This document shows, in pieces, positions 1 through 64,000 of a stretch of DNA of 64,000 nucleotides. The stretch comes from a virus: positions 7,509-71,508 of the IMG/VR virus record IMGVR_UViG_3300032092_000023; one strand, 5' to 3'. The notes below the pieces were generated by a model. That model had not been told where the DNA came from. It made no database searches and saw only the letters and a list, made by a program, of their open reading frames with translations. Position 1 is the first letter of the stretch. Each line of letters begins with the position of its first letter. The position numbers were made by a program, and so were the translations under genes.

Positions 1-3000
1 AACCGTCCATTTCTCTGCCAAACTTATCTAGCGGTTCAACTAATGCATTCAGAATTGTGCCAATGTTGGCAGCTGCCGCTGCAAAATGCGTTTCATTTAA
101 CTTCGTTGATCCAGTAGGTACAAGCTTAGCATCTTTAGTTCCTGGTGCAATAATCCCCATGGTAACAACTTCCAGAGAAGCCATTTTGTAAACACCGTCT
201 GCAAGGTTGGTCAGAGATCCAGAGATTTTTGATAATCCTTCAATTCCTTTTTCAATGTACCCTCCGCTAAATATACCTTCGCCGGCGGTCATGCTTCGAC
301 CAAATTCGGTTAAGACATCAATCAGACCGTTTCCATCACCTCTTATACCAAGAATCGCTTTAATGTTTTCCGCGGCTGCTTTAAAATGCGTTGCATCCAG
401 CTTCATTGACCCGGTAGGTACAAGCTTAGCATCTTTAGTTCCTGGCGCAATAACCCCCATAGTAACAATTTCTAGAGAAGCCATCTTGTAGACTCCTTCT
501 GCTAGGTTTCCTAAAGAAGAAGATAACTTAGTGAACATATCAAGGCCTGTCTCAATATAGCCGTTTGAAAACCAGTTGCTTCCTTGGTCAACAGCTTTAC
601 CGAAAGCGACCAATGTGTTGATTAATCCGTATTCCCCTTTATCATCAATTCCTAGTATTGCTTTAATGTTATCAGATGCTGCCTTAAAGTCGGATTCTTT
701 TAACTTACGACTACCTTTAGCAACAAGCTTTTGATCAGGGGTTCCTTTATTAATGACCTCGTATTCAATGACTTCCAGATTAGCCATTCTTCCTACACCT
801 TCCGCAAGTGCCGCAATTGCACTACCCATTTTGGTTAGCATGTCAATGCCGTAGGAGATTTTCATCCACTTGGCAAATGTAAGATCTTCAAAGGCATCAG
901 AAAACGCAACAACCACGGATTTAATTGCGTCTTTTATTAATACACCATCTTTTTCTGTGTATTTAACTTTCTTAAAATCCGTCAGTCCAGAAGACAGCTT
1001 AATGATTCCATCAGACATAACATCAACAAGTTGCGCTGTTGCAGCTGCGTCAAGCGCATCAAGAATGCTGGTATTCGCAAACCCAGAAATCACCGAAGAT
1101 ATAGCATGACCTATATTGTCACCGTCAGTTTTTGTAAATTTGACTTTCTTAAATGCTGCTAAAGAAAACGCGAGAAGAATTAACGGTCCTGCAAGGGTAA
1201 GCATAGCAATCGCACCTAGCACTATCAAAGGCGACATGAATCCCATTACAGCCGCAGCACCTCCTAGTACCACAAATGTATATCCTATAGAATCAGCCCA
1301 CTCTTCCGTTACTTTTACTTTACTTAAGATTAAGAGAGCTATGGAAAAGATTAGAAGAGATGCTGCTAAAACAACTAAGACCCCTGCTCCTAATATGGCA
1401 AAAGGTTCTACTGTTGGTTGGCCAAGCACGTAAGCAGCAAGACCTAGTACAACGATTGCACCGGCAACTGCAATTCCACCTAATAATACGTTGTCCCAAT
1501 CTTTTATTGTAGACCAGACAAAAATTGCCGCGGTAAAAGCAAGAAGGGGAATAATTAATTCGTCTAATGCTTTTGCGCCTGCAGAGATTTCCTTTTTAAA
1601 TTTACCTACGCCATAAGTAACTGCACTGATTAGTCCGATTGCTATTGAAGTAACGATTGCTCCTATTGCTGCTTCTTTGGCAAAATAGCCGGTTGCTATA
1701 AAGACCGCCATCAGAATAGCAATAGGTTTAGCAATATCTTCTAAAACTTTTGCCGCTACCTTTATATTTTTACTGTCTTTACTAACAAACTTTAAAACAA
1801 GTATCAAAGCGCCAATTGCTAAAATGGTAACCAATGCACCTACTATTGCTCTTTCGGCAAAAAAGCCGGTTGCTATAAAGACCGCCATCAGAATAGCAAT
1901 AGGTTTCGCAATATCTTGTAAAACTTGTGCAGCGGCCTTGGCAGTAGTGAGTTTTTTACCAACTAAATCTAAAACAAATATCATACCCGCAATGGCCAGT
2001 ATGGTTACCAATGCACCAATTGCGATTTCTTTTACAAAATAGCTAGCAACGATAAAGGTTAAGACAAATATTGCTGCACCTATTGCAATCTTATTCAGTG
2101 AAAGAAGACCCGCATCAATTGGACCAATAAACTTGTTAATAAGAGCAAATGCGGCAATCATACCGCCAATAGCTAAAATGGTAACCAACGCACCCATTGC
2201 AATTTCCGTTACAAAATAGCTAGCAAGAATAAAGGTTAAGACAAACAAGGCTGCACCTATCGCAATCTTATTCAATGAAGCAAGACCCTTATCAATTGGA
2301 CCGACGGCCTTATTAATCAGTCCAAATACCATAAGCATTGCTCCAACAACAAGAATGAAAACCAGAGCACCCATTGCGATTGTTGGTCCAAGCAAGCTAT
2401 AAAAAATCATGGCTAATCCAAAGAGAGCTGCGCCCTTTGCCATATTAAGTACCGCTTGAATACCTTCGGTGGTTTCCGGTTCTAATGTTGCAGCTTGAGA
2501 TAAAACCGATGATATTCCTCCAACTATATAAACAAACGCCAACGCACCTAGTGCAATTATTGGAGCAGCTATGCTATAAAAAATCATGGCTAATCCAAAG
2601 AGGGCTGCACCCTTTGCCATGTCAAGCACTGCTTGAATACCATCGGTTGTTTCTGGTGCTAGCGTAGCTGATTTAGCTAAAATGCTTGTCATTGCTACAA
2701 TGGTAGCAGAAAATAGCATAGCGCCAATAAAAGAAATTGGCGCGATAATAGCAATAAGTGCCATCTCAACCATAAATTTCCCCGCACCTTTTGTAACAAC
2801 CTCTATCATTTTACTGATAGAATCAATTTCTTTTACCGTTGCATTGTTTGCCGCTTCTTTAATCCCTTCTGATATGTCAACTATAATTTTTGCTATGTTT
2901 TTTCCCAGATCCTCATCTACATCTCCAGACTTATTAATTGCTTCTATTAACGGCGTCATTGCCGTTGCTAATGAACTAAGATTTTGTACGTCTTCTGCAT

Positions 3001-3154
3001 TGGTTTTACTTGCTTTACCACCGCCTTTTTCATCCTTTCCCTCCTTCTTACTACGATCAGCAGCCTGCCCTTTTTCCATTAACTTTTCCATTCGTAAGTT
3101 AATGTTAATTAGCTGGTCCAATTTTTGGGTGACCGCTGCTGCTCCTTGGTTCAT
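1..3154 (-). CDS. Tail tape measure protein (runs off the left edge; absent from the ORF track)
   Basis: Read manually: ATG at 3154 (MNQGAAAVTQKLDQLININLRMEK...) and open to the window edge. Ala/Ile/Leu/Gly-rich amphipathic repeats; lies downstream of sheath, tube and chaperone-like genes; GATATATA motif at 3175-3182. Confidence 0.8.
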   Translation of the reverse strand, partial: MNQGAAAVTQKLDQLININLRMEKLMEKGQAADRSKKEGKDEKGGGKASKTNAEDVQNLSSLATAMTPLIEAINKSGDVDEDLGKNIAKIIVDISEGIKEAANNATVKEIDSISKMIEVVTKGAGKFMVEMALIAIIAPISFIGAMLFSATIVAMTSILAKSATLAPETTDGIQAVLDMAKGAALFGLAMIFYSIAAPIIALGALAFVYIVGGISSVLSQAATLEPETTEGIQAVLNMAKGAALFGLAMIFYSLLGPTIAMGALVFILVVGAMLMVFGLINKAVGPIDKGLASLNKIAIGAALFVLTFILASYFVTEIAMGALVTILAIGGMIAAFALINKFIGPIDAGLLSLNKIAIGAAIFVLTFIVASYFVKEIAIGALVTILAIAGMIFVLDLVGKKLTTAKAAAQVLQDIAKPIAILMAVFIATGFFAERAIVGALVTILAIGALILVLKFVSKDSKNIKVAAKVLEDIAKPIAILMAVFIATGYFAKEAAIGAIVTSIAIGLISAVTYGVGKFKKEISAGAKALDELIIPLLAFTAAIFVWSTIKDWDNVLLGGIAVAGAIVVLGLAAYVLGQPTVEPFAILGAGVLVVLAASLLIFSIALLILSKVKVTEEWADSIGYTFVVLGGAAAVMGFMSPLIVLGAIAMLTLAGPLILLAFSLAAFKKVKFTKTDGDNIGHAISSVISGFANTSILDALDAAATAQLVDVMSDGIIKLSSGLTDFKKVKYTEKDGVLIKDAIKSVVVAFSDAFEDLTFAKWMKISYGIDMLTKMGSAIAALAEGVGRMANLEVIEYEVINKGTPDQKLVAKGSRKLKESDFKAASDNIKAILGIDDKGEYGLINTLVAFGKAVDQGSNWFSNGYIETGLDMFTKLSSSLGNLAEGVYKMASLEIVTMGVIAPGTKDAKLVPTGSMKLDATHFKAAAENIKAILGIRGDGNGLIDVLTEFGRSMTAGEGIFSGGYIEKGIEGLSKISGSLTNLADGVYKMASLEVVTMGIIAPGTKDAKLVPTGSTKLNETHFAAAAANIGTILNALVEPLDKFGREMDG
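111..490. repeat. 300-bp (100-aa) period internal repeat in the tape measure gene
   Basis: 111-190 vs 411-490 are near-identical (gtaggtacaagcttagcatctttagttcctgg...); peptide GVYKMASLE.VTMG.IAPGTKDAKLVPTGS occurs twice, with a diverged third copy near 720-810. Confidence 0.9.
1680..2660. repeat. About 177-bp (59-aa) period tandem repeats in the tape measure gene
   Basis: ggttgctataaagaccgccatcagaatagcaatagg at 1691 and 1868; aaatcatggctaatccaaagag at 2404 and 2581; a similar pair near 2030 and 2210. Confidence 0.85.
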
Positions 3155-3216
3155 TCTATATAAGTATGTTTTTGTATATATCCTTTTCTTTAATAAATAG
3201 AAAAAACAACACTACT

Positions 3217-3660
3217 ATGAAAGATAGACAAATAATTATTGTTGGCGTGATATCTATGGCAGTAACACTCATTACAACTATTGTAGCGGTAATAGAAGGT
3301 ATTACGCTGTCTTCTTTAGCAGGTACTGTATATGAGCCCTTGCTTTTGCTATCAAGTGCTTCTACCGCACTGTCATTTTTCTTGACTAAAAAATGGGTAA
3401 TCCCTTCACTATTTATTACTGTGTTAGCGTCCTTTTCGGTTCACGTGTTTCCTACTGTACATAACGTGTCAGCAACACTTTTTTACGTATCAGCATTTAT
3501 AATTATCTTTTTAGATAAGCATATACGGTGGTATAGGTTTATGCTATTAATACCATTTGCTTTTGCTATTTATAGTCTTTTAGCATTTGAGGTTGCTTCC
3601 AATTTGATATTGGTTATGTATCACATTTATTATGTAATTAAACGTCTACAAGCAAAATAA
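3217..3660 (+). CDS. Multi-pass membrane protein, opposite strand to the tail operon
   Basis: Track ORF 3166..3660; likely start MKDRQ at 3217 after an A-rich leader; about 5-6 hydrophobic segments. Confidence 0.65.
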   Translation: MKDRQIIIVGVISMAVTLITTIVAVIEGITLSSLAGTVYEPLLLLSSASTALSFFLTKKWVIPSLFITVLASFSVHVFPTVHNVSATLFYVSAFIIIFLDKHIRWYRFMLLIPFAFAIYSLLAFEVASNLILVMYHIYYVIKRLQAK

Positions 3661-3677
3661 GAGGGCCGGAGCCCTCT
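3660..3677. terminator. Hairpin between convergent genes, probable bidirectional terminator
   Basis: agagggc-cgga-gccctct flanked by A/T-rich sequence. Confidence 0.7.
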
Positions 3678-3678
3678 A

Positions 3679-4038
3679 TTATAATTTGAATCCTCCAAGA
3701 TTAGGTAGAGACGGTGTTGGAAGTTTTCCACCCGCGCCTTTCATCATCCGGTTTGCGTCTCTCATCATTGATGATTGATCAAACTTTGGCATGTTTTCTG
3801 ATTGGTCTTCTTCTCTTCTCTTGTTTTGATTGTTTTCTTTATCATTCCAATCTTTAAGTTTTTCCATCAAGATTTCTGCTCGATAAAACTCCATTGCATC
3901 GAGTTTATCAGGCGGTAGACGTAGAACTTTAAGAAAGATAAACTCAACATCAAACCAATTCTCCAAAGATATCTGAAATAAGGAAAATAGACTTGATTCC
4001 TCCGGGAAAGTTGAGCGGCGCGGTAGCCTCCTGACCAC
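3679..4038 (-). CDS. gp51-like baseplate hub assembly/tail chaperone (true start uncertain, possibly reached by frameshift)
   Basis: SLENWFDVEFIFLKVLRLPPDKLDAMEFYRAEILMEKL resembles the LENYY..NF.LMQ....S..E.E.M.PWER pattern of gp51 in T4-like phages; overlaps the end of the gp26-like gene. Confidence 0.55.
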   Translation of the reverse strand: MVRRLPRRSTFPEESSLFSLFQISLENWFDVEFIFLKVLRLPPDKLDAMEFYRAEILMEKLKDWNDKENNQNKRREEDQSENMPKFDQSSMMRDANRMMKGAGGKLPTPSLPNLGGFKL

Positions 4039-4954
4039 CGCTGTTGAAATATCTTACCTGAGGTTTAATTGAAGAAGACAGGATTTCAATAAGTTTATCC
4101 ATCACAGATATTTTTATTAGAGACCAGGTATATGAATCTTGTACTGCTTTATCGTATGTTGTTTGATTAACAGACTTCCAATCAGGGAAAAGAAACGAAG
4201 CGTATTTGGTAAATGCCTTGTCAAACGTTTGCCCTGCTTGTTGTTTGCTTTTTAAGAAATTCTTAATAAACATTACAGTACCTAAAGACGGCATGTAAAT
4301 ATTAAAGGCTTCCCCGTTTTTCATATTAATTTTAAAGCAGCGTTCATCTGAACTATAATACTTCATTAAACGATCATCTGGATTAAAATAGTCAATGACA
4401 TCTTTGTTCACTTCAATTTTTTCTTCAATACCATCGTCACCCGATGCGTTAATAAAGATACGGTTTTCGCCGTTCTTGAAAGTAAAATCACGAATTGCAA
4501 AGATTAGATAGAATCGGTCAATCTCAATGATATCCTTATACGATCCAGGTTTACCTGGCACTTTAATTTTACAGCATTTCTCAATGATAAAGTTTAGCAT
4601 GTCATCAATACCAAGAAGGTCATTTTCATCAATCGTAGACCAGTGACGAATCTCAGCAACCGTAGCTGCACGAATAGCAACTTGTGTACCTGAATCGTAA
4701 AAGAATCCTTGCGATGGTAAATTTTCTAGTGGCACGTTTTTCCAACCTAATTCAGCGGCTAGATTTGTAGTATCTTCGTACACTTTGTATTTTTCTGCTT
4801 TGCCTATTGAAGTAATGGTTGCAGCATCTTCAGCCGCGGCTGATGTTTTTACAGTACTAAATAACTGTTCTTCTTTTTCCGCAAGAATCTTAGACTCTTG
4901 TTCAAGTTTATTCTTAAAGTCTTCGTTTTCTTGCGTATTCATTTCGTTTGACAT
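3950..4954 (-). CDS. gp26-like baseplate hub subunit / tail assembly protein
   Basis: LPSQGFFY...IRAATVAE...DIIEIDRFYLIFAIR matches the gp26-family LPS...RP..V.E / D...L...R pattern; follows the tail tube gene. Confidence 0.65.
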   Translation of the reverse strand: MSNEMNTQENEDFKNKLEQESKILAEKEEQLFSTVKTSAAAEDAATITSIGKAEKYKVYEDTTNLAAELGWKNVPLENLPSQGFFYDSGTQVAIRAATVAEIRHWSTIDENDLLGIDDMLNFIIEKCCKIKVPGKPGSYKDIIEIDRFYLIFAIRDFTFKNGENRIFINASGDDGIEEKIEVNKDVIDYFNPDDRLMKYYSSDERCFKINMKNGEAFNIYMPSLGTVMFIKNFLKSKQQAGQTFDKAFTKYASFLFPDWKSVNQTTYDKAVQDSYTWSLIKISVMDKLIEILSSSIKPQVRYFNSGGQEATAPLNFPGGIKSIFLISDIFGELV

Positions 4955-5020
4955 AATAAAGTTATTTTTTCAATTTATATATCGCACAAAGAAAAAGGTT
5001 CTTGGATTTCTTAAAAAAAC

Positions 5021-5047
5021 AAAAAGAGAGGCAATGAGCCTCTCTTT
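5021..5047 (-). terminator. Rho-independent terminator after the tail tube gene
   Basis: aaagagaggc-aatga-gcctctcttt hairpin with a U-tract on the minus strand. Confidence 0.85.
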
Positions 5048-5068
5048 GTAAATTTGTTAAAACAGTTC

Positions 5069-5626
5069 TTAAAGAATCGTTTCTTCCCAGTAATCGCAGC
5101 GAAGAGTGAATCCAGTAATACGATAGATTTCGTTATCGCCGTAGTCACTAGTAATCGGCGTAAGTGGTGTTGTAGGAAAGCAGACAGGAAACTTCAATTG
5201 ACGGAAGATATCGCCATTCTTATTAAAATAGTTAATGATCATTGGCCCACCTGTATAGTCTTTCTTTAATCCCATACGTCCAGTAAGTGGATCATAGATT
5301 AAATCGCACCATTTACGAAGAGCTTTATAGACATACATGCTGTTTGCTTCATTCAAGTTAACTTCAAAATCAAGAGCAATATCACAGGTTGTGTTATCAA
5401 CCATACCACCAGCAAACGATCGCTTAGCTGATTTATATTTTTGCTCAACAATTTCAGGTAAACGATTTACGTCAACGCCATCAACTTTAAGAACGTTTTC
5501 CATAACTAGGCTCCAGTCAGATACTGCTGGGGGTGGTTGCAAAGTAACTTCGAACTGTGCGTTATACACAGGCTCGAATTTGTTCATTGCAGCCTTGGAA
5601 TTTCTATAATGCGGTAGTCCTGCCAT
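5069..5626 (-). CDS. gp19: Tail tube protein (gp19-like)
   Basis: Directly after the sheath gene; 185 aa; W...YDP.TG..G.K.DY and FP..P motifs typical of T4-like tubes. Confidence 0.8.
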   Translation of the reverse strand: MAGLPHYRNSKAAMNKFEPVYNAQFEVTLQPPPAVSDWSLVMENVLKVDGVDVNRLPEIVEQKYKSAKRSFAGGMVDNTTCDIALDFEVNLNEANSMYVYKALRKWCDLIYDPLTGRMGLKKDYTGGPMIINYFNKNGDIFRQLKFPVCFPTTPLTPITSDYGDNEIYRITGFTLRCDYWEETIL

Positions 5627-5661
5627 TTCAGATTTCTTTTATTTTCTTTGTATATATCTTA

Positions 5662-8600
5662 TTAAACAGATGCAAATCCACCTGTTGCGATAGCTCCTGT
5701 CTTAAGAACAGTTATACGATTAATGAATTTCTGTAATCCTCGAGCAGGTTCGATTCCTATGTCAAGAATACCGAAATTTTGATCGATGATTTCAGGTGTG
5801 TTATTAGTTTCATCCATAATTACTGAGTAATCATAGATTCCTCCGCCGTTACGAACCACATCAAGATATGTTTCTACCAGAGTACGGATCTCCAAACGAG
5901 TAGATGCGTCGTTGAATTCAAACAAGTAGTTTTGCAAGATTTCAATTACCGCTTCTTCAATTGTAATTAACAAGTCCCTTACGTGTAAGTTATTGAAAGC
6001 AGAGATAGTTCTTTGGTAAGCAGTTTGGTTAGCAAAAATCATTGGACCAACATTACGAACCACCACGATAGGGTTAAGACCGATTGGTTCAAGGTATTCG
6101 CGATCTTTAAGTAAGAAGTCGTATTCCATACCTACGAACTTTGGATTCGAGATTACACCGCGGCGAGGGCCAGCAACGATTGCATAAGGTTGACCGTTGA
6201 TAAACTTACGAATAAAGTTGTTTGATACGTCAGCGGCTGGCGGAATGCTCTTGTTCTTGCCATCTTCACGAATGATGATGTTAGGAGTAAATACACCAAT
6301 AAATTTTGCACCTTGTTCTTCATCAGGTAAACCCCAAGTATAGCTTGGTCCTAATGTAAGATTACCGCCGGTTGCGATATATTCAGTGTTAAGCACTGGT
6401 TTCGGATTCCCCGTTTGCGCATCAGGTAGTTCAGTGAATCGTGGATCATTGCTTGCCTGAAACTCTGCCATTGAAGGAGCGTTTAAGATTGCCATACACT
6501 GTAAACGATTCTTAGCCAAACGACTGAGGTATTGTTTAGGTCCCATTCCTGGTTCAAGACCTCCGTTGAATGTATCTACAATATAACGGAATTGAATTAC
6601 GTCTCGGCTAGAAAGAGTGACACCTACTTGTGTATTCTCCAGAACTCCTAAGATTTTCTCTAGTTGTGCTGGCGATCCAGGTAAGTGATATTCTGTTAGC
6701 TTAAACCCAGAAAGGTTAGTAAATTGGTAGCGATCAACGAATTTCTGAATTGGAGTAAACTTGGTTACGTAATTGATACCACTTAAAGTAGTAACACCAG
6801 GAACTTCAAGAACTGAATACTCAAAGAAAGGAGCACCAGTTATTGGGTCAAGTTTTTTCACCTTTGCAGTAATACGAGTTAGCTTAGGGTTATTGATATC
6901 ATTGTTAACCAAGAAGTCGCCAATGTTAATCTTAGCACCATTAGCATTTGTTAGCTTAAAGGTTTTTCCACCGCCATAAATTCCAGGCGCTTCAATAGCA
7001 ACGTTTTCGCTGATATTCTTTGCAAGCGAAGAGTAAATAGCAAAAAGGTTTTCACTAATCACCGGCGCAATCTGTACTGCAGTGTCAACGTATGTTGCGT
7101 TAAGAGCAGCAAAAGATTCGTTTGCGGGATTAAGAAGTTGCGAATCCGCAAACTCACGAAGTCTAGCACCTACTAAACCGTAAGCAAGCTTAGAGTATGG
7201 ATCTTGCGATTGACTCCAAACGATGTCGGAATTAAGGTAATTATACTGAGAAGATCCTACGCCGTATTTTACTCTGTCACCGTCAACGACCAAACCAGCT
7301 ACAATGTTCTTTGCAAGTTTAGCGCCAGGGAATGCTTCAATATAAGCAAGAGTAGTAATATCGGATTGTTCCACATTATACAGAGCAGGTGATGCTGCAA
7401 TAGAAAGAACCTTTCCGCGGAAGAATTGTCCTCCAGGAAGTGTAAAGCGAATTACATCACCAACTGCAGCTCCGTTTAACAAGAAAGGATTCCCTCCTGT
7501 TGCGTTGTCCACAACATATAATTGACGGAATGTAATACTTCCACTGTCTAAGTCAACAGCAGGAGTACCAAATCCTGGGTTAATGATGTTACCCGCAGAA
7601 TAAGCGTTGTCAGCAGTTTCGTTATAGATTTCTACAAGGTTTGATGCAGATGCTGTAACGGTTTGACCTAAACCTTCAATGCTAGTGAATTCAGCAGCTG
7701 GTTCAAAAATGTAACCAAACTGATTTCCTGGGAAGATGTTAAGATCAGGAACTAAGAATAAGTTAGCGCCAGCAACAGATGCTTTATAAAGAGAAACTTT
7801 AATATCAGAAGGCTGTACAAATGCTGAGAATTCATCAGCAGCAAATCCACCTACGCACCATTTATTAAGGAAGAGGGGTCCTCCTGTTGAAGGTGATACG
7901 CTGATTACAATTCTATCAACACCCGCAGAAACTGCTGCAGTGAAAGATGCCACTTCAAAGTACTTAGCATATCCAGCAGACTCTACCAAGATAACATCTC
8001 CAGATGCAGGTGTTAAGTTTGTATAGCTAGAAATATCTAGCGTGTTTGCTGTCACCGGAATTGCTGCAAGAATAGTTTCCTCAATATAATCTGATTCCGC
8101 GCCTGTACCGTATGAATTATAGTAAGCGTTATTGGTATGAAGTGGAGAGCTAAGTTGAACCTGTAACTCTGTACCAGTGTCAATTACATTTTCCACTTTA
8201 ACATAATCATTCGCCAATGTACTGTTAATGATATTATCAGTACCAGCTGTTCTAATTAAAGAGTTCTTAGTTAAACCGTCAAGAATTGCTTCCCATTGTG
8301 AAGGTGTGAAAGTAGTATCACCAGGAATTGGTTTTGGAAGAACAAGAACGTTACCAAACTTACCGCTAGTTCCTCCGTAAGGGTATGATTTAACGTAAGG
8401 TACCGCAGAGCCACTAGCTGGATCGTATGATTTTAAAACCAATTCTGTGTTATCGAGATTACCGTCTTTACCAGTGAAAGACATAATGCTCTTAATTGGA
8501 GTATTGTATGATAAGAAATCAAGAGTATCATCGGTTGTGTTGATAAGATTGTTGCCAATCATATCTACCTTATACTTAGAGTTTGCGTAATCGCTTAGTG

Positions 8601-9504
8601 CATCTTCATTAAGATTAAGGAATAGGCCGGTTAATGCAACGTTTGAGTTAACGATAACATCAATTGATACGTTTGAACCGTTATTGTCAAGGAAGTTTGG
8701 AATGATACACCCAGTGAAAGAACCTAAGAGGGTAATTCCATCTGCGGATAAGAATGCGTCAAGACGATCAACTCTAATTCCACGATTATCAAAGAATTTG
8801 CTATAAGTAGGATCTTTAGCCAATAGAGAGTTTTCCGTCCAATTGCCTTTTACGATGTAAATGTCAACAAAGTAATCTGACATAAAATCTTTAGGATAAA
8901 CGTAAGGTGGGATTTCATTTCCTCCGTAGTATTCTTCCGCAGTTACATTATACTGTGATGCGTTTAATGACTTGCGAATAATGATACTAACAGACTGCTG
9001 CGCTAGATTGACTACGTTAAACAGACGTCCGCGATTTGATGGCTTGCTATCAACGGTTGCCTGTAAATAATCTACATCTGGGAACCAAAATCTTTCTTTA
9101 TTATAGAAAGATGCGTAGAGAGCACGTGTTAAGTTTCCGTTTTGCTCGTCAGATGCCAAAGCAAAAGAACGGTAATCTATTGCATCGCCACCTTCATTAA
9201 CCGGTACATTATTTAACGGTAAAAGGTTTAATGCAAAGATAGGTCCAGTTGACAAGCAAGTTTCTACCGCTCTATGGAAAAAGGATCCACGTGCTTCGAG
9301 ACCTAAGTCAATATTTCCGAAGATTCTTCTTGCTGAGCGAATGTCTCTTAAAAAAGTAGGAGCGTTAAAAGGGCCTAGCCTTGAAAACCCTACCACTAGA
9401 CGTATAGTCTGTGTTGAAACTACGATCCTTTCAGATGCATCGAATTCGATAGTGTAAATACCCGATGCTTTAAATCTATTCAGATCAAGTGTTAGTTTAG
9501 CCAT
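5662..9504 (-). CDS. gp18: Contractile tail sheath protein (gp18-like), 1280 aa
   Basis: N-terminal SGIYTIEFDAS..GPFNAP; C-terminal AGPRRG, GLNPI, QTAY...SAFNNLHVRDLL, FEFNDASTR, DETNNTPEIID sheath motifs. Confidence 0.95.
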   Translation of the reverse strand: MAKLTLDLNRFKASGIYTIEFDASERIVVSTQTIRLVVGFSRLGPFNAPTFLRDIRSARRIFGNIDLGLEARGSFFHRAVETCLSTGPIFALNLLPLNNVPVNEGGDAIDYRSFALASDEQNGNLTRALYASFYNKERFWFPDVDYLQATVDSKPSNRGRLFNVVNLAQQSVSIIIRKSLNASQYNVTAEEYYGGNEIPPYVYPKDFMSDYFVDIYIVKGNWTENSLLAKDPTYSKFFDNRGIRVDRLDAFLSADGITLLGSFTGCIIPNFLDNNGSNVSIDVIVNSNVALTGLFLNLNEDALSDYANSKYKVDMIGNNLINTTDDTLDFLSYNTPIKSIMSFTGKDGNLDNTELVLKSYDPASGSAVPYVKSYPYGGTSGKFGNVLVLPKPIPGDTTFTPSQWEAILDGLTKNSLIRTAGTDNIINSTLANDYVKVENVIDTGTELQVQLSSPLHTNNAYYNSYGTGAESDYIEETILAAIPVTANTLDISSYTNLTPASGDVILVESAGYAKYFEVASFTAAVSAGVDRIVISVSPSTGGPLFLNKWCVGGFAADEFSAFVQPSDIKVSLYKASVAGANLFLVPDLNIFPGNQFGYIFEPAAEFTSIEGLGQTVTASASNLVEIYNETADNAYSAGNIINPGFGTPAVDLDSGSITFRQLYVVDNATGGNPFLLNGAAVGDVIRFTLPGGQFFRGKVLSIAASPALYNVEQSDITTLAYIEAFPGAKLAKNIVAGLVVDGDRVKYGVGSSQYNYLNSDIVWSQSQDPYSKLAYGLVGARLREFADSQLLNPANESFAALNATYVDTAVQIAPVISENLFAIYSSLAKNISENVAIEAPGIYGGGKTFKLTNANGAKINIGDFLVNNDINNPKLTRITAKVKKLDPITGAPFFEYSVLEVPGVTTLSGINYVTKFTPIQKFVDRYQFTNLSGFKLTEYHLPGSPAQLEKILGVLENTQVGVTLSSRDVIQFRYIVDTFNGGLEPGMGPKQYLSRLAKNRLQCMAILNAPSMAEFQASNDPRFTELPDAQTGNPKPVLNTEYIATGGNLTLGPSYTWGLPDEEQGAKFIGVFTPNIIIREDGKNKSIPPAADVSNNFIRKFINGQPYAIVAGPRRGVISNPKFVGMEYDFLLKDREYLEPIGLNPIVVVRNVGPMIFANQTAYQRTISAFNNLHVRDLLITIEEAVIEILQNYLFEFNDASTRLEIRTLVETYLDVVRNGGGIYDYSVIMDETNNTPEIIDQNFGILDIGIEPARGLQKFINRITVLKTGAIATGGFASV

Positions 9505-9587
9505 TCTTTTTGAATTATTTTTCTGGACAACTTATGTATCCTTACGATCTATATATCTTCTTTATGTCAAGTAAATTGATAAGACGG

Positions 9588-11426
9588 TTAATAATTTCCA
9601 CGTTTTCCTTTCTTTGATACATTCATTCCAGGATATTTTGGCTGAAAAGATTGTGCTTTATTGTCTATATCCCGAATGACTTGAAATAGGTCAGATAGCC
9701 CTTCCTCATTAGCATCGCCGGCAGACATTCTTTTCTCTACTGCGGAAACAACATATTGATTAACGCTGTCGTAAACATCTTCTACCATTTCATAAAAATC
9801 TGTAGAGTCAAAGAAAGGTACTAAGTTAACACATGTCATAGCAGTATCATCATTACCAGTTTGTGCTTCATACCGACCAACATTATTTATTCCAAACGAT
9901 GAAAGTTCTTCAAAGGTTTTATACTCATTAACAACTATCTTTCTTGTTTGTATCAAATTGCGTAGTTCACGTGCATAAGATTCTTTATTATCCTTTTGAA
10001 TCTTAACACCCAATTTAAGAGTGTCATTTGCCATTGAATGCTTAGTAAAAAGAAATATCTCTGGGTAAAATTCTCGGTTTTTTGAAAGACGTTCAAATAC
10101 TAGGTTACCTTTAAAGTTAACCTCCATGACTATTTTGATCCGTTCTGGCTGATATATGTCAAAGACAAGGATTTCTAAAGCCTTTGACATATCTTCAACT
10201 GAGAGAACATTTGATCGAAACATACCTACTTGCTTTAGTCTAAAGAAAGAAGATTCATCATTCCAATTCTTTGTCTTACGAATCATTGCCGGCGATTTAG
10301 GCTCTAGCTTCATAATATTAATCACTGAATAATCTCGACCTACGCCGTCTCCAATATCAACAACAAAAACTATGCTTTCTTTTTTTGCGGCTGATGATGT
10401 AGGGTCATAGTCAGGATGCCAGGTAATTGCTTCAGACAACTCAGAATAATCTATAAAGTCATCAATTTCCCTCCACTTATACTTCTTAGAAATTCTTTTC
10501 ATGTAATGCAAAGTAGATGAAGGTAAGAGCAGTCGAGAACTTGCTAAGAACTGGTTTCCATATTCTTGGTTAAACAGCTCTTCACTTCCTAAGTTGGCAA
10601 TTTCTTGCCGTTTCCAATTATCATCGCGCCCGGGGACTTGCCACCAATCAACTCGTATTGAATGATACGCATTCTTTCCTTCTAATGCACCTTGGTATAT
10701 CTCGTGAAAGAGATTCATGCCATTTGGTGTGGAAGAAATAATGATACGAGATATCTTGGATGAAGACAGCGTAGGATAAATTGAACGATAGAAAGACGAT
10801 AAAAAGTTATTGTGAATATGCGCAAACTCATCGGCGTATAACAAGTGGATGGTAAATCCAATTGCTGCTGTTTTAGTAGTTGCTTGTGAGAATAGACGAT
10901 TCCCATTATCAAACTTCATACCGGTAACTCCACCGGTTGCTGTTCCCGGCTTCATAAAGAAAGGAAGATTCTTTAGAATCGTTTTAATCTTATCAACAAT
11001 TTCATTAGTAGTTGCAAGTTTGTTGGCAACTACCATGACATTTCTATCATAGTGAAAACACAAGTACCATGCAATAAAGATCGACGATGTTACTGTCTTA
11101 CCAATCTGTCGAGAGGCAAGCATGACATTAAACCGGTTTTCCTGAAAGTTTTTAAGCATTTCTTTCTGATAATCACGAAGCGTGATTCGACGAATACCTT
11201 CATCGGTCATTGAAAAACAATACTTTTCACCAAAGTAGACCACGTCATTGGCACACTTTGCTAATTCCTCAATTTCTTCTTGCGAGTATTCAAAAACAAT
11301 GTCTCCCGCTCGCATGTCTGTCTTGCCATCAAAAAACGGCGAGTAGTCAGCGGGTAGTCCTGCGTCTATGCGAACGACTTCTTCCGCTATTTTTTTGCTA
11401 CTCCAGACTTTTCCTCTATTACTCAT
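9588..11426 (-). CDS. gp17: Terminase large subunit
   Basis: LRDYQ adenine motif, ASRQIGKT Walker A, LLYADEFAH Walker B, SSTPNG, FNQEY, DIGDGVGRDYS nuclease, GNDDTAM. Confidence 0.97.
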   Translation of the reverse strand: MSNRGKVWSSKKIAEEVVRIDAGLPADYSPFFDGKTDMRAGDIVFEYSQEEIEELAKCANDVVYFGEKYCFSMTDEGIRRITLRDYQKEMLKNFQENRFNVMLASRQIGKTVTSSIFIAWYLCFHYDRNVMVVANKLATTNEIVDKIKTILKNLPFFMKPGTATGGVTGMKFDNGNRLFSQATTKTAAIGFTIHLLYADEFAHIHNNFLSSFYRSIYPTLSSSKISRIIISSTPNGMNLFHEIYQGALEGKNAYHSIRVDWWQVPGRDDNWKRQEIANLGSEELFNQEYGNQFLASSRLLLPSSTLHYMKRISKKYKWREIDDFIDYSELSEAITWHPDYDPTSSAAKKESIVFVVDIGDGVGRDYSVINIMKLEPKSPAMIRKTKNWNDESSFFRLKQVGMFRSNVLSVEDMSKALEILVFDIYQPERIKIVMEVNFKGNLVFERLSKNREFYPEIFLFTKHSMANDTLKLGVKIQKDNKESYARELRNLIQTRKIVVNEYKTFEELSSFGINNVGRYEAQTGNDDTAMTCVNLVPFFDSTDFYEMVEDVYDSVNQYVVSAVEKRMSAGDANEEGLSDLFQVIRDIDNKAQSFQPKYPGMNVSKKGKRGNY

Positions 11427-12088
11427 TCTTCTGTCTCCTCATCTTTTATGCTAGCATCGCCTTTTCTTTCTGGGATTGCTTGACGAATCATATCCATCAA
11501 TCCTTTAGTACCACGAAACTGCGTGCTGTTTGGTGAATCGCCAGATTCCACACTGTATTCGCCTGGGCTTAATTGCGTAGGCTCTTCTGATTTCTTAAGT
11601 CGGTAATCTTCTTTAAGATTCTTGTAATTGTTCTCCATGATGACCATGAATTGAGCAAGATGCTTAACGATTTCCATTTTAGATCTTTGCAGAGATGATA
11701 GCACCTCAAAAGTTCTAGGATGAGTATTTCCATTGTCAATTTCTTCAAGTAGTTTAATGATAGCGTGTTCCGCCGTCTTCATTTGGAATAATAGGTTTGA
11801 CACTGTTATTTTGTCAACCGCGTTTTTTTGTCTAACATAAGGTATTTCCGATATGATTGACTTATCTAAATAAAATTCCGCGATTGAGTCGACAATACCA
11901 GTTGCGGTGCCGTCTGACTCAGTTTTTACTAATTCGTAATTTAGAAATGTTGAAGCTGATCTTTGCGGAAGAACGGATTTTGCTTGATGTACTAGAGAAG
12001 CTACTTCCGTAACGTCCTGGTTAATCATTTTTTCCAATTCTTCTTTTAATTGCAATTCTTTAACTCTTTCTTCTGTAGGTTTTCTCAT
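11423..12088 (-). CDS. gp16: Terminase small subunit (gp16-like)
   Basis: Immediately upstream of terL; HPRTFEVL..L and QFRGTKGLMDMI resemble HPRAYEV..L / FVGSTSELQKML of T4-like gp16. Confidence 0.7.
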   Translation of the reverse strand: MRKPTEERVKELQLKEELEKMINQDVTEVASLVHQAKSVLPQRSASTFLNYELVKTESDGTATGIVDSIAEFYLDKSIISEIPYVRQKNAVDKITVSNLLFQMKTAEHAIIKLLEEIDNGNTHPRTFEVLSSLQRSKMEIVKHLAQFMVIMENNYKNLKEDYRLKKSEEPTQLSPGEYSVESGDSPNSTQFRGTKGLMDMIRQAIPERKGDASIKDEETEE

Positions 12089-12090
12089 AC

Positions 12091-14100
12091 TTATTTGGTT
12101 TTTCCGAAAAACGGCAGATTAAGACGAGATACTGCGTTATCAATTATGATGGCGTATTGCGCATCCTGAACAATAGTTTGATTCAGAATAGTCATTTGTT
12201 TGACTAGGTCGCTCTCTGTCTTATTGAATAATCTAATGTTTGTGTACATGAGATTGCTTGCTGGTAGGCGGTATAAATAATCACCATCACCTGCTGTTCT
12301 GTTTACCGGCTGTGCTATGTATGTCTTTGAGTATATATTCTCTAGATCAGTCGTCCGTTGCGGAGTAGAATCACCTTCTGACCATTTTCTAACCCAGACG
12401 TCAAGAGACACTTGCTGATAAAAATTATTTATGTTTAAGAAGAAAGCATACCAAGATCCTTCAATTAAGTTATTTGGCAAGATGAATGTAAGTTTTTCAC
12501 TTGTCGACTTAAATACAAAATACCGGCTTGCATATATTGATAACTTCCAACCACTCTGTAATATACTATCATAGCCATCAAGTAAAACGGTTTCGTATGC
12601 AGGCTCTAGATGATAACCCGATGTCACGCTAGCGCTAGCCCATCCTGAATAGTATGCGTCCAAGAATGCTATTATTTCAGTGTCAACCTCCATTGTGATT
12701 AAGAAACCTCCGGCAATTGGAGTAGTACTTAAGAAAGTTCCATATAAAGAAAGACCGTTAAACCGTGTTACTTTTAATAGATCACCTAGCTGATAGCTAC
12801 GTTTCATTGTAATAATAAAACTTATTGCAGTCGTAGTGGTGCTAACAGCACCTTTTTGTATTTGCCCACGGATGACATCCTTAGGCAATGTCAATTTTGG
12901 TTTAATTTCTTTAATCCATCCAAGAAGTGAACGTTCTTCCGTGCTATCGGCAGGAAACACGGATAATGCGCGATATGTAATAGCAGTAGGATTATTGGCG
13001 GTTGCAAATATTGATCGTAAATCGTACTGAGTTTCGGCAAGAGTTAGATTATAATTTCGTAGGTCTTCTTGGACTATAATTAGGTCATCATTTACTGAAA
13101 GACGGATAGGATCGTAATCGCGCGATCCTAGCTTAGGATCATACTGCTGTGGTTTAGTAATCTTGATTTCATCTTGACGAACTTCTTCGCCAAACCTTTC
13201 TTCGGAATTCCAAGAGATAGAGTCAAGCTCTTCACGTAAATCTTGAGGCTCATAACGATTAGACTTAGGAGCATACTTCTTAAGAGAAACTTTCCAATAA
13301 ACCTCACGTTGCATGATATCTTTCCAGAGGTAAGAACTTTCTACTTCATAGATACGATTCGCTAATGGGAAATAGATAATGTCTCTTTTTTGCGGAGCTG
13401 TACCTATTCCAAATACTTCTTCAAAGTAATTCTTAACAATGTGTACCTCAAAAGGCATCTCAAAGTCAAGACCCATTGGCGTGAATTCTATCTTGCTATC
13501 AGGAAATTCATTATTGGGAACTAACAGTTTGACTATGCAAGGATCGTCTACATCATATAGCGTCCATTCATGAAGCGTGAAGTCTTTTCCTATTGCCATA
13601 GGAACTGCCCGCGCATATTGCACGTCGTGACCAAACAGCTTATTAATAGCGTATGACAATTCTTTATACAGAACAACCGCCGGATTAACTTCGTACGGTC
13701 GAAATGTAAAGTTTTCGATTTTTGTAAGATTGCTGATATTTCCTTTTTCGGAAACAAGGAGAGGCGGACGGTAGCCTAAAAATTTATCAGCAGCGTCAGC
13801 TGATTGCTCATACTCCAGATAGACATCATTAATTATGATAGGTCCTCCGCCAGTTAGCGTATACCGAAAGTCTACGTAGAGATCGTTTTCTGGATTAAGA
13901 ATAATTTGGTTTAAGTTTTCTACGGTTAAGTCAATCCAAGAAGCCCGCACTAGGTTAGTCACGCCCCATCTAAATTCCCTTTTCACAGTTCCTACACCGG
14001 AAAGATCTTCAACCCAGTTAAGAAGTTTAGTTACGTAATGGTAAGGCTCTTGCTGTGTGAACTTGGCAAAGTCGCCAACATTCGTTAGTGTTGCTAACAT
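12091..14100 (-). CDS. Neck/head-closure protein (gp14-like) with N- and C-terminal extensions
   Basis: FGHDVQY, F..MGLD..PFEVHI...F, PQKRDIIYFPLANRIYEV match the gp14 core; 669 aa with a beta-rich C-terminus. Confidence 0.7.
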   Translation of the reverse strand: MLATLTNVGDFAKFTQQEPYHYVTKLLNWVEDLSGVGTVKREFRWGVTNLVRASWIDLTVENLNQIILNPENDLYVDFRYTLTGGGPIIINDVYLEYEQSADAADKFLGYRPPLLVSEKGNISNLTKIENFTFRPYEVNPAVVLYKELSYAINKLFGHDVQYARAVPMAIGKDFTLHEWTLYDVDDPCIVKLLVPNNEFPDSKIEFTPMGLDFEMPFEVHIVKNYFEEVFGIGTAPQKRDIIYFPLANRIYEVESSYLWKDIMQREVYWKVSLKKYAPKSNRYEPQDLREELDSISWNSEERFGEEVRQDEIKITKPQQYDPKLGSRDYDPIRLSVNDDLIIVQEDLRNYNLTLAETQYDLRSIFATANNPTAITYRALSVFPADSTEERSLLGWIKEIKPKLTLPKDVIRGQIQKGAVSTTTTAISFIITMKRSYQLGDLLKVTRFNGLSLYGTFLSTTPIAGGFLITMEVDTEIIAFLDAYYSGWASASVTSGYHLEPAYETVLLDGYDSILQSGWKLSIYASRYFVFKSTSEKLTFILPNNLIEGSWYAFFLNINNFYQQVSLDVWVRKWSEGDSTPQRTTDLENIYSKTYIAQPVNRTAGDGDYLYRLPASNLMYTNIRLFNKTESDLVKQMTILNQTIVQDAQYAIIIDNAVSRLNLPFFGKTK

Positions 14101-14136
14101 TAAAAAGGATACTTTTTCTATATATCCTTTTTAATG
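14098..14136 (-). promoter_or_regulatory. Perfect 14-bp hairpin covering the neck-gene ATG, with a late promoter motif inside it
   Basis: CATTAAAAAGGATA (14098-14111) / TATCCTTTTTAATG (14123-14136); minus-strand GATATATA at 14119-14126. Confidence 0.8.
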
Positions 14137-14144
14137 CTACAGTA

Positions 14145-14561
14145 TTACTTAAGTAGTTCGGAAAACTTTTTTATATCGTTAATCATGCGGTCCCCTAGTA
14201 TTTCTATTCCGTCTTCAAGATTTCTGCGGGAAATTTTATGAACCTCGCAGTAAGTTTTTAAAACCTCTTCTGTTACCGATAGCGCAGCAGCTTTCTTTTC
14301 TTTCTCTTTTTTTGTTTTGACATACATCCAAGACGGCGTTCGGTTGTACCTCTTACTTAGGAGTTCCTGCCAAAAAGTAACAGCCTGTGCTGGGTTAATC
14401 TTAATATGATTGAAAGCTGCTGCTTGGACAGGAAAGTTAATACTTGACAAACGATTGACCATAAAGAAGTGTCTTGCTCGTTCATGCATTTTAGTTTTCT
14501 TAAACTCTTCGGGTTTAGAAAACATTCCGTTGATGAATTCGAATAGGTCAGGTGCTGCCAT
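14145..14561 (-). CDS. Clamp loader small subunit (gp62-like)
   Basis: DLFEFIN...FFMVNRLSS.......FN pattern and size resemble gp62. Confidence 0.55.
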   Translation of the reverse strand: MAAPDLFEFINGMFSKPEEFKKTKMHERARHFFMVNRLSSINFPVQAAAFNHIKINPAQAVTFWQELLSKRYNRTPSWMYVKTKKEKEKKAAALSVTEEVLKTYCEVHKISRRNLEDGIEILGDRMINDIKKFSELLK

Positions 14562-14570
14562 ATATTGTTT

Positions 14571-14801
14571 TTATTCAGCTTTAGATTTTAGTTCTTTGCT
14601 TATTTCGTCAAGTCTGTTATTAATTCCTTTGTACTCTTTTTCAATCCACATGCTAAAGGTGAAGAAAGTAACCCACATCTGCCAATTAAGGCATTCTTCA
14701 AAAGGTATTGATTGAAAAGTTGATCGCGCAAGAGAAGAAACAATTATTATGCAGATTGCTATGAGAATAACTATTTTAAGTATGATTCCAATAAGTTTCA
14801 T
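14571..14801 (-). CDS. Small membrane protein
   Basis: 76 aa, hydrophobic N-terminal helix, tightly spaced in the operon. Confidence 0.55.
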   Translation of the reverse strand: MKLIGIILKIVILIAICIIIVSSLARSTFQSIPFEECLNWQMWVTFFTFSMWIEKEYKGINNRLDEISKELKSKAE

Positions 14802-14803
14802 GG

Positions 14804-15910
14804 TTACATTTTAAATTGTGAAAAGATATCTGCTTCAAAGGTTCGTCCACCGCTAATGAAACGAGTACCTTCAAGAATAACGCTCATATCGTATTTCTGT
14901 GCACTTAATTCTTTTGTATCTTCTTCCTTAGAATAAGCAACAGTAAATGCTTCTTGAATGTCAGTAGGAATAATTCGTTTATCCAAGTAAACCAATTTAA
15001 GATTTCTTTCCAATCGCGAGCGGATTGCTTCAGCGGGAGCAACTTGTTTACACGCAGCTGATATACCATTGGCAACCTCGATGCAGCGTGATGGCAAGTC
15101 CATAACATCATTAATAGGATTTGACATTTGCATGATTTCATAAATCCTTGCAGCTTTGGATCCTGTCACGCGGTATGTCTTACCTTTATTTTCCCATGTC
15201 CAGATTGATGGTACTGCGTCTCCTGCGTCTCCAGTAATTACTTTCTCAAAGATCATATACGCTGCGTCAATTTCTTCTACAGTAACTGCGGAAAGAGCTT
15301 CTGCAATAAGATCCTTATTACGATTCATAAAGGTTGATGCGTCAAAGAGATCGTATTCTTCTGCTTTTAACCATTGTGAAAACCCTTGCGGAGCAACAAT
15401 CTTGCGATTCTTAGAATTAGGATTATAGACAACGATAAAGTTTTTTCCGTTAAACTTAACGCACTGTGTTAAATCTTTATCACCGGTAACAATCACGCTA
15501 TCTTGGCCGTCTTGAAAGAAGCGATCAGCCCATAGGTACATAAGATCATCGCCTTCGGCGCGTTCCTCTTTGGAAATGATAAAACCTTTCTTGGCAAGGA
15601 TTGTTCCAAATTCATTCATGCATTTATAGAAAACGTCCCAATCAATAGCGGACTCATCTTTCTCACGATTTGACTTATAGCCGCCTTCTTCAATCTCAAT
15701 GTCTTTACGCCAAGAACGCGAGTCAATGGTAAAGATTACACGTGATGGATTGCCAAACGTTCGAATGGCGTGTGAAAGGTCAGTGGCTACTTTACGCATG
15801 AACATCTCTTGATCTGTGTTTGAGCTAAGTAGCTTACCACCTTTGGAATAGCCACCAAAGATAAAGAGTGTTTTGTAAAATAGGTAATTTCCGTCTACGA
15901 TGATATTCAT
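14804..15910 (-). CDS. rnh: RNase H / 5'-3' flap exonuclease (FEN/PIN family)
   Basis: IVDGN, SWRK...YKSNR, AEGDDL, VTGDKDLTQ, GDAGDAVP. Confidence 0.92.
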   Translation of the reverse strand: MNIIVDGNYLFYKTLFIFGGYSKGGKLLSSNTDQEMFMRKVATDLSHAIRTFGNPSRVIFTIDSRSWRKDIEIEEGGYKSNREKDESAIDWDVFYKCMNEFGTILAKKGFIISKEERAEGDDLMYLWADRFFQDGQDSVIVTGDKDLTQCVKFNGKNFIVVYNPNSKNRKIVAPQGFSQWLKAEEYDLFDASTFMNRNKDLIAEALSAVTVEEIDAAYMIFEKVITGDAGDAVPSIWTWENKGKTYRVTGSKAARIYEIMQMSNPINDVMDLPSRCIEVANGISAACKQVAPAEAIRSRLERNLKLVYLDKRIIPTDIQEAFTVAYSKEEDTKELSAQKYDMSVILEGTRFISGGRTFEADIFSQFKM

Positions 15911-15926
15911 GTTTTTAAGATTTAAG

Positions 15927-15958
15927 TAAATTTAACCAAAAGATTTGACATATGCAAA
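15927..15958 (-). promoter_or_regulatory. Bacteroidota sigmaA-type (early) promoter
   Basis: TTTG-N20-TAAATTTA upstream of rnh; Bacteroidota consensus is -33 TTTG / -7 TAnnTTTG. Confidence 0.7.
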
Positions 15959-15964
15959 TTTATT

Positions 15965-16213
15965 TTACACATAATGCCATTTTTGTAAGATGGCACGAAC
16001 ATTATTTTCAAAAGCTTTTTTCAGTGCAGGAAGATCATTAATTGCTGGCAGGTTTCCTTGAAAAACGATTCCTCTTTGAAGGTTTCCTTCTGTGTCTACC
16101 AGATAAATGTATGTTCTTACTCCTATCTTAACAATATCAAACTTTTTTTCGTTTAGTCTTGGATAGTTGTTTTTGATGTATTCTTTAACATCACTTACTC
16201 GACGTATCTCCAT
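15965..16213 (-). CDS. Hypothetical protein
   Basis: 82-aa ORF in operon context. Confidence 0.6.
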   Translation of the reverse strand: MEIRRVSDVKEYIKNNYPRLNEKKFDIVKIGVRTYIYLVDTEGNLQRGIVFQGNLPAINDLPALKKAFENNVRAILQKWHYV

Positions 16214-16445
16214 CTTCTATTTCTATTTTTGCGTATGGTTTTTTTCCACGCAGTTTTTGATTGAAAAATGCACCTTGCGATTCAGCTGCGCAGAATTCAT
16301 TATATTCTTCTTGAGTTACTTCTCCGTACAAATACATGTTGCTGTTTGTCAACTCAACATACAGCTCTAGATCATCAGGATTGTACTCAGTTTTTTTAAT
16401 AACGGATGAATTCCAAATTCTTCCTTCAGTAGTGATAATTTTCAT
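16191..16445 (-). CDS. KTSC domain protein
   Basis: SS.I...EYNP....LYVE......Y.Y..V....YNEF.AAES.G.FFN..LRG. Confidence 0.88.
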   Translation of the reverse strand: MKIITTEGRIWNSSVIKKTEYNPDDLELYVELTNSNMYLYGEVTQEEYNEFCAAESQGAFFNQKLRGKKPYAKIEIEDGDTSSK

Positions 16446-16454
16446 ATATGTATT

Positions 16455-17405
16455 TTAAGAATTAAAAATCATTTGACATTCATAAACCGCAGCAAGCATT
16501 GATATTGTAGGATCAATAACTGTCACACGTTGTGATTGGTAATGAGCTGTCTTGATAACAATTTGCGGAATTTTGGATACTTTTGTTGGATGGTTTTCTC
16601 GGATGTACTCCGGCAATTCACCTCCTAATGAAGCTAGCACTTCATCGACTTTTGAACCGTAATTTGTCATGAGAAACTTATAGTTCTCATGAGCATCACC
16701 GGTCTTAGTACAGAGCTCAAAGATATCGCGGAAAGAATAGTTTAATTGCTTAATGTCTTCAACTCGGATTTCTTTAACACCCTGAATAATAAAGTTTTGT
16801 GTCTTATTGAGAATTGAGCGCATGTCAGGAAAGTTTCTCTTAACGAATTCAATGACTGCGTCTCTCTCAATTGCGATTCCCGCATTCTTAAGAATTGACC
16901 AAGTTCGCTTAATGAACTCAACCATAACTTCTTTTTCCTCTTCTTTAGTAACAAAGTCAAAAGATAAGCAAGTAAATCTTGACTGTACTGGCTCCGGTAC
17001 TTTATTGATATAGTTGCATGTGCCAATGAATCTTGCAGTGGAAGCAAACTTTTCAATGGTAGCGCGAAGTGCTTTATAGAATTGGTCGCTGGCGCCGTCC
17101 ATCTCATCAAGAATAACCACTTTATATTTTTCTGCTCCGTCTAGGAGAGATATTGTTGAACACCAGTTAGTTATCTTATCACGAATCACATCAACCGAAC
17201 TTTCATCAGAAACATTGATATAGAGATAAGGATAGTTGCTTGCGAGGACTTTAGCAAGAGATGTCTTACCTAGGCCAGGGGATCCATAAAAAAGATAATT
17301 TTGATGCAGCTCGCCTCCTCCAACGCTCTTGCGAATCCTGTCGGGTAGGATCATTTGCTCCAGAGTTTTTGGACGGTACTTTTCGGTAAATAATTCTTGA
17401 ATCAT
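16455..17405 (-). CDS. gp44: Clamp loader AAA+ subunit (gp44/RFC)
   Basis: EKYRPKTL, GSPGLGKT, VILDEMD, QSRF, FPDMR. Confidence 0.95.
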   Translation of the reverse strand: MIQELFTEKYRPKTLEQMILPDRIRKSVGGGELHQNYLFYGSPGLGKTSLAKVLASNYPYLYINVSDESSVDVIRDKITNWCSTISLLDGAEKYKVVILDEMDGASDQFYKALRATIEKFASTARFIGTCNYINKVPEPVQSRFTCLSFDFVTKEEEKEVMVEFIKRTWSILKNAGIAIERDAVIEFVKRNFPDMRSILNKTQNFIIQGVKEIRVEDIKQLNYSFRDIFELCTKTGDAHENYKFLMTNYGSKVDEVLASLGGELPEYIRENHPTKVSKIPQIVIKTAHYQSQRVTVIDPTISMLAAVYECQMIFNS

Positions 17406-17406
17406 T

Positions 17407-17634
17407 TTATGATCTTAGGGATTGGTTAGAAAGTTTTGCTTCAATATCAGTAACCGCTGTGTGCTTATCTTTAGCATCAACGTACTGTTGAACAAGTTTG
17501 TCCATCTCCTCGGTAATCTGCGGATGTTCTCCAATTCCTACTGCGTTGTTTGCATAAATTGAAAGACGCGCGATTGCGTCAAGTTCGTCTGCTTTATATC
17601 GTGCTTTCAGAGCATCAAAAAGTAATCTATTCAT
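17407..17634 (-). CDS. Conserved phage hypothetical protein
   Basis: NAVGIGEHP motif, which I recall from aquatic T4-like phage small proteins. Confidence 0.7.
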   Translation of the reverse strand: MNRLLFDALKARYKADELDAIARLSIYANNAVGIGEHPQITEEMDKLVQQYVDAKDKHTAVTDIEAKLSNQSLRS

Positions 17635-17686
17635 AGAGGGATTTTTCTTTATTGGTTATATTCAAAAAGTATACTATAGTTTTCTA

Positions 17687-18253
17687 TTAATGAAAATTTT
17701 CTCCGCCAAACCAAGCAACTAGGATTTTCTTAGTACCGCTGCTGACTTTTTCCACCGCGTTAACAACATATCCAGGGAAAGCTGTTATTGTTCCCAATGA
17801 TCTTGATGTAGTCAGTAGTTCTCCGATATTAATGACCAGCTGTCCTCCGCGGTATTCATCGCTAGAAGATAGGTTGAGAATCATTACCAGCTTTCTACCA
17901 GAAAAGGGTATTCCTGTTGCAATATCACAATGCCAGTCCAAGTAATCTTCGGTAGAGAACTCATAGTACCACATATGTTCCACCATGTCAAGCGGATCAA
18001 ACTTATACATTTCCTCATTAATCTTTAGAGCAAGATCATACATTTTTCCATAGATCCACGCTGTTGTATCGTCATAATGTACAAAAGAACCCTGAAACTT
18101 TCCATGTTTCTCAGGCTCAAATGTTTGAAGTGATAAGTTAGATGTAATCTCTAAAATCTTGCGGCTGTCTTCGGTATCAAAGCCTTCTTCAATACAAGAA
18201 GGAGTTATGGGAGCTACAAGGTCAACGGTTTTGTGGTTTCCTATGTCTATCAT
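17687..18253 (-). CDS. 2OG-Fe(II) oxygenase (PKHD-like), distal His apparently substituted
   Basis: DWHCD, RKL....LS..DEYRGGQL, G.I.AFP.Y; NAV where HxV is expected. Confidence 0.8.
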   Translation of the reverse strand: MIDIGNHKTVDLVAPITPSCIEEGFDTEDSRKILEITSNLSLQTFEPEKHGKFQGSFVHYDDTTAWIYGKMYDLALKINEEMYKFDPLDMVEHMWYYEFSTEDYLDWHCDIATGIPFSGRKLVMILNLSSSDEYRGGQLVINIGELLTTSRSLGTITAFPGYVVNAVEKVSSGTKKILVAWFGGENFH

Positions 18254-18256
18254 AGA

Positions 18257-18445
18257 TTAGAATTTATTAACAGCTTTCCAAATTTCGTCAAGCTTTTTTT
18301 CAGAGATCTTTTCCGAAGAGCTTTTAGTCATTAAGATTTGTTTGATAAATTGCAAACGGATTGCTGCAGTTTTAGGGTTTAACGTGGTTTCAATAATTGC
18401 ATCCGATAACTGGGATTGAATAACAAGGCTGACAGATATTTTCAT
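18257..18445 (-). CDS. Hypothetical early protein
   Basis: 62 aa; preceded by a sigmaA-type promoter. Confidence 0.6.
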   Translation of the reverse strand: MKISVSLVIQSQLSDAIIETTLNPKTAAIRLQFIKQILMTKSSSEKISEKKLDEIWKAVNKF

Positions 18446-18464
18446 AGTTAATTAAATTGATAGT

Positions 18465-18520
18465 TAAAAATAACCAATCTATTTGAACCATGCAAACTTT
18501 TATTCATAAAGTTATTAACA
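18465..18520 (-). promoter_or_regulatory. Bacteroidota sigmaA-type promoter with upstream TGTTAATAACTTT element
   Basis: TTTG(18496-18493)-N20-TATTTTTA(18472-18465); 13-mer at 18508-18520. Confidence 0.7.
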
Positions 18521-18551
18521 AAAAATCCCAGAAGGTTTATACCCTCTGGGA
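18520..18551 (-). terminator. Rho-independent terminator after the portal gene
   Basis: Minus strand tcccagaggg-tataaa-ccttctggga-tttttt. Confidence 0.85.
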
Positions 18552-18570
18552 CTGTTAATCTTTTTGTTTA

Positions 18571-20199
18571 TTAAAATCCTCCCATTCCTCCGTCTGACTG
18601 CTGTTGAATCTGCTGTGCAAGTTTCATGTCAGCTAAATCTTTCTCTGCCTGCTCAGCCTTCATTCTTTCATTTGCCGCAATGTCATCTTGTGAAAGCTTG
18701 AGGTATTTCTCTATAACAAATCGTGGTGTAAAGTAAGGAACATCAACGTCCATGCCGGTAGCGTCCTTTTTCTTGTCCATGATTTGCATCATATTGGAAG
18801 CAAAGTCAAGTCGCTTACCTAACATATCCATTTGCTTAAGCTCTTCAAATATGTTATCTTTATTGTAAGTAATTGCCAAAGTAGATTTAAACAATTCATC
18901 TTCTGCAAGTTCTGGGTAAATAAGGCCCATTTGAATAAATAGTGGCTTGAGAACAATTTCTTGATAGATTGAGCGTAGTCGAGTAATAAACTTGAAGAAA
19001 CGAATTTCTTCTCGGTCAATACCGTCGGCTGATATTGAATACTGGCCGCCGCCGCCACCTCCCATACCTTTATCAAATCTTGAACCAGGTATCTTAGAAT
19101 CCTCAATTAATTTATCTTTAAAGTATTGTAGCTGTGCAGGATCGCTTAGGTCAAATCCTTCACCTCCCATAACAGATATGTCGGGTGACTCACCGTTCTT
19201 AGATGGAAACAAATAGTTCTTGTAAAATTGCATTGAAGGAGAGCCGTTAATTGAAAGCTCACCTGAATCTTGGTTAAGATTAACGTCTTCTTTATAAATG
19301 TTAATCATTTCCGCAAGAGCCTCTTTAGCTTTTTGCGGAGACTTGGTTCCTATAGGTACCACCATCTTCATGCGGTAACTGGCGTTCATGATGTTCCAGA
19401 TGACCCGGCTGTTTTCCATAATGCGCAATAGATTGAATGAACGTACCATTCTCTCCACATACGAAACACGGCCTGTGAAGTTACCTTTAGCGTATGATAT
19501 GTAAATTACTTGTGAATCAAGGAGAACTCGTTTCATCGCAGGAATATCTTCATACTGTACCCAGATTTTTTTATATGTTCCGTCACTTGCCTTTTCTACA
19601 CCAGGGCGTAAAGAAATTGGGTCCAACTCTTTAAAACCTACAATGTTTTTTCCATCTGGGTCAAATATGATTTCAAACGAAATGAAACCGTCAATTAAGA
19701 GCTGACGAAAATACGCCCAAGCATCGTGCCCACCGGAAAAATGAAAGTGTGCATAGATTTTCTTAAACTGTTGATTAAGCTCGGATATGACTTCTTTTTG
19801 ATTGTCCGGAGAAAGCACCTCTCTTACTTTACCGATGTCAACATTACAAAAGTAATTGGAGTCATCATAAACAATTGCTTCATCGGCAATGGTATCTACA
19901 ACAAATTCTATCTCAGGGTTCATTGCAAATTTTCTAAGATAGTCGCGTCTTGCTTTATAGTCTTTATCAAAAAACGCAATAAACTTTTTCTGACCTACAT
20001 CAGAAAGAGCTAATGAATATAAGAATTCTTCAGGTAAATATCCTTGGTTACCAAATTCTGCTTCTGTAACACCAATCGCTCTTGACTGCTTTACGACCAT
20101 ATCTTCGTATCGCATACCAAGATTGGCTAAATTCTTTAGACTTTTTGAAATCTGTCCAAACACGGGATTCACCCCAATTCTATCAATAAAACCTGCCAT
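18571..20199 (-). CDS. gp20: Portal protein
   Basis: R..AMNPEIE..VD.IADEAIV, FRQLLIDG, LDP, N.LRIME...VI, KAKE.L, IDREEIRFFKFI.RLR. Confidence 0.95.
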   Translation of the reverse strand: MAGFIDRIGVNPVFGQISKSLKNLANLGMRYEDMVVKQSRAIGVTEAEFGNQGYLPEEFLYSLALSDVGQKKFIAFFDKDYKARRDYLRKFAMNPEIEFVVDTIADEAIVYDDSNYFCNVDIGKVREVLSPDNQKEVISELNQQFKKIYAHFHFSGGHDAWAYFRQLLIDGFISFEIIFDPDGKNIVGFKELDPISLRPGVEKASDGTYKKIWVQYEDIPAMKRVLLDSQVIYISYAKGNFTGRVSYVERMVRSFNLLRIMENSRVIWNIMNASYRMKMVVPIGTKSPQKAKEALAEMINIYKEDVNLNQDSGELSINGSPSMQFYKNYLFPSKNGESPDISVMGGEGFDLSDPAQLQYFKDKLIEDSKIPGSRFDKGMGGGGGGQYSISADGIDREEIRFFKFITRLRSIYQEIVLKPLFIQMGLIYPELAEDELFKSTLAITYNKDNIFEELKQMDMLGKRLDFASNMMQIMDKKKDATGMDVDVPYFTPRFVIEKYLKLSQDDIAANERMKAEQAEKDLADMKLAQQIQQQSDGGMGGF

Positions 20200-20223
20200 G
20201 TATTTTTCTTTTTGTATATATTC

Positions 20224-20943
20224 TTACTTTCCAGGACGGATGTATTTCTTCTTATCTTTTGCTGTCTTAACTTTGTCAGGTACTTTTTTGTTTAACAGCC
20301 CCTTTACTTGAATGTACTCTTTCCAAACAGCTGCAGGAGGTTTTCCATTAAATTCCTTTGGCATGAAATACGGTATCATTTCCCAATCTTCCAATTCAAT
20401 AATAACCGGCTGCGTGATTCGGGGGATTATGTAATTTCGATATGCCCATTGATAACCAATCTTTCCTTGCTGATTGAATATCTTTATTGTAAAATACCAA
20501 TCGGTTAAGAACTTCCATGCACCTCTTAAACGTCCAATTGCTCCTTCATTTACCAGTTCCTCCGCATCTTTGAGATCATTCTTATAGATATCATAAAATA
20601 TCTGCAATGTTTGTACTCTTTGTAGTTCGGGTAAAAAATTAAGGTTCAGCCCTTGAACTATCATATTACCTTCTTTAGAGATAAACTGAGAATGAACAAG
20701 AACCATAGGTCGCTTATCGTAAAAGTCCAATACATCTTTATAGAGAGGGTCGTATTTCCAAGTGTAAATTCTGCCAGGAAGAAAAAACTTAAGTTGCTTT
20801 ACACTACCTCGTTCAAAAGTTTCTAGAAACCCGGTATCTGTGTACGGTTTTTTAAAATACTTGTCGTTAAAAAACTGATAGCCGTTCTTGCGAAGTTGAT
20901 CCTTTCTATCGGCTTCGCGGTATGCTTCAAGAGGTGCTTTCAT
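20224..20943 (-). CDS. gp2: DNA end protector protein (gp2-like)
   Basis: PGRIY.W.YDP..KD.L.FYD.RP.V...GLNLNFLP. Confidence 0.85.
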   Translation of the reverse strand: MKAPLEAYREADRKDQLRKNGYQFFNDKYFKKPYTDTGFLETFERGSVKQLKFFLPGRIYTWKYDPLYKDVLDFYDKRPMVLVHSQFISKEGNMIVQGLNLNFLPELQRVQTLQIFYDIYKNDLKDAEELVNEGAIGRLRGAWKFLTDWYFTIKIFNQQGKIGYQWAYRNYIIPRITQPVIIELEDWEMIPYFMPKEFNGKPPAAVWKEYIQVKGLLNKKVPDKVKTAKDKKKYIRPGK

Positions 20944-21461
20944 CTGCTAAACAAAAAATCTTCGGTAACTATAACAAACTTATAACCTCTTTCAGCAGCA
21001 AAAAGTTTTGCAGCGGAAAACTTAGCACGATTGACTAGCCAAGTCTTAAGAGCATAGTTATAGTTCTTGATTTTTTTGGTGGTTATTTTCTGTCCTTCAA
21101 GAAGAGGCTTTGTTAAAGATGCCTCCGGTTTTACTTCAGCCAAATAATCAACCTCGTTCTCTCCTTCTTTAACCCGCAAATAAAAGTCTACATAATAAGT
21201 ATGTGTCTTGTTACCTGCTGGGTTGTCGAGAGGACTAACATATTTTATACCAACGGGCTCCGATGACCATCGGATAACATTTTCATTGGTATCGCAATAC
21301 ACGCAAAATCGATGCTCCCAAGAAGAACGATATATGATTTGCGACGTATCACCAATGTACTTTTCCGTGTTAACTAATTTGTAATATCCTTGACGAAACC
21401 CGCTTTTGTGACTGGGTTTATTTGACTTAATATCACTCACAATGATTGCTTTATTATACAT
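20940..21461 (-). CDS. gp4: Head completion nuclease (gp4-like); start may be the GTG at 21440
   Basis: QG.Y...N.EKYIGD..QIIYRSSWE..F..YCD.N..V..WSSE, YYVDF, EVKP, N.AK..AA. Confidence 0.92.
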   Translation of the reverse strand: MYNKAIIVSDIKSNKPSHKSGFRQGYYKLVNTEKYIGDTSQIIYRSSWEHRFCVYCDTNENVIRWSSEPVGIKYVSPLDNPAGNKTHTYYVDFYLRVKEGENEVDYLAEVKPEASLTKPLLEGQKITTKKIKNYNYALKTWLVNRAKFSAAKLFAAERGYKFVIVTEDFLFSR

Positions 21462-21504
21462 TAATGTCTTTTTTCATCATAATGATTACTTTATTATACA
21501 TTAA
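21441..21504. repeat. 24-bp direct repeat (23/24 identical), 40-bp period
   Basis: aatgatt(g/a)ctttattatacattaa at 21441-21464 and 21481-21504. Confidence 0.9.
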
Positions 21505-21845
21505 ATACTGTAAAGGTTTTCGTTACTTAAAGAGATTTTTGATGTTGCACTTAACGGATGAAGCTTACGCCATCCTTTAGCAAATCCGTGTTTTATAATC
21601 TGCGTGTAATACGCAAAAGGATAATTTGATTTTTCTGGGTTATAACTTCTCCAGTATTTAATAACATCCATTAAAGCAAAAGCAATGCAATCTTTGCGAT
21701 CCTCTTCATCTTTATACTTTAGTTTTTTTGATGTTTCTTTTGCCATAAGCATGAACATTTCCACTGCTCGTGGAGTAAGCTCGTCGTTTTCTTTTGAGAT
21801 AAGAATCTCTTTCTTAAGCTCTTCTGGGTTTATGTAATTTGCCAT
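21501..21845 (-). CDS. gp55: Late-transcription sigma factor (gp55-like), compact 114 aa
   Basis: NYIN..EL, D.I..A.....KYW..YNPEKS.YPFAYYTQI...F. Confidence 0.88.
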   Translation of the reverse strand: MANYINPEELKKEILISKENDELTPRAVEMFMLMAKETSKKLKYKDEEDRKDCIAFALMDVIKYWRSYNPEKSNYPFAYYTQIIKHGFAKGWRKLHPLSATSKISLSNENLYSI

Positions 21846-21853
21846 AGTTAGTA

Positions 21854-22474
21854 TTAGTTAGTGTTTGCAGAAGATGATACTTCCGATTCGTCATCAAGAC
21901 TCTTAACATACGATTGAAGTTCTGCCATGCAAACATTTAATGAATCAAATGAAAGCTTGCTGTTTTCTTCAACTGTCTTTTTTAATTCTGCAAGCTCTCC
22001 TATGATTCCATTAACGGAATCAGTTAAGCCTGCAAGAAATCCTGTGAGTTCATCGGGTTTGTTTTCCCCTGTTTTGGGGTTAGCAGCGATATCATTCTCT
22101 GAATTATATACACCTACTTCATTTAGTTCTAGGTGCTTCTTTTTTACCCGTGACTTTCTTGTGCCATCAATAATAATTTCGATATCGTCATTATCGCCTT
22201 TTGATGTATAATCAACTGCCTTGATTAAAACGGGGAAACCTGCTTCTTTACCTGGATAAGTTTTACCTAAAGATCCTTTAACAAAACCATAGGCCTCGCG
22301 AATTCCTACCGTTGCTCCGTCTCCCTGAGATTGTATCTCAAGGTCGTTTCCTGGTTTGGATTCTGAGGCCTTCTTGGTTACTTTAATGTCTGCTGGTTTG
22401 ACGGTTTCTGTTGTTCCGTCGTCAAACTTAATTACAATAGTTTTTCCTGCTCCGCTTAAGCTAGTGACTACTGC
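21854..22474 (-). CDS. Un-called 206-codon frame with no start codon near its 5' end; -1 frameshift extension of 22468..24054
   Basis: Translated by hand: AVVTSLSGAGKTIVIKFDDGTTETVKPADIKV...SSANTN*. No stops; fills the gap exactly; joined at A_AAA_AAG (T9 at 22475-22483). Confidence 0.8.
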   Translation of the reverse strand, partial: AVVTSLSGAGKTIVIKFDDGTTETVKPADIKVTKKASESKPGNDLEIQSQGDGATVGIREAYGFVKGSLGKTYPGKEAGFPVLIKAVDYTSKGDNDDIEIIIDGTRKSRVKKKHLELNEVGVYNSENDIAANPKTGENKPDELTGFLAGLTDSVNGIIGELAELKKTVEENSKLSFDSLNVCMAELQSYVKSLDDESEVSSSANTN

Positions 22475-24054
22475 TTTTTTTTTAAGTATTCAACTTCGTC
22501 ACCTGCATTTACACCTAATCCTTCAGTCACATGAGTGAAAGCATTTATGGCATTCTTTGCATTGTAGTATTCTTCTCTAACAGAGTCAACCTCTTCTTGA
22601 ATTGCGGCAATAAGTTCTTTTACTTCAGAAGATTCGCGAACATCTACATCTGTAATGGATTCAAGAATATTCTTTCTTTCTTCTAAGTAATTGATTGCGT
22701 CCATACATTCAGTAGCCTTTTCTTGAAGATCAACAATTGTTTTATCTTCTTTAGATAGAAGCTCTTTAAACGTTAATCCTAAATCATAGCTAGCAAACTC
22801 CATAACAAGATTTCTACTTTGCGATGCATTGCAATTAGGATAGAATCGTGTTTCATTCATTAGGTTGTCAGCAGTGAAGATAAAAGTGTTTTCGTTTAAC
22901 TTAAAAACATCAGCACGACGATGAGGCATTCCTTTTGGATAAATTGACTTCGTAAAGTCAAGCTCAAAGATAGCATCCCAATGTTCAACCAATTGGCCGA
23001 CTGCGCTAATTACTTCTCTTTCCTCCATACGGAAAACACCGGAATTAAGATACACACGGTGGAATTCATCTTTAGTTACTTTCTTGTTATTAACAAAGAT
23101 AGCAAGACCTTCGGATTCTTCGACAAGTTCCACCTTTTTATCACGAGAGAAAACCTTAATGGAGTTTTCTAAAATCTCTACATTATTTTGCGATAAGAAA
23201 GATGAGATAAATGTAAAGTAAGAAGGGAGTTTGGCATTTTCATCTTCGGTTAACGGTCGCATTTTGTTGCCGTTCTTTACGTAGGCTACACCGTTTACCG
23301 CAAAAATTTCGTCGTTCTCTGAAATGATTACCGGTGAGTATGATTTCTTGACAATTACGTCAGCACCAGTTGCTTTAAGTTGAAAAGAATTTTCAGATTC
23401 TATTACAACATTATGTAAATTGCGAATTGCTTTGTCATGCAAGTATTTACCAAGCGATTCGATTAGAGCAACACGATTTGTTGGTGTTCTGTGATTAAGA
23501 TATTCATTGATATGTTTTTCAATCCCTGTCATTAAGAAAGCAGAGCTAGAATTGTTTTTTGCTTCGTGAACAGCTTTATAAATCTTGATGTCTTCAGAAT
23601 ATTTCTTGCTGTTTACGGTTAATTCATCAATAGCTTGTTTTACCGTAGGATCCCACGAAAACGGTGCCAAAGATTCAAGTACGTGATCAACGATCAGCCA
23701 CTCAGGAAGGCTTTCTACTTTGGAAAGTTTTTCCAACATGTATAATGCAGTAGGATGTTTTGCCAGCTCAGATTCTCTAATGCTCTTAAGCGATTTCTTT
23801 ACACCCAAATTGTGCATTTCGGTAATACGTGTGATTTCCGTAACGAAATTGACTACATCGCTATCATTGATGTTTTCGAGATCGCTAATCAGTCCTTCTG
23901 AGATTTTCATCTCAATTTGCTCAACAGCTTCCGGTGAAATGTTGAAGATAGAGTATTCGGTGCACTTCTTGAGAGCCTCTGTACAAACGTTTTTAGCTTC
24001 TTCTGAAGAAGTAGAGGAGATTAGCCCTTCAATTCTTTTTCTCAAATTTGACAT
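22468..24054 (-). CDS. Late, probably virion-associated hypothetical protein (helical/coiled-coil)
   Basis: 528 aa; GATATATA upstream at 24079-24086; ends EYLKKKQ at the slippery site. Confidence 0.75.
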   Translation of the reverse strand: MSNLRKRIEGLISSTSSEEAKNVCTEALKKCTEYSIFNISPEAVEQIEMKISEGLISDLENINDSDVVNFVTEITRITEMHNLGVKKSLKSIRESELAKHPTALYMLEKLSKVESLPEWLIVDHVLESLAPFSWDPTVKQAIDELTVNSKKYSEDIKIYKAVHEAKNNSSSAFLMTGIEKHINEYLNHRTPTNRVALIESLGKYLHDKAIRNLHNVVIESENSFQLKATGADVIVKKSYSPVIISENDEIFAVNGVAYVKNGNKMRPLTEDENAKLPSYFTFISSFLSQNNVEILENSIKVFSRDKKVELVEESEGLAIFVNNKKVTKDEFHRVYLNSGVFRMEEREVISAVGQLVEHWDAIFELDFTKSIYPKGMPHRRADVFKLNENTFIFTADNLMNETRFYPNCNASQSRNLVMEFASYDLGLTFKELLSKEDKTIVDLQEKATECMDAINYLEERKNILESITDVDVRESSEVKELIAAIQEEVDSVREEYYNAKNAINAFTHVTEGLGVNAGDEVEYLKKKQ

Positions 24055-24107
24055 CTTTTATATGTTTATTTTCTTGTTTATATATCTCGAGTTTACTCAA
24101 GTTTTTA

Positions 24108-25661
24108 TCACTGTATGTAGATTTTTCCAATCGTTGATGATGTAATATAAGACCCACCAGTGATTTGCGCGTTTACATTATTATTTATACCTAATCTGTT
24201 TTGGATAGGATCAGCATATGTAATCGTTGATCCTGGTGGGACACCTATACCTTCAACGGTTAACCCAATAAGCAAAGACTTATCAAGTAAAGATGATACA
24301 GCAGGATTAACATTTTTGATATATGCGTTTCCTGGAGCAGGAAGCGTACTGTCCACATCTCCGGTAAAACTTAGCTCTTCATTAAGTTCTTTATATGTAA
24401 GTTCAGAGTTAGCGTCTTCTATCTTAAGTTCAATTTCAGTTAAAGATGAAGGAGTAAATCCTGCGCCTTGATTAACGATTGTGTAACCTACAACTTCTCC
24501 GCCAATGACGTTAGCCTGGATCACAGGTTCAATAAAATTGGCAGGAAGAACAGGAGGCGTAGGGAAGATACCCACTTCTATGATATCAGTCGAGCCGTAT
24601 GAAAATCCTTTATCAAAAATAATGATTTTTTCGACTTCGCCTAATGCGTTAATGATAGGCCGCGTTTTTCCACCTCTTCCACTAGATGTGGTTATTGAAG
24701 ATCTTTGCGGTTCAAATACAATTTCGTTTCCGCTAGAATTAAAGAACGGTAGTTCCCAATTGTAATATCCGTTGTTTACTTGATTCTTGGCAATGGGAAT
24801 CCATGTGTCGGTGCCCGCTATTCTATAATAGAGGTTAACTCGCAAAATAGGTCCGGTGTTTGTCCAAGTAATTGGTAGGGAGCCGCCGGAAAAGAAAGTT
24901 TCTTGTGAGATTGGTGATTCAAAGGAAAATGTAGAAGGCTTTGGGCGCCCAGGAAAGGTTTCATCAAGTGAAGCTGAATTTCCTCCGATATCCATTCGGT
25001 TTGCGTTACTTCTTAATGTAGTAGAATCAAGTACTGGGTAATATGTTTCTACTTCAATATTAAACTTGACTAGGATTCTTTCATTTGATTGATAGCTAAA
25101 TTGAAAAGTTTTTTCTACACCAAATTCTTCAGAGAATCCTGCTTGACACGGAATTCTAAATCCTCGAAAATTAACAGAGAAAACTTGTGTCTTATAGAAA
25201 GTTTCCATAAGAGCCTGCTCAACCTTAAATGCGTCAAGATTACTATCAACTTCTACCTCAATAGTAAATGTCATTGAGAGAGGAAGAGAATTTATGAAAG
25301 CGTTAAATTGCTGTATCTCACCATTGACCTCTTTAACAAAAGTACCACGAACAAACCTATGAGTTAGTTTTGAACTGTCAATACTTTTTGAGTCCATTGT
25401 TACAATACCACGGGGTATGACATCGTAATTCCCGTCTGCATGCCGAGGATGAATGCAATCATTCCACTGTAAAAAGTAGTCCTGTAAAAATCTTTCGTCA
25501 CCTCCCATATTGTAGAAGAACGGAACATAGACAATATCTATGACGCTGTCTGACAAAACATTTTCAAAGAAAACCTTGCTATTCAGTAGATTAACGATTC
25601 CAACAATGACAGCTCGTGAGTGTACATTATCTGTGTTGTACTTGTGGAGGAAGTTTCCCAT
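24108..25661 (-). CDS. gp15: Tail terminator / sheath stabilizer (gp15-like) with C-terminal beta domains
   Basis: VPFFY..G.DERFL, IPRG..........D..KL, P....F pattern of gp15; late motif 5 nt upstream of the ATG. Confidence 0.65.
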   Translation of the reverse strand: MGNFLHKYNTDNVHSRAVIVGIVNLLNSKVFFENVLSDSVIDIVYVPFFYNMGGDERFLQDYFLQWNDCIHPRHADGNYDVIPRGIVTMDSKSIDSSKLTHRFVRGTFVKEVNGEIQQFNAFINSLPLSMTFTIEVEVDSNLDAFKVEQALMETFYKTQVFSVNFRGFRIPCQAGFSEEFGVEKTFQFSYQSNERILVKFNIEVETYYPVLDSTTLRSNANRMDIGGNSASLDETFPGRPKPSTFSFESPISQETFFSGGSLPITWTNTGPILRVNLYYRIAGTDTWIPIAKNQVNNGYYNWELPFFNSSGNEIVFEPQRSSITTSSGRGGKTRPIINALGEVEKIIIFDKGFSYGSTDIIEVGIFPTPPVLPANFIEPVIQANVIGGEVVGYTIVNQGAGFTPSSLTEIELKIEDANSELTYKELNEELSFTGDVDSTLPAPGNAYIKNVNPAVSSLLDKSLLIGLTVEGIGVPPGSTITYADPIQNRLGINNNVNAQITGGSYITSSTIGKIYIQ

Positions 25662-25672
25662 CTAAGTATATA

Positions 25673-27349
25673 TCATTGTATTTTTTCCACGGTTACATTA
25701 GAGAATCCGTTGTTTTTTGATATTTCTAATCGGTAATCAAATATTTCGGTAGGTAACTGACTATGATTAATCACAAATATGTTTAGGTTAAGGTCCTTAC
25801 AAGTTTTGTGAAGGACTCCTAAAATATGATAGATACCATCGCTATCAATGGATGAAAAGATTTCATCTAAGAAGACTAAGTTAACGCCAGCAAATTTCAT
25901 CTTCATCATTCGGATTAATGCTATCAATGCAGCAAAGTCAACTTTCTTTCGTTCACCGGTGCTTAGTTGCTCAGGTGCTACCTTAAATCCAAGATGTTGA
26001 ATGTCAGCTTCAAACTCTTCATTAAAAGTTACTCGGTAATCCATATTAAGATCAGCAAGAACCCTTTTAATTTCTGAGTTCAGCAATGGCAAGATTCTTC
26101 GTAAAGCAAGAAGCTTAATTCCTTTATCGCCAAAGATGTCTTCCACTATTTTGTAAAAGTTAGCCTTTCTCTCTTCTACATCTTTACGAGTCCGTGCCTC
26201 TTCTTGTTTCTTTTGCGAATCATCAATGATGTTCTTTAACGATGATGTTTGCTCATCGCTGCCGTTAGACACATTCATCTTGGTTAGCTCTGCATGAATT
26301 CCGTCTATCTTTGCCTTTGCGGTTATCTTCTTGCGATTGGTTTCATCGTATAAACCCTTTAGATGTTTTCTTTTTCCTTGTAGATCTATTTGCAGTACCT
26401 TTATTTCATCAATCTCTGCTTTTACATCAAGGTTTTGTTTTTTGTATTCTTGTAAGATACCTTGATAATAATCAGTGGTTAAATCAGATTCGCAGGTAGG
26501 GCACTTTCCTTTTTCATAAAGACTTATTTTTTCTGACCGATGACGGCATTCCCATTCTAACTTTGAAGTACTTTTATTCCAAGTCTCTAACGATTCGCTT
26601 AAGTCTTTATCTTTATCTTCAATTTGTGATAAGTGTGACTGCGCTTTTTCTATATACCCATTTAACTTATTTAAGCTTTCTAATAATTCTTCCCGTTTTT
26701 CTTCACCAGCAATCTTTAGTTTTTCATTAAGCGAATCGAGTTCTTCGTTTGATTTTTGAATAGTTCGGTCAAGAACAGATATCTCAGTAGTGATGAGTTC
26801 TGCCTGTTCTTTCAATAGCTTAACCTGATAACGAACTTTCCATTTAACAGCGCCAATAATCTCTAAGCCAAAGAGTCTATCAATTATCATCCTCTTATCA
26901 TGAACACGCATGCTGATAAAACTTTTAAAATCGTTGATTGAGAGGCTGATCATATTATTGAACACATAGTACGGAATACCTAAGATTTCCTCTTCTAGGA
27001 ATTCCTGCATATTTTTCTTTCCTGCTTGGTCGTATTCAATTCCATTAATGAAGAGACGAAAAACGCTAGGTGCTAAACCTCTTTCAATAGTTACCAGAGT
27101 TGTAGGATTCTTTTCAACTACAATCTTGACATGTGCGTTTCCGTTAAACCTATTAGGTATGTCACGCAACGATTTTGAATCAACCTTGCCGTAAAGTCCA
27201 AACTTAATAACGTCAGAAATTGTAGACTTACCCGCTCCGTTTGAGCCTACAACAAGAAAGAAACTCCCTTCTTGATCGTCAAACGTAATGTTCTGTGACT
27301 TATTTCCGTATGACCCAAAATTCTTAAATGATATACTACGTATTTTCAT
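25673..27349 (-). CDS. gp46: Recombination endonuclease ATPase subunit (Rad50/SbcC-like)
   Basis: FKNFGSYGN, GSNGAGKST, CPTC zinc hook, LSTGE, FLDEIFSSID. Confidence 0.95.
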   Translation of the reverse strand: MKIRSISFKNFGSYGNKSQNITFDDQEGSFFLVVGSNGAGKSTISDVIKFGLYGKVDSKSLRDIPNRFNGNAHVKIVVEKNPTTLVTIERGLAPSVFRLFINGIEYDQAGKKNMQEFLEEEILGIPYYVFNNMISLSINDFKSFISMRVHDKRMIIDRLFGLEIIGAVKWKVRYQVKLLKEQAELITTEISVLDRTIQKSNEELDSLNEKLKIAGEEKREELLESLNKLNGYIEKAQSHLSQIEDKDKDLSESLETWNKSTSKLEWECRHRSEKISLYEKGKCPTCESDLTTDYYQGILQEYKKQNLDVKAEIDEIKVLQIDLQGKRKHLKGLYDETNRKKITAKAKIDGIHAELTKMNVSNGSDEQTSSLKNIIDDSQKKQEEARTRKDVEERKANFYKIVEDIFGDKGIKLLALRRILPLLNSEIKRVLADLNMDYRVTFNEEFEADIQHLGFKVAPEQLSTGERKKVDFAALIALIRMMKMKFAGVNLVFLDEIFSSIDSDGIYHILGVLHKTCKDLNLNIFVINHSQLPTEIFDYRLEISKNNGFSNVTVEKIQ

Positions 27350-28439
27350 AACTCCGTTTTTCTTCAAGTTCTTTAGAGGCTTCGTGATAGAAACGAACGC
27401 TGACCTCTTTTAGTTTTTCTTTTACCTGTTCGCTGTAAGGTAAGCCTTCAACATAATTTTCAATCATACTAAGAATGCTGATTTCCTGGCCATCTTCTAC
27501 ATCCTGTTGCGTATCGTCGGCAGATTCTTCATCCGTTATGATAATGTGATTAATTCTTCGATACCCCGTAAAGTTTTCAATAAAGGTTGAGAAAGGAAAC
27601 TTCAAAGCCCACTGCGGACTTATTAGTATATCAACAAAATTGTTATTGAAAAGATCCTGCAGTTCTTCCACATTCTTTTCCAAAATCCATTCTAATCGGT
27701 ATCGCAAAAACTTAGGTGATACGGTATTTTCCCAGCAACGTTCTTCATTGGTTTCTAAGTCAAGCAGCCAAATTGCTTTCGTGTTTCCCATGTCTGACCG
27801 AGTCAGTTCATAAGGTGCACCTAACATCCGTACGTTCTTTTTCTTTTGTGAGTAGTGGATGTGACCAGAGTAAACACGTTCATATCCGCCAAAAACATCA
27901 ATATCAGCGCCGTGTTCAATTTTGGTGTAACGATTAAATGAAAGACCGCTAACGTCTGCGTGGCAAAACAGAATGTCCGCCGAATTCTTTGGGTCCTTAA
28001 TGATTTGCGTTAGCTCATCATGTTCCTCAACCCAAGGAAGAAAAAACATTTTCTTACCTGCATGATTGGTTATCATTTGCGGTTCTTCAAACACATGAAA
28101 GTTGGATAAGTGTTTGAATATCTTCATTGAGTTAACCTCATTGGAATACTTCATAAAGATATCATGGTTACCCACAATCGTATAAACCGGCATAATAGCT
28201 GCAATGTCTTCCATAATAGACATTGCACGGTTCATCACATATAAGTTAATTGACTGCCGTGAGTCAAATGTATCTCCGCAATGGACAATGATATCGCCTG
28301 GGCGCCCTTCAGTTTTTAGGAGAGGAATAAACTGTTCGCGAAAGAAGCTTTCAATAATGTCCATCCACTCTCGTGAATTTGAACGTACACCAAAATGTGT
28401 ATCGGTTATCAGCCAAACTCTGTTTGCTTCAATCTTCAT
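27336..28439 (-). CDS. gp47: Recombination endonuclease nuclease subunit (Mre11/SbcD-like)
   Basis: TDTHFG, GDTFDSR, GNHD, SGHIH, G.PYELT.SD. Confidence 0.95.
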   Translation of the reverse strand: MKIEANRVWLITDTHFGVRSNSREWMDIIESFFREQFIPLLKTEGRPGDIIVHCGDTFDSRQSINLYVMNRAMSIMEDIAAIMPVYTIVGNHDIFMKYSNEVNSMKIFKHLSNFHVFEEPQMITNHAGKKMFFLPWVEEHDELTQIIKDPKNSADILFCHADVSGLSFNRYTKIEHGADIDVFGGYERVYSGHIHYSQKKKNVRMLGAPYELTRSDMGNTKAIWLLDLETNEERCWENTVSPKFLRYRLEWILEKNVEELQDLFNNNFVDILISPQWALKFPFSTFIENFTGYRRINHIIITDEESADDTQQDVEDGQEISILSMIENYVEGLPYSEQVKEKLKEVSVRFYHEASKELEEKRSYENT

Positions 28440-28867
28440 TAGAACAATCGTTTAATTTTATGTTTGGTAAAAATTGCATACTTACCGTCAAGTTCCCGGA
28501 GAAGGGTTTCTTTATACGTAGGAGCAAGTTCTTGATACAAAACTTCATATGCAATGGTCATAAAGTCAGCAATACTAATAAATTTGTCAATAGCAGTTAT
28601 TTCTGCGCTTTCCGGTAAACGGGAATCAAAGTAATAAAAGATTTCAGCAACTTCACCTCTTGGAACCTTTTTGGGTTTGTGATATTCATCGTAGTACTTA
28701 GAAGCTACAAATATCTCGTAGATGTCTTGTTGCATTTTGCTTTCGTTGTATTCATCAAAAGCATCGGGTGAAGTAAACTCATCAACTATGTTAATCTTGC
28801 CAAAGACTTCGTATTCTAAGTCGCCTGAGTTAAACTTGTTGTTAAAAATTTTATCATCTTTCATCAT
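28439..28867 (-). CDS. Possible gp33-like late transcription co-activator
   Basis: C-terminal IDKFISIADFMTIAYEVLYQELAPTYKETLLREL resembles the gp33 YIDAI.......I..E.....I...LKEKL..E pattern; weak. Confidence 0.4.
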   Translation of the reverse strand: MMKDDKIFNNKFNSGDLEYEVFGKINIVDEFTSPDAFDEYNESKMQQDIYEIFVASKYYDEYHKPKKVPRGEVAEIFYYFDSRLPESAEITAIDKFISIADFMTIAYEVLYQELAPTYKETLLRELDGKYAIFTKHKIKRLF

Positions 28868-30165
28868 TCATTGATTATTGGTGAATCAGGGTCTTCAGTA
28901 ATTCGCATAAGATCATAATTGATCATAAACTTTTTCCTACTGTTTTTATACCCGTCGTCCCTGTTTGCGATGAGTTTTAATATGTACTCTCGATTTGCAT
29001 GCATGACTTCATCTTGTATGATACCAAACATGGCATCAACCGTATGTCCTAATGCAGCTGATTCCGAAATGTTATTTGCGGATAAATCGGTACTTCCAAA
29101 ACCAGAACGATTAACCTGTGTTGCTGTGATAATAGCCCAATCATTCCTCATTGCCATAGCACGTAGATCTTCGGCAATTTGTTTGATCTTCATGTAAGTA
29201 TTCTCTGTGTTGGGATTTCTCCAGTTCTTAAGAATGTTAACATAGTCAAGAACAATTACTTTAAACTTAAATCCTTTGAGCTCTTCCATCTTCTTTAGCC
29301 ATCCTTCAATATCGGGAACACCCGCGGCAGAAGTAGGGAATTCTTTAACATAAAGTTTTCCTGGTATCTGTAGAGAATCATATCCAATATCCGAAAGTTT
29401 CTTTTTCATAGAGACATCATCATCGGCAACACTGCCATATTCTTTCATGTTGATTCCCATTAAGTTGGCACCTAGACGTTTAACCACCTTGCGATCTCTC
29501 ATCTCTAATGAGATAACCGCGGTATTGTAACCCATCCGAACACTGTTTGCCGCAATGTTTGCCAGCCAAATTGACTTTCCAATTTTCATTTCCCCAATAA
29601 AACAGAAAAGTGCTTTTGAATAGAATCCTCCACCCAGAACAAGATCAATGTAAGAATACCCAGACGAAAAAGTATCGGTGGATAGCTGAGTATGCGATTG
29701 TGGATTAAAGAAGTCAAGGCCTTCATCAAAGCCAAACTGAATGTTATTCCTATCAGAAATAATAGACTTTGCTGTCTGTACAACTTCGCTAACATTTTCG
29801 GTGTTAATCTTGGTTGTCTTAAGATATGCAATTAGATCATAAACCGAAAGGTCAAGATTTTTATATTCAATCCAAGAGCGAGCTGATTCTTGTAGCCAAT
29901 CATTATCGTATTCTTTCAGATTGGTTTCGTATAATAGGTCTAGCTTATTACTACTGAGTTCTTCACCTAAACCTCTTTGTTTTGCAAGTTCCACCAATTG
30001 TGATTTTTTAGGTGGAGACCCGTATTTTTGAATGAATTCAAGTGAAAGCTCATAAGACTTTTTAATGTCTTCTGACTCAAAGAACCGCGGCTTGACTATG
30101 TTAGTCAGTTCTCGGTTATCCATTAAGTAGTGATAGAATATTTTTTCTAAGTGCGTGCTGACCAT
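28864..30165 (-). CDS. gp41: Replicative DnaB-like helicase
   Basis: GEMKIGKS Walker A, ISLEM, VKEFPT, VLDYVN, TATQVNRSG, ISESAAL...D. Confidence 0.95.
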   Translation of the reverse strand: MVSTHLEKIFYHYLMDNRELTNIVKPRFFESEDIKKSYELSLEFIQKYGSPPKKSQLVELAKQRGLGEELSSNKLDLLYETNLKEYDNDWLQESARSWIEYKNLDLSVYDLIAYLKTTKINTENVSEVVQTAKSIISDRNNIQFGFDEGLDFFNPQSHTQLSTDTFSSGYSYIDLVLGGGFYSKALFCFIGEMKIGKSIWLANIAANSVRMGYNTAVISLEMRDRKVVKRLGANLMGINMKEYGSVADDDVSMKKKLSDIGYDSLQIPGKLYVKEFPTSAAGVPDIEGWLKKMEELKGFKFKVIVLDYVNILKNWRNPNTENTYMKIKQIAEDLRAMAMRNDWAIITATQVNRSGFGSTDLSANNISESAALGHTVDAMFGIIQDEVMHANREYILKLIANRDDGYKNSRKKFMINYDLMRITEDPDSPIINE

Positions 30166-30198
30166 ATAGTTATTTTATACAAAAATGAGAAATTAGTT

Positions 30199-30516
30199 TC
30201 ACATCCATTCATGTGATTCTAAACGGTAGGAATTTGCGGAAGTCTTATTACCTTTAAGGTAAAAACTTTTTATGTCGGATAGATCATCTGGATGGAATAA
30301 GTACTCAAGGAATCCACGAAGGTCTTCAAGAGTACCTAAACAGGTTTTCATCCCAGGCCAAACGTTTTCTGCTGTAAAATCTTTTTCCAACAGGTCTCTG
30401 TCTTGCAGCGTCCGTAACAGGACATACTGCAAGTCAGAGTGGCTGGGATAACCTGGTACCTCTTGATAGATGTCAAGATAGTACTTAACAGGAAGTTTCT
30501 TGGTATTAATCCTCAT
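30199..30516 (-). CDS. Hypothetical protein
   Basis: 105 aa, overlaps the uvsX stop. Confidence 0.6.
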   Translation of the reverse strand: MRINTKKLPVKYYLDIYQEVPGYPSHSDLQYVLLRTLQDRDLLEKDFTAENVWPGMKTCLGTLEDLRGFLEYLFHPDDLSDIKSFYLKGNKTSANSYRLESHEWM

Positions 30517-31765
30517 TTCCTGTTACGTCTTCGTCAAGTTCAAGATCATCGGCAATTTCGCTTAAATCATCCATAGAAGTTATGTTAGGTAACATAAAGG
30601 TTTTCTTAATGACCTTTTCATCGATTTCTCGAAGAACATCTTCGGTAATTACTTTTGAAGTAAACAGTTCTGCAGGTTTAACAGTAGCACCTAAATGTCT
30701 AACTGCTAAAGATTTTGCCGTAGGCTTATCTTCAAAGTAAAGGAATGTTTGTTCGCCAGCTTCTTCTCTATGAACAAATCGGTTCTTTATCATGCCTTCG
30801 CGTTTTTCGCTGCCTTCAGGATACCATTTATCAAATTCTTTTTGATTAAGTAATTTCCCTCTCTGGATTCCGCAGGTTTCCCAGTTAATGTATTGTTCTA
30901 ACCCAACATACGGATTCATACCTCGGTAAAAGCTAATATGAAACTTGATAGTAAGTGGACGAGCGAAACGATTCTTAGCAGGTTTCGAAGTAACCACGAT
31001 TCCGGTTTTCATAGCAAATCCGTTAGAGCCAACTTCGCCTTCTTTCAATCCTGCCTTTGATAGCTGAACAATAATAGATGCGTTGTAAATTGCTCCTCCG
31101 CCACCAGATATGGTTTGTCCAGGAATGAATGAACCAATACTTGCATACGTATGGTTAGTAAAAATGAAAGGAATCTTAAATTCAGCAAGATCCGTGGTAA
31201 TCACTCGGAAGAGAGAACGAAGATCTTGTTGTTTTGTCATATCTTTCTTTTCACTACCTGATGCTGCGTCAGCGCGTTCTTTGGTTGTTGCTAGGTTTCC
31301 TAAAGAATCTAAGACTAACATAATCTTAGGAACTTCAGCACCTTTTGCGCGTGCTGTTTTTAGCTGATCACAGAGGTTAGAGACAAAGTGTCGAACTTCC
31401 AAAGAAGTACCTACTGGTTGGTAACGAACCCGGTCAGGATCAATCCCAAAGTTCTTCATGGTAGTTTCGTCAACCGCAGCTTCTGAATCACAATAGATAA
31501 TATAGTAGCCCATCTTTTGTGCTTCTCGACAAGCATTCAGAGTCAAGAATGTTTTCCCAGTTCCCGATTCTCCTGCAAAGCAAATAGATCGGCTGTTAGG
31601 TATACCTCCAAAGAGTGATCCTGTTAACTGTGCGTTAAACATGTAATTCCCCGTAGGGATGTACTCATCGACTTTGGAAAAGGTATTAGATGTAATAATT
31701 GATCCCTTTGGATTGATCTTAGTCAACGCAGCATCGAGATCATTAAATGAAAATTGTTTTGCCAT
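30506..31765 (-). CDS. uvsX: RecA-like recombinase (likely start MAKQF)
   Basis: GS.FGGIP, AGESGTGKT, DSEAA, LDSLGNL, TNHTY, GGGG..Y.AS, KNRF. Confidence 0.95.
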   Translation of the reverse strand: MAKQFSFNDLDAALTKINPKGSIITSNTFSKVDEYIPTGNYMFNAQLTGSLFGGIPNSRSICFAGESGTGKTFLTLNACREAQKMGYYIIYCDSEAAVDETTMKNFGIDPDRVRYQPVGTSLEVRHFVSNLCDQLKTARAKGAEVPKIMLVLDSLGNLATTKERADAASGSEKKDMTKQQDLRSLFRVITTDLAEFKIPFIFTNHTYASIGSFIPGQTISGGGGAIYNASIIVQLSKAGLKEGEVGSNGFAMKTGIVVTSKPAKNRFARPLTIKFHISFYRGMNPYVGLEQYINWETCGIQRGKLLNQKEFDKWYPEGSEKREGMIKNRFVHREEAGEQTFLYFEDKPTAKSLAVRHLGATVKPAELFTSKVITEDVLREIDEKVIKKTFMLPNITSMDDLSEIADDLELDEDVTGNED

Positions 31766-31781
31766 TTTCTTATTGGTGTTT

Positions 31782-31901
31782 TTAGTTGTTTCTGCAATGG
31801 AAACTGCAGTAGCGTCTTCTTCTAACCATGAAGACATTGGTCCGATTTTTTTTATCATATGAATCAGAGTCATCCGTCCATGATGATCCAAACATTGCCA
31901 T
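31782..31901 (-). CDS. Possible 39-aa small ORF between polB and uvsX
   Basis: ATG at 31901 right after the polB stop: MAMFGSSWTDDSDSYDKKNRTNVFMVRRRRYCSFHCRNN*. Confidence 0.35.
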   Translation of the reverse strand: MAMFGSSWTDDSDSYDKKNRTNVFMVRRRRYCSFHCRNN

Positions 31902-31902
31902 A

Positions 31903-33081
31903 TTAAAAAAGTTGAGTTCTAACTATTAGTTCAGGCGGAAGAGGAGGAAGGCCTGTTGCAGCAATAAAACGATTAATAGGATCAATGATACATTTTGCAA
32001 ATTGCGTATCATAATCAACAGGCGGCGCAAACTCAGATGGAAAGTTTCCTGGAAGGTATGCAAAAACATTCTGCCCACCTTCTTCTTGTCTTGCATAATA
32101 GTACCTTACCTTATCACCGCTTTTAATTAATTGATATTTTGACTTCCACTTTGAATTGTTTAAGGTATAATTATAGTAACCTGCTGCGCGAACATGCATA
32201 GGGCAGTGTTCATTAATCACAAACTTTTTTCTATCTTCGCCTATACCTTTTTCATAATCGCTAATACTTGATGACATTGAAACGTTTTCCACATTGTCAA
32301 GCATAAACGATTCTTTCTCTTTCTTTAAGAGGTCAGCAAACTTTCGCATGTTAAGCTTACCTCTTTCTTGGAAGATTATTTTTAGGAGTTCCATCAGTTT
32401 CTTTCGAGCAAATGCAGGAGTGGAAGACTGTACAATTTCCACTCCTTTTGCATCAATTTTTTTCTGCGGCTCGTAATATGTTCCTCCACCAGCACCTGAT
32501 TTCCAGGCTTTATCCATCACATACTTTTTCTTTTTCAAAAAGATAGCACTGTGCGATATGGTTTCCATCTCCAGATCTTGAATGTTTTCTGTCCCAGCTT
32601 GGTTTGCCATTGCTGTAAAGTTTTTATCCAAGTAATCCTTTAAGCGATGTTCATATATCAAATGGATAAGTTTTCTCGGATCTTCTGTCCAGTCGGTTCC
32701 TTTGACGACGTCTTGGAAAGATACATAGCAAGAATCGGTATCTCCGTAAACCGCAACCTCATCTTTGATTTTAGTGGCTTTGGTTATTCCAATTTTTTCG
32801 TGAAGCTGTGTGTCACGATACCAAAAATCTGTGAAGTAGCGATTAATGATCTTGCTTACATACTTAATCATTTCTTGCCCTTGCAAGGTAATGGCTTCTG
32901 CAACACGAACATTGTAACCTACGAAATACGGAGACGCAGTAGCACCGTAGACCGAGTTGATGAAAATTTTGATAGCCTGCTCCTCATTCTTTTTCAGATT
33001 CATCAACCAGGTCAGTCGATTGATCTCCGCAACGATTTCTTCTTTGCTTGCTGTATTTGGATCAATCTTACAGTACTTCAT
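31903..33081 (-). CDS. gp43B: Family B DNA polymerase, C-terminal half (fingers-palm-thumb)
   Basis: KIFINSVYG (motif B), AEAITLQGQ, YGDTDS (motif C), KKKY, KGVE...SSTP; no exonuclease domain or motif A. Confidence 0.93.
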   Translation of the reverse strand: MKYCKIDPNTASKEEIVAEINRLTWLMNLKKNEEQAIKIFINSVYGATASPYFVGYNVRVAEAITLQGQEMIKYVSKIINRYFTDFWYRDTQLHEKIGITKATKIKDEVAVYGDTDSCYVSFQDVVKGTDWTEDPRKLIHLIYEHRLKDYLDKNFTAMANQAGTENIQDLEMETISHSAIFLKKKKYVMDKAWKSGAGGGTYYEPQKKIDAKGVEIVQSSTPAFARKKLMELLKIIFQERGKLNMRKFADLLKKEKESFMLDNVENVSMSSSISDYEKGIGEDRKKFVINEHCPMHVRAAGYYNYTLNNSKWKSKYQLIKSGDKVRYYYARQEEGGQNVFAYLPGNFPSEFAPPVDYDTQFAKCIIDPINRFIAATGLPPLPPELIVRTQLF

Positions 33082-33851
33082 TAATCAGCTTTTCCGATTA
33101 TCATCTTGGTATCAGTCTCAATTGAATGGAAGATCAAACGATCTTGATTCATATAGACCATTGTATCTTCTTTATCGATGTAAGCAAATTGCGATTTGTA
33201 AACTGAAACGTTTACATCCGCTGATGCATTACCTACACTAAGAAGAGAAAGATCATAGCTCTTACCGCTAGCTTTTACTTGACCCTCTTTAACGCTGATG
33301 GTTAAAAGTTTTTGATCTGAATCAATTCCAGTTAGTGAATTAATTCGGCCTTGTAATTCTTTGGTTAAAACAAAGTTTACTTCAGAAGTACCAGTGTCGG
33401 CAATACGATCCATCATTTCATCTGTGATATGGGTGAAGAGACGTAAAGATGCACACTGAAAGTTAATCTTTAACGATTCATTGCGAAGGATGAGGTCAGT
33501 ACCTACAGTTCCTTCAGACGTATTTTCCATCTGAATGATAAAATCAAGAGCGTATCCTTCAAAGTGTGAGAACGACTTAATCAATTTATCAACCGAGTAT
33601 ACACCAAAGATGATGTTGCTCATTTCCGTTGCATCCGGGTCAATGTTAAAGACACGATTAATTTCGATCTTTGAAGACTTAACCACACTTCTTTCAGGTG
33701 TATGAGTTTTTGCTTTCAGATAACCGTCAGACATTTCTATTAGTAGACTACCAGAGATCGATGAGAATCGCTTTAAGAAGTTAACAAACTCAGCAGCATC
33801 GGACATCTGCAGAACCATTTGTTTTTGTTTTGTCATTTCTAATGTTTCCAT
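33081..33851 (-). CDS. gp45: Sliding clamp (gp45-like)
   Basis: LKRFSSIS.S, FGVYS...L; 256 aa; adjacent to the polymerase gene. Confidence 0.7.
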   Translation of the reverse strand: METLEMTKQKQMVLQMSDAAEFVNFLKRFSSISGSLLIEMSDGYLKAKTHTPERSVVKSSKIEINRVFNIDPDATEMSNIIFGVYSVDKLIKSFSHFEGYALDFIIQMENTSEGTVGTDLILRNESLKINFQCASLRLFTHITDEMMDRIADTGTSEVNFVLTKELQGRINSLTGIDSDQKLLTISVKEGQVKASGKSYDLSLLSVGNASADVNVSVYKSQFAYIDKEDTMVYMNQDRLIFHSIETDTKMIIGKAD

Positions 33852-33898
33852 TTTTAATTGATTTGTTTTTGTTTATATTAAGTTTGAGAATAAAAGTT

Positions 33899-34567
33899 CT
33901 AAATTATTTGATCAGCTAAACCATGTTTAACGCAGGTCTTTGCATTCCACCAAATGTCTCGTGATAAGATTTTGTCAATTTCTTTTTTTGGTAGCTTTGT
34001 CTTTTCACCGTACCAATCCTTAATTGTCTTCATGATAGTTGTGTTACTATTATGATCATCAGTAAGATCGGTATATGCACCCCATGTTCCAGCTCTTAGC
34101 TCATGAACCAACATAAATGCGTTTTTGCGAATAAGTCTGCGTGTTGCTGCAATTGACATAAAGGTTGCACCTGATGCAGCACATCCTTCAACAATGGTTA
34201 TGATTGGCACAATCTGGCTGATTCTTTCAATAGTATCCGCAACAGCAAAAGAAGAGAATACTTCTCCGCCGTATGAATTGATGTGTAACCAAATAGGTGC
34301 AGGTGTTCCTACTTCTTGCATTGAACTAAATGCGGTAGGAGCAAGTCTCATTGATAAGTCCTGTAAAGAACGGTTAAGGCTCATTGCTGATGATGGCGTA
34401 ATTGGCGAATAAAACCAGATATGATCACCGAGAACGGTAATGCCTTGCTCCCCTGATTCTTCCCCATCATCACTGTGCTTCCCTCTAACGGGAGGTACTG
34501 TCATAGACAATAATCCTGGATTAGTTGTCTGATTAATTGTCGTTTTCGGTTTCGTGTTCTTCTTCAT
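33899..34567 (-). CDS. clpP: ClpP-family protease (start uncertain)
   Basis: IWLHINSYGGEV, GCAASGAT (Ser), MLVHE (His), RDIWW.A..C...GLAD. Confidence 0.88.
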   Translation of the reverse strand: MKKNTKPKTTINQTTNPGLLSMTVPPVRGKHSDDGEESGEQGITVLGDHIWFYSPITPSSAMSLNRSLQDLSMRLAPTAFSSMQEVGTPAPIWLHINSYGGEVFSSFAVADTIERISQIVPIITIVEGCAASGATFMSIAATRRLIRKNAFMLVHELRAGTWGAYTDLTDDHNSNTTIMKTIKDWYGEKTKLPKKEIDKILSRDIWWNAKTCVKHGLADQII

Positions 34568-35960
34568 GTTTATTGTTATTGGTGCTATTGGTGAAAACTT
34601 CAATTCCGTCAATTTCTTCTTCATCGGAAAATAAGTCGGTTATACTATTACTGCGATTTTGTGTTGCTCTTTTTAATGCGGTATCTTCCATTGAGTCAAA
34701 TACTCGTCTTGCTTCTGTTAATTCAATTTCTTGGCGGGCAACCTCAACTTTAAGTTCAGCAATCTTTTTTCTTGTTCTATCAAGTTCTTCTTCGGAAAGT
34801 GAGCGTAAGAGAATTGCGTCAAGTCTTCGTTGAACCTGTTCGTATCCTTTTGTTAAATCTTTCAAGAAGACGCTTATCTCTTCATCAGTTCGCATGCGCT
34901 TACCTTTTGTTTCCAACATGAAAAGAAGATACTTTTCTTTAAACATTTGGAATAAGAGCTCTTCATCATTAACACGCTTAAAGTAATCTAGCTTACGAAC
35001 TTGTAAATCAGCTAAGCGATAGCGGTAATCATTAACATAATCTTCAATACGGTCGTATTCTATAACAAGGCCGTCTTTAATAAAGACAGGTGTTTCTGTA
35101 ACCAAGATCTTATTTGAGCGATCTACCTGCATGACAAACGACTGCCATTCTTCTAATGATCCGCGGAATCTTAAAAGAAGATCTATGTTGGTAGAAGAAT
35201 TGTTGGTTAAAGAAACGTTAGCATAATTTGACATTACGCTATCCAGCTTTCTGAGAAAGCTGCCGTACTTCATAAGAGGAGGTATCTCTGTAATATGGAT
35301 TGTACGCTCAGAATCGTTAACCTTCACAACCCCTTCAATTAGCCAAGTCTTATCCATTCCTTTGTACCGTGTGATCTTGCCGGTAAACCCGCGAAATTTG
35401 GGATGTACTTCTTTAATCTTTCCGTTAAGAAACTTCTGAATGTCATCGAGACTTCTTGGCAAAACTGTCGTCTTGTAACCTACGGCAATACCCACAATAG
35501 TATTTGTTAGTCCGATGGGAAGGTCAACCCATAGAGGATTCCATGAGCCTTCTTCATTTTTCTCATTTAAGAAATTGTTCTTGCGAATGATTTCCGCAAT
35601 TTTTGGATTGATCTTGATTGATGTGTAACGAGCAGCAGATGCTTCGTGATTGATTGGCGTACCAAAAAAACCATCGCCTAATAGTAATTGATCGCTGTTA
35701 CCAAATGGTCTTGCCAACTTATTGATTGCTCCGGTTAGCGATTTATCACCGTGATGATAACCGTCGCTGATACAAGAACCTACAAGAGAAATTGTTTTAT
35801 TGTAATTCGTTGGAGCGTTTATCATAATGAAACGCTGAACATTAGTCAGACCATCATAAAAGGACGGAATCCCACGGTTCTCTAAAACATAGAGAGCGTA
35901 GTTTCGGAAGTTCGTATCGATCTGCCGAGAGATGTTAAGAGGATAAGATTTATGTTTCAA
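34533..35960 (-). CDS. gp52: Type II topoisomerase, GyrA/gp52-like subunit (TTG start inferred)
   Basis: ENRGIPS..DGL..VQR, YHHGD.SL, G.FG, AARYT catalytic Tyr, GIAVGY.T; a promoter motif covers the GTG start used by the track. Confidence 0.93.
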   Translation of the reverse strand: MKHKSYPLNISRQIDTNFRNYALYVLENRGIPSFYDGLTNVQRFIMINAPTNYNKTISLVGSCISDGYHHGDKSLTGAINKLARPFGNSDQLLLGDGFFGTPINHEASAARYTSIKINPKIAEIIRKNNFLNEKNEEGSWNPLWVDLPIGLTNTIVGIAVGYKTTVLPRSLDDIQKFLNGKIKEVHPKFRGFTGKITRYKGMDKTWLIEGVVKVNDSERTIHITEIPPLMKYGSFLRKLDSVMSNYANVSLTNNSSTNIDLLLRFRGSLEEWQSFVMQVDRSNKILVTETPVFIKDGLVIEYDRIEDYVNDYRYRLADLQVRKLDYFKRVNDEELLFQMFKEKYLLFMLETKGKRMRTDEEISVFLKDLTKGYEQVQRRLDAILLRSLSEEELDRTRKKIAELKVEVARQEIELTEARRVFDSMEDTALKRATQNRSNSITDLFSDEEEIDGIEVFTNSTNNNKHEEEHETENDN

Positions 35961-36007
35961 GATTCTCAGATTATTTGTGTTTATATACACAAAGTAATCG
36001 CGAGTTC

Positions 36008-36877
36008 TTAAAGCCTGATTAGGCTATTCTGCCAGATGATATCGGCAATTTTCTTCGATATTAAAGTATCGGATGGATAGTGAATTCCCGTAAGTTCTCG
36101 ACTCTCTGCTATTCTTTGTCCTAGCGCTTTAATGTCGGATGCAGCATCGGGATACTTTCTTGCATAGTGTTCACTCATAACATACGCGGTTAACGCGTGA
36201 CCACTAGGATACGCAGCTGACATTGCATCAGTACGTATTAAGGGATAAAGAGGGTAGTTATAGTACTTTGCAAGTTGATAGGGGCGAGGACGATTGATGA
36301 CATCTTTCAGAAAATGTAAAAGTCCTTCTGTCTGCTGATCTACTCTAAAGAAACTTCCCATGTCTTCTTTATGACCCTTTTCATCTAATAGATCAATGAA
36401 GGTTTGCGCAAGATTGCTAACATCATCAACATGACGAGCAAATGTAATTTCTTCTGCGGTTGCCTTTGCGGTTCTGTCTACCAAATACTCCAGATCTTTT
36501 TTTGTTGTGATGCTGTCATTAACCGGGCTTTCTTCTTTGATCTTTTCGCATAGTCCTTTCTGCACAAACCAATCTTTAATATAATCGTCGGGCCGCTCCA
36601 TAATTTCAATGTATTCACGAGGAGGATTACCGTAATTTACTTGATTGATGTCAAGACTAGAATCTAAAACACTCACCTGTGCTTCGTAAAGGTCCGTCTT
36701 CTTTTTCTTCCCTTTGTCAGGACCGCCTTCATGAGGTATCATTCCTTGGGCAATAAGAGAAGTCTTTACGCCAAAAGGAATGTCTTTGCCTTCTTCATAC
36801 TCTGCCTTGTACTTTTGCAGAGTTTCTTCTTTGTAAGGAGACTTTTTCTCACTGATGAAATCTTTATAGTTTTTCAT
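36008..36877 (-). CDS. PAP2/acid phosphatase family protein with capsid-targeting-like leader
   Basis: K....RPRPYQ, YPSGHA, SR...GIHYPSD; N-terminus MKNYKDFISE. Confidence 0.85.
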   Translation of the reverse strand: MKNYKDFISEKKSPYKEETLQKYKAEYEEGKDIPFGVKTSLIAQGMIPHEGGPDKGKKKKTDLYEAQVSVLDSSLDINQVNYGNPPREYIEIMERPDDYIKDWFVQKGLCEKIKEESPVNDSITTKKDLEYLVDRTAKATAEEITFARHVDDVSNLAQTFIDLLDEKGHKEDMGSFFRVDQQTEGLLHFLKDVINRPRPYQLAKYYNYPLYPLIRTDAMSAAYPSGHALTAYVMSEHYARKYPDAASDIKALGQRIAESRELTGIHYPSDTLISKKIADIIWQNSLIRL

Positions 36878-36888
36878 TTAGCTTTATG

Positions 36889-37293
36889 TTATTGTTCATT
36901 ATTGTGTTTGCATTTGTGGCACATGTAAGGATCATTTCCACCGGTAACAATATCCCATTGCCACCCACAGCCATCACAAGTAATAACACCATCTTTAATA
37001 CTTTCCATTAAATCCTTTCGTCCAAGTTGTTTGTAAACTTCTTGTCGAACCTTTTCCATTTTATCAGCGTACTCCGGATCTTCTTTTCGATTAAAAACAA
37101 TTTGTTGAGTAATGCTACCGCTAATCTTTTTCACATCTTTATTGCGTGTTTTAATAAGCCACGCAGCTAAGTCTTTAATTCCTAAATCACGGAAACGTCC
37201 TTCAGCATCTGGAGCGTCGCTATCTTTCCAATCAGGAGCACCTGCAGGTTTCTTTTCAATTAGCCAGTCTTCAAATAGTTTAAGATGTTTCAT
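36889..37293 (-). CDS. Leader-bearing hypothetical with C-terminal zinc ribbon
   Basis: MKHLKLFEDWLIE; CDGC...CHKC. Confidence 0.7.
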   Translation of the reverse strand: MKHLKLFEDWLIEKKPAGAPDWKDSDAPDAEGRFRDLGIKDLAAWLIKTRNKDVKKISGSITQQIVFNRKEDPEYADKMEKVRQEVYKQLGRKDLMESIKDGVITCDGCGWQWDIVTGGNDPYMCHKCKHNNEQ

Positions 37294-37309
37294 AATTTGC
37301 AAACTTTAA

Positions 37310-37564
37310 TTATGGCATAGACATATACTCATTGCACATCTTCTCAACAACTTTCATCATTTCTTTAAGCTTTTCGTTGCATTCAGCTTTGTAACTTTCT
37401 GCAGTTTTTTCTGTTTCGTCTTCGTGACAAGCTTTCATTTCTTCACACATAGCTTCACACATTTCATTACATTTTTCCATCATGGCTTCTGACATGCATC
37501 CGCCTTCTGACATAGTAGATTCGTGCATACTTGTAAATTCCTGGAATGATTTAAAGTTTTTCAT
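37310..37564 (-). CDS. Leader-bearing Met/Cys/Glu-rich small protein
   Basis: MKNFKSFQEF; 14 Met and 7 Cys in 84 aa. Confidence 0.7.
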   Translation of the reverse strand: MKNFKSFQEFTSMHESTMSEGGCMSEAMMEKCNEMCEAMCEEMKACHEDETEKTAESYKAECNEKLKEMMKVVEKMCNEYMSMP

Positions 37565-37585
37565 GGTTTCTTGTTTTTTATTAGT

Positions 37586-38146
37586 TTATAGTTTTGAGTC
37601 GTGACCTCCGTCTCTTACTTCTTTGGCAAGATCTTTATCAGCCTTGCCCCATGTGCCTTTACCTTTGGTTAAAAAGCTATTTACTCTAGCATACGCCCAT
37701 TGTGCTTGTGGAATACCTGGACGGTGCCCACTTTTCCAAGCAGCCATTCCGCGTCTCATTACAGCTCTAAGAATTCCTATAGGAACACCTGTCTCTTCTT
37801 GTTTATTCTTAAGCCCAGCTTCCAGCTTTTCATCATCAATAGGTGTACGGTCGGTCGACTGCTTATCTTCATCATCAGCTTCAAACAGAGATAGCTCATC
37901 TGCAGCTTCCCACATAAAGTTTTCATCTTTGCTAAACTTATCATGGTAAGTATTGGTATGCTTTGACTGTTTTTGCATTGACTTTCCTTTAGTGTCTCCT
38001 GGCATTTCTTTGTATGCTTCAGGATCATCATCAGCCATTGCAGCTTGATCTTTCATCTGTGCTTTTTTCTTAGCCGCAGTTGACTTACTAATTCCTTTGA
38101 AGTAGTCTTCACTTAAAAAGCTTTCAAATGTGTGTAGATGTTTCAT
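37586..38146 (-). CDS. Leader-bearing protein with DUF5824-like C-terminal domain
   Basis: MKHLHTFESFLSE; L..V.RRG.AAWK.GHRPG....QWA.ARVNSF. Confidence 0.7.
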   Translation of the reverse strand: MKHLHTFESFLSEDYFKGISKSTAAKKKAQMKDQAAMADDDPEAYKEMPGDTKGKSMQKQSKHTNTYHDKFSKDENFMWEAADELSLFEADDEDKQSTDRTPIDDEKLEAGLKNKQEETGVPIGILRAVMRRGMAAWKSGHRPGIPQAQWAYARVNSFLTKGKGTWGKADKDLAKEVRDGGHDSKL

Positions 38147-39195
38147 CTTCCTTGAAATTTATTTATATTTTGGTTAATAACAACCCCTGATTTGATGTCT
38201 ATTGAGCCGGCTATTACAGGCTCGGTTTCCCATTTAGTAGAATCCATAATCGTACTTAAATACGGCAGTAACGCATTTGAGATTTCTCGTGATGCTGCGT
38301 TCCACAGATATGTTGGTGTGTGATCTACTGAATAGTAAGAAATACCACGACCCATATCAATAAGAGGTTTTTCAAATGTGGTTGGCTCTGCAAAATAGAA
38401 ACCCATACCTTTATCACAGCTAATGTCAATAATTGCTGTGTTGTTCTTTAATGCATTCAGTTCCACTTCATTTTTGATGTGCATTAACGGTGCATTTACA
38501 TCTTGAAGTACTCCGTTAAAAATAATGTCAGCGCCCATTAAGTCTTCCATTAAATCGTCAGTGTTAAAGGACTTGTACCACACGTCCGGATTTTTATCGC
38601 CTACCATGTGTGAAGGCCTTTGAGTATAAACTGTGATATTGTTAAATCCTCGGCCTTGCAGAGCATAGATTGCTCCGCGACTAACTGAGCCATAACCTAG
38701 AATTACCACCTTTTTGCGTGGACCATAGTGTCCGTCCATTCCTTTTAACTCCAGAAAATGTAAAACTCCTGCATAACCAGCCAACTCGTTGTTGCGATAG
38801 AATGTATGAAGCTTTCCGTGTTTATTGACAATGTTCATTTCTTCCCACGCTAGTAGAGTCAGTTTCTTTTGTATTGCCAATTCCGCAATGTCTCTTTGTT
38901 GAACCGCGTGTGTCCAACCGCAAAGAGTTGTTTCGTCTCTCATCTGTTCCAAATCAGCAGCTACTGGTTTTGGTAATATGATTAGGTCGCATTTTTTAAA
39001 TAAGTCTTCTCGCTCTGCAAGGGAACATCCCCATTTTTCTAGCAGCTCGTCTGTGTAACCATAGTCTTCTCCATAGCCTTTTTCAAAAATAAGTTCGGAG
39101 AGTAGATTGCGGTCAAGTGTACGAATTGCATCTGGATATATTGGAACCCGCTTTTCGTTTTCTTTGTATGATGTTTTGAATATTCCTGTTTTCAT
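38143..39195 (-). CDS. N5-(carboxyethyl)ornithine synthase-like (AlaDH/PNT family NAD(P) oxidoreductase)
   Basis: S.KENEKRVP..P, FEKGYG, GWTHAVQ, F.RNNELAG..GV, GYGSVSRGA, IDISCD, YSVDHTP...W..AS. Confidence 0.85.
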   Translation of the reverse strand: MKTGIFKTSYKENEKRVPIYPDAIRTLDRNLLSELIFEKGYGEDYGYTDELLEKWGCSLAEREDLFKKCDLIILPKPVAADLEQMRDETTLCGWTHAVQQRDIAELAIQKKLTLLAWEEMNIVNKHGKLHTFYRNNELAGYAGVLHFLELKGMDGHYGPRKKVVILGYGSVSRGAIYALQGRGFNNITVYTQRPSHMVGDKNPDVWYKSFNTDDLMEDLMGADIIFNGVLQDVNAPLMHIKNEVELNALKNNTAIIDISCDKGMGFYFAEPTTFEKPLIDMGRGISYYSVDHTPTYLWNAASREISNALLPYLSTIMDSTKWETEPVIAGSIDIKSGVVINQNINKFQGR

Positions 39196-40283
39196 TTAGC
39201 GTCAAGATTAAAAAAGTAGCGGTATCCGTCTTTAGCTTTTGGGTCTGTAAGTATTTCGTAGTCCATTGGCCATTGCGATGACTCTATTTCTTTTTTGTAT
39301 TTTGGATAGTAGTTTTGGTGGCCAGGCACCGTGTAATTTTTGTATATGCTTTCTAAGAATTTATCTGGCAGCGGTTTACCGTAAAAGTCTTCATAGATAG
39401 CTTTATAAACTTCAGTCATTTTAACGCTACCTAGCCCGGTTGCAGATGAGGTTTCCATCACCCAGAGTTTCCCTTTTTTGTCTACCACCACATCAAGACC
39501 CCAAAGATCCAGGTCAAGAAATGTTTTAACATCTTTACAGATTGAGGTTACTTGTTTAATAAATTCAGGGTCAACTTTATTTTGATCTTGGTAGACGTAG
39601 GTAAAACTAATTTTTTCTTTTGCCTTTTTTGTACGAATTGAGCGGTTGTCATCAATTGTTGGTACTCTTTCGTTAATTACAATAATCTTGTCTCGGCAAA
39701 ACATAACACGGTATTCTCTGTCAAAATCTATAAATTGGCAAAAGAGATCAAACTTTTCTTTGCTCTTTTCTAATTCTTTAGCGTCATCAAACTTTTGAAT
39801 ACCTAAACCGCTGTGTCCGTCTTTAATTTTTGCAATTACAGGAAAACCTACTGCGCCATCAACAGCCTCCTTTTTTGAAAACACGGTTTTTGGAAGCCAG
39901 CTAAATTTATTTGCTTTCTCGGCAAAGGTTACTTTGTTTCCTGAAAGAGGAAGAAGTTCTTGTTGGTTATATATGTTCTTTTTATTAACCTTTTTGTTTT
40001 TGATAAACAGCGTAGATTCTTCATTGCTTGGACCACCTCCATACCAAAGAATTGGAATGTCATTAGGAACTACCACATCATCTTTATCGTATTCGTCTTT
40101 TGTTGAAAAGTTTAAGAATAGATTACCTTTTGCTGCAACGTTGTACTTTTTTTCCCGAGAGTTTGTATCACCCGATGTTGCGTGGATATTATGTGACATC
40201 ATTACCCAAGCCACGCGTTTTGCGTTTGTATCTTTTAGATTTTCTTCGTAGATAAATTCCTCAAACAGTTTAACGTGGTTCAT
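39192..40283 (-). CDS. RimK-like ATP-grasp ligase with capsid-targeting-like leader
   Basis: K..F......PKT, FPVIAK..DGHSGLGI, QFID..REYRV, GLDVV.D..G..WVME; N-terminus MNHVKLFEEFIYE. Confidence 0.82.
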   Translation of the reverse strand: MNHVKLFEEFIYEENLKDTNAKRVAWVMMSHNIHATSGDTNSREKKYNVAAKGNLFLNFSTKDEYDKDDVVVPNDIPILWYGGGPSNEESTLFIKNKKVNKKNIYNQQELLPLSGNKVTFAEKANKFSWLPKTVFSKKEAVDGAVGFPVIAKIKDGHSGLGIQKFDDAKELEKSKEKFDLFCQFIDFDREYRVMFCRDKIIVINERVPTIDDNRSIRTKKAKEKISFTYVYQDQNKVDPEFIKQVTSICKDVKTFLDLDLWGLDVVVDKKGKLWVMETSSATGLGSVKMTEVYKAIYEDFYGKPLPDKFLESIYKNYTVPGHQNYYPKYKKEIESSQWPMDYEILTDPKAKDGYRYFFNLDAK

Positions 40284-40284
40284 C

Positions 40285-40908
40285 TTAGTTTGTAATGGAT
40301 TTTTTATGATCTATATATTTGAAGATTTTAGCCAATTCTTCTTTTATGCCATCAGAAGATTTTTCTAGATGCGGGCTGAACAGACTTACACAACCACTTC
40401 CAAAAAGATTAAACGTAATAGATGGAGTGCCTTTCATATCATAATAGCCGCCTTCTGCTATAAAATTGCTATTGTATCTAGCAATTATTTCCACATTAGG
40501 ATTACCATCCAGAGTAAAAACCGGACCGTTATGATAGTTTACCGTATGATCTATTCCATGCATTTGTATACTAGCCTCATGCAGACCACGCTCCCAAGCT
40601 TTATCTGGTATAGTAAGCGGTGTAATCATTAAGTGGTTTGCTGCTAAATATGCACCCGCGCAAACACCAATGTAGGATCCGCCATTGCGCACCCATTCAA
40701 TAATATTTGCAGACATATTACCTAATCTTTCATAAAACGCTGATCCCGAACCGCCGGGGAAAAGTACATGGTCGGGATTACTGTCCAAGATTTGCTCGGC
40801 ATTGCATAATCGCAATTCCCATTCGGGCAGGTATTTGGAAAAAAAGCTAATCCAAATTTGCGTGGTAGGAGAACTTTCGTCAGTATGAACGTATAGGTTT
40901 ACCGTCAT
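40285..40908 (-). CDS. BPL_N / class I glutamine-amidotransferase-like protein
   Basis: FPGG.G, WV.NGG.YIGVCAGAYLA, Y.NGP.F, G.G.V.LFSPHLE (Cys...His-x-Glu). Confidence 0.82.
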   Translation of the reverse strand: MTVNLYVHTDESSPTTQIWISFFSKYLPEWELRLCNAEQILDSNPDHVLFPGGSGSAFYERLGNMSANIIEWVRNGGSYIGVCAGAYLAANHLMITPLTIPDKAWERGLHEASIQMHGIDHTVNYHNGPVFTLDGNPNVEIIARYNSNFIAEGGYYDMKGTPSITFNLFGSGCVSLFSPHLEKSSDGIKEELAKIFKYIDHKKSITN

Positions 40909-40949
40909 CTTAGTAACTTACATTATTCATTAAAAGGCTTAATCCAATC

Positions 40950-41309
40950 TTACTTAAGAGTCAATAGATACTTTAACTTCATTAAGTCTGCGCGGATTTC
41001 ATCGCGGATGTTTGCCAATTCGCTGTCTTGTTCAGCCATGAAAGCACCTGCCATAAAATCATCCATGCTTTCAATGAAAGAATCAATCTTTAAGTTTTCA
41101 TAGTCAGCAAAACTAATTTCTTTAACTCCGCCAAATTTCGGGCGCTTATACTTTCCGCTGTAGACTTCAATGATTCGATCAAAACGATCAGAGAGACTTT
41201 CATAAATGTCGCCAAACGCATTATGTTCTGCAAATGATTCAGTTTGCCAGTGAAGAACCTTCATCTGCATTTGAACTTGAACGATGTTTGCCAATAGTTC
41301 TTTTTCCAT
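40950..41309 (-). CDS. Ferritin/Dps-like four-helix protein (DUF5856-like)
   Basis: K.LHWQT.SFAEH.A....YE.L....D..IE.Y.GKY.R, L.NIRDE......L.YLLTL. Confidence 0.75.
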   Translation of the reverse strand: MEKELLANIVQVQMQMKVLHWQTESFAEHNAFGDIYESLSDRFDRIIEVYSGKYKRPKFGGVKEISFADYENLKIDSFIESMDDFMAGAFMAEQDSELANIRDEIRADLMKLKYLLTLK

Positions 41310-41448
41310 GATATTGATTATTTGTGTTTTTGTATGGGCAGTGTCGGCAACCGTTATTACAACAGTAGCCTCTTTTTAAATGATATTTTTCCGTAAATAC
41401 ACGGTAGCCATTTTCTTCATAGTAATCTTCTCCTTCAAGTAAAGGCAT
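41239..41448 (-). CDS. DUF5522-like Cys-rich small protein
   Basis: EGEDYY.ENG..VFTE.YHLKRGYCC..GCRHCPY, a family I associate with Bacteroidota. Confidence 0.8.
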   Translation of the reverse strand: MPLLEGEDYYEENGYRVFTEKYHLKRGYCCNNGCRHCPYKNTNNQYHGKRTIGKHRSSSNADEGSSLAN

Positions 41449-41449
41449 G

Positions 41450-41848
41450 TTAACTTCTCTGTTTAACCCAATCTAAGAAAAGGCCTATCTTACGAATTGT
41501 GTACATAGAAAGATTTTTTCTAGCTGCGGCATAATCCTGAGAAAACTCCACACCGTCAATCTGTGCTGTTCTCCACTCATTAGATGTATCTTGAGCAAAA
41601 AGCGGGCTATCGCGGAGATCACGAAGAAGAAGTTTCATTGCCTCATCATCGTTATTTTTTACTGCGTGATCAAGTTTTTCTTTCTTTTCCTCATACATTT
41701 CTGCCCTTGCACTTTCCCCTCGCCAGTCCTCTTTTTGCGGATCAGCATACACTTTAATGTTTCCTGCTTCCATCTCAATAAAGATAGGACTTGACAGATC
41801 ACGCTCTAAGAGCCAATCTTCAAAAAGTTTTGTGTGTTGGTATCGCAT
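41450..41848 (-). CDS. Leader-bearing hypothetical protein
   Basis: MRYQHTKLFEDWLLE; GATATATA 6 nt upstream. Confidence 0.7.
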   Translation of the reverse strand: MRYQHTKLFEDWLLERDLSSPIFIEMEAGNIKVYADPQKEDWRGESARAEMYEEKKEKLDHAVKNNDDEAMKLLLRDLRDSPLFAQDTSNEWRTAQIDGVEFSQDYAAARKNLSMYTIRKIGLFLDWVKQRS

Positions 41849-41860
41849 TACATTTATATA

Positions 41861-43225
41861 TCAATCATGCAGTATAGGTTGTAAAGGATTAGGAAATGGT
41901 ATTACCACAATAGGTAGTTGAATTGAAGTTAGGCAACCGTTAAAGGAAACCAGGTTTAGCTGATATGTTGTACTTACTACCGGCGTAACAGTGATACTTG
42001 TTGTTGTTTGATTTCCAGGTAACCACACATATGACTGATATCCCGAAGGAACGGTAAGAACTACCGATTCACCAATGCAGATCGTATCAGGAAATGCTTG
42101 CAATAGCGAAGGTGCACAGTTAGCGTCAATGTATGCGTATCCGTAATGCGCTCCTTGGCTGCAGTCACCAGTGGTAAATTCCGCAGTGACTTTCTGACCT
42201 ATGTAATTAGTGAGGTCAACGTTTACAGAGCTCCAGGGTTTGTATCTAACGCCGGTGCAAGTTGGCGAATTAAAGAAACCTGGTAGGTTTCCTGCCGCAG
42301 ATACCGCAAAGTCAGAGCAAGAAATGATTGCGCCATTTTGGTCTCTTAACACGGCACGAAAAAAAGGCTGTTCATTAGAATTATGGCCAGGATCTTCAAA
42401 GACAACCGCGTATCGATATGTAAAGCTGCTGTTGGAAGGAGAAACCATAAAGGTTTGTGTCAGCTGTTCTGCTTGCGAATTGACATCATTGTTACCTAGA
42501 CGAACAGAGAAAGGTGATCCTGACGGATCGACACGAGGAAATCCTCCGCAAGGATCGTTTCCACCTCCCATGATTGTGTGTCTTCCGTTAACAATTCCCA
42601 GTGTGGTTGAATTGTAATTGGGTGTCTGTGATCCAGCGGGTGATATTGTGGAAAGGCCCGTCGTGCCAAACCATCCTACGAAAGAGTTTGCATTAAAGTT
42701 AATGTTGGTACAGGAAGGCTGTGCTACAACCGGCGTAAATTGCATGCTGAGGTCAAACTGATAGCAGTTGGGAAAGAAGTTTGACCAAGTAAACGCATCA
42801 ACTAAAACATAATAGGTCTGTCCAGCTTCTACGTGTCTGACAAGCGATCCGCCTCCTTGCGTAGGATCGCATTGAATAAAACCTACGCAGGCGCCGGCAG
42901 TACCGGGGCATGCCGATAAAAGAGAAATTGTAGGATAAGCAAAGCCGGCGGATACTATATCGTTAAGAACAACGTTAACATATCCGTCTTGACTCGGAGT
43001 AAAGCTGTATAACCAATCTTGTCCTCCATAATAGTTTCCAGTACTTGTAGCTATGCAAGGATTAGCTCCCGTATAATCATTTCCATCTCCACAAGTGGAT
43101 TGGTTGTTACCAAAGAATGGAAGTGTTATAGGATTAGCAGCAGCTCCTGCACAGGTATTAGATCCTTGTGCGCTAAGTTTAGAACAGAAAATCAGGAATA
43201 ATGATATGTACTTAAGTATTTTCAT
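41861..43225 (-). CDS. Secreted Cys-rich protein resembling Bacteroidota T9SS surface/adhesin cargo, no sorting domain evident
   Basis: Signal peptide MKILKYISLFLIFCSKLSA-Q; PPC-like domain; SVRLGN...AE, YAVVFEDPGH, DC....H.GYAYID; TICIGESVVL...SYVW.PG.TT.SITVTP..TTY module. Confidence 0.75.
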   Translation of the reverse strand: MKILKYISLFLIFCSKLSAQGSNTCAGAAANPITLPFFGNNQSTCGDGNDYTGANPCIATSTGNYYGGQDWLYSFTPSQDGYVNVVLNDIVSAGFAYPTISLLSACPGTAGACVGFIQCDPTQGGGSLVRHVEAGQTYYVLVDAFTWSNFFPNCYQFDLSMQFTPVVAQPSCTNINFNANSFVGWFGTTGLSTISPAGSQTPNYNSTTLGIVNGRHTIMGGGNDPCGGFPRVDPSGSPFSVRLGNNDVNSQAEQLTQTFMVSPSNSSFTYRYAVVFEDPGHNSNEQPFFRAVLRDQNGAIISCSDFAVSAAGNLPGFFNSPTCTGVRYKPWSSVNVDLTNYIGQKVTAEFTTGDCSQGAHYGYAYIDANCAPSLLQAFPDTICIGESVVLTVPSGYQSYVWLPGNQTTTSITVTPVVSTTYQLNLVSFNGCLTSIQLPIVVIPFPNPLQPILHD

Positions 43226-43241
43226 TTACTGAGTATATATC

Positions 43242-43266
43242 AAAAAGAGGAGGCAAGCGCCTCCTC
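43242..43266 (-). terminator. Rho-independent terminator abutting a late promoter
   Basis: gaggaggc-gctt-gcctcctc-ttttt followed directly by GATATATA (43234-43241). Confidence 0.85.
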
Positions 43267-43299
43267 ACAATTAGATTGATTAGTGTTAGTTAGGTAGAT

Positions 43300-43893
43300 T
43301 TAATTCAATTTAACATTTAAGAATTTCTTTGCAGCTGCAATTAAGTCATCAGCGGTTTGAATATATTTTGGAGGTTGATTACGTTTTCTTTGAGTATCGG
43401 TAGTAATTTGCTCGTTGTCTTTATACAATTCAACATATACACCGTTTAGAGGGCTATCTACAATTCTTATCATTACATTTTTCTTTGCAGAGTTTTCATA
43501 ATCAAAGTAACGAATAGTTCCGCTTGGATAACCAGGTGAGTTTCTAGTGCCGACTTCTTTCCAATCGTTTTTGGCTAAAATGTCATCAAAAAGACTAACA
43601 TCATTTGCCTCGTTTATAGATTCACTCATCCATTCATAACCGTACGCTTTGTATTTACTATGTACTTCTTTAGGAGTTTTATCTTTATGCCAGGCTGAAC
43701 CAATTGCTTTGGCTACGCCCATTTTAACTGCCTCGCGTTCAATAGCATCCAATTTTTTAATTTCAGCCATGTTATAGTTAGAATCCTTTACTTTTTGACT
43801 TTGTGCATGTAACTCATCAAGAAGTTTTTCCACTTTCTTGGGGTCTAGGCCTTCGTTTAAGAAGCTTTCAAACGTGTGTACGTATTGTTTCAT
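43300..43893 (-). CDS. Leader-bearing hypothetical protein
   Basis: MKQYVHTFESFLNE; internal MSESINE. Confidence 0.75.
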   Translation of the reverse strand: MKQYVHTFESFLNEGLDPKKVEKLLDELHAQSQKVKDSNYNMAEIKKLDAIEREAVKMGVAKAIGSAWHKDKTPKEVHSKYKAYGYEWMSESINEANDVSLFDDILAKNDWKEVGTRNSPGYPSGTIRYFDYENSAKKNVMIRIVDSPLNGVYVELYKDNEQITTDTQRKRNQPPKYIQTADDLIAAAKKFLNVKLN

Positions 43894-43897
43894 GGTT

Positions 43898-44353
43898 TTA
43901 CTTTGGGTCTAATCCATATTTTTCAGGGTCTTTAGTAACAGCTGCTTTAATATGAATAATCATTTGATCATACTGGTCAGATGAGCAAAGCGATTCGCCA
44001 TTTAATGACACGATATCATAGTTACCTTTGCTTTTAGCACCAATTTTTAAATCAGCTTGTTTAACATCATAGCCAAGTTCTTTAAGAGCGGCAACTACGG
44101 TACTTTTGTAAAAAGAGATGTTTCCTTCATCTAAAAAACTTTCAGCCATATTGGAAATAGCTACATCAGGAAGATCTTCCCAATTAGCAGTAACATATTG
44201 TTCGTAATCATCAGGATCTTTAATCGCTCCGCTTAACCATTCTTCTCGCTGATCTTCACTAGCTTTATCCCACTTTTGTTTTGTTATAAGTTTTCTTCCT
44301 TCGTTTATGCTTTCATTCAGAAAACTTTCAAACGTGTGTACGTATTGTTTCAT
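43898..44353 (-). CDS. Leader-bearing hypothetical protein
   Basis: MKQYVHTFESFLNESINE; internal MAESFLDE. Confidence 0.75.
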   Translation of the reverse strand: MKQYVHTFESFLNESINEGRKLITKQKWDKASEDQREEWLSGAIKDPDDYEQYVTANWEDLPDVAISNMAESFLDEGNISFYKSTVVAALKELGYDVKQADLKIGAKSKGNYDIVSLNGESLCSSDQYDQMIIHIKAAVTKDPEKYGLDPK

Positions 44354-44368
44354 TGTTTTGCTATGTTT

Positions 44369-44959
44369 TTATTGTTTTGCAGAAAATACAATACCAGAAC
44401 TGCCATTGTCCGAATCAACCTCAGTAAATTTTAATCCGGCTTTGTTAGCTGCATCACGCACATCTTCGGCAGACCCAACTGCGTCAAAGAAACAAACAAT
44501 TGCTTCTTTGGCGTCAATATTTAATGATTTAATAGCCGAACCCCATTCTTTAGGAAGGTTTTCTTCGCCCCCATTTGCATCAGTAAACCAATCCCATTCA
44601 TCTATAATATTGTCAAAACGTTTTGTTTTAGGTCCAAGCGCAGTGCTAGCCTCATTTAAAAAGCTTTCATTCATAGAAACTAAAGCTTTTAGTTTTCCTG
44701 TTGGATCAAAGTTTTTTAGATAGTTTTTTATTGTAGATGTAAAAACTTTAGCATCAGAATCTTTAACACTTAAGTCGCTAATCATATCTGCAATTACAAC
44801 CGTAAAGGCTGTTTTTTTACCAAAAGATGTAATTTTTGTATTAATGTAATCTTCTGGATTTGCTGGATTTGGAAAATAATTTCTAATTTTAGCCCATACA
44901 TCAGATTCGTTTAATTTTACCTCATTTAAGAAGCCTTCAAATGTTTTAAGGTGTTTCAT
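44369..44959 (-). CDS. Leader-bearing hypothetical protein
   Basis: MKHLKTFEGFLNE at 44959; internal MNESFLNE; GATATATA at 44981-44988. Confidence 0.75.
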   Translation of the reverse strand: MKHLKTFEGFLNEVKLNESDVWAKIRNYFPNPANPEDYINTKITSFGKKTAFTVVIADMISDLSVKDSDAKVFTSTIKNYLKNFDPTGKLKALVSMNESFLNEASTALGPKTKRFDNIIDEWDWFTDANGGEENLPKEWGSAIKSLNIDAKEAIVCFFDAVGSAEDVRDAANKAGLKFTEVDSDNGSSGIVFSAKQ

Positions 44960-44997
44960 TGTATGCGTTTTTTTGTAAAGTATATATCCACAAAGTT

Positions 44998-46797
44998 CTA
45001 CACTGTTCCTGCCAGCCAACGTTTTCTCTTGTCAGCAGAAGCGCCAAAAGCTATGTCAATATACTTGGCTGCTGAGCGATCAACTCGTATCTTAAACATT
45101 TTTCTTTCACCCATTACTTTTTCCCAATCTTCAATACTTAGAGATCCTAGACCTTTAAGGTAGCGAACATTTTTATAAGCAGCGCCACTTTTCTCAAACT
45201 CTGCCCATTCATGCATTGAATAAAAGTACTGACGTTTGTTTTTAACCTCAGCAGAGACAAGCGGCGTAATTAGAATACTTAATTTTCCGCTTTCAATTAC
45301 CTGCGGAAACCACTTATAGAAAAGATTAATGACTAGAGAAGCAATGTGACCAATTCCATCCGGGTCCCAATCGGTAGATATAGCAATATTAGAAAAAGAA
45401 CATTTACTGCCATCACGAGGTTCCAGGTTAAGAATGTTCATTAAGTCAATAATCTCGTTGTTGGAACTTAAGTCCGATAGGCTACGAGCATTCTTAATCT
45501 TTCCTTTTAATGAATAGACTGCATCAATCCGTGGATCTCTCTTCTGTAGAATTGAACCCATTGCTGATGATCCTTCCACAATAAAGAGGGTTCCTTTACT
45601 TTGCGATGGTGGAAAGTACTTATCGCTGATTTTCTTAGCGGATGCTTTCTTTTTATTCTTAATGTTATTTAGATGTTGCTGTGCTGTTCTCTCTTCAATG
45701 ATTTTCTTAACGTCTTCAAAGAATTGCGTTCTTGGGATTGAACGGTCAATCTTTTTCTTAAACTCTTTTTCCAAGAGTGGAAGAATTTCCCAACGACCTG
45801 CTGCATACTTGGTTTTATTTTGATCACCAAACTTAACTAGCTTAGATGGAAAATTAAGAATGATAAAGGATTGATAAAAGTGATGCGCGTATTGGTAATT
45901 AAAGAGTTCATTAATCCATTCGGTAAAGATTCTTTGATGTGGACCTGTACAGAGTGCACCATTAATGAAGGAAGCACTTGCCGCGTTTTCATATCCTTTC
46001 CACACAGCAATCATTCCTAATTTTGAAGGGATGACTACCGCATCTTCAGGAATAAAGGGAATCTCCAAGTTCATTAGCTGTCCGTCAAAGTAGAACTCAA
46101 TAATTAAGTTGCTAATAATAGGATCTTGCTTTTTAAGAAACTCACGAAAGATAAAAGTAGTATGCAAGTATTCTTTATCCCATGTACATCCTTTAAAGAT
46201 ATCCTTTCTTGGGATGTATGTAACCGCAGTTCCTGTTGGTAATTTTTTATTGCGGACTTTATTGTATTCGTCTTTCTTAACAAACCTCTCCCACTCAACT
46301 CCATACTCAATGTCTTTATTTACGGTAACGATTGAGAACTTATCTGATAGCATGTTAACTAATGCAGCACCTACACCGTTAGTGCCAATCAGGGTATCTT
46401 CCGATCCTTCGTTGTAAAAGTTGGAACCAGCGCGTAACATTGACATTGCGGTTTCCACATTTGATGCGCCTGTCTTGGGATTTGGTTTTTCGGCATTAGT
46501 AAATCCACCACCTGTATCAATAACAGTTACCTCATTGGTTTTACTGTTGATCTTTACAATAATCTTTGGCATAGCGCCTTTCATTCTCTTAGCTTCGTCA
46601 AACGCATTGTCAACAATTTCGTTAAGCATCTTATAGAAACCTACGGAGACGATCTTATTTTTTTCAATGAGTTTCCCAGGCTCAACAATTTGTACCTTTT
46701 CTTCCGATTTCTCGACAGAACCGATATACATAGTAGGCCGGTGGAGAACGTGTTCAAAATCGCTTAGGGCGACAATTTCCTTGTTACTTTGTGTCAT
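44998..46797 (-). CDS. gp39: Type II topoisomerase ATPase/TOPRIM subunit (gp39+gp60 / GyrB-like)
   Basis: EHVL.RP.MYIGS, EIVDNA.DE, AGSNF, GTNGVG, IVEG.SA, LKGKI.N, TDWDPDG.GHI, YLKGLGS. Confidence 0.95.
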   Translation of the reverse strand: MTQSNKEIVALSDFEHVLHRPTMYIGSVEKSEEKVQIVEPGKLIEKNKIVSVGFYKMLNEIVDNAFDEAKRMKGAMPKIIVKINSKTNEVTVIDTGGGFTNAEKPNPKTGASNVETAMSMLRAGSNFYNEGSEDTLIGTNGVGAALVNMLSDKFSIVTVNKDIEYGVEWERFVKKDEYNKVRNKKLPTGTAVTYIPRKDIFKGCTWDKEYLHTTFIFREFLKKQDPIISNLIIEFYFDGQLMNLEIPFIPEDAVVIPSKLGMIAVWKGYENAASASFINGALCTGPHQRIFTEWINELFNYQYAHHFYQSFIILNFPSKLVKFGDQNKTKYAAGRWEILPLLEKEFKKKIDRSIPRTQFFEDVKKIIEERTAQQHLNNIKNKKKASAKKISDKYFPPSQSKGTLFIVEGSSAMGSILQKRDPRIDAVYSLKGKIKNARSLSDLSSNNEIIDLMNILNLEPRDGSKCSFSNIAISTDWDPDGIGHIASLVINLFYKWFPQVIESGKLSILITPLVSAEVKNKRQYFYSMHEWAEFEKSGAAYKNVRYLKGLGSLSIEDWEKVMGERKMFKIRVDRSAAKYIDIAFGASADKRKRWLAGTV

Positions 46798-46878
46798 TAG
46801 AATACTTTAGAGGTTCTTTTTTAGTTATGTAATAATTATATTAAGATACAAATAAAAAGTTCTTTAGAATCATTCTAT

Positions 46879-48699
46879 TTATATCTCCGAGTAAAGTATG
46901 ATCTTTACACCTAAGGATCTTGCTTTATCCATTTTTGAACTGGCAGAACTAAGATCATCAGTAAAGAGCACTTTAGCTTCTTTCAGTCCTGTGTGATAGT
47001 AGCCTTTCGACTTTGCATAGGCAAGAAATTCTTCCTTGGTCTTGTAGCCAGCAGATTTTGGAGAACCTGTAAATTCGCAAGGAATTGCATCTTCAGCAAT
47101 TTTCTCCGGCATGACGATCCGCAAGTAGCCTTGCAAGTTTTCTACCAATTTTTCGTAAGCAATTCGTTTTTCACCAGTTGGTTCAAAACCAGCAATTACA
47201 GATTTCTCTAGACCAGAGAAGTTATGCGGTACGCCTGATATGTAATTTCCTAGCTGTTTTGCAGTAGTGGAACCCATACCTTCAATTCCCATAGTTGCTA
47301 TAATAGCCGCTGGAGTAATTTCGGTAACTTTGGTAAGTTCCTTATAGAGGTTATCAAGAACCTTCCCTCCTTTAACACCTAAGCTAATTAACCTGTCACG
47401 GTTCATTAACTCTGGATTAAATAGCTCCAAAGCATTACGGAATCCTGCATCCCAGAATTGTTGAATTAATGCACCGCCTGCTCCGTCAAGATCGAGCGAG
47501 CGGACACCTAAGTAAAACTTGTACCATTCTTTAACCGTACAATCATTTGCTGGGCAATGTAAATGGATTCCATCAATTACTAAGTCAGTACCGCACTGAC
47601 AGGTTTTAGGATGTTCAAGAGCCTCGGTACCCGGCGTAATTACTCGGGTAATTTGCGGAATGATATCACCAGATTTGGCAATCGCCACGGTAGCTCCTGG
47701 ATATGCGCCAATTGCTTTGATGTAGCCGTAGTTAAAGAGAGATGCCCGAGAAACTGTTGAACCGTCAAGATCAATAGGTTCCATGATGGCTACCGGGCAG
47801 AGTTCACCGGTTTTTCCATACTGCCAAGATATACTAACAATTTTGGTAATTGCTTCTTTTGGTGGAAACTTAATGGCAACTGCCCAGTTAGGATCGTGGC
47901 TATTTTCGCCCCAGACAGGACGGATTCCTTCGGGTGCTTTAATTACAAATCCGTCTAATTGGTAATCGCTGTTTTTGCGATAGTCAGACATATTTTGGTA
48001 GACCGTTTCGAAAGAATCCAGTCCGCAGTAAAAGATATGCGCTCTGTGTAAGAATCCTGGAATTAGTGGAGCAATGTAAATAGTTTCGCCGTCTTGTTGT
48101 TGGCGAACTTCCAAGGGAATAAAGTCAAGACCAGCCAATACTTCCGCTGGATTCTCATCTCGGTTAAGAACACCTGCAACGTAATTTCTAGGGTTCTTGA
48201 AAGATGAATATTTTTCGTTAAATGTAGAAATCTTAATAACTACTTCTCCGCGAACTTCCACAGTACCAGCAAGATCAATCCGTTGAGGTATGCTGTGTCG
48301 TACCTTGTCAGTAATATCACGGCCTTTGGTTCCGTTACCACGAGTTAGCACCTGTAATAATCGTCCTTCTTGATAGATTGCATTAGCCGCGTTACCATCA
48401 TATTTCGGAGTAATCTCAAACGAGGTAGCTCCAAACTTTTTCATCCAGTTTGTTGCAGATTCCGTAGGAGGAATACCGCTAACGGAAGCCTGAAACTTAG
48501 CAAGAGAAAGCATTGGACTAGGATGTGAATACTTAGCCTTGCGATCATCGGCACCTACAACGTGAGGTGCATCAGATCCAAGAGTTATTAATTCTTTTTC
48601 CAATTGGTCGAACTCATCATCATTCATAATGGGTTCACCTGAGTAGTAAGCCTCCTTGGCTGTAAAATAGAGCTGTTCTAAATCAAACCGTTTACTCAT
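46879..48699 (-). CDS. ligA: NAD-dependent DNA ligase
   Basis: AYY.GEP...D.EFD.L, H..PMLSL, KYDG, TRGNG..G.DIT, EVRGE, NPRN, DG.VIK, A.KFP, GDIIPQI, Zn-finger Cys, C-terminal BRCT-like. Confidence 0.95.
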   Translation of the reverse strand: MSKRFDLEQLYFTAKEAYYSGEPIMNDDEFDQLEKELITLGSDAPHVVGADDRKAKYSHPSPMLSLAKFQASVSGIPPTESATNWMKKFGATSFEITPKYDGNAANAIYQEGRLLQVLTRGNGTKGRDITDKVRHSIPQRIDLAGTVEVRGEVVIKISTFNEKYSSFKNPRNYVAGVLNRDENPAEVLAGLDFIPLEVRQQQDGETIYIAPLIPGFLHRAHIFYCGLDSFETVYQNMSDYRKNSDYQLDGFVIKAPEGIRPVWGENSHDPNWAVAIKFPPKEAITKIVSISWQYGKTGELCPVAIMEPIDLDGSTVSRASLFNYGYIKAIGAYPGATVAIAKSGDIIPQITRVITPGTEALEHPKTCQCGTDLVIDGIHLHCPANDCTVKEWYKFYLGVRSLDLDGAGGALIQQFWDAGFRNALELFNPELMNRDRLISLGVKGGKVLDNLYKELTKVTEITPAAIIATMGIEGMGSTTAKQLGNYISGVPHNFSGLEKSVIAGFEPTGEKRIAYEKLVENLQGYLRIVMPEKIAEDAIPCEFTGSPKSAGYKTKEEFLAYAKSKGYYHTGLKEAKVLFTDDLSSASSKMDKARSLGVKIILYSEI

Positions 48700-48720
48700 A
48701 TAGTGTTTTTATTAATAGAG

Positions 48721-48776
48721 TAAAATTAACCATTCTATTCTTACCAAGCAAATATTTTTTCTTAAAGTTATTAACA
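48721..48776 (-). promoter_or_regulatory. Bacteroidota sigmaA-type promoter with upstream TGTTAATAACTTT element
   Basis: TTTG(48752-48749)-N20-TAATTTTA(48728-48721); 13-mer at 48764-48776. Confidence 0.72.
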
Positions 48777-48777
48777 A

Positions 48778-49452
48778 TTACGTTGCTGGAATGTGGTCAT
48801 CAACTTGCACACGATTTCGAGTGGACATAATATCTTCCAACTCTTTTAGTGAGTAGGGACGAAACTCCGGATGTGTATCAATACCTACATCAAGTGTCTT
48901 GCCGTTTGCATGTTGCGTAGGATGCGAGCCTTCGGCCAGCTGACGTAGTTCATTAAAGCGTTTCTTGTCTAGAAGTGCTGTAATCATGGGTCCAGGTACC
49001 ATTGGACTGAGAGAACCATGGCTATGACCGTGTAACATCCAAGAACCGCGATGTGATTCGTTCCACACACGAAATCCATAATGTGACAGTATAATTTTTT
49101 GACCGTTCAGATTAATTTCCCGATAGAATTCATTGGTTTCAAAGAGATCTTGCAGATCAGATTCATTGGTATAGATCCGCTTATCATGGTTCCCATAAAT
49201 AAGATGGACTTGCTTACAGCGTAACTTATAACGAAATTCACGGTAGCCTTTTGGATCGCCAAAGGCAAAGTCCCCTAGGTGAAAAAGAATATCATCTTCT
49301 TTTACTACTCTGTTAATTCCATCTACAATAGCAGTGTTCATTTCCTCTATTGTGTTGAAGTCACGACAGCCATCTTTGTTGGACCAGGACGATACACCAC
49401 GAACTATGTTTTTGTGGTTGTAGTGGGTATCTGCGGTGAAGAATATTTCCAT
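48778..49452 (-). CDS. Calcineurin-like metallophosphoesterase
   Basis: FTADTH..H.NI, HLGDFA, GNHD, LSHY, HGHSH, DVGID. Confidence 0.9.
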   Translation of the reverse strand: MEIFFTADTHYNHKNIVRGVSSWSNKDGCRDFNTIEEMNTAIVDGINRVVKEDDILFHLGDFAFGDPKGYREFRYKLRCKQVHLIYGNHDKRIYTNESDLQDLFETNEFYREINLNGQKIILSHYGFRVWNESHRGSWMLHGHSHGSLSPMVPGPMITALLDKKRFNELRQLAEGSHPTQHANGKTLDVGIDTHPEFRPYSLKELEDIMSTRNRVQVDDHIPAT

Positions 49453-49467
49453 ATCTATTTTATACAA

Positions 49468-49495
49468 CAAAGGCCCGATTGTTTTCGGGCCTTTG
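49468..49495. terminator. Hairpin terminator overlapping a promoter motif
   Basis: caaaggcccga-ttgttt-tcgggcctttg. Confidence 0.8.
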
Positions 49496-49502
49496 GTTTG
49501 TG

Positions 49503-50171
49503 TTAATCTTCAAGAACTTTTTGCAAATGAGCGCACTTTTCATATTCTTCTTGAGCAATGAAATACTCAATCATTTGTGTTATCATCTTGCGTTTATCCT
49601 CGTGACTATCAATCTTTACTAACAGTTGTGCATCAGAAAGTAAAACGTTTTTCTTAAAGTCTTTCGGGTTATCTTTTAGATAATCATAGACTTGCCGGTA
49701 AAAATCCTGCGTATTCTCATCGATTGCATCTTTGTCTGTTGGTTTGTAAGTCCATTCTTCAATGGGCATAAAGCGGGAATTAAGTTTTTCTACGTTCTCA
49801 TCACCACCGCCTGAACCAAAAACTCGGTTATGAATTAATGCTGTTTGCAATGATAGTAAAAAACCATTATCAATGTCGTCGGATGTGTATCGATAATCCT
49901 CAGGTTCTAACAGATCCCAATCACTAGGAAATTGATGAGGAGATACCACAAGAACTGTTCCGTACATAGGAACACCAAAGAAAAAAGAGGCAAGCTGGTT
50001 AAGCGGCTCGCCGGATTCTTTGGCTTTTTCGTGGTACATAATCCACACTGGACCTATTTTCAAGGGTTCAACAAAACCATTAACGTGATCGTTTAATTCT
50101 TGCAAATTAAACTTACGTTCCACTGGACGAACCATCCTTACAATACAGTCTGTTGAAATTTTGATAGCCAT
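49503..50171 (-). CDS. Hypothetical protein with C-terminal UvrB/UvrC-like motif
   Basis: EEYEKCAHL at the C-terminus; N-terminal L.EL...V.G.VE / N.LAS motif. Confidence 0.65.
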   Translation of the reverse strand: MAIKISTDCIVRMVRPVERKFNLQELNDHVNGFVEPLKIGPVWIMYHEKAKESGEPLNQLASFFFGVPMYGTVLVVSPHQFPSDWDLLEPEDYRYTSDDIDNGFLLSLQTALIHNRVFGSGGGDENVEKLNSRFMPIEEWTYKPTDKDAIDENTQDFYRQVYDYLKDNPKDFKKNVLLSDAQLLVKIDSHEDKRKMITQMIEYFIAQEEYEKCAHLQKVLED

Positions 50172-50182
50172 AGTCTTAATAA

Positions 50183-52042
50183 TTAGATGTTAATTTCGCA
50201 TGCATTCCCAGCGCAAGCAGCTTCTCCTTTTAGGTCAGTTGCGTCGTCATCTTCATGAATACTTGTCAGATTAACATTGGTTATATTTTCTGCCAACTTA
50301 TAAAACTCTTCTTCGGTAATATCCTCAAAAGGTGCTTGAATGTAAGATCCGCCATCATATGGAAGAACGCTTAACCCATTGTAGCAATGTTTGTTTTTCC
50401 ACATCCATTCACCAACCGTTTCCCAATCGTTTTCTTTAATTGAAATTGTTGCAGAAACATTGTGCGTATTACTTCCTGTAATATGTCCTACTTTAATCCA
50501 CTCCAAATAGACTTTCTTAACACGCTCAAGTAATTCCATTGAAGACTCGGTGCGTAAGATTGCACCAGCAGGTGCTTTAATTGGAATCTCAATAACAGCA
50601 GTAGTATGAGGAGAAAAGTATTCGTCTTTAACCAACTCTGGATGCATAACTGAAAGGTATTGGTAAATTGCTTCATTCTTACCTACACGCATGCGGCGGA
50701 TATAGTAATCATTGTGCCAAGCATGAATTCCAGAAGAACATCCTAGAACAAGCGAAGATGTTCCGCTAGGTTTTACCGTGGTAGTACGAGCTGCTTTATT
50801 AATTCCTATGATTGCAGCAATTCTAACGTTTTCTTCTTTAACCGCAGTTGCTGCTGCTTTCATATCAAGCTCAAGAACTCGGCCTGAACCGATTCCTGTC
50901 ATACCTACACCAATTAACGCATCCTTTTCGGTATTACGTTTCCAGATAGGACGAAGGTAATGGAAGTCAGTATAGCCTGCTTGTAGCGTTCCAATGAAAG
51001 ATGCTGCCCGGCAGCGAGCCTCATAATCTTCTTGTGATTCCAAATCATCAACATTAACTTCCGTTAAGTTACAGAATTGATTTGGACGAAGAGCAATTTC
51101 GCAGCAAGGATTAGTGCCCCAGTCTTTATCGTTATTAAAATAGATGCCTGGCTCGCCCGATCCGCTAGCTTCAATCTTTTTCCAGAGATCCATGAAATCT
51201 TCTTTCTCAATACGATTTCTCAAGATAACTGCAGAGTTATTAGAACGTCCTCTTTGCGGATTCAATTCCCACCAGTTACCAAACTTACAAGTAAGCATAT
51301 CTTCATCATCAAACGAAAAGAGTGAGATAAGAGCCGCTCGGCGAATACCGCCTGCAAGCACAGCATCGGCAATAAAGCAGACAACATCATGAACCTCAAT
51401 AGCTGTTAGCTGTTCGCCGTTATTCTTACGCTCCATGATAAGTTCAATGTTCATTAAACATCTTTTCAATGGTTCTGGACCGGGTGCCTTTCCACCTGAT
51501 GTAATTAGTCTTGCACCTTTAGGACGAATGTCGCGAAAATCAAAGTCGGGTTTAACACCGCCAGTGAAGTACGACTTTATTAAATATTTTACCGCGTCTG
51601 CCCAGCCTTCAATTGAATCTCCTACTAGGTAACGACGAGTCTTTTTAGGTTTGTTTATTTCTGGAAGTTTTTCTATGTGGTGGCTCTGTACACTGTAACC
51701 TACGCCAGTTCCGCCAAGAAGCAAGAACATAATCTCGCCAAATGCACGCCAGTCATCAACAGGAAGGTATGCGCAGTTAAAGACGCGGTTTGGCGACATC
51801 TCGATAGGTTTTCCACCAAACTGTAAAGATCGCATAGAAGGAAGAACCTTCTTTGTCTTTACAAAGTTATCATAGACATTGGTAATTTCATCAGCAAGCA
51901 TCGGATACTTTTTGATGTGCATTTCTTTGTTTCGGTCGACTATCTCTTCCCAGTTTTCTCTGCGGTTTTTTTCTGGTAAGTACTTTGCATACTTGGTAAA
52001 AACTGTAATTTCACTTAATACATCAATTGATTTGTCCTTCAT
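50183..52042 (-). CDS. nrdJ: Class II (adenosylcobalamin-dependent) ribonucleotide reductase
   Basis: VLPSMRSLQ, FNCA, GTGVGYS, RPKGA.L.TSGG.APGPEPL, GGIRRAA, TNPCCEI, CNLTE, VKPSGT, C-terminal AACAG.ACE. Confidence 0.95.
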   Translation of the reverse strand: MKDKSIDVLSEITVFTKYAKYLPEKNRRENWEEIVDRNKEMHIKKYPMLADEITNVYDNFVKTKKVLPSMRSLQFGGKPIEMSPNRVFNCAYLPVDDWRAFGEIMFLLLGGTGVGYSVQSHHIEKLPEINKPKKTRRYLVGDSIEGWADAVKYLIKSYFTGGVKPDFDFRDIRPKGARLITSGGKAPGPEPLKRCLMNIELIMERKNNGEQLTAIEVHDVVCFIADAVLAGGIRRAALISLFSFDDEDMLTCKFGNWWELNPQRGRSNNSAVILRNRIEKEDFMDLWKKIEASGSGEPGIYFNNDKDWGTNPCCEIALRPNQFCNLTEVNVDDLESQEDYEARCRAASFIGTLQAGYTDFHYLRPIWKRNTEKDALIGVGMTGIGSGRVLELDMKAAATAVKEENVRIAAIIGINKAARTTTVKPSGTSSLVLGCSSGIHAWHNDYYIRRMRVGKNEAIYQYLSVMHPELVKDEYFSPHTTAVIEIPIKAPAGAILRTESSMELLERVKKVYLEWIKVGHITGSNTHNVSATISIKENDWETVGEWMWKNKHCYNGLSVLPYDGGSYIQAPFEDITEEEFYKLAENITNVNLTSIHEDDDATDLKGEAACAGNACEINI

Positions 52043-52074
52043 ATTTAAAAAATGTTTTTGGTGCTTGGTTTGAT

Positions 52075-52377
52075 TTATTGGTTCGTAAAGTATTCTATTG
52101 CCTTTTCGATACGTGTTGATATTATGTGGGTACGATATTCCTCGTTAAGATAAACCTGAATCATAAAGACTGGTTTAAAAGTTTCCGTATCAATCCACGT
52201 ATGAATGTCAAAGTCCTCGTACTTACCTTGGTGTTGTTGAAGGTATTCAGCAATTTCCTTCAGGCGGTCAGGATTGTCTTGGAGTTCTTCAATTGAGAAC
52301 TTAAAGAACTTATATAGTGACGGCCGGTCAACGCTTTGCTGCAAGCGTTCTGTAATTTGGTGGTATATGGTATTCAT
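52075..52377 (-). CDS. Hypothetical protein
   Basis: 100-aa ORF in operon context. Confidence 0.6.
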   Translation of the reverse strand: MNTIYHQITERLQQSVDRPSLYKFFKFSIEELQDNPDRLKEIAEYLQQHQGKYEDFDIHTWIDTETFKPVFMIQVYLNEEYRTHIISTRIEKAIEYFTNQ

Positions 52378-52393
52378 TTTGGATTGTATATAT

Positions 52394-53776
52394 TCATAAA
52401 GTGTTCATTTTCGCCTTCAATTGTTCAATTTCGTCCTCAATTTCTATATAAATTTTCTTGGATGCCTTTCTTTTTCCGTAATACTCAGAAAGAATGGTTC
52501 GGAAAACACTGTCTTCGTCTTTCTTAAATACTGCGCCCGACGAACAATAAATTTCGGTTTCAGGGTTTACCTGTGCCTGGTCTTCCACATTTCTTAAATA
52601 AGATTCAGGTGATATGTTCCACTGGCGCATGATTGACGGATATAGCGAAGCAAAGTCAAAAGATACCACCCACTCATAGAGGCCTGTCTTAGGTTCTACA
52701 ACAAACGCTCCTTCATAAGATTCGCGCTTTTTCTTAGCAGCGTCTGACTTAGGGAATACTTTCCCTCTTCTTTGAAACTCTCTTGCCATCGCAGCTTCTG
52801 CCATCCAAATAGGGCTATATGCTCGGTTAGCTTCCACTTTGGTAATGTTTCCTAATGTTAGGAAAGTTTGCAATGTGTTTAGCTTGCGGTCAATCATTTC
52901 GACAAGTTTGGTATCGACTGCATTGTAAAAGATGTATGATTCAAAATCGTTTTGATACAAGTCTTGGAGCGTTCCGTTGTACTTTACTTTAGGAATTCCT
53001 AAAGCAGCGCTAGCAACAAAGTCAAGCGTATTGTTTTCTTTAATGTCAATGACACGATCCCATTTCTTATAGACATCAAGATAATCGACTACCATGCGGT
53101 GCATAGGTAATTGTGCATCTCCTACTATACGATTAGATATTGAGCAAGCGCTAGGATCAATGTTGAGACGTTTACATCGATTCATTAGGTAAGCCCAGTC
53201 ATATCCGACAAAATTCCACCCAGTTAGCAAAGGCATCTTAAGAACCGCTTTATAGAAAAAGCTAACCATCATATCATACTCACTCTGAAAGGGAAGATAC
53301 GTAAATTCCACTTCTTCTTTTAAGTGTTCTTCTATTCTTTTCTTGATGCTGGCAATTTGCTTTGCCGTCAGCGGGCGGGTTGCCATTGAAAAGATGCGGT
53401 TACCATTGCAAAAGGTTATTGCGGTAACAGGAAATTTTGCAGTGTCAGGCTTTGGCCATTCATCGCCAACCTCAACCTCAATATCGAGAAAAAACTTTTT
53501 GGGTGCATGTGTTGAATAAATGTTTCGTGTCCTTTCTTCAGGCAGTGACCCAAGAAATTCCTCAATTCTCCACTTACTTAAGTATCGAGCCCGTCTTTTT
53601 CTAACGGGCTTGCCATCCCATGATTGAGCGCCAGGATGCGGTTTTTCTCCTAATGCACAGTATTCCCACTCAAACATTTGGTCAGCAGGAATATCAATCT
53701 TATCAATTGCAATTTCACCGTTTTCATCAAAGTAAGATATCTTGAGCGATGAGTCGTGTTGTTCTATGTCTATCAT
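52394..53776 (-). CDS. gp43A: Family B DNA polymerase, N-terminal half (3'-5' exonuclease plus motif A)
   Basis: LDIEV (ExoI), TGWN...YD..YL.NR (ExoII), YNAVDT (ExoIII), YEGAFV.EP..G, SFDFASLYPSIM (motif A); ends in the first fingers helix. Confidence 0.93.
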   Translation of the reverse strand: MIDIEQHDSSLKISYFDENGEIAIDKIDIPADQMFEWEYCALGEKPHPGAQSWDGKPVRKRRARYLSKWRIEEFLGSLPEERTRNIYSTHAPKKFFLDIEVEVGDEWPKPDTAKFPVTAITFCNGNRIFSMATRPLTAKQIASIKKRIEEHLKEEVEFTYLPFQSEYDMMVSFFYKAVLKMPLLTGWNFVGYDWAYLMNRCKRLNIDPSACSISNRIVGDAQLPMHRMVVDYLDVYKKWDRVIDIKENNTLDFVASAALGIPKVKYNGTLQDLYQNDFESYIFYNAVDTKLVEMIDRKLNTLQTFLTLGNITKVEANRAYSPIWMAEAAMAREFQRRGKVFPKSDAAKKKRESYEGAFVVEPKTGLYEWVVSFDFASLYPSIMRQWNISPESYLRNVEDQAQVNPETEIYCSSGAVFKKDEDSVFRTILSEYYGKRKASKKIYIEIEDEIEQLKAKMNTL

Positions 53777-53779
53777 ATA

Positions 53780-54217
53780 TTAGTTTTCGCCGGTTGAACC
53801 AAATCCTCCTTCACCACGTTGAGTAACTTCTCGGTATAAGTTGTCCATGATTACTTCTTGCGGTTCTGCGTAATTAACAGGAACAAGAATGAATTGTGTT
53901 AGTTTATCTCCTGGACGGATTAGTTGTCCAATGTCAGATGTGTTAATCATATTCAAATGGATTTCTCCTTGATAGTCTTCATCAACTACGCAAGCACCTA
54001 CAATCATTCCTGTCTTGCTAGCAACACCGCTCTTGTTAAAAGCTATTAGTGCATAGCCATCAGGAAGGGAAACTTTAATTCCGCTAGGAATCAGGGTTCT
54101 TTGATTTGGCAGAACCGTCATTTCGATAAAATCATTAGGTACAAAAAAGTCGATCCCTGCGGATAGCGCAGTGCCACGTGACGGCGACTTTACATCTCTT
54201 ACTTTAGAAAATTTCAT
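53780..54217 (-). CDS. dut: dUTPase
   Basis: SAGID, KSG, VVDEDYQGE, GDKL.Q, RGEGGFGSTG. Confidence 0.95.
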   Translation of the reverse strand: MKFSKVRDVKSPSRGTALSAGIDFFVPNDFIEMTVLPNQRTLIPSGIKVSLPDGYALIAFNKSGVASKTGMIVGACVVDEDYQGEIHLNMINTSDIGQLIRPGDKLTQFILVPVNYAEPQEVIMDNLYREVTQRGEGGFGSTGEN

Positions 54218-54348
54218 AATACTTTTATTGTTATATTCTCTATAAGATTTATAGTTTCTGCCAAAGTTTAAGAACTATTTTTCAAATTCTGAATAAAACT
54301 ATCATGGGATGGTTGTCCGAGGACTACTATTAGTCGACACGAGATTAT

Positions 54349-54430
54349 TGACACAATGACAACCCGTTTGTCTTAAGAGTGACAAGATGACCTCTTTTGG
54401 ATTCTTTCCGTGAACTGGCATACATATTGG
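54349..54430 (+). promoter_or_regulatory. sigma54-like -24/-12 element with two upstream TGACAnnATGAC boxes
   Basis: TGACACAATGAC 54349-54360, TGACAAGATGAC 54380-54391, TGGCA-N6-TTG 54416-54429. Confidence 0.5.
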
Positions 54431-54452
54431 GATAATAGAAATAAAAAACAAT

Positions 54453-54806
54453 ATGTATATGAAAAGATCAAACTTTTTTAATCTATTTGATGAAATGACA
54501 GGATTATCACATGGACTTAACCGTAACATGGAAGTCAAAAAAGATGATGATTCTTATGTGGTTACAATGATGTTACCTGGATTTGCTAAAGAAGATATCG
54601 CTATTGACACGGAAGGAGACATGCTGGAGGTAACTGCTAAAACAGACCGTCCGTTGCCATCTTTTGTCAACAAAGAGTTTTCACAACGTCTTTATCTAGA
54701 AAACCTAGACTCGGAAAGTATAAAAGGAAAATTGGAAAATGGTGTGTTAACATTAACTCTAGCCACTAAAAAGAAAAAGGACAGCAGAAAAATCTTGCTG
54801 TCCTAA
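54453..54806 (+). CDS. hsp20: Small heat shock protein (Hsp20)
   Basis: LPGF.KEDI.I, L.V.A, F...L, I.GKLENGVL.L.L, C-terminal RKI.L. Confidence 0.92.
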   Translation: MYMKRSNFFNLFDEMTGLSHGLNRNMEVKKDDDSYVVTMMLPGFAKEDIAIDTEGDMLEVTAKTDRPLPSFVNKEFSQRLYLENLDSESIKGKLENGVLTLTLATKKKKDSRKILLS

Positions 54807-54829
54807 AAAAGTAATTGTTGTAAAGTATT

Positions 54830-55201
54830 TTAGAATTTCATGGAATACGATTCAATTCTTCCATCTTGTATCAATCGATGTAGAAGTCCATCACTAACTT
54901 TAAAAGCTTTTTCAGCACCTATCGGTCTGACCATAATAGTATCGCTGCCGACAAGAATACCTATACTTGGACCAAATACTTGTTTTCCACCCGCCCAAAC
55001 AAAATTGGGAAAGTACATGAAAGACGTATCAGACCAGGTGTATTTTTCTTTCTTTAAATAATCTAAAAAATCAGCAGCGGCTTTTTTAATCTCTTTTGCG
55101 TCTTCGGAGAATTCGGTTTCTTTCTTAGAGAATACAAATGACTTTACCATTTCATTTATATTTTCGTTGACAAAGCTGTCAAATGTATGTATGTGTTTCA
55201 T
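54830..55201 (-). CDS. Leader-bearing hypothetical protein
   Basis: MKHIHTFDSFVNENINE. Confidence 0.75.
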   Translation of the reverse strand: MKHIHTFDSFVNENINEMVKSFVFSKKETEFSEDAKEIKKAAADFLDYLKKEKYTWSDTSFMYFPNFVWAGGKQVFGPSIGILVGSDTIMVRPIGAEKAFKVSDGLLHRLIQDGRIESYSMKF

Positions 55202-55554
55202 ATCTTTGATATTTTGATAAGTTTAGCAGAAGCTTGTCCCATCTTATTTGTAATAGTGACTTTAAAGTCAGAATCTTTAATAAAAGGAAGCTGCGCTACT
55301 ATGGTAAAACTTTCGTTTTCTAAGCTTGCTTCATTTCCTCCGGATACTGTTAGACCATTTGGGAGGCTCTTGTTAGACATCCAATAATCAATTAACGCTT
55401 TTGCTACCTTAGCTGAATTTTTATCAGCAATAATCATTGATGCAGGAAACCCTGGTAAATCTACTGGGCTATATGTAGTATCTCCATTACTAGATTTCCA
55501 AGTTTCTAGTTTGCCTTCATTTAAAAAACTTTCAAATGTATGTATGTGTTTCAT
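55198..55554 (-). CDS. Leader-bearing hypothetical protein
   Basis: MKHIHTFESFLNE. Confidence 0.75.
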   Translation of the reverse strand: MKHIHTFESFLNEGKLETWKSSNGDTTYSPVDLPGFPASMIIADKNSAKVAKALIDYWMSNKSLPNGLTVSGGNEASLENESFTIVAQLPFIKDSDFKVTITNKMGQASAKLIKISKI

Positions 55555-55555
55555 A

Positions 55556-56362
55556 TTACAATTCTTTATTTACTTCATCGCTATACGGATTCGTAAGATC
55601 GATTTCCCCGTTAGCTAACATTTGTTTTACTTTTGCAACTTCATCCGGACCAATGACAGGCATCTCTACTCTTGGCGGAGCACCTGGCATAATTTTCTTT
55701 GGTAAGGAATCAGCGTTTTTCATCATCAGAGCTTTGCCTTTTTCAAAATCTCCATTAGCACCTGGCATATTACCTAAGCTTTCTTTAACCTGTTCAGGCG
55801 TGATAGGGAACTTTCCTTGAATCCCATTTTCCAAAAAGTTGTCTAACAGGGCCCCGATGTTTTTTCCAGTAAAATCTTTAATGTTACCATCTCCGGAATT
55901 ACCACCGCGATTAAACATGCCAACAGTGATTGTATTTAATGCTGTTACTAAAGACTTGCCCGGTAAGTCAATTTGTGTTGCTTCTACTTTAGCGTTCGGA
56001 TCACATAAAAATGTAGCAGCCCATCGATGATGTCCATCCATAATGAAATTATCTTCGGAAACAATTGAGCCTAAATCACCACCAATTTTTGTAGGTTTGG
56101 CGTTTAACATGGTACCAATAGCCATCCCAATAGCCTTTTCAGCAATAATCTCTGTTTGTGCAGCTTGAAGATTTTTAACAGCAATGCTTGCTTTTTTTCC
56201 ACCTACTACGTCATCTTTTCGATCTCCGTCATTTCCACCTCTTCCAATAGAAGCATTTGCTGCTCTTTTGTTAATCCGGCTCAAGGGAACAACATCACGC
56301 ATTTTAAGAATCTCTATTGAGTCTTCTAGCAAATAACTTTCAAAGGTTTTTACATACTTCAT
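55556..56362 (-). CDS. Leader-bearing ParB/Srx-like domain protein
   Basis: MKYVKTFESYLLE; L.A.Q.EI...K, IVS.DN.IMDGHHRWAA. Confidence 0.78.
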   Translation of the reverse strand: MKYVKTFESYLLEDSIEILKMRDVVPLSRINKRAANASIGRGGNDGDRKDDVVGGKKASIAVKNLQAAQTEIIAEKAIGMAIGTMLNAKPTKIGGDLGSIVSEDNFIMDGHHRWAATFLCDPNAKVEATQIDLPGKSLVTALNTITVGMFNRGGNSGDGNIKDFTGKNIGALLDNFLENGIQGKFPITPEQVKESLGNMPGANGDFEKGKALMMKNADSLPKKIMPGAPPRVEMPVIGPDEVAKVKQMLANGEIDLTNPYSDEVNKEL

Positions 56363-56373
56363 TTTACTAGCCT

Positions 56374-56652
56374 TTATATTTTTTTAGAAAGATCTCTGTA
56401 ATTGGCAATTGCGGTTTCTAATTCTTTATCACCTTTATCTTTAGCCAGCTTTTTAATTTTTTTCCAAGAGGTTTCCGGAATGTCTCTCCCTATCTTCCCT
56501 AATATGTTGTTTGGACCAGTGTAATAGAGTTCCGAGTAGTTGTCTTTTATGTGATTCTTAACAATGTCTTGAAGCCCACCTAATTCCATAGCCTGTCCGT
56601 AGTTTAATGAAGCCTCAGTCAAGAAACTTTCAAAGGTGTGTATGTGTTTCAT
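56374..56652 (-). CDS. Leader-bearing hypothetical protein
   Basis: MKHIHTFESFLTE. Confidence 0.75.
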   Translation of the reverse strand: MKHIHTFESFLTEASLNYGQAMELGGLQDIVKNHIKDNYSELYYTGPNNILGKIGRDIPETSWKKIKKLAKDKGDKELETAIANYRDLSKKI

Positions 56653-56653
56653 A

Positions 56654-57121
56654 TTATGAGGATGTTTTTACCAATTCAAATACTACTCTGCATTCACTAA
56701 GAAAAACCTTGGTGTCAACCCAAATTGATCCTAAAGATTTGTTTTGACCGTTAGTAATATCAATCACGGTTAACAGTGTTGTGTTAACCTCTTCCTTTGG
56801 ATCTTTTCCTTGCCATCTTAATTGCGTATCGTTTAACCAATACTGGCTTTGATGCAAGCGATATGTTGGTCGATCTTTAGCGTTTCCGTTTGGCATAACT
56901 TCAAAAGATTGACCGTGAACAAACATGGTACCTCCTTCAAACTCCCAAATTCTCTCCATTGCTTCATCGGTAGTTTTTGCTGTTTTTGGCATTAACTTAG
57001 CAAAGAGCTTTTCATCAAGAGAATTTCCTCGATCTAATATGGCAGGCTTAAACGCTTTGTCCGTCCACTCATTAAGAGTGTTTTCATTTAAGAAACTTTC
57101 AAATGTATGTATGTGTTTCAT
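56654..57121 (-). CDS. Leader-bearing hypothetical protein
   Basis: MKHIHTFESFLNENTLNE. Confidence 0.75.
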   Translation of the reverse strand: MKHIHTFESFLNENTLNEWTDKAFKPAILDRGNSLDEKLFAKLMPKTAKTTDEAMERIWEFEGGTMFVHGQSFEVMPNGNAKDRPTYRLHQSQYWLNDTQLRWQGKDPKEEVNTTLLTVIDITNGQNKSLGSIWVDTKVFLSECRVVFELVKTSS

Positions 57122-57123
57122 AA

Positions 57124-57990
57124 CTAGTTTGCAGGCGTGCTCTTTTTTGGTTTACCCATTTGAACCAGGGCGGTTACCTCGTCATAAAGATCTTCAGCTT
57201 TCTTAACATCAGTCTTCATTATTTTGAAAAGACCATGTTTGCAATTGATCATAAAGTGATCAGCTGAGTCATATCCTTCAACAGAGAAATGTTCAGGTCC
57301 TGTCATAAAAGGAACACCGCGTCCTTGCACTGCCCATGACCTAATAGCTACAGTAGCACTTGGCGCATGAATTAACTTGGCAAACTTATCAAGAATTTTG
57401 TTTCCGGTAACCTTAACACCTTCAGGATAAGAATAGCCTTCATCAATTGATTCTTTAACAAATTTCTGCAATAGTTTCTTATTGGAATTAGGATCTTTAA
57501 TCAAATCTCTGATATCGTATTTCTCTTTTGAATTTCTATGCTGTACCAGGTAGTCCGCTAATTTTTTTGCATCAATATTATTGTCATCAATAAAATCTTG
57601 CGCGCCGTTTTGACCCGAACCTGTAATGTTGTGTATTAAAACCGCTTCTTGCGAAATTCCTTCATTCATAGATTCATTCATTTCAGTATCTAAAACTTTC
57701 TGAAACGATTTAGCATCGGTAACCTCTTCTCCAAATAACTCAATAGTTTCGTCATCTAGATTAATGTAGATTTCCGAACCTTGATACTTCATGTCAAGAA
57801 TGATAGTGCTATAGTTTTTGCCAATAGCAGTTCCTCCGCTAATTCTTTTCCCAGCTTTTTCTGCCCAAGTAGCAGCTTTCTTAACCAGTGAAGTTGCGGC
57901 CGGTCCTTTTCTTTTTGCAAAGTCCATTACATTAGATGGTACTGATGCAGCTTCATTTAAGAAGCTTTTAAATGTATGTAAGTGTTTCAT
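57124..57990 (-). CDS. Leader-bearing, apparently three-module hypothetical protein
   Basis: MKHLHTFKSFLNE; internal MNESMNE and VKESIDE. Confidence 0.75.
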   Translation of the reverse strand: MKHLHTFKSFLNEAASVPSNVMDFAKRKGPAATSLVKKAATWAEKAGKRISGGTAIGKNYSTIILDMKYQGSEIYINLDDETIELFGEEVTDAKSFQKVLDTEMNESMNEGISQEAVLIHNITGSGQNGAQDFIDDNNIDAKKLADYLVQHRNSKEKYDIRDLIKDPNSNKKLLQKFVKESIDEGYSYPEGVKVTGNKILDKFAKLIHAPSATVAIRSWAVQGRGVPFMTGPEHFSVEGYDSADHFMINCKHGLFKIMKTDVKKAEDLYDEVTALVQMGKPKKSTPAN

Positions 57991-58235
57991 CTTTCGTTAG
58001 CTTTTTGATTAATAATATCCCCGTGTTCGTCTGTTAGTTCATCTAACTGCTTGTCCGTTAATTTTTTACCGTCTTCAAATTCAGCGTAAGATGCGTATGC
58101 ATCTGCATAATCAGGGTGATCCCATTTATGAACGTCTTCCAATTCAATGCTATTATAGTTTACTGGCTTGCCATTAACCATAATGCCAGAGTTTCCTTCA
58201 TTTAAGAAACTTTCAAATGTATGTAAGTGTTTCAT
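57987..58235 (-). CDS. Leader-bearing hypothetical protein
   Basis: MKHLHTFESFLNE at 58235; D.PDYADAY..YAE..DG..LTD..LD.L. Confidence 0.75.
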   Translation of the reverse strand: MKHLHTFESFLNEGNSGIMVNGKPVNYNSIELEDVHKWDHPDYADAYASYAEFEDGKKLTDKQLDELTDEHGDIINQKANER

Positions 58236-58237
58236 TG

Positions 58238-58549
58238 TTATATTGCGGCTAGCATGTTTTGAATTTCCGGTGTTCTTAGCTCTGGTTCTTGCCCAAACTT
58301 CCATTTTATGTTGTCAATTATTTCAACAAAATTTGAACTAGGATCGATTTTTTGCATGGCAGCAAACTTACGGATTTCGCTTGCTAGCTTACTGTTTTTA
58401 ATCTTTGATAGAAGTTTGTCAACAAAATCTTCTACCTTAGCCATTTCAACTTTAAGTAATTCGTTTACTTCTGACTCGTTAGCCGAGTTTCTGCTTTCTT
58501 CGTTAAGCTGCTCATTTAAGAAGCTTTCGAATGTATGTATGTGTTTCAT
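58238..58549 (-). CDS. Leader-bearing hypothetical protein
   Basis: MKHIHTFESFLNEQLNE. Confidence 0.75.
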   Translation of the reverse strand: MKHIHTFESFLNEQLNEESRNSANESEVNELLKVEMAKVEDFVDKLLSKIKNSKLASEIRKFAAMQKIDPSSNFVEIIDNIKWKFGQEPELRTPEIQNMLAAI

Positions 58550-58564
58550 GTTTATTTTTATTTT

Positions 58565-58846
58565 TTATAGTTCATTTACTTCTTTGTGTGATTCATAAAC
58601 ATAAACCACCGAGTTTTCACTGCCGTCATAATCTACATCAAAGCCAGAAGAATCTGCAAGATCAATAAATCGGTCAAATGCCTTTTTATTCAATACGTAA
58701 TATGAATCGCCTTTAACATCTTTATAATCAATTTCTTTGCCAAATTTTGCTTGTAGCAGTTGATCTAACTTATCGTCATCAATACTAAATTTAATTTCAT
58801 CTTTACTTTCATGTAGAAAGCTTTCAAATGTATGTATATGTTTCAT
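58565..58846 (-). CDS. Leader-bearing hypothetical protein
   Basis: MKHIHTFESFLHE. Confidence 0.75.
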   Translation of the reverse strand: MKHIHTFESFLHESKDEIKFSIDDDKLDQLLQAKFGKEIDYKDVKGDSYYVLNKKAFDRFIDLADSSGFDVDYDGSENSVVYVYESHKEVNEL

Positions 58847-59502
58847 AGTGGAATATATTTTTCCGGGTGAGACGAAGATGACAGTTTTCCATTGTGAATA
58901 ACAAACTTATCATTTTGGATATCAGCTGTCCAATTCCCTTTTAAGCGGTTTCCTTGCTTTTTTATATATTCTAAATAAATTCTCCCTCTTTTGGTTTGTG
59001 CAATTGGTTTTCCTTCATCAGCGTCTTCCAATTTAGGAGCAATGTAAATATCTTGAACTTTAATCCATTGGATTGCTTGCAGTTCTTTCATTACTTCCTC
59101 TATAATGCTGGAAACTGTAGAAATGACTTTGAACTGTTCTCCAAAGTTAGTTATAGCTTCTTTTTCACTACCAACCACATCAAAAGAAATTCCGATGAAT
59201 ACATCGTAATCTTGTGGCTTGGCTGCGCCTGGACGTTGAAATGCTGGGATGTAATTGTATTCTTTAAATGCACCACCTATCTTAACTACATAAGTAGCTT
59301 TATCACTCTTAAATTCGTATGTAATAATTGGTAGACCAACAGAAGCACTTGAACTCCCTCTTTCATATGTTGCCATATCAGACATCCAAGTGGTAACTTT
59401 AACAGAACCTGTGCGTTTCCACATAAACGGGGTAACACCTTCGCCAATTTCATTTAGAGATTGCTCATTCAGAAAGTTCTCGTATGTCTTGACGTATTTC
59501 AT
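58843..59502 (-). CDS. Leader-bearing hypothetical protein
   Basis: MKYVKTYENFLNEQSLNE. Confidence 0.75.
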   Translation of the reverse strand: MKYVKTYENFLNEQSLNEIGEGVTPFMWKRTGSVKVTTWMSDMATYERGSSSASVGLPIITYEFKSDKATYVVKIGGAFKEYNYIPAFQRPGAAKPQDYDVFIGISFDVVGSEKEAITNFGEQFKVISTVSSIIEEVMKELQAIQWIKVQDIYIAPKLEDADEGKPIAQTKRGRIYLEYIKKQGNRLKGNWTADIQNDKFVIHNGKLSSSSHPEKYIPL

Positions 59503-59686
59503 TTTCTTTACGAATTATTTTGAAGCAATCATCTAACTTTGCCAACCGATAATTAATAAAGCGATCATCTTCTCGCTTAATCTTAACGTATATGTAGTTT
59601 TCTTCGGTTATCCAAAATCCTACTACTTCAGCTTTTTTTCCATCAACAAGAACACATGTATCTTGAATGTTTATACCGTCTCTCAT
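59465..59686 (-). CDS. Hypothetical protein
   Basis: 73 aa, overlapping both neighbours. Confidence 0.55.
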   Translation of the reverse strand: MRDGINIQDTCVLVDGKKAEVVGFWITEENYIYVKIKREDDRFINYRLAKLDDCFKIIRKENEIRQDIRELSE

Positions 59687-60285
59687 GCTAGATAGCCAGA
59701 TATAAATTTTCCTTCTTCAACAAAGTGGGCAAACTTGTGAATGACTTCTTCATCAATATCAGATATGTTAAATCCAACAAGAAACCCTACTAGATCTCCT
59801 TTTATACAGAGAATGGGAGTAGTAATTAACTGCTGAATTCCTTGGTCATGAAATTCTTTGCGATCTTTATGGTTAAGATCATCTGTTCTTGTCTCAAAAC
59901 AACGGCTCTTAACCATCTTGCTAACCCACCAAGGATACTCGCTGGCTAAAATGTTTTGTGAATATCTCTTAGTCTTTTCGTAACCCGGTGCCGTTGATTC
60001 GTAAGTCATTGACATCTTTTTCATTGACTTACCTTGAAAGAACTTTCCTCCGTTATGAAACTGATAGATTGCGGCTCGCTCAAAATTATTCTTTTCCCGA
60101 AAAACGTCTAGCCAATCTTGGATGGTAACCATCATTCCTAATTCTTCAGCTGTCATTTTTTCTTCTTTGACAACTTCATTGGACTTTTTCTTGCGATCCA
60201 ACCAATCTTTAACAACCACCGTAATGATTGCCACCGTGATTGATGACACACCCGCAATAACCGCTATGACAATGGAATCGCTCAT
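59683..60285 (-). CDS. N-terminal TM plus GAF-like domain protein; candidate T4 gp t-type holin
   Basis: One TM helix, then R..I.QFHNGG.F..G.SM.K.S.TYE and PI....G.LVGF (GAF-like). Confidence 0.55.
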   Translation of the reverse strand: MSDSIVIAVIAGVSSITVAIITVVVKDWLDRKKKSNEVVKEEKMTAEELGMMVTIQDWLDVFREKNNFERAAIYQFHNGGKFFQGKSMKKMSMTYESTAPGYEKTKRYSQNILASEYPWWVSKMVKSRCFETRTDDLNHKDRKEFHDQGIQQLITTPILCIKGDLVGFLVGFNISDIDEEVIHKFAHFVEEGKFISGYLA

Positions 60286-60301
60286 CTTCCTCTACCTTTG
60301 T

Positions 60302-60898
60302 TTACTTTTTCATTAGGCTTTCTTTTGAAGCATCTTTCTTCTGTACTTGTTGTTCTTGCCATTTCTTAAGCCACTTTCTGTAATCTTCATAGCTCATAAT
60401 GCCAAGTTTTCCGTCATCATCTCCGTTATCAAACCGGTCTCCTGATCCTACGTTTCCTGCAGAGGGAGGTGTTACATTACCCATCCCCGGTGTTCCTTGC
60501 GGAGTTGCTACGCCCGGCAGCCCTAAAACAGCGCCTTCATTGGTATCTTCTTCTTCCTTTTCTTTGTCTTCTTTCGTTGAAATAAAGTCAAGAAACGACT
60601 GTATCATATTGTCTTGGCGATCACGAAGAGTTGATACCCATTGTGTTGCAATGTTTTGCGGATAACTGTTAAGACGTGGAAAAGGACCAGCACTGAGAAA
60701 CCCAGTAAGTCCGCTTTCTTTTACTTTATTAGGTAAACCTTCATGTGAAGTTGCCGCATAATCATGAAGTTGTTTCAAGGTCATACCAGCTGCCAAATCT
60801 TTTACTTCTTGGCTAGCTTCAGTAGATTTCATTTCGCCTTTCTTTAAGGCGTAGGCCATAGCCATAAGTTGTTGTTGCGCGACAGATTTTGATGGCAT
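60302..60898 (-). CDS. DUF3008-like N-terminal domain protein
   Basis: MPSKS.AQQ.LM.MA.A.KKGE.....A...V...A..MT.KQL.DYA.T.H.GLP. Confidence 0.7.
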   Translation of the reverse strand: MPSKSVAQQQLMAMAYALKKGEMKSTEASQEVKDLAAGMTLKQLHDYAATSHEGLPNKVKESGLTGFLSAGPFPRLNSYPQNIATQWVSTLRDRQDNMIQSFLDFISTKEDKEKEEEDTNEGAVLGLPGVATPQGTPGMGNVTPPSAGNVGSGDRFDNGDDDGKLGIMSYEDYRKWLKKWQEQQVQKKDASKESLMKK

Positions 60899-60899
60899 G

Positions 60900-61244
60900 T
60901 TAAACGGTTTTTTGTTTCATTATAGACTCATGGACTCTTCTTCCCATTGCTGACAGTCTATAAATTTTTTCACCGTTTCTTTCAGCAATCTTAAAATAAG
61001 CAGTGTTTTTGTTTAACCATTTGCGGCTAACATTTCTTCCGGATTCTTCATTAACTGTCTTAAAAAAGTTTATCATTTCTTTGTGAGAAACACGCCCTTT
61101 TTCATTAACAAATGAGAGGATTTTTTCTCGCATGGGTGCTCGGTCAGAAACCGCTCGCTCAGGATACGCTTCCGTGTATTTTCGTTTAACCACCACGCGG
61201 CTCTCATTTAACATGAATTCTTGAAAAGATAATACTAAATTCAT
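60900..61244 (-). CDS. Leader-like, basic winged-helix-like protein
   Basis: MNLVLSFQEFMLNE; REKIL.FV..KG.V...E....Y.LS..G.R; GATATATA at 61270-61277. Confidence 0.65.
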   Translation of the reverse strand: MNLVLSFQEFMLNESRVVVKRKYTEAYPERAVSDRAPMREKILSFVNEKGRVSHKEMINFFKTVNEESGRNVSRKWLNKNTAYFKIAERNGEKIYRLSAMGRRVHESIMKQKTV

Positions 61245-61275
61245 TTATCTTAAAGATTTTTTCTCGATGTATATA

Positions 61276-63012
61276 TCAACGATATGTGAACTGATCAAAG
61301 GAAGATTTCATTTCCATCCAGTATGGGTGATACTCTGACGGACAGACGTTGCAAAATTCTTTATACGAATCCTTTTCCAAAGATGAAAGAAACTCGCGTT
61401 TGGTGTTCTTATGGTAAACAACTTTCATCTTAGGAAGCTCGTCTAATTGCGATGCCTTTAGAGAAAGAAGGTCTTTTTCAAAAAAGTCACGTTTTTCTGA
61501 TGCAATAGAGACTAAGGCTGGTGAGAATCCCGGTTTCATCTTCTTTAACATATAAGAGATAAAAGGTTCGTCCATAAAGTAATATCCTATGAAGAGGTCA
61601 TCGCGTTCAGCAACTAAGCTGTCTAATATTTTTCTTAAAGTTGGCTCGGAAAGAGAGAACGATCGCTTTGCGGAAAACACATCATGAAAAAGAATAATTC
61701 GTTGACCAGTTTCTTGCTGTAATCGTTCAGCTTCTTTAATGATATTATTAGTCATTTGCGAGCAATTAGCTATAATGACATTAACTTTTTCTTTTCCGTC
61801 AAGAGGTTTTCTAGGCCCGGCAAAAAAACTTTGTAAAAGAATTACTGCTTTTTCTACATCAACGGTTGCCAGCTTTTCTGGGATATCTTCATCATTTTCT
61901 TTTAGAATGCTATTAAATTCCAAGAAGCTAAAATCATCAGAAACCACGCGGTCAATCTCTTCAATTTTGTTATTAAAACGTGTGGTTACTGCTTCTGTTA
62001 GCAGACCGCTAGGATATTTAGGTTTCTTTAAGTTGGTTAAGAAAATTGTTAGAAGGTATGAATACTTACTGTTGTTTTCAATAAGAGCCTGTGTCTTAGG
62101 ATTCTTAATCCACTTCTTATTAATTCTTCCGCTATTTTTTAAGAAATCTGGACGGTCAAGCTCAGACATAAGAAAGTCAGATCCTCTCTTTTCTACAAAG
62201 TCATTAAATATTTCGGTAACAACTTCAATGTATGCTTCATCAGGATGCAATGAAACGCTTTTCATTCCTGCTATGTTATAGCTTGCAATATGTTCGCAGA
62301 TCTCTAAAAGTAGAATATCAAATAAGTGACTGCGTTTATCTCGGGTATCTTCATACGCAACATCAGAAACTTTAAAGAGTGTGTTTCCGCTCTCAAAGAC
62401 AAGAGCCTCAATTTCTGATGAAGATTTATTTAGAAGTCCTTGCGTGTAGACTTGTGATTCGTTTAGCGACTGCAGAGTGTAATCATGCTTCGCCATTTCC
62501 AATAAAGAATCTACGGTTTGACTATCAAGTACACCCGTAAAGACAGGCTGCGATGATTCGGCTAAAAAAAGATTTGACCAGCGATCAAATACAATTTGCT
62601 CTTTAACTTCATGTGTAACTTCCCACTGGCGATTACGAATAGTAATGTCCGTAAGAATTAATCCGTTTCTTGGTTGGCGATCATATTCGGTATTAAGAGG
62701 TTTCTTATTAGGAAACCATGAAAAGCCAAAGCGATGACGAACCGGCATCGCGCGTTTTACTTCCGCGGGCAGCGATTCAATATGATTAATCGCTGCTTCA
62801 TAGAGATCGCTAACTGTGCGATCAATTTTGGATAAAGGTGTTTTACCGTTCTTACCATAGTAGTAGATCTTGTAGTCGTGTGGGTTCTTTTCAAACGCAA
62901 AGCGATATGCATCGAACTTTTCTGTTACTCTAATCTCTCCACTTAGTACCTCACGGAGACCTTTTTCTCCGACCTTTTTGTAGAGGTCCCGAATGTTTTT
63001 GATTCCGGCCAT
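61276..63012 (-). CDS. Ligase-like nucleotidyltransferase-fold protein with degenerate motifs and a C-terminal Rossmann-like domain
   Basis: VTEKFDA (KxDG-like), QPVF.G.L, IEALVF, FKV correspond to ligase motifs I, IIIa, IV and V. Confidence 0.5.
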   Translation of the reverse strand: MAGIKNIRDLYKKVGEKGLREVLSGEIRVTEKFDAYRFAFEKNPHDYKIYYYGKNGKTPLSKIDRTVSDLYEAAINHIESLPAEVKRAMPVRHRFGFSWFPNKKPLNTEYDRQPRNGLILTDITIRNRQWEVTHEVKEQIVFDRWSNLFLAESSQPVFTGVLDSQTVDSLLEMAKHDYTLQSLNESQVYTQGLLNKSSSEIEALVFESGNTLFKVSDVAYEDTRDKRSHLFDILLLEICEHIASYNIAGMKSVSLHPDEAYIEVVTEIFNDFVEKRGSDFLMSELDRPDFLKNSGRINKKWIKNPKTQALIENNSKYSYLLTIFLTNLKKPKYPSGLLTEAVTTRFNNKIEEIDRVVSDDFSFLEFNSILKENDEDIPEKLATVDVEKAVILLQSFFAGPRKPLDGKEKVNVIIANCSQMTNNIIKEAERLQQETGQRIILFHDVFSAKRSFSLSEPTLRKILDSLVAERDDLFIGYYFMDEPFISYMLKKMKPGFSPALVSIASEKRDFFEKDLLSLKASQLDELPKMKVVYHKNTKREFLSSLEKDSYKEFCNVCPSEYHPYWMEMKSSFDQFTYR

Positions 63013-63075
63013 TTATATATGTTTTAAGTTGTTTATCTGTGTTAGGTTTTTCTGTTAGCGTTATTCAGTAAGGTT

Positions 63076-63870
63076 TTAAAAATCAAATTTTACCTTTGCG
63101 TCTGGGAATAGAGGTTTTAGCAGTTTAGGTAGTTCTGTCTTAACATTTTTCTTTGCCTGCTCAATGTCTTTTAATGGCTTGCCAAAGTCGGTGATTACAT
63201 CAAGGTACGGATCTTGATAAACAAAACCAGCCTTTTCTATAGATTGATTAATGTTCTTGATGAATGCAGTTAACTTATTGAGATCATCACCTCGCACACC
63301 TACAAAATCTCGACTTTTTCTTGCTAAGACTTTACCATCATTCAATTTAATTTCTATATCAAATCTTACATACGAATAGCCAGCTTCAAAATATTCTTTG
63401 GCACGAATTCCTTTGCTTTTAATAAACTCTGGATTTGAAAGAATAATTTCAGCAGCAACCAACGGTGTCATCTTTTCCAAGTTATCCGCATAAATGGTTA
63501 AAGCCTTTTTTACTTCTTTGAATTCTACGGTATTAGGCGTGTCAGAAAGTATCGTCTTTTTGCTTGTGTAGCCTTTTTCCATTACCGTAATAAAGTTTCT
63601 TACGCTTGCTGGATCATCAACATCGATTTTATTTGCTGCATTATAAGGGTCTTCTCGGCTGTCAAGCGCAATCGATAGTTCACTCTTAGAATCGTCAAGA
63701 TCGCTATTCCATTGGGTATCTGCTTCATTACGATCCTTAATTTTTTTATACTTCATGTAGGCTGCCATCTCAGCATCTTCCACTGTACCCCAAACCCAAT
63801 TTGTATCAAGGACACCGGTATTGCCAAGTTTTTCATTTAAGAAACCTTCAAATGTATGTATATGCTTCAT
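63076..63870 (-). CDS. Leader-bearing hypothetical protein
   Basis: MKHIHTFEGFLNE. Confidence 0.75.
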   Translation of the reverse strand: MKHIHTFEGFLNEKLGNTGVLDTNWVWGTVEDAEMAAYMKYKKIKDRNEADTQWNSDLDDSKSELSIALDSREDPYNAANKIDVDDPASVRNFITVMEKGYTSKKTILSDTPNTVEFKEVKKALTIYADNLEKMTPLVAAEIILSNPEFIKSKGIRAKEYFEAGYSYVRFDIEIKLNDGKVLARKSRDFVGVRGDDLNKLTAFIKNINQSIEKAGFVYQDPYLDVITDFGKPLKDIEQAKKNVKTELPKLLKPLFPDAKVKFDF

Positions 63871-63882
63871 AGCTGTTAGTTT

Positions 63883-63999
63883 TTATATGAATTCAACTTT
63901 GCTAAATGGTTCGTTAGCTGTGTCACGATTAATAGTACCGGAAATTAGTTGTGCAAGATGTGCTTCAGCATCTGATTGCAAACTTTGGCCTCTATTCCC
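63883..63999 (-). CDS. 3' end of a gene entering from the right edge
   Basis: ...GNRGQSLQSDAEAHLAQLISGTINRDTANEPFSKVEFI* with TAA at 63883-63885. Confidence 0.55.
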   Translation of the reverse strand, partial: GNRGQSLQSDAEAHLAQLISGTINRDTANEPFSKVEFI

Positions 64000-64000
64000 T

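Follow-up and report, generated by a model that had tools for sequence, protein, structure and literature searches.

The question raised by this locus is whether a phage gene that appears to end just after a run of nine A's is also read on, in a second frame, into a longer protein. The window, the whole stretch of DNA that was analysed, is 64,000 nucleotides long and densely coding under table 11; its source is an uncultured freshwater T4-like giant phage. The 0-frame gene (22468..24054, minus strand) encodes a protein of 528 aa (P0001), and its 3' end reads GAA TAC TTA AAA AAA AAG CAG TAG. The candidate slip site consists of nine A's (T9 on the plus strand; 22475..22483, minus strand), is invariant in 24/24 aligned relatives, and is the sole homopolymer of at least 9 nt in the 64-kb window and also in the 71.5-kb record. 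The heptamer A_AAA_AAG (22474..22480, minus strand) stands in the 0-frame phase, with codons AAA AAG after an A. The 0-frame stop TAG (22468..22470, minus strand) follows one codon past AAG; in the relatives it follows after 0-2 codons as TAA, TAG or TGA. Five codons before the junction (ILKKK) the -1 frame meets a TGA (22490..22492, minus strand), so that a shift must fall within ~20 nt. The original prediction had the gene end at this run, with the heptamer in phase, and every checked detail was correct.

Past the junction, translation in the -1 frame begins K AVVTSLSGAGKTIVIKFDDGTTETVKPADIKV... and meets no stop for 206 codons, until the TAA at 21854-21856. This extension (P0002; K + 206 codons + stop TAA; 21854..22477, minus strand) is conserved as protein in the relatives. 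It contains no canonical start before codon 183 of 206, an ATG, and no ORF of at least 50 aa from ATG, GTG or TTG was found on the minus strand within the gap. The downstream neighbour is a gp55-like late sigma factor of 114 aa (21501..21845, minus strand; phrog_234, E 1.4e-12), whose ATG (21845) lies 8 nt from the stop of the extension. An open -1 frame that lacks ATG until its end and fills the gap before gp55, as had been claimed, was thereby verified. The forms present in databases are only of 524-555 aa, plus orphan extension fragments of 55-196 aa, the latter being truncated, internal-start products of gene callers. A search for longer fused forms with P0002 as query returned none, which is weak evidence by that search's own note.

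The comparison set comprised 33 rows, the window and 32 related loci, of which 27 are non-redundant. The A-run followed by G is present in one phase in 33/33 rows, as A9 in 26 and as A10 in 7; all seven A10 rows are G+A10 (GAA AAA AAA AAG), and A_AAA_AAG stands in the correct 0-frame phase with G after the run throughout (33/33). The 0-frame stop follows AAG by 0 codons in 7 rows, by 1 in 13 and by 2 in 13. Downstream, the -1 frame has no stop for 162-215 codons in 30 rows, and three rows run off the contig. On the upstream side this frame is closed within 3-17 codons, leaving an overlap without a canonical start (27/27 non-redundant loci); in one lineage (L003) there is no ATG, GTG or TTG across 166 conserved codons. 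The family proteins end in ...KKK plus 0-2 residues in 32/32 cases, down to 43% identity, with K525-527 invariant in 31/31; the homologs thus keep the break at the same position and are not uninterrupted ORFs. The extension is itself conserved as protein, with 25 invariant columns among 19 sequences and 43-91% identity among lineages. Upstream of the run, third-position variability is highest for the 0 frame (1.29 vs 0.72 and 0.88); downstream it is highest for the -1 frame (1.49 vs 0.98 and 0.75), so that codon-position variability changes frame exactly at the A-run. The same layout in 33/33 rows, together with this switch of synonymous-site variability, argues that the layout is more than chance.

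The length of the run was compared among independently assembled contigs. DNA contig X3, an independent assembly, has A9 with 0 differences and 0 gaps, and contig X2 stops short of covering the A-run. Two RNA-library contigs that span the run also have A9 with 0 gaps; being assembled contigs from libraries in which DNA may be present, they show only that A10 is not the majority form there. On the choice between A9 and A10 that the original prediction had left to be checked, these assembled contigs answer A9.

One relative carries the two frames joined. P0045 is the lone in-frame relative, a 358-aa singleton fragment on one contig of 1328 nt. Three further proteins (P0035-P0037; 723-763 aa, 22-25% identity) were considered as unbroken homologs, and MAFFT set '...YIKVKESGETGKI...' beside the junction. 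When the extension was compared with P0035 by profile, nothing was found (probability 0.35%), and unbroken distant homologs are therefore not claimed. The family is distantly related to an ORF of a Lak megaphage; the Lak-A1 ORF (at least 1171 aa) contains neither KKK nor a long A-run. Lak phages read TAG as a residue. Stop-codon reassignment was rejected for the present gene: reading TAG as a residue gains only four codons to TAA, relatives have TAA or TGA there, and table 11 already gives dense coding over the window.

The 528-aa protein is predicted to consist of a helical N-terminal part, two beta-rich parts and a long helical hairpin at ~430-507; the tail of its model (513-528) is of low confidence. 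Evidence on the fold at the junction comes from P0045, the natural in-frame relative, for which an AlphaFold model was examined in place of the window's own fusion; this model lacks the last ~40 residues. In it, strands lie at 181-184, 187-194, 200-204, 210-214 and 218-222, and KKK occupies 186-188. Mapped from this model, the 0 frame would supply strand 1 and the -1 frame strands 2-5, and the junction is predicted to be spanned by a small, five-stranded barrel of the Tudor/SH3 type. Barrel 1 (Tudor/SH3/KOW-like) is placed at approximately 22352..22524 (minus strand) by homology to model residues 172-229. These residues matched the Tudor domain of PHF1 with Z 7.5 and rmsd 1.6 over 55 aligned residues, and residues 175-221 matched that of TDRD3 with Z 7.0 and rmsd 0.8 over 47; the P0045 model also matched Spt5 KOW (Z 7.2). 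Foldseek E-values for the barrel matches are all above 1e-3. Pfam Tudor_3 gave a weak match at barrel 1 (17.9 bits, below the cut-off of 25.8), and a Pfam search of P0045 gave nothing. One small beta-barrel continuous across the junction had been proposed from the sequence, and the model strands and Tudor fold matches support it. A second, SH3-like barrel is placed at approximately 22103..22300 (minus strand; P0045 residues 247-312), matches Sla1 SH3 (Z 6.9) and is missing from the L003/L013/L014 lineage. The C-terminal helical segment of the extension lies at approximately 21857..22045 (minus strand; P0045 helix 332-357).

Taken together, the conserved site, the frame switch of constraint and the barrel across the junction indicate that isoforms of 528 aa and ~733 aa are very probably both made. 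The A9G run is, as judged from the aligned sequences, very probably a selected and programmed recoding site; as a device it is well known. Under the standard reading, translation would stop at the TAG one codon past the run and yield the 528-aa protein, in which the last ~15 residues would form an incomplete barrel strand. Part of the time, reading would go on in the -1 frame to give the ~733-aa protein, in which the junction would complete the barrel and a second barrel and a C-terminal helix would be added. Because the junction lies inside a folded domain, the complete barrel would be found in the long form only. As annotated, the gene is split or truncated, and ~28% of the protein would be missing across this freshwater giant phage lineage.

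We infer not only the making of both isoforms and their ratio but also the route from the site, its conservation, the frame switch and the domain at the junction. The main route may be slippage of RNA polymerase on the nine A's, whereby one extra untemplated A would give A10 in part of the mRNA, which would then be read normally into the long form. Ribosomal -1 tandem slippage on A_AAA_AAG may add to this, probably more so in the sub-lineage that bears a hairpin. Both routes would lead to the same protein, ...YLKKK-AVVT.... The original prediction of two isoforms through the -1 frame is supported by the comparative evidence; the ribosomal shift that it placed foremost is one of two live routes.

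RNA-polymerase slippage is favoured as the main route over a purely ribosomal -1 shift, at about even confidence. The third base of the codon that precedes the run, which lies outside the heptamer, is A in 27/27 loci even though the residue varies (TTA 15, GAA 5, GGA 5, CTA 1, TCA 1); elsewhere in these genes codons ending in A make up 44% for Leu, 77% for Glu, 37% for Gly and 26% for Ser. The run never falls below nine A's in any lineage (27 non-redundant loci). Away from the site, 192.7 kb from these phages contain 2 sense-strand A8 runs vs 19.5 expected and 3 runs of A9 or more vs about 10.7 expected, while A5-A7 runs reach or exceed expectation. Following the reasoning of Baranov et al. 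(2005; PMC1088944), avoidance elsewhere marks such runs as slippage-prone; the paper also states that a nine-A run of conserved length among homologs with a conserved ORF organisation very likely reflects purposeful transcriptional slippage. A further feature used in that paper (PMC1088944) to recognise slippage sites is found at this site and in the relatives. It is the constant A in the preceding third base, the run never shorter than nine, the avoidance of long runs and the lack of a structure common to the family that lead to this preference. The avoidance of long runs could also reflect slippage in replication rather than in transcription.

Ribosomal -1 frameshifting on A_AAA_AAG, acting wholly or mainly, is a serious competitor, held with rather less than even confidence. 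Two Lys-tRNAs would slip back by one base; the 0-frame stop close by would assist them, as would a 3' hairpin in some lineages. The heptamer is in phase and G-ended in 33/33 rows with the stop 0-2 codons later, and of the heptamers tested in E. coli, A_AAA_AAG is described as the most shift-prone (PMC5009743, PMC4066793). The invariant phase NNA AAA AAA AAG and the G after the run, which a ribosomal A_AAA_AAG site requires, speak against slippage of the polymerase. The run can also be read as the overlapping heptamers A_AAA_AAA and A_AAA_AAG, in which case the extra A's would be explained by translation alone. A single heptamer, by contrast, leaves the constant preceding A and the absence of A6-A8 unexplained.

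RNA structure around the site divides the family. In a sub-lineage of seven sequences (L010/L011/L029-L033) a hairpin with compensatory changes lies 9 nt downstream, a classic ribosomal stimulator and a point against slippage. In it 90% of cells are paired vs 25-62% in slid controls, and its covariation score is 0.253 vs 0.129 in shuffles, a value reached by 1/500 shuffles. In the window itself, the 79 nt downstream fold better than shuffled sequences (z -2.76), which would also suit a ribosomal shift; against this, the nearest relative (L004) does not keep the fold (z -0.46), and the window's fold begins without a spacer after the heptamer. Consensus structure prediction gave 0 pairs downstream in the window's clade (17 sequences) and none upstream (23 sequences), and no Rfam frameshift element was matched at E up to 1 in positions 20000-26000. 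Frameshifting without a stimulator is usually low, which counts against a ribosomal route. A ribosomal shift at the heptamer, as originally proposed, thus retains the in-phase heptamer in its favour, with the invariance of the nine A's and the lack of a family-wide stimulator against it; these last two point at least equally to polymerase slippage, which the original prediction had also named. The shiftiness of AAG depends on the host's set of tRNA-Lys (PMC5009743), a further reservation about the ribosomal route, and slippage on A9 may be suppressed where the host is AT-rich (Baranov et al., PMC1088944). The locus offers an unusually clean natural test case for RNA-polymerase slippage vs ribosomal frameshifting, with 27 diverged versions of the site, sub-lineages with and without the covarying hairpin, and a junction inside a folded domain.

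A DNA contingency locus, in which the run would change length at replication and a minority of genomes would carry A10 without recoding by RNA polymerase or ribosome, is improbable. The precedent is T2 agt, in which a nine-base A repeat, likewise in a T-even-type phage gene, is described as reversible and hypermutable, variants making up about 7e-4 of reads (bioRxiv 10.1101/2025.10.21.683753). The one in-frame relative, P0045, and the avoidance of long runs elsewhere would also agree with such a locus. However, the wild-type agt repeat is in frame, with variation at about 1e-3 or less (bioRxiv 10.1101/2025.10.21.683753), whereas all 27 lineages of the present family are fixed out of frame. Switching loci are expected in both states, but 27/27 non-redundant assemblies are in the same one and the sole in-frame form is a singleton on a 1328-nt contig. 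A sequence expressed in ~0.1% of genomes would, moreover, be unlikely to retain 25 invariant residues and 162-215 codons without a stop among lineages at 43-91% identity in this part.

It is more doubtful still that the extension is a separate downstream gene, expressed by re-initiation or from a non-canonical start with no fusion protein. A GTG directly after the run overlaps TGA (GTGA) in 5/27 loci (L011, L029, L030, L031, L033), a layout that permits termination-reinitiation, but in 22/27 loci that position has no canonical start, and the first one comes at codon 26-183 or not at all. Barrel 1 is predicted to need the strand encoded upstream of the junction, the model of the 528-aa protein ends in a low-confidence tail, and gene callers produced only the truncated internal-start fragments noted above. 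The break is not an assembly error, and artefact or recent decay into a pseudogene can practically be dismissed: homopolymers are error-prone and one in-frame fragment exists, but the same break is found in 27 non-redundant assemblies from different collections, in the independent DNA contig and in two RNA-library contigs, and both frames are under coding constraint.

The site was compared with known recoding systems. E. coli dnaX and IS3/IS911 have the same heptamer in the same phase. Sites of the dnaX/IS3/IS911 type have strong conserved stimulators, namely an upstream SD-like element and a 3' stem-loop or pseudoknot. The L010/L011/L029-L033 hairpin lies at a spacing typical of such sites; the family as a whole, unlike them, has no common stimulator and no Rfam match. 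Nine A's are conserved here, whereas the heptamer needs six, and the shift would lengthen the product, whereas in E. coli dnaX it shortens it. Extension isoforms made by -1 frameshifting are known from T7/T3 gene 10A/10B, the Lactobacillus phage A2 capsid and lambda G/GT. These systems have, as would the present gene, a major short and a minor extended protein with the shift near the 3' end. They are identified capsid or tail-chaperone genes, whereas the window protein has no assigned role, and their shift precedes an added domain, whereas here the junction lies inside a folded one.

Among systems with slippage of RNA polymerase, Thermus thermophilus dnaX (tau/gamma) is described as having, as here, nine A's on the sense strand, two products and stops close by (PMC1088944). 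There the long product comes from the templated frame and the short one from slippage (PMC1088944), the reverse of what is proposed for the present gene. It is a cellular replication gene in which slippage is programmed, whereas in the phage gene slippage is proposed. In Shigella mxiE and spa13 an extra untemplated base at a homopolymer joins overlapping ORFs, as proposed here, and 25-30% of the spa13 product is given as carrying a C-terminal extension (PMC1088944, PMC5009743). These are host type III secretion genes, not homologous to the phage protein, and the mxiE run consists of U's (PMC1088944).

That the nine-A run is one of several RNA-polymerase slippage sites in unrelated genes of aquatic T4-like and giant phages is a speculative, rather unlikely extension of these comparisons. 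If it were true, how much of the mRNA carries the slip would depend on the form of the transcription machinery (host sigma-70 vs the gp55/clamp-loaded late form). The ratio of short to long isoform would then shift in the course of infection, and tailed phages would have an mRNA 'editing' system that is both programmed and timed.

The family to which the protein belongs is undescribed, and a literature search of main texts did not find the case in print. The original prediction of a late virion protein is not supported: no PHROG or Pfam family was matched above threshold, no PDB fold could be assigned beyond a helical hairpin, and the late promoter motif TATAAATA is at chance level (5 found vs 5.2 expected). 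A PDB sequence profile search gave nothing, the ESM Atlas gave no usable match, and Foldseek against PDB gave TM of about 0.1. Should the role of the protein be found, the two-isoform design would bear on how phages dose a binding module. No tRNA genes were found within the window, and the 517-aa upstream neighbour, considered as a paralog, proved on comparison not to be one. In a VIA-wide fold search the helical hairpin (434-511) was the sole part matched. Matches in BFVD are uncharacterised phage proteins, including one of Tenacibaculum phage PTm1; the single annotated match is 'DNA ligase 1' of Tenacibaculum phage pT24 (E 4e-9, TMq 0.22). The neighbouring genes are a mix of DNA-metabolism and head genes.

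The 528-aa ORF lies on the minus strand (22468..24054) and ends GAA TAC TTA AAA AAA AAG CAG TAG, with a run of nine A near its 3' end (22475-22483, T on the plus strand). Past the run, the -1 frame reads K-AVVTSLSGAGKTIVIKFDDGTTETVKPADIKV... for 206 codons to a TAA at 21854-21856; it is shut by a TGA five codons ahead of the junction, which confines any shift to about 20 nt, mostly the A-run. Within the extension, no canonical start occurs before an ATG at codon 183 of 206, and no ATG, GTG or TTG ORF of at least 50 aa was found on the same strand in the gap after the 528-aa gene. A gp55-like late sigma factor of 114 aa (phrog_234, E 1.4e-12) begins with an ATG 8 nt past the end of the extension. 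Besides the A-run, no homopolymer of the 64-kb window reaches nine: there is one of eight, and the others are of seven or less. Nor does the 71.5-kb viral record containing the window hold a second run of such length. On re-examination of the ORF, run, -1 frame, starts and gp55 neighbour, every element of the site was as the original prediction had described it.

A protein database search returned 35 proteins, of which 32 (the query and 31 relatives; 43-100% identity, 480-555 aa) form the family. All 32 have the C-terminus ...DE.E..KKK plus 0-2 residues, and K525-K527 are unvaried in the 31 aligned proteins. At the DNA level, 32 loci from viral and metagenome contigs were set beside the window (33 rows; L002, which begins past the site, was left out), with 27 loci remaining after removal of duplicates. 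The break stands in the same place in all 33 rows as in all 32 proteins: each row has an A-run followed by G (A9 in 26, A10 in seven, the latter always GAA AAA AAA AAG), and the 0-frame stop follows the AAG after 0 (7 rows), 1 (13) or 2 (13) codons. Thirty rows keep the -1 frame open for 162-215 codons; in the other three the contig ends first. In the 27 non-redundant loci this frame is shut 3-17 codons upstream, leaving an overlap devoid of canonical starts, while the +1 frame hits a stop within 4-10 codons. The first start of the extension falls at codon 26-183 or is missing, save in five loci with GTG as codon 1; locus L003, with an extension of 166 codons, has no start in it at all.

At the protein level the extension is conserved, with 25 invariant columns among 19 sequences of 43-91% identity to that of the window. 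Aligned over 24 DNA sequences, the ten A9G columns show zero variability; the highest values occur upstream at the 0-frame third position (1.29 vs 0.72 and 0.88) and downstream at the -1-frame third position (1.49 vs 0.98 and 0.75). A DNA contig from sequencing run X3 crosses the site and shows neither a difference nor a gap relative to the window; since this run may share a campaign with the source sample, truly independent support comes from the 27 loci. Two metatranscriptome libraries gave contigs of a relative, about 2-3% diverged over the bridging contigs, that cross the site with 0 gaps (23 differences in 816 nt and 7 in 391 nt). Taken together, the sequences show a conserved break, not an assembly error. 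Two RNA libraries also contain several contigs that agree with the window over only 30-55 bases at 22467-22524 and then diverge; these surroundings of the slip site are near-identical in nucleotides among other family members.

When the extension was used as query in an exhaustive HMMER search, 16 proteins came back, of which 15 are internal-start fragments of 55-196 aa, miscalled pieces. The case considered in the original prediction, that homologs are all a single uninterrupted ORF, is not what was found: only P0045, a natural in-frame fragment of 358 aa, reads through the junction (...GDEAELSKKK-VKIIAVDETGKTITVV...), and a word-based search brought up no fused form of greater length. P0045 is a singleton on a single 1328-nt contig and may be a true A10 variant, a contig from slipped RNA, or an error.

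The structure model was built on P0045, not on a fusion of the window's frames, using an alignment (A6) of unaltered translations of both frames from the window and 17 loci. Its mean pLDDT is 75.6 (79-89 in blocks over 181-220; 48 for 221-230). Five strands are predicted (181-184, 187-194, 200-204, 210-214 and 218-222), with KKK at 186-188. VIA-align matches to solved structures were the PHF1 Tudor (172-229; Z 7.5, rmsd 1.6, 55 aligned), the Spt5 KOW (174-224; Z 7.2, rmsd 1.4, 51 aligned), the TDRD3 Tudor (175-221; Z 7.0, rmsd 0.8, 47 aligned) and, for a second barrel, the Sla1 SH3 (247-312; Z 6.9, rmsd 3.2, 60 aligned). Foldseek returned similar barrel types, none with E < 1e-3, and Pfam Tudor_3 was sub-threshold on the extension (17.9 vs 25.8 bits). 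A small-barrel fold class is thus supported; membership of a particular family is not. When the 528-aa form is modelled (pLDDT 82.1), residues 513-528 come out as a low-confidence tail, which fits a first barrel strand lacking partners. The predicted continuous barrel across the junction is therefore borne out in the model of a close relative, and is carried over to the window by alignment.

Programmed recoding of some kind at the A9 run is very probable. RNA-polymerase slippage is given about an even chance of being its main route. The conserved length is nine A's rather than six, and A6-A8 occurred at the slip site in no lineage examined. The codon preceding the heptamer's codons varies in residue (TTA 15, GAA 5, GGA 5, CTA 1 and TCA 1), and all 27 loci have A as its third base, compared with 26-77% A-ending codons for those residues elsewhere in the genes. 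Sense-strand A8 runs are depleted in these phages (2 observed against 19.5 expected in 192.7 kb), as are runs of nine or more outside the site (3 vs about 10.7), and A5-A7 runs are at or above expectation; such avoidance may, however, stem from replication errors. According to Baranov et al. 2005 (PMC1088944), selection against such runs becomes visible in many genomes once they reach nine; where both the length of a 9A run and the ORF organisation are conserved, the authors take the slippage to be very likely purposeful. As the RNA-library contigs carry A9, slipped mRNA would not be the majority.

A ribosomal -1 shift, which yields an identical protein, is a less favoured though credible main route. 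A_AAA_AAG is in phase everywhere with G always last, the stop follows within two codons, and A9 also permits a reading as two overlapping heptamers. A hairpin starts 9 nt past the AAG in a seven-sequence sub-lineage (L010, L011, L029-L033; at 3552-3569 in L029 and at the same place in the others), with third-position compensatory changes (CUGCGG/CCGCAG, CAGCAG/CUGCUG, CCGCAG/CUGCGG). Pairing holds in 90% of cells vs 25-62% in slid controls, and the covariation score of 0.253 (0.129 in shuffles) was reached by 1 of 500 shuffles. On the side of slippage, no shared RNA structure was detected downstream in 17 sequences of the window's clade or upstream in 23 sequences, and no Rfam element matched at the site. 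The fold found downstream in the window itself (z -2.76) starts right after the heptamer and is not kept in the window's nearest relative (z -0.46). Recoding at A9 is regarded as real, whether by polymerase or by ribosome.

The remaining probability is divided among separate translation, a DNA-level contingency locus and artefact. Separate translation of the extension is possible only where a GTG overlaps the TGA stop (GTGA; 5 of 27 loci, all five among the seven hairpin loci), and is at odds with a barrel split over the junction. A contingency locus, as which the nine-base A repeat of T2 agt is described to act (bioRxiv 10.1101/2025.10.21.683753), does not agree with an out-of-frame state that is fixed in 27 of 27 lineages and goes with a strongly conserved extension. 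Stop-codon reassignment was rejected: with TAG read as a residue the window gains just four codons, and relatives have TAA or TGA.

The recoding device is of a known, ordinary kind, comparable to cases reported for Thermus dnaX, Shigella mxiE and spa13, IS elements with A9 and E. coli dnaX; comparable phage extension isoforms are T7 10A/10B and lambda G/GT. The protein family is undescribed, and full-text literature searches found no published account of it or of its A9 site. The protein had no Pfam or PHROG family match, no match in a PDB sequence search, nothing past a generic helical hairpin in a PDB fold search and no usable match in the ESM Atlas; BFVD matches were uncharacterised phage proteins, one from Tenacibaculum phage PTm1 (E 1.7e-15). 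With the T4 late-promoter motif also at chance level, the label of late virion protein is unsupported. The closest named relatives are Lak megaphage ORFs (23-24% identity). In Lak-A1 (L034 796-4308, MK250016.1) the 528-aa-like part sits within an ORF of at least 1171 aa, open under table 11, which lacks the KKK motif and any long A-run.

The window is a dense one-strand gene block of a T4-like giant phage, fitted by table 11, from a record of 24% completeness (CheckV). Annotated structural and packaging genes encode tail sheath, large terminase, portal, a gp2-like DNA end protector and a gp4-like head completion protein; those for DNA metabolism encode a gp46/gp47-like nuclease, DnaB-like helicase, UvsX-like recombinase, topoisomerase II, ligase, ribonucleotide reductase and clamp loader. 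Sequencing runs with words in common with the 528-aa gene stretch are labelled lake, freshwater, freshwater-sediment and 'fungus metagenome'; of these runs, X2, X3, X8 and X12 were compared with it. The gene is flanked by gp55 and, upstream, by a 517-aa protein (24108-25661, minus strand) that itself follows gp46/47; this neighbour matched neither PHROG nor Pfam families and is no paralog of the 528-aa protein. The gp4-like 'head closure' protein (20940-21461, minus strand; phrog_218, E 6.5e-44) also exceeds the threshold for Pfam Tn7_TnsA-like_N (69.7 bits), a nuclease-type fold. Family-B DNA polymerase is seemingly split in two genes about 19 kb apart (31903-33081 and 52394-53776, both minus strand), the 460-aa ORF covering positions 102-496 of phrog_262 and the 392-aa ORF 496-838.

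A second nine-A run lies in frame inside the extension at L003 3208-3216 and at 3767-3775 of L013 and L014 (EKKKA / FKKKD); beyond these and the main site, the 192.7 kb contain no A9 run. The extension of this lineage lacks the second barrel (162-166 codons), and slips at its second run would terminate within 3-8 codons.
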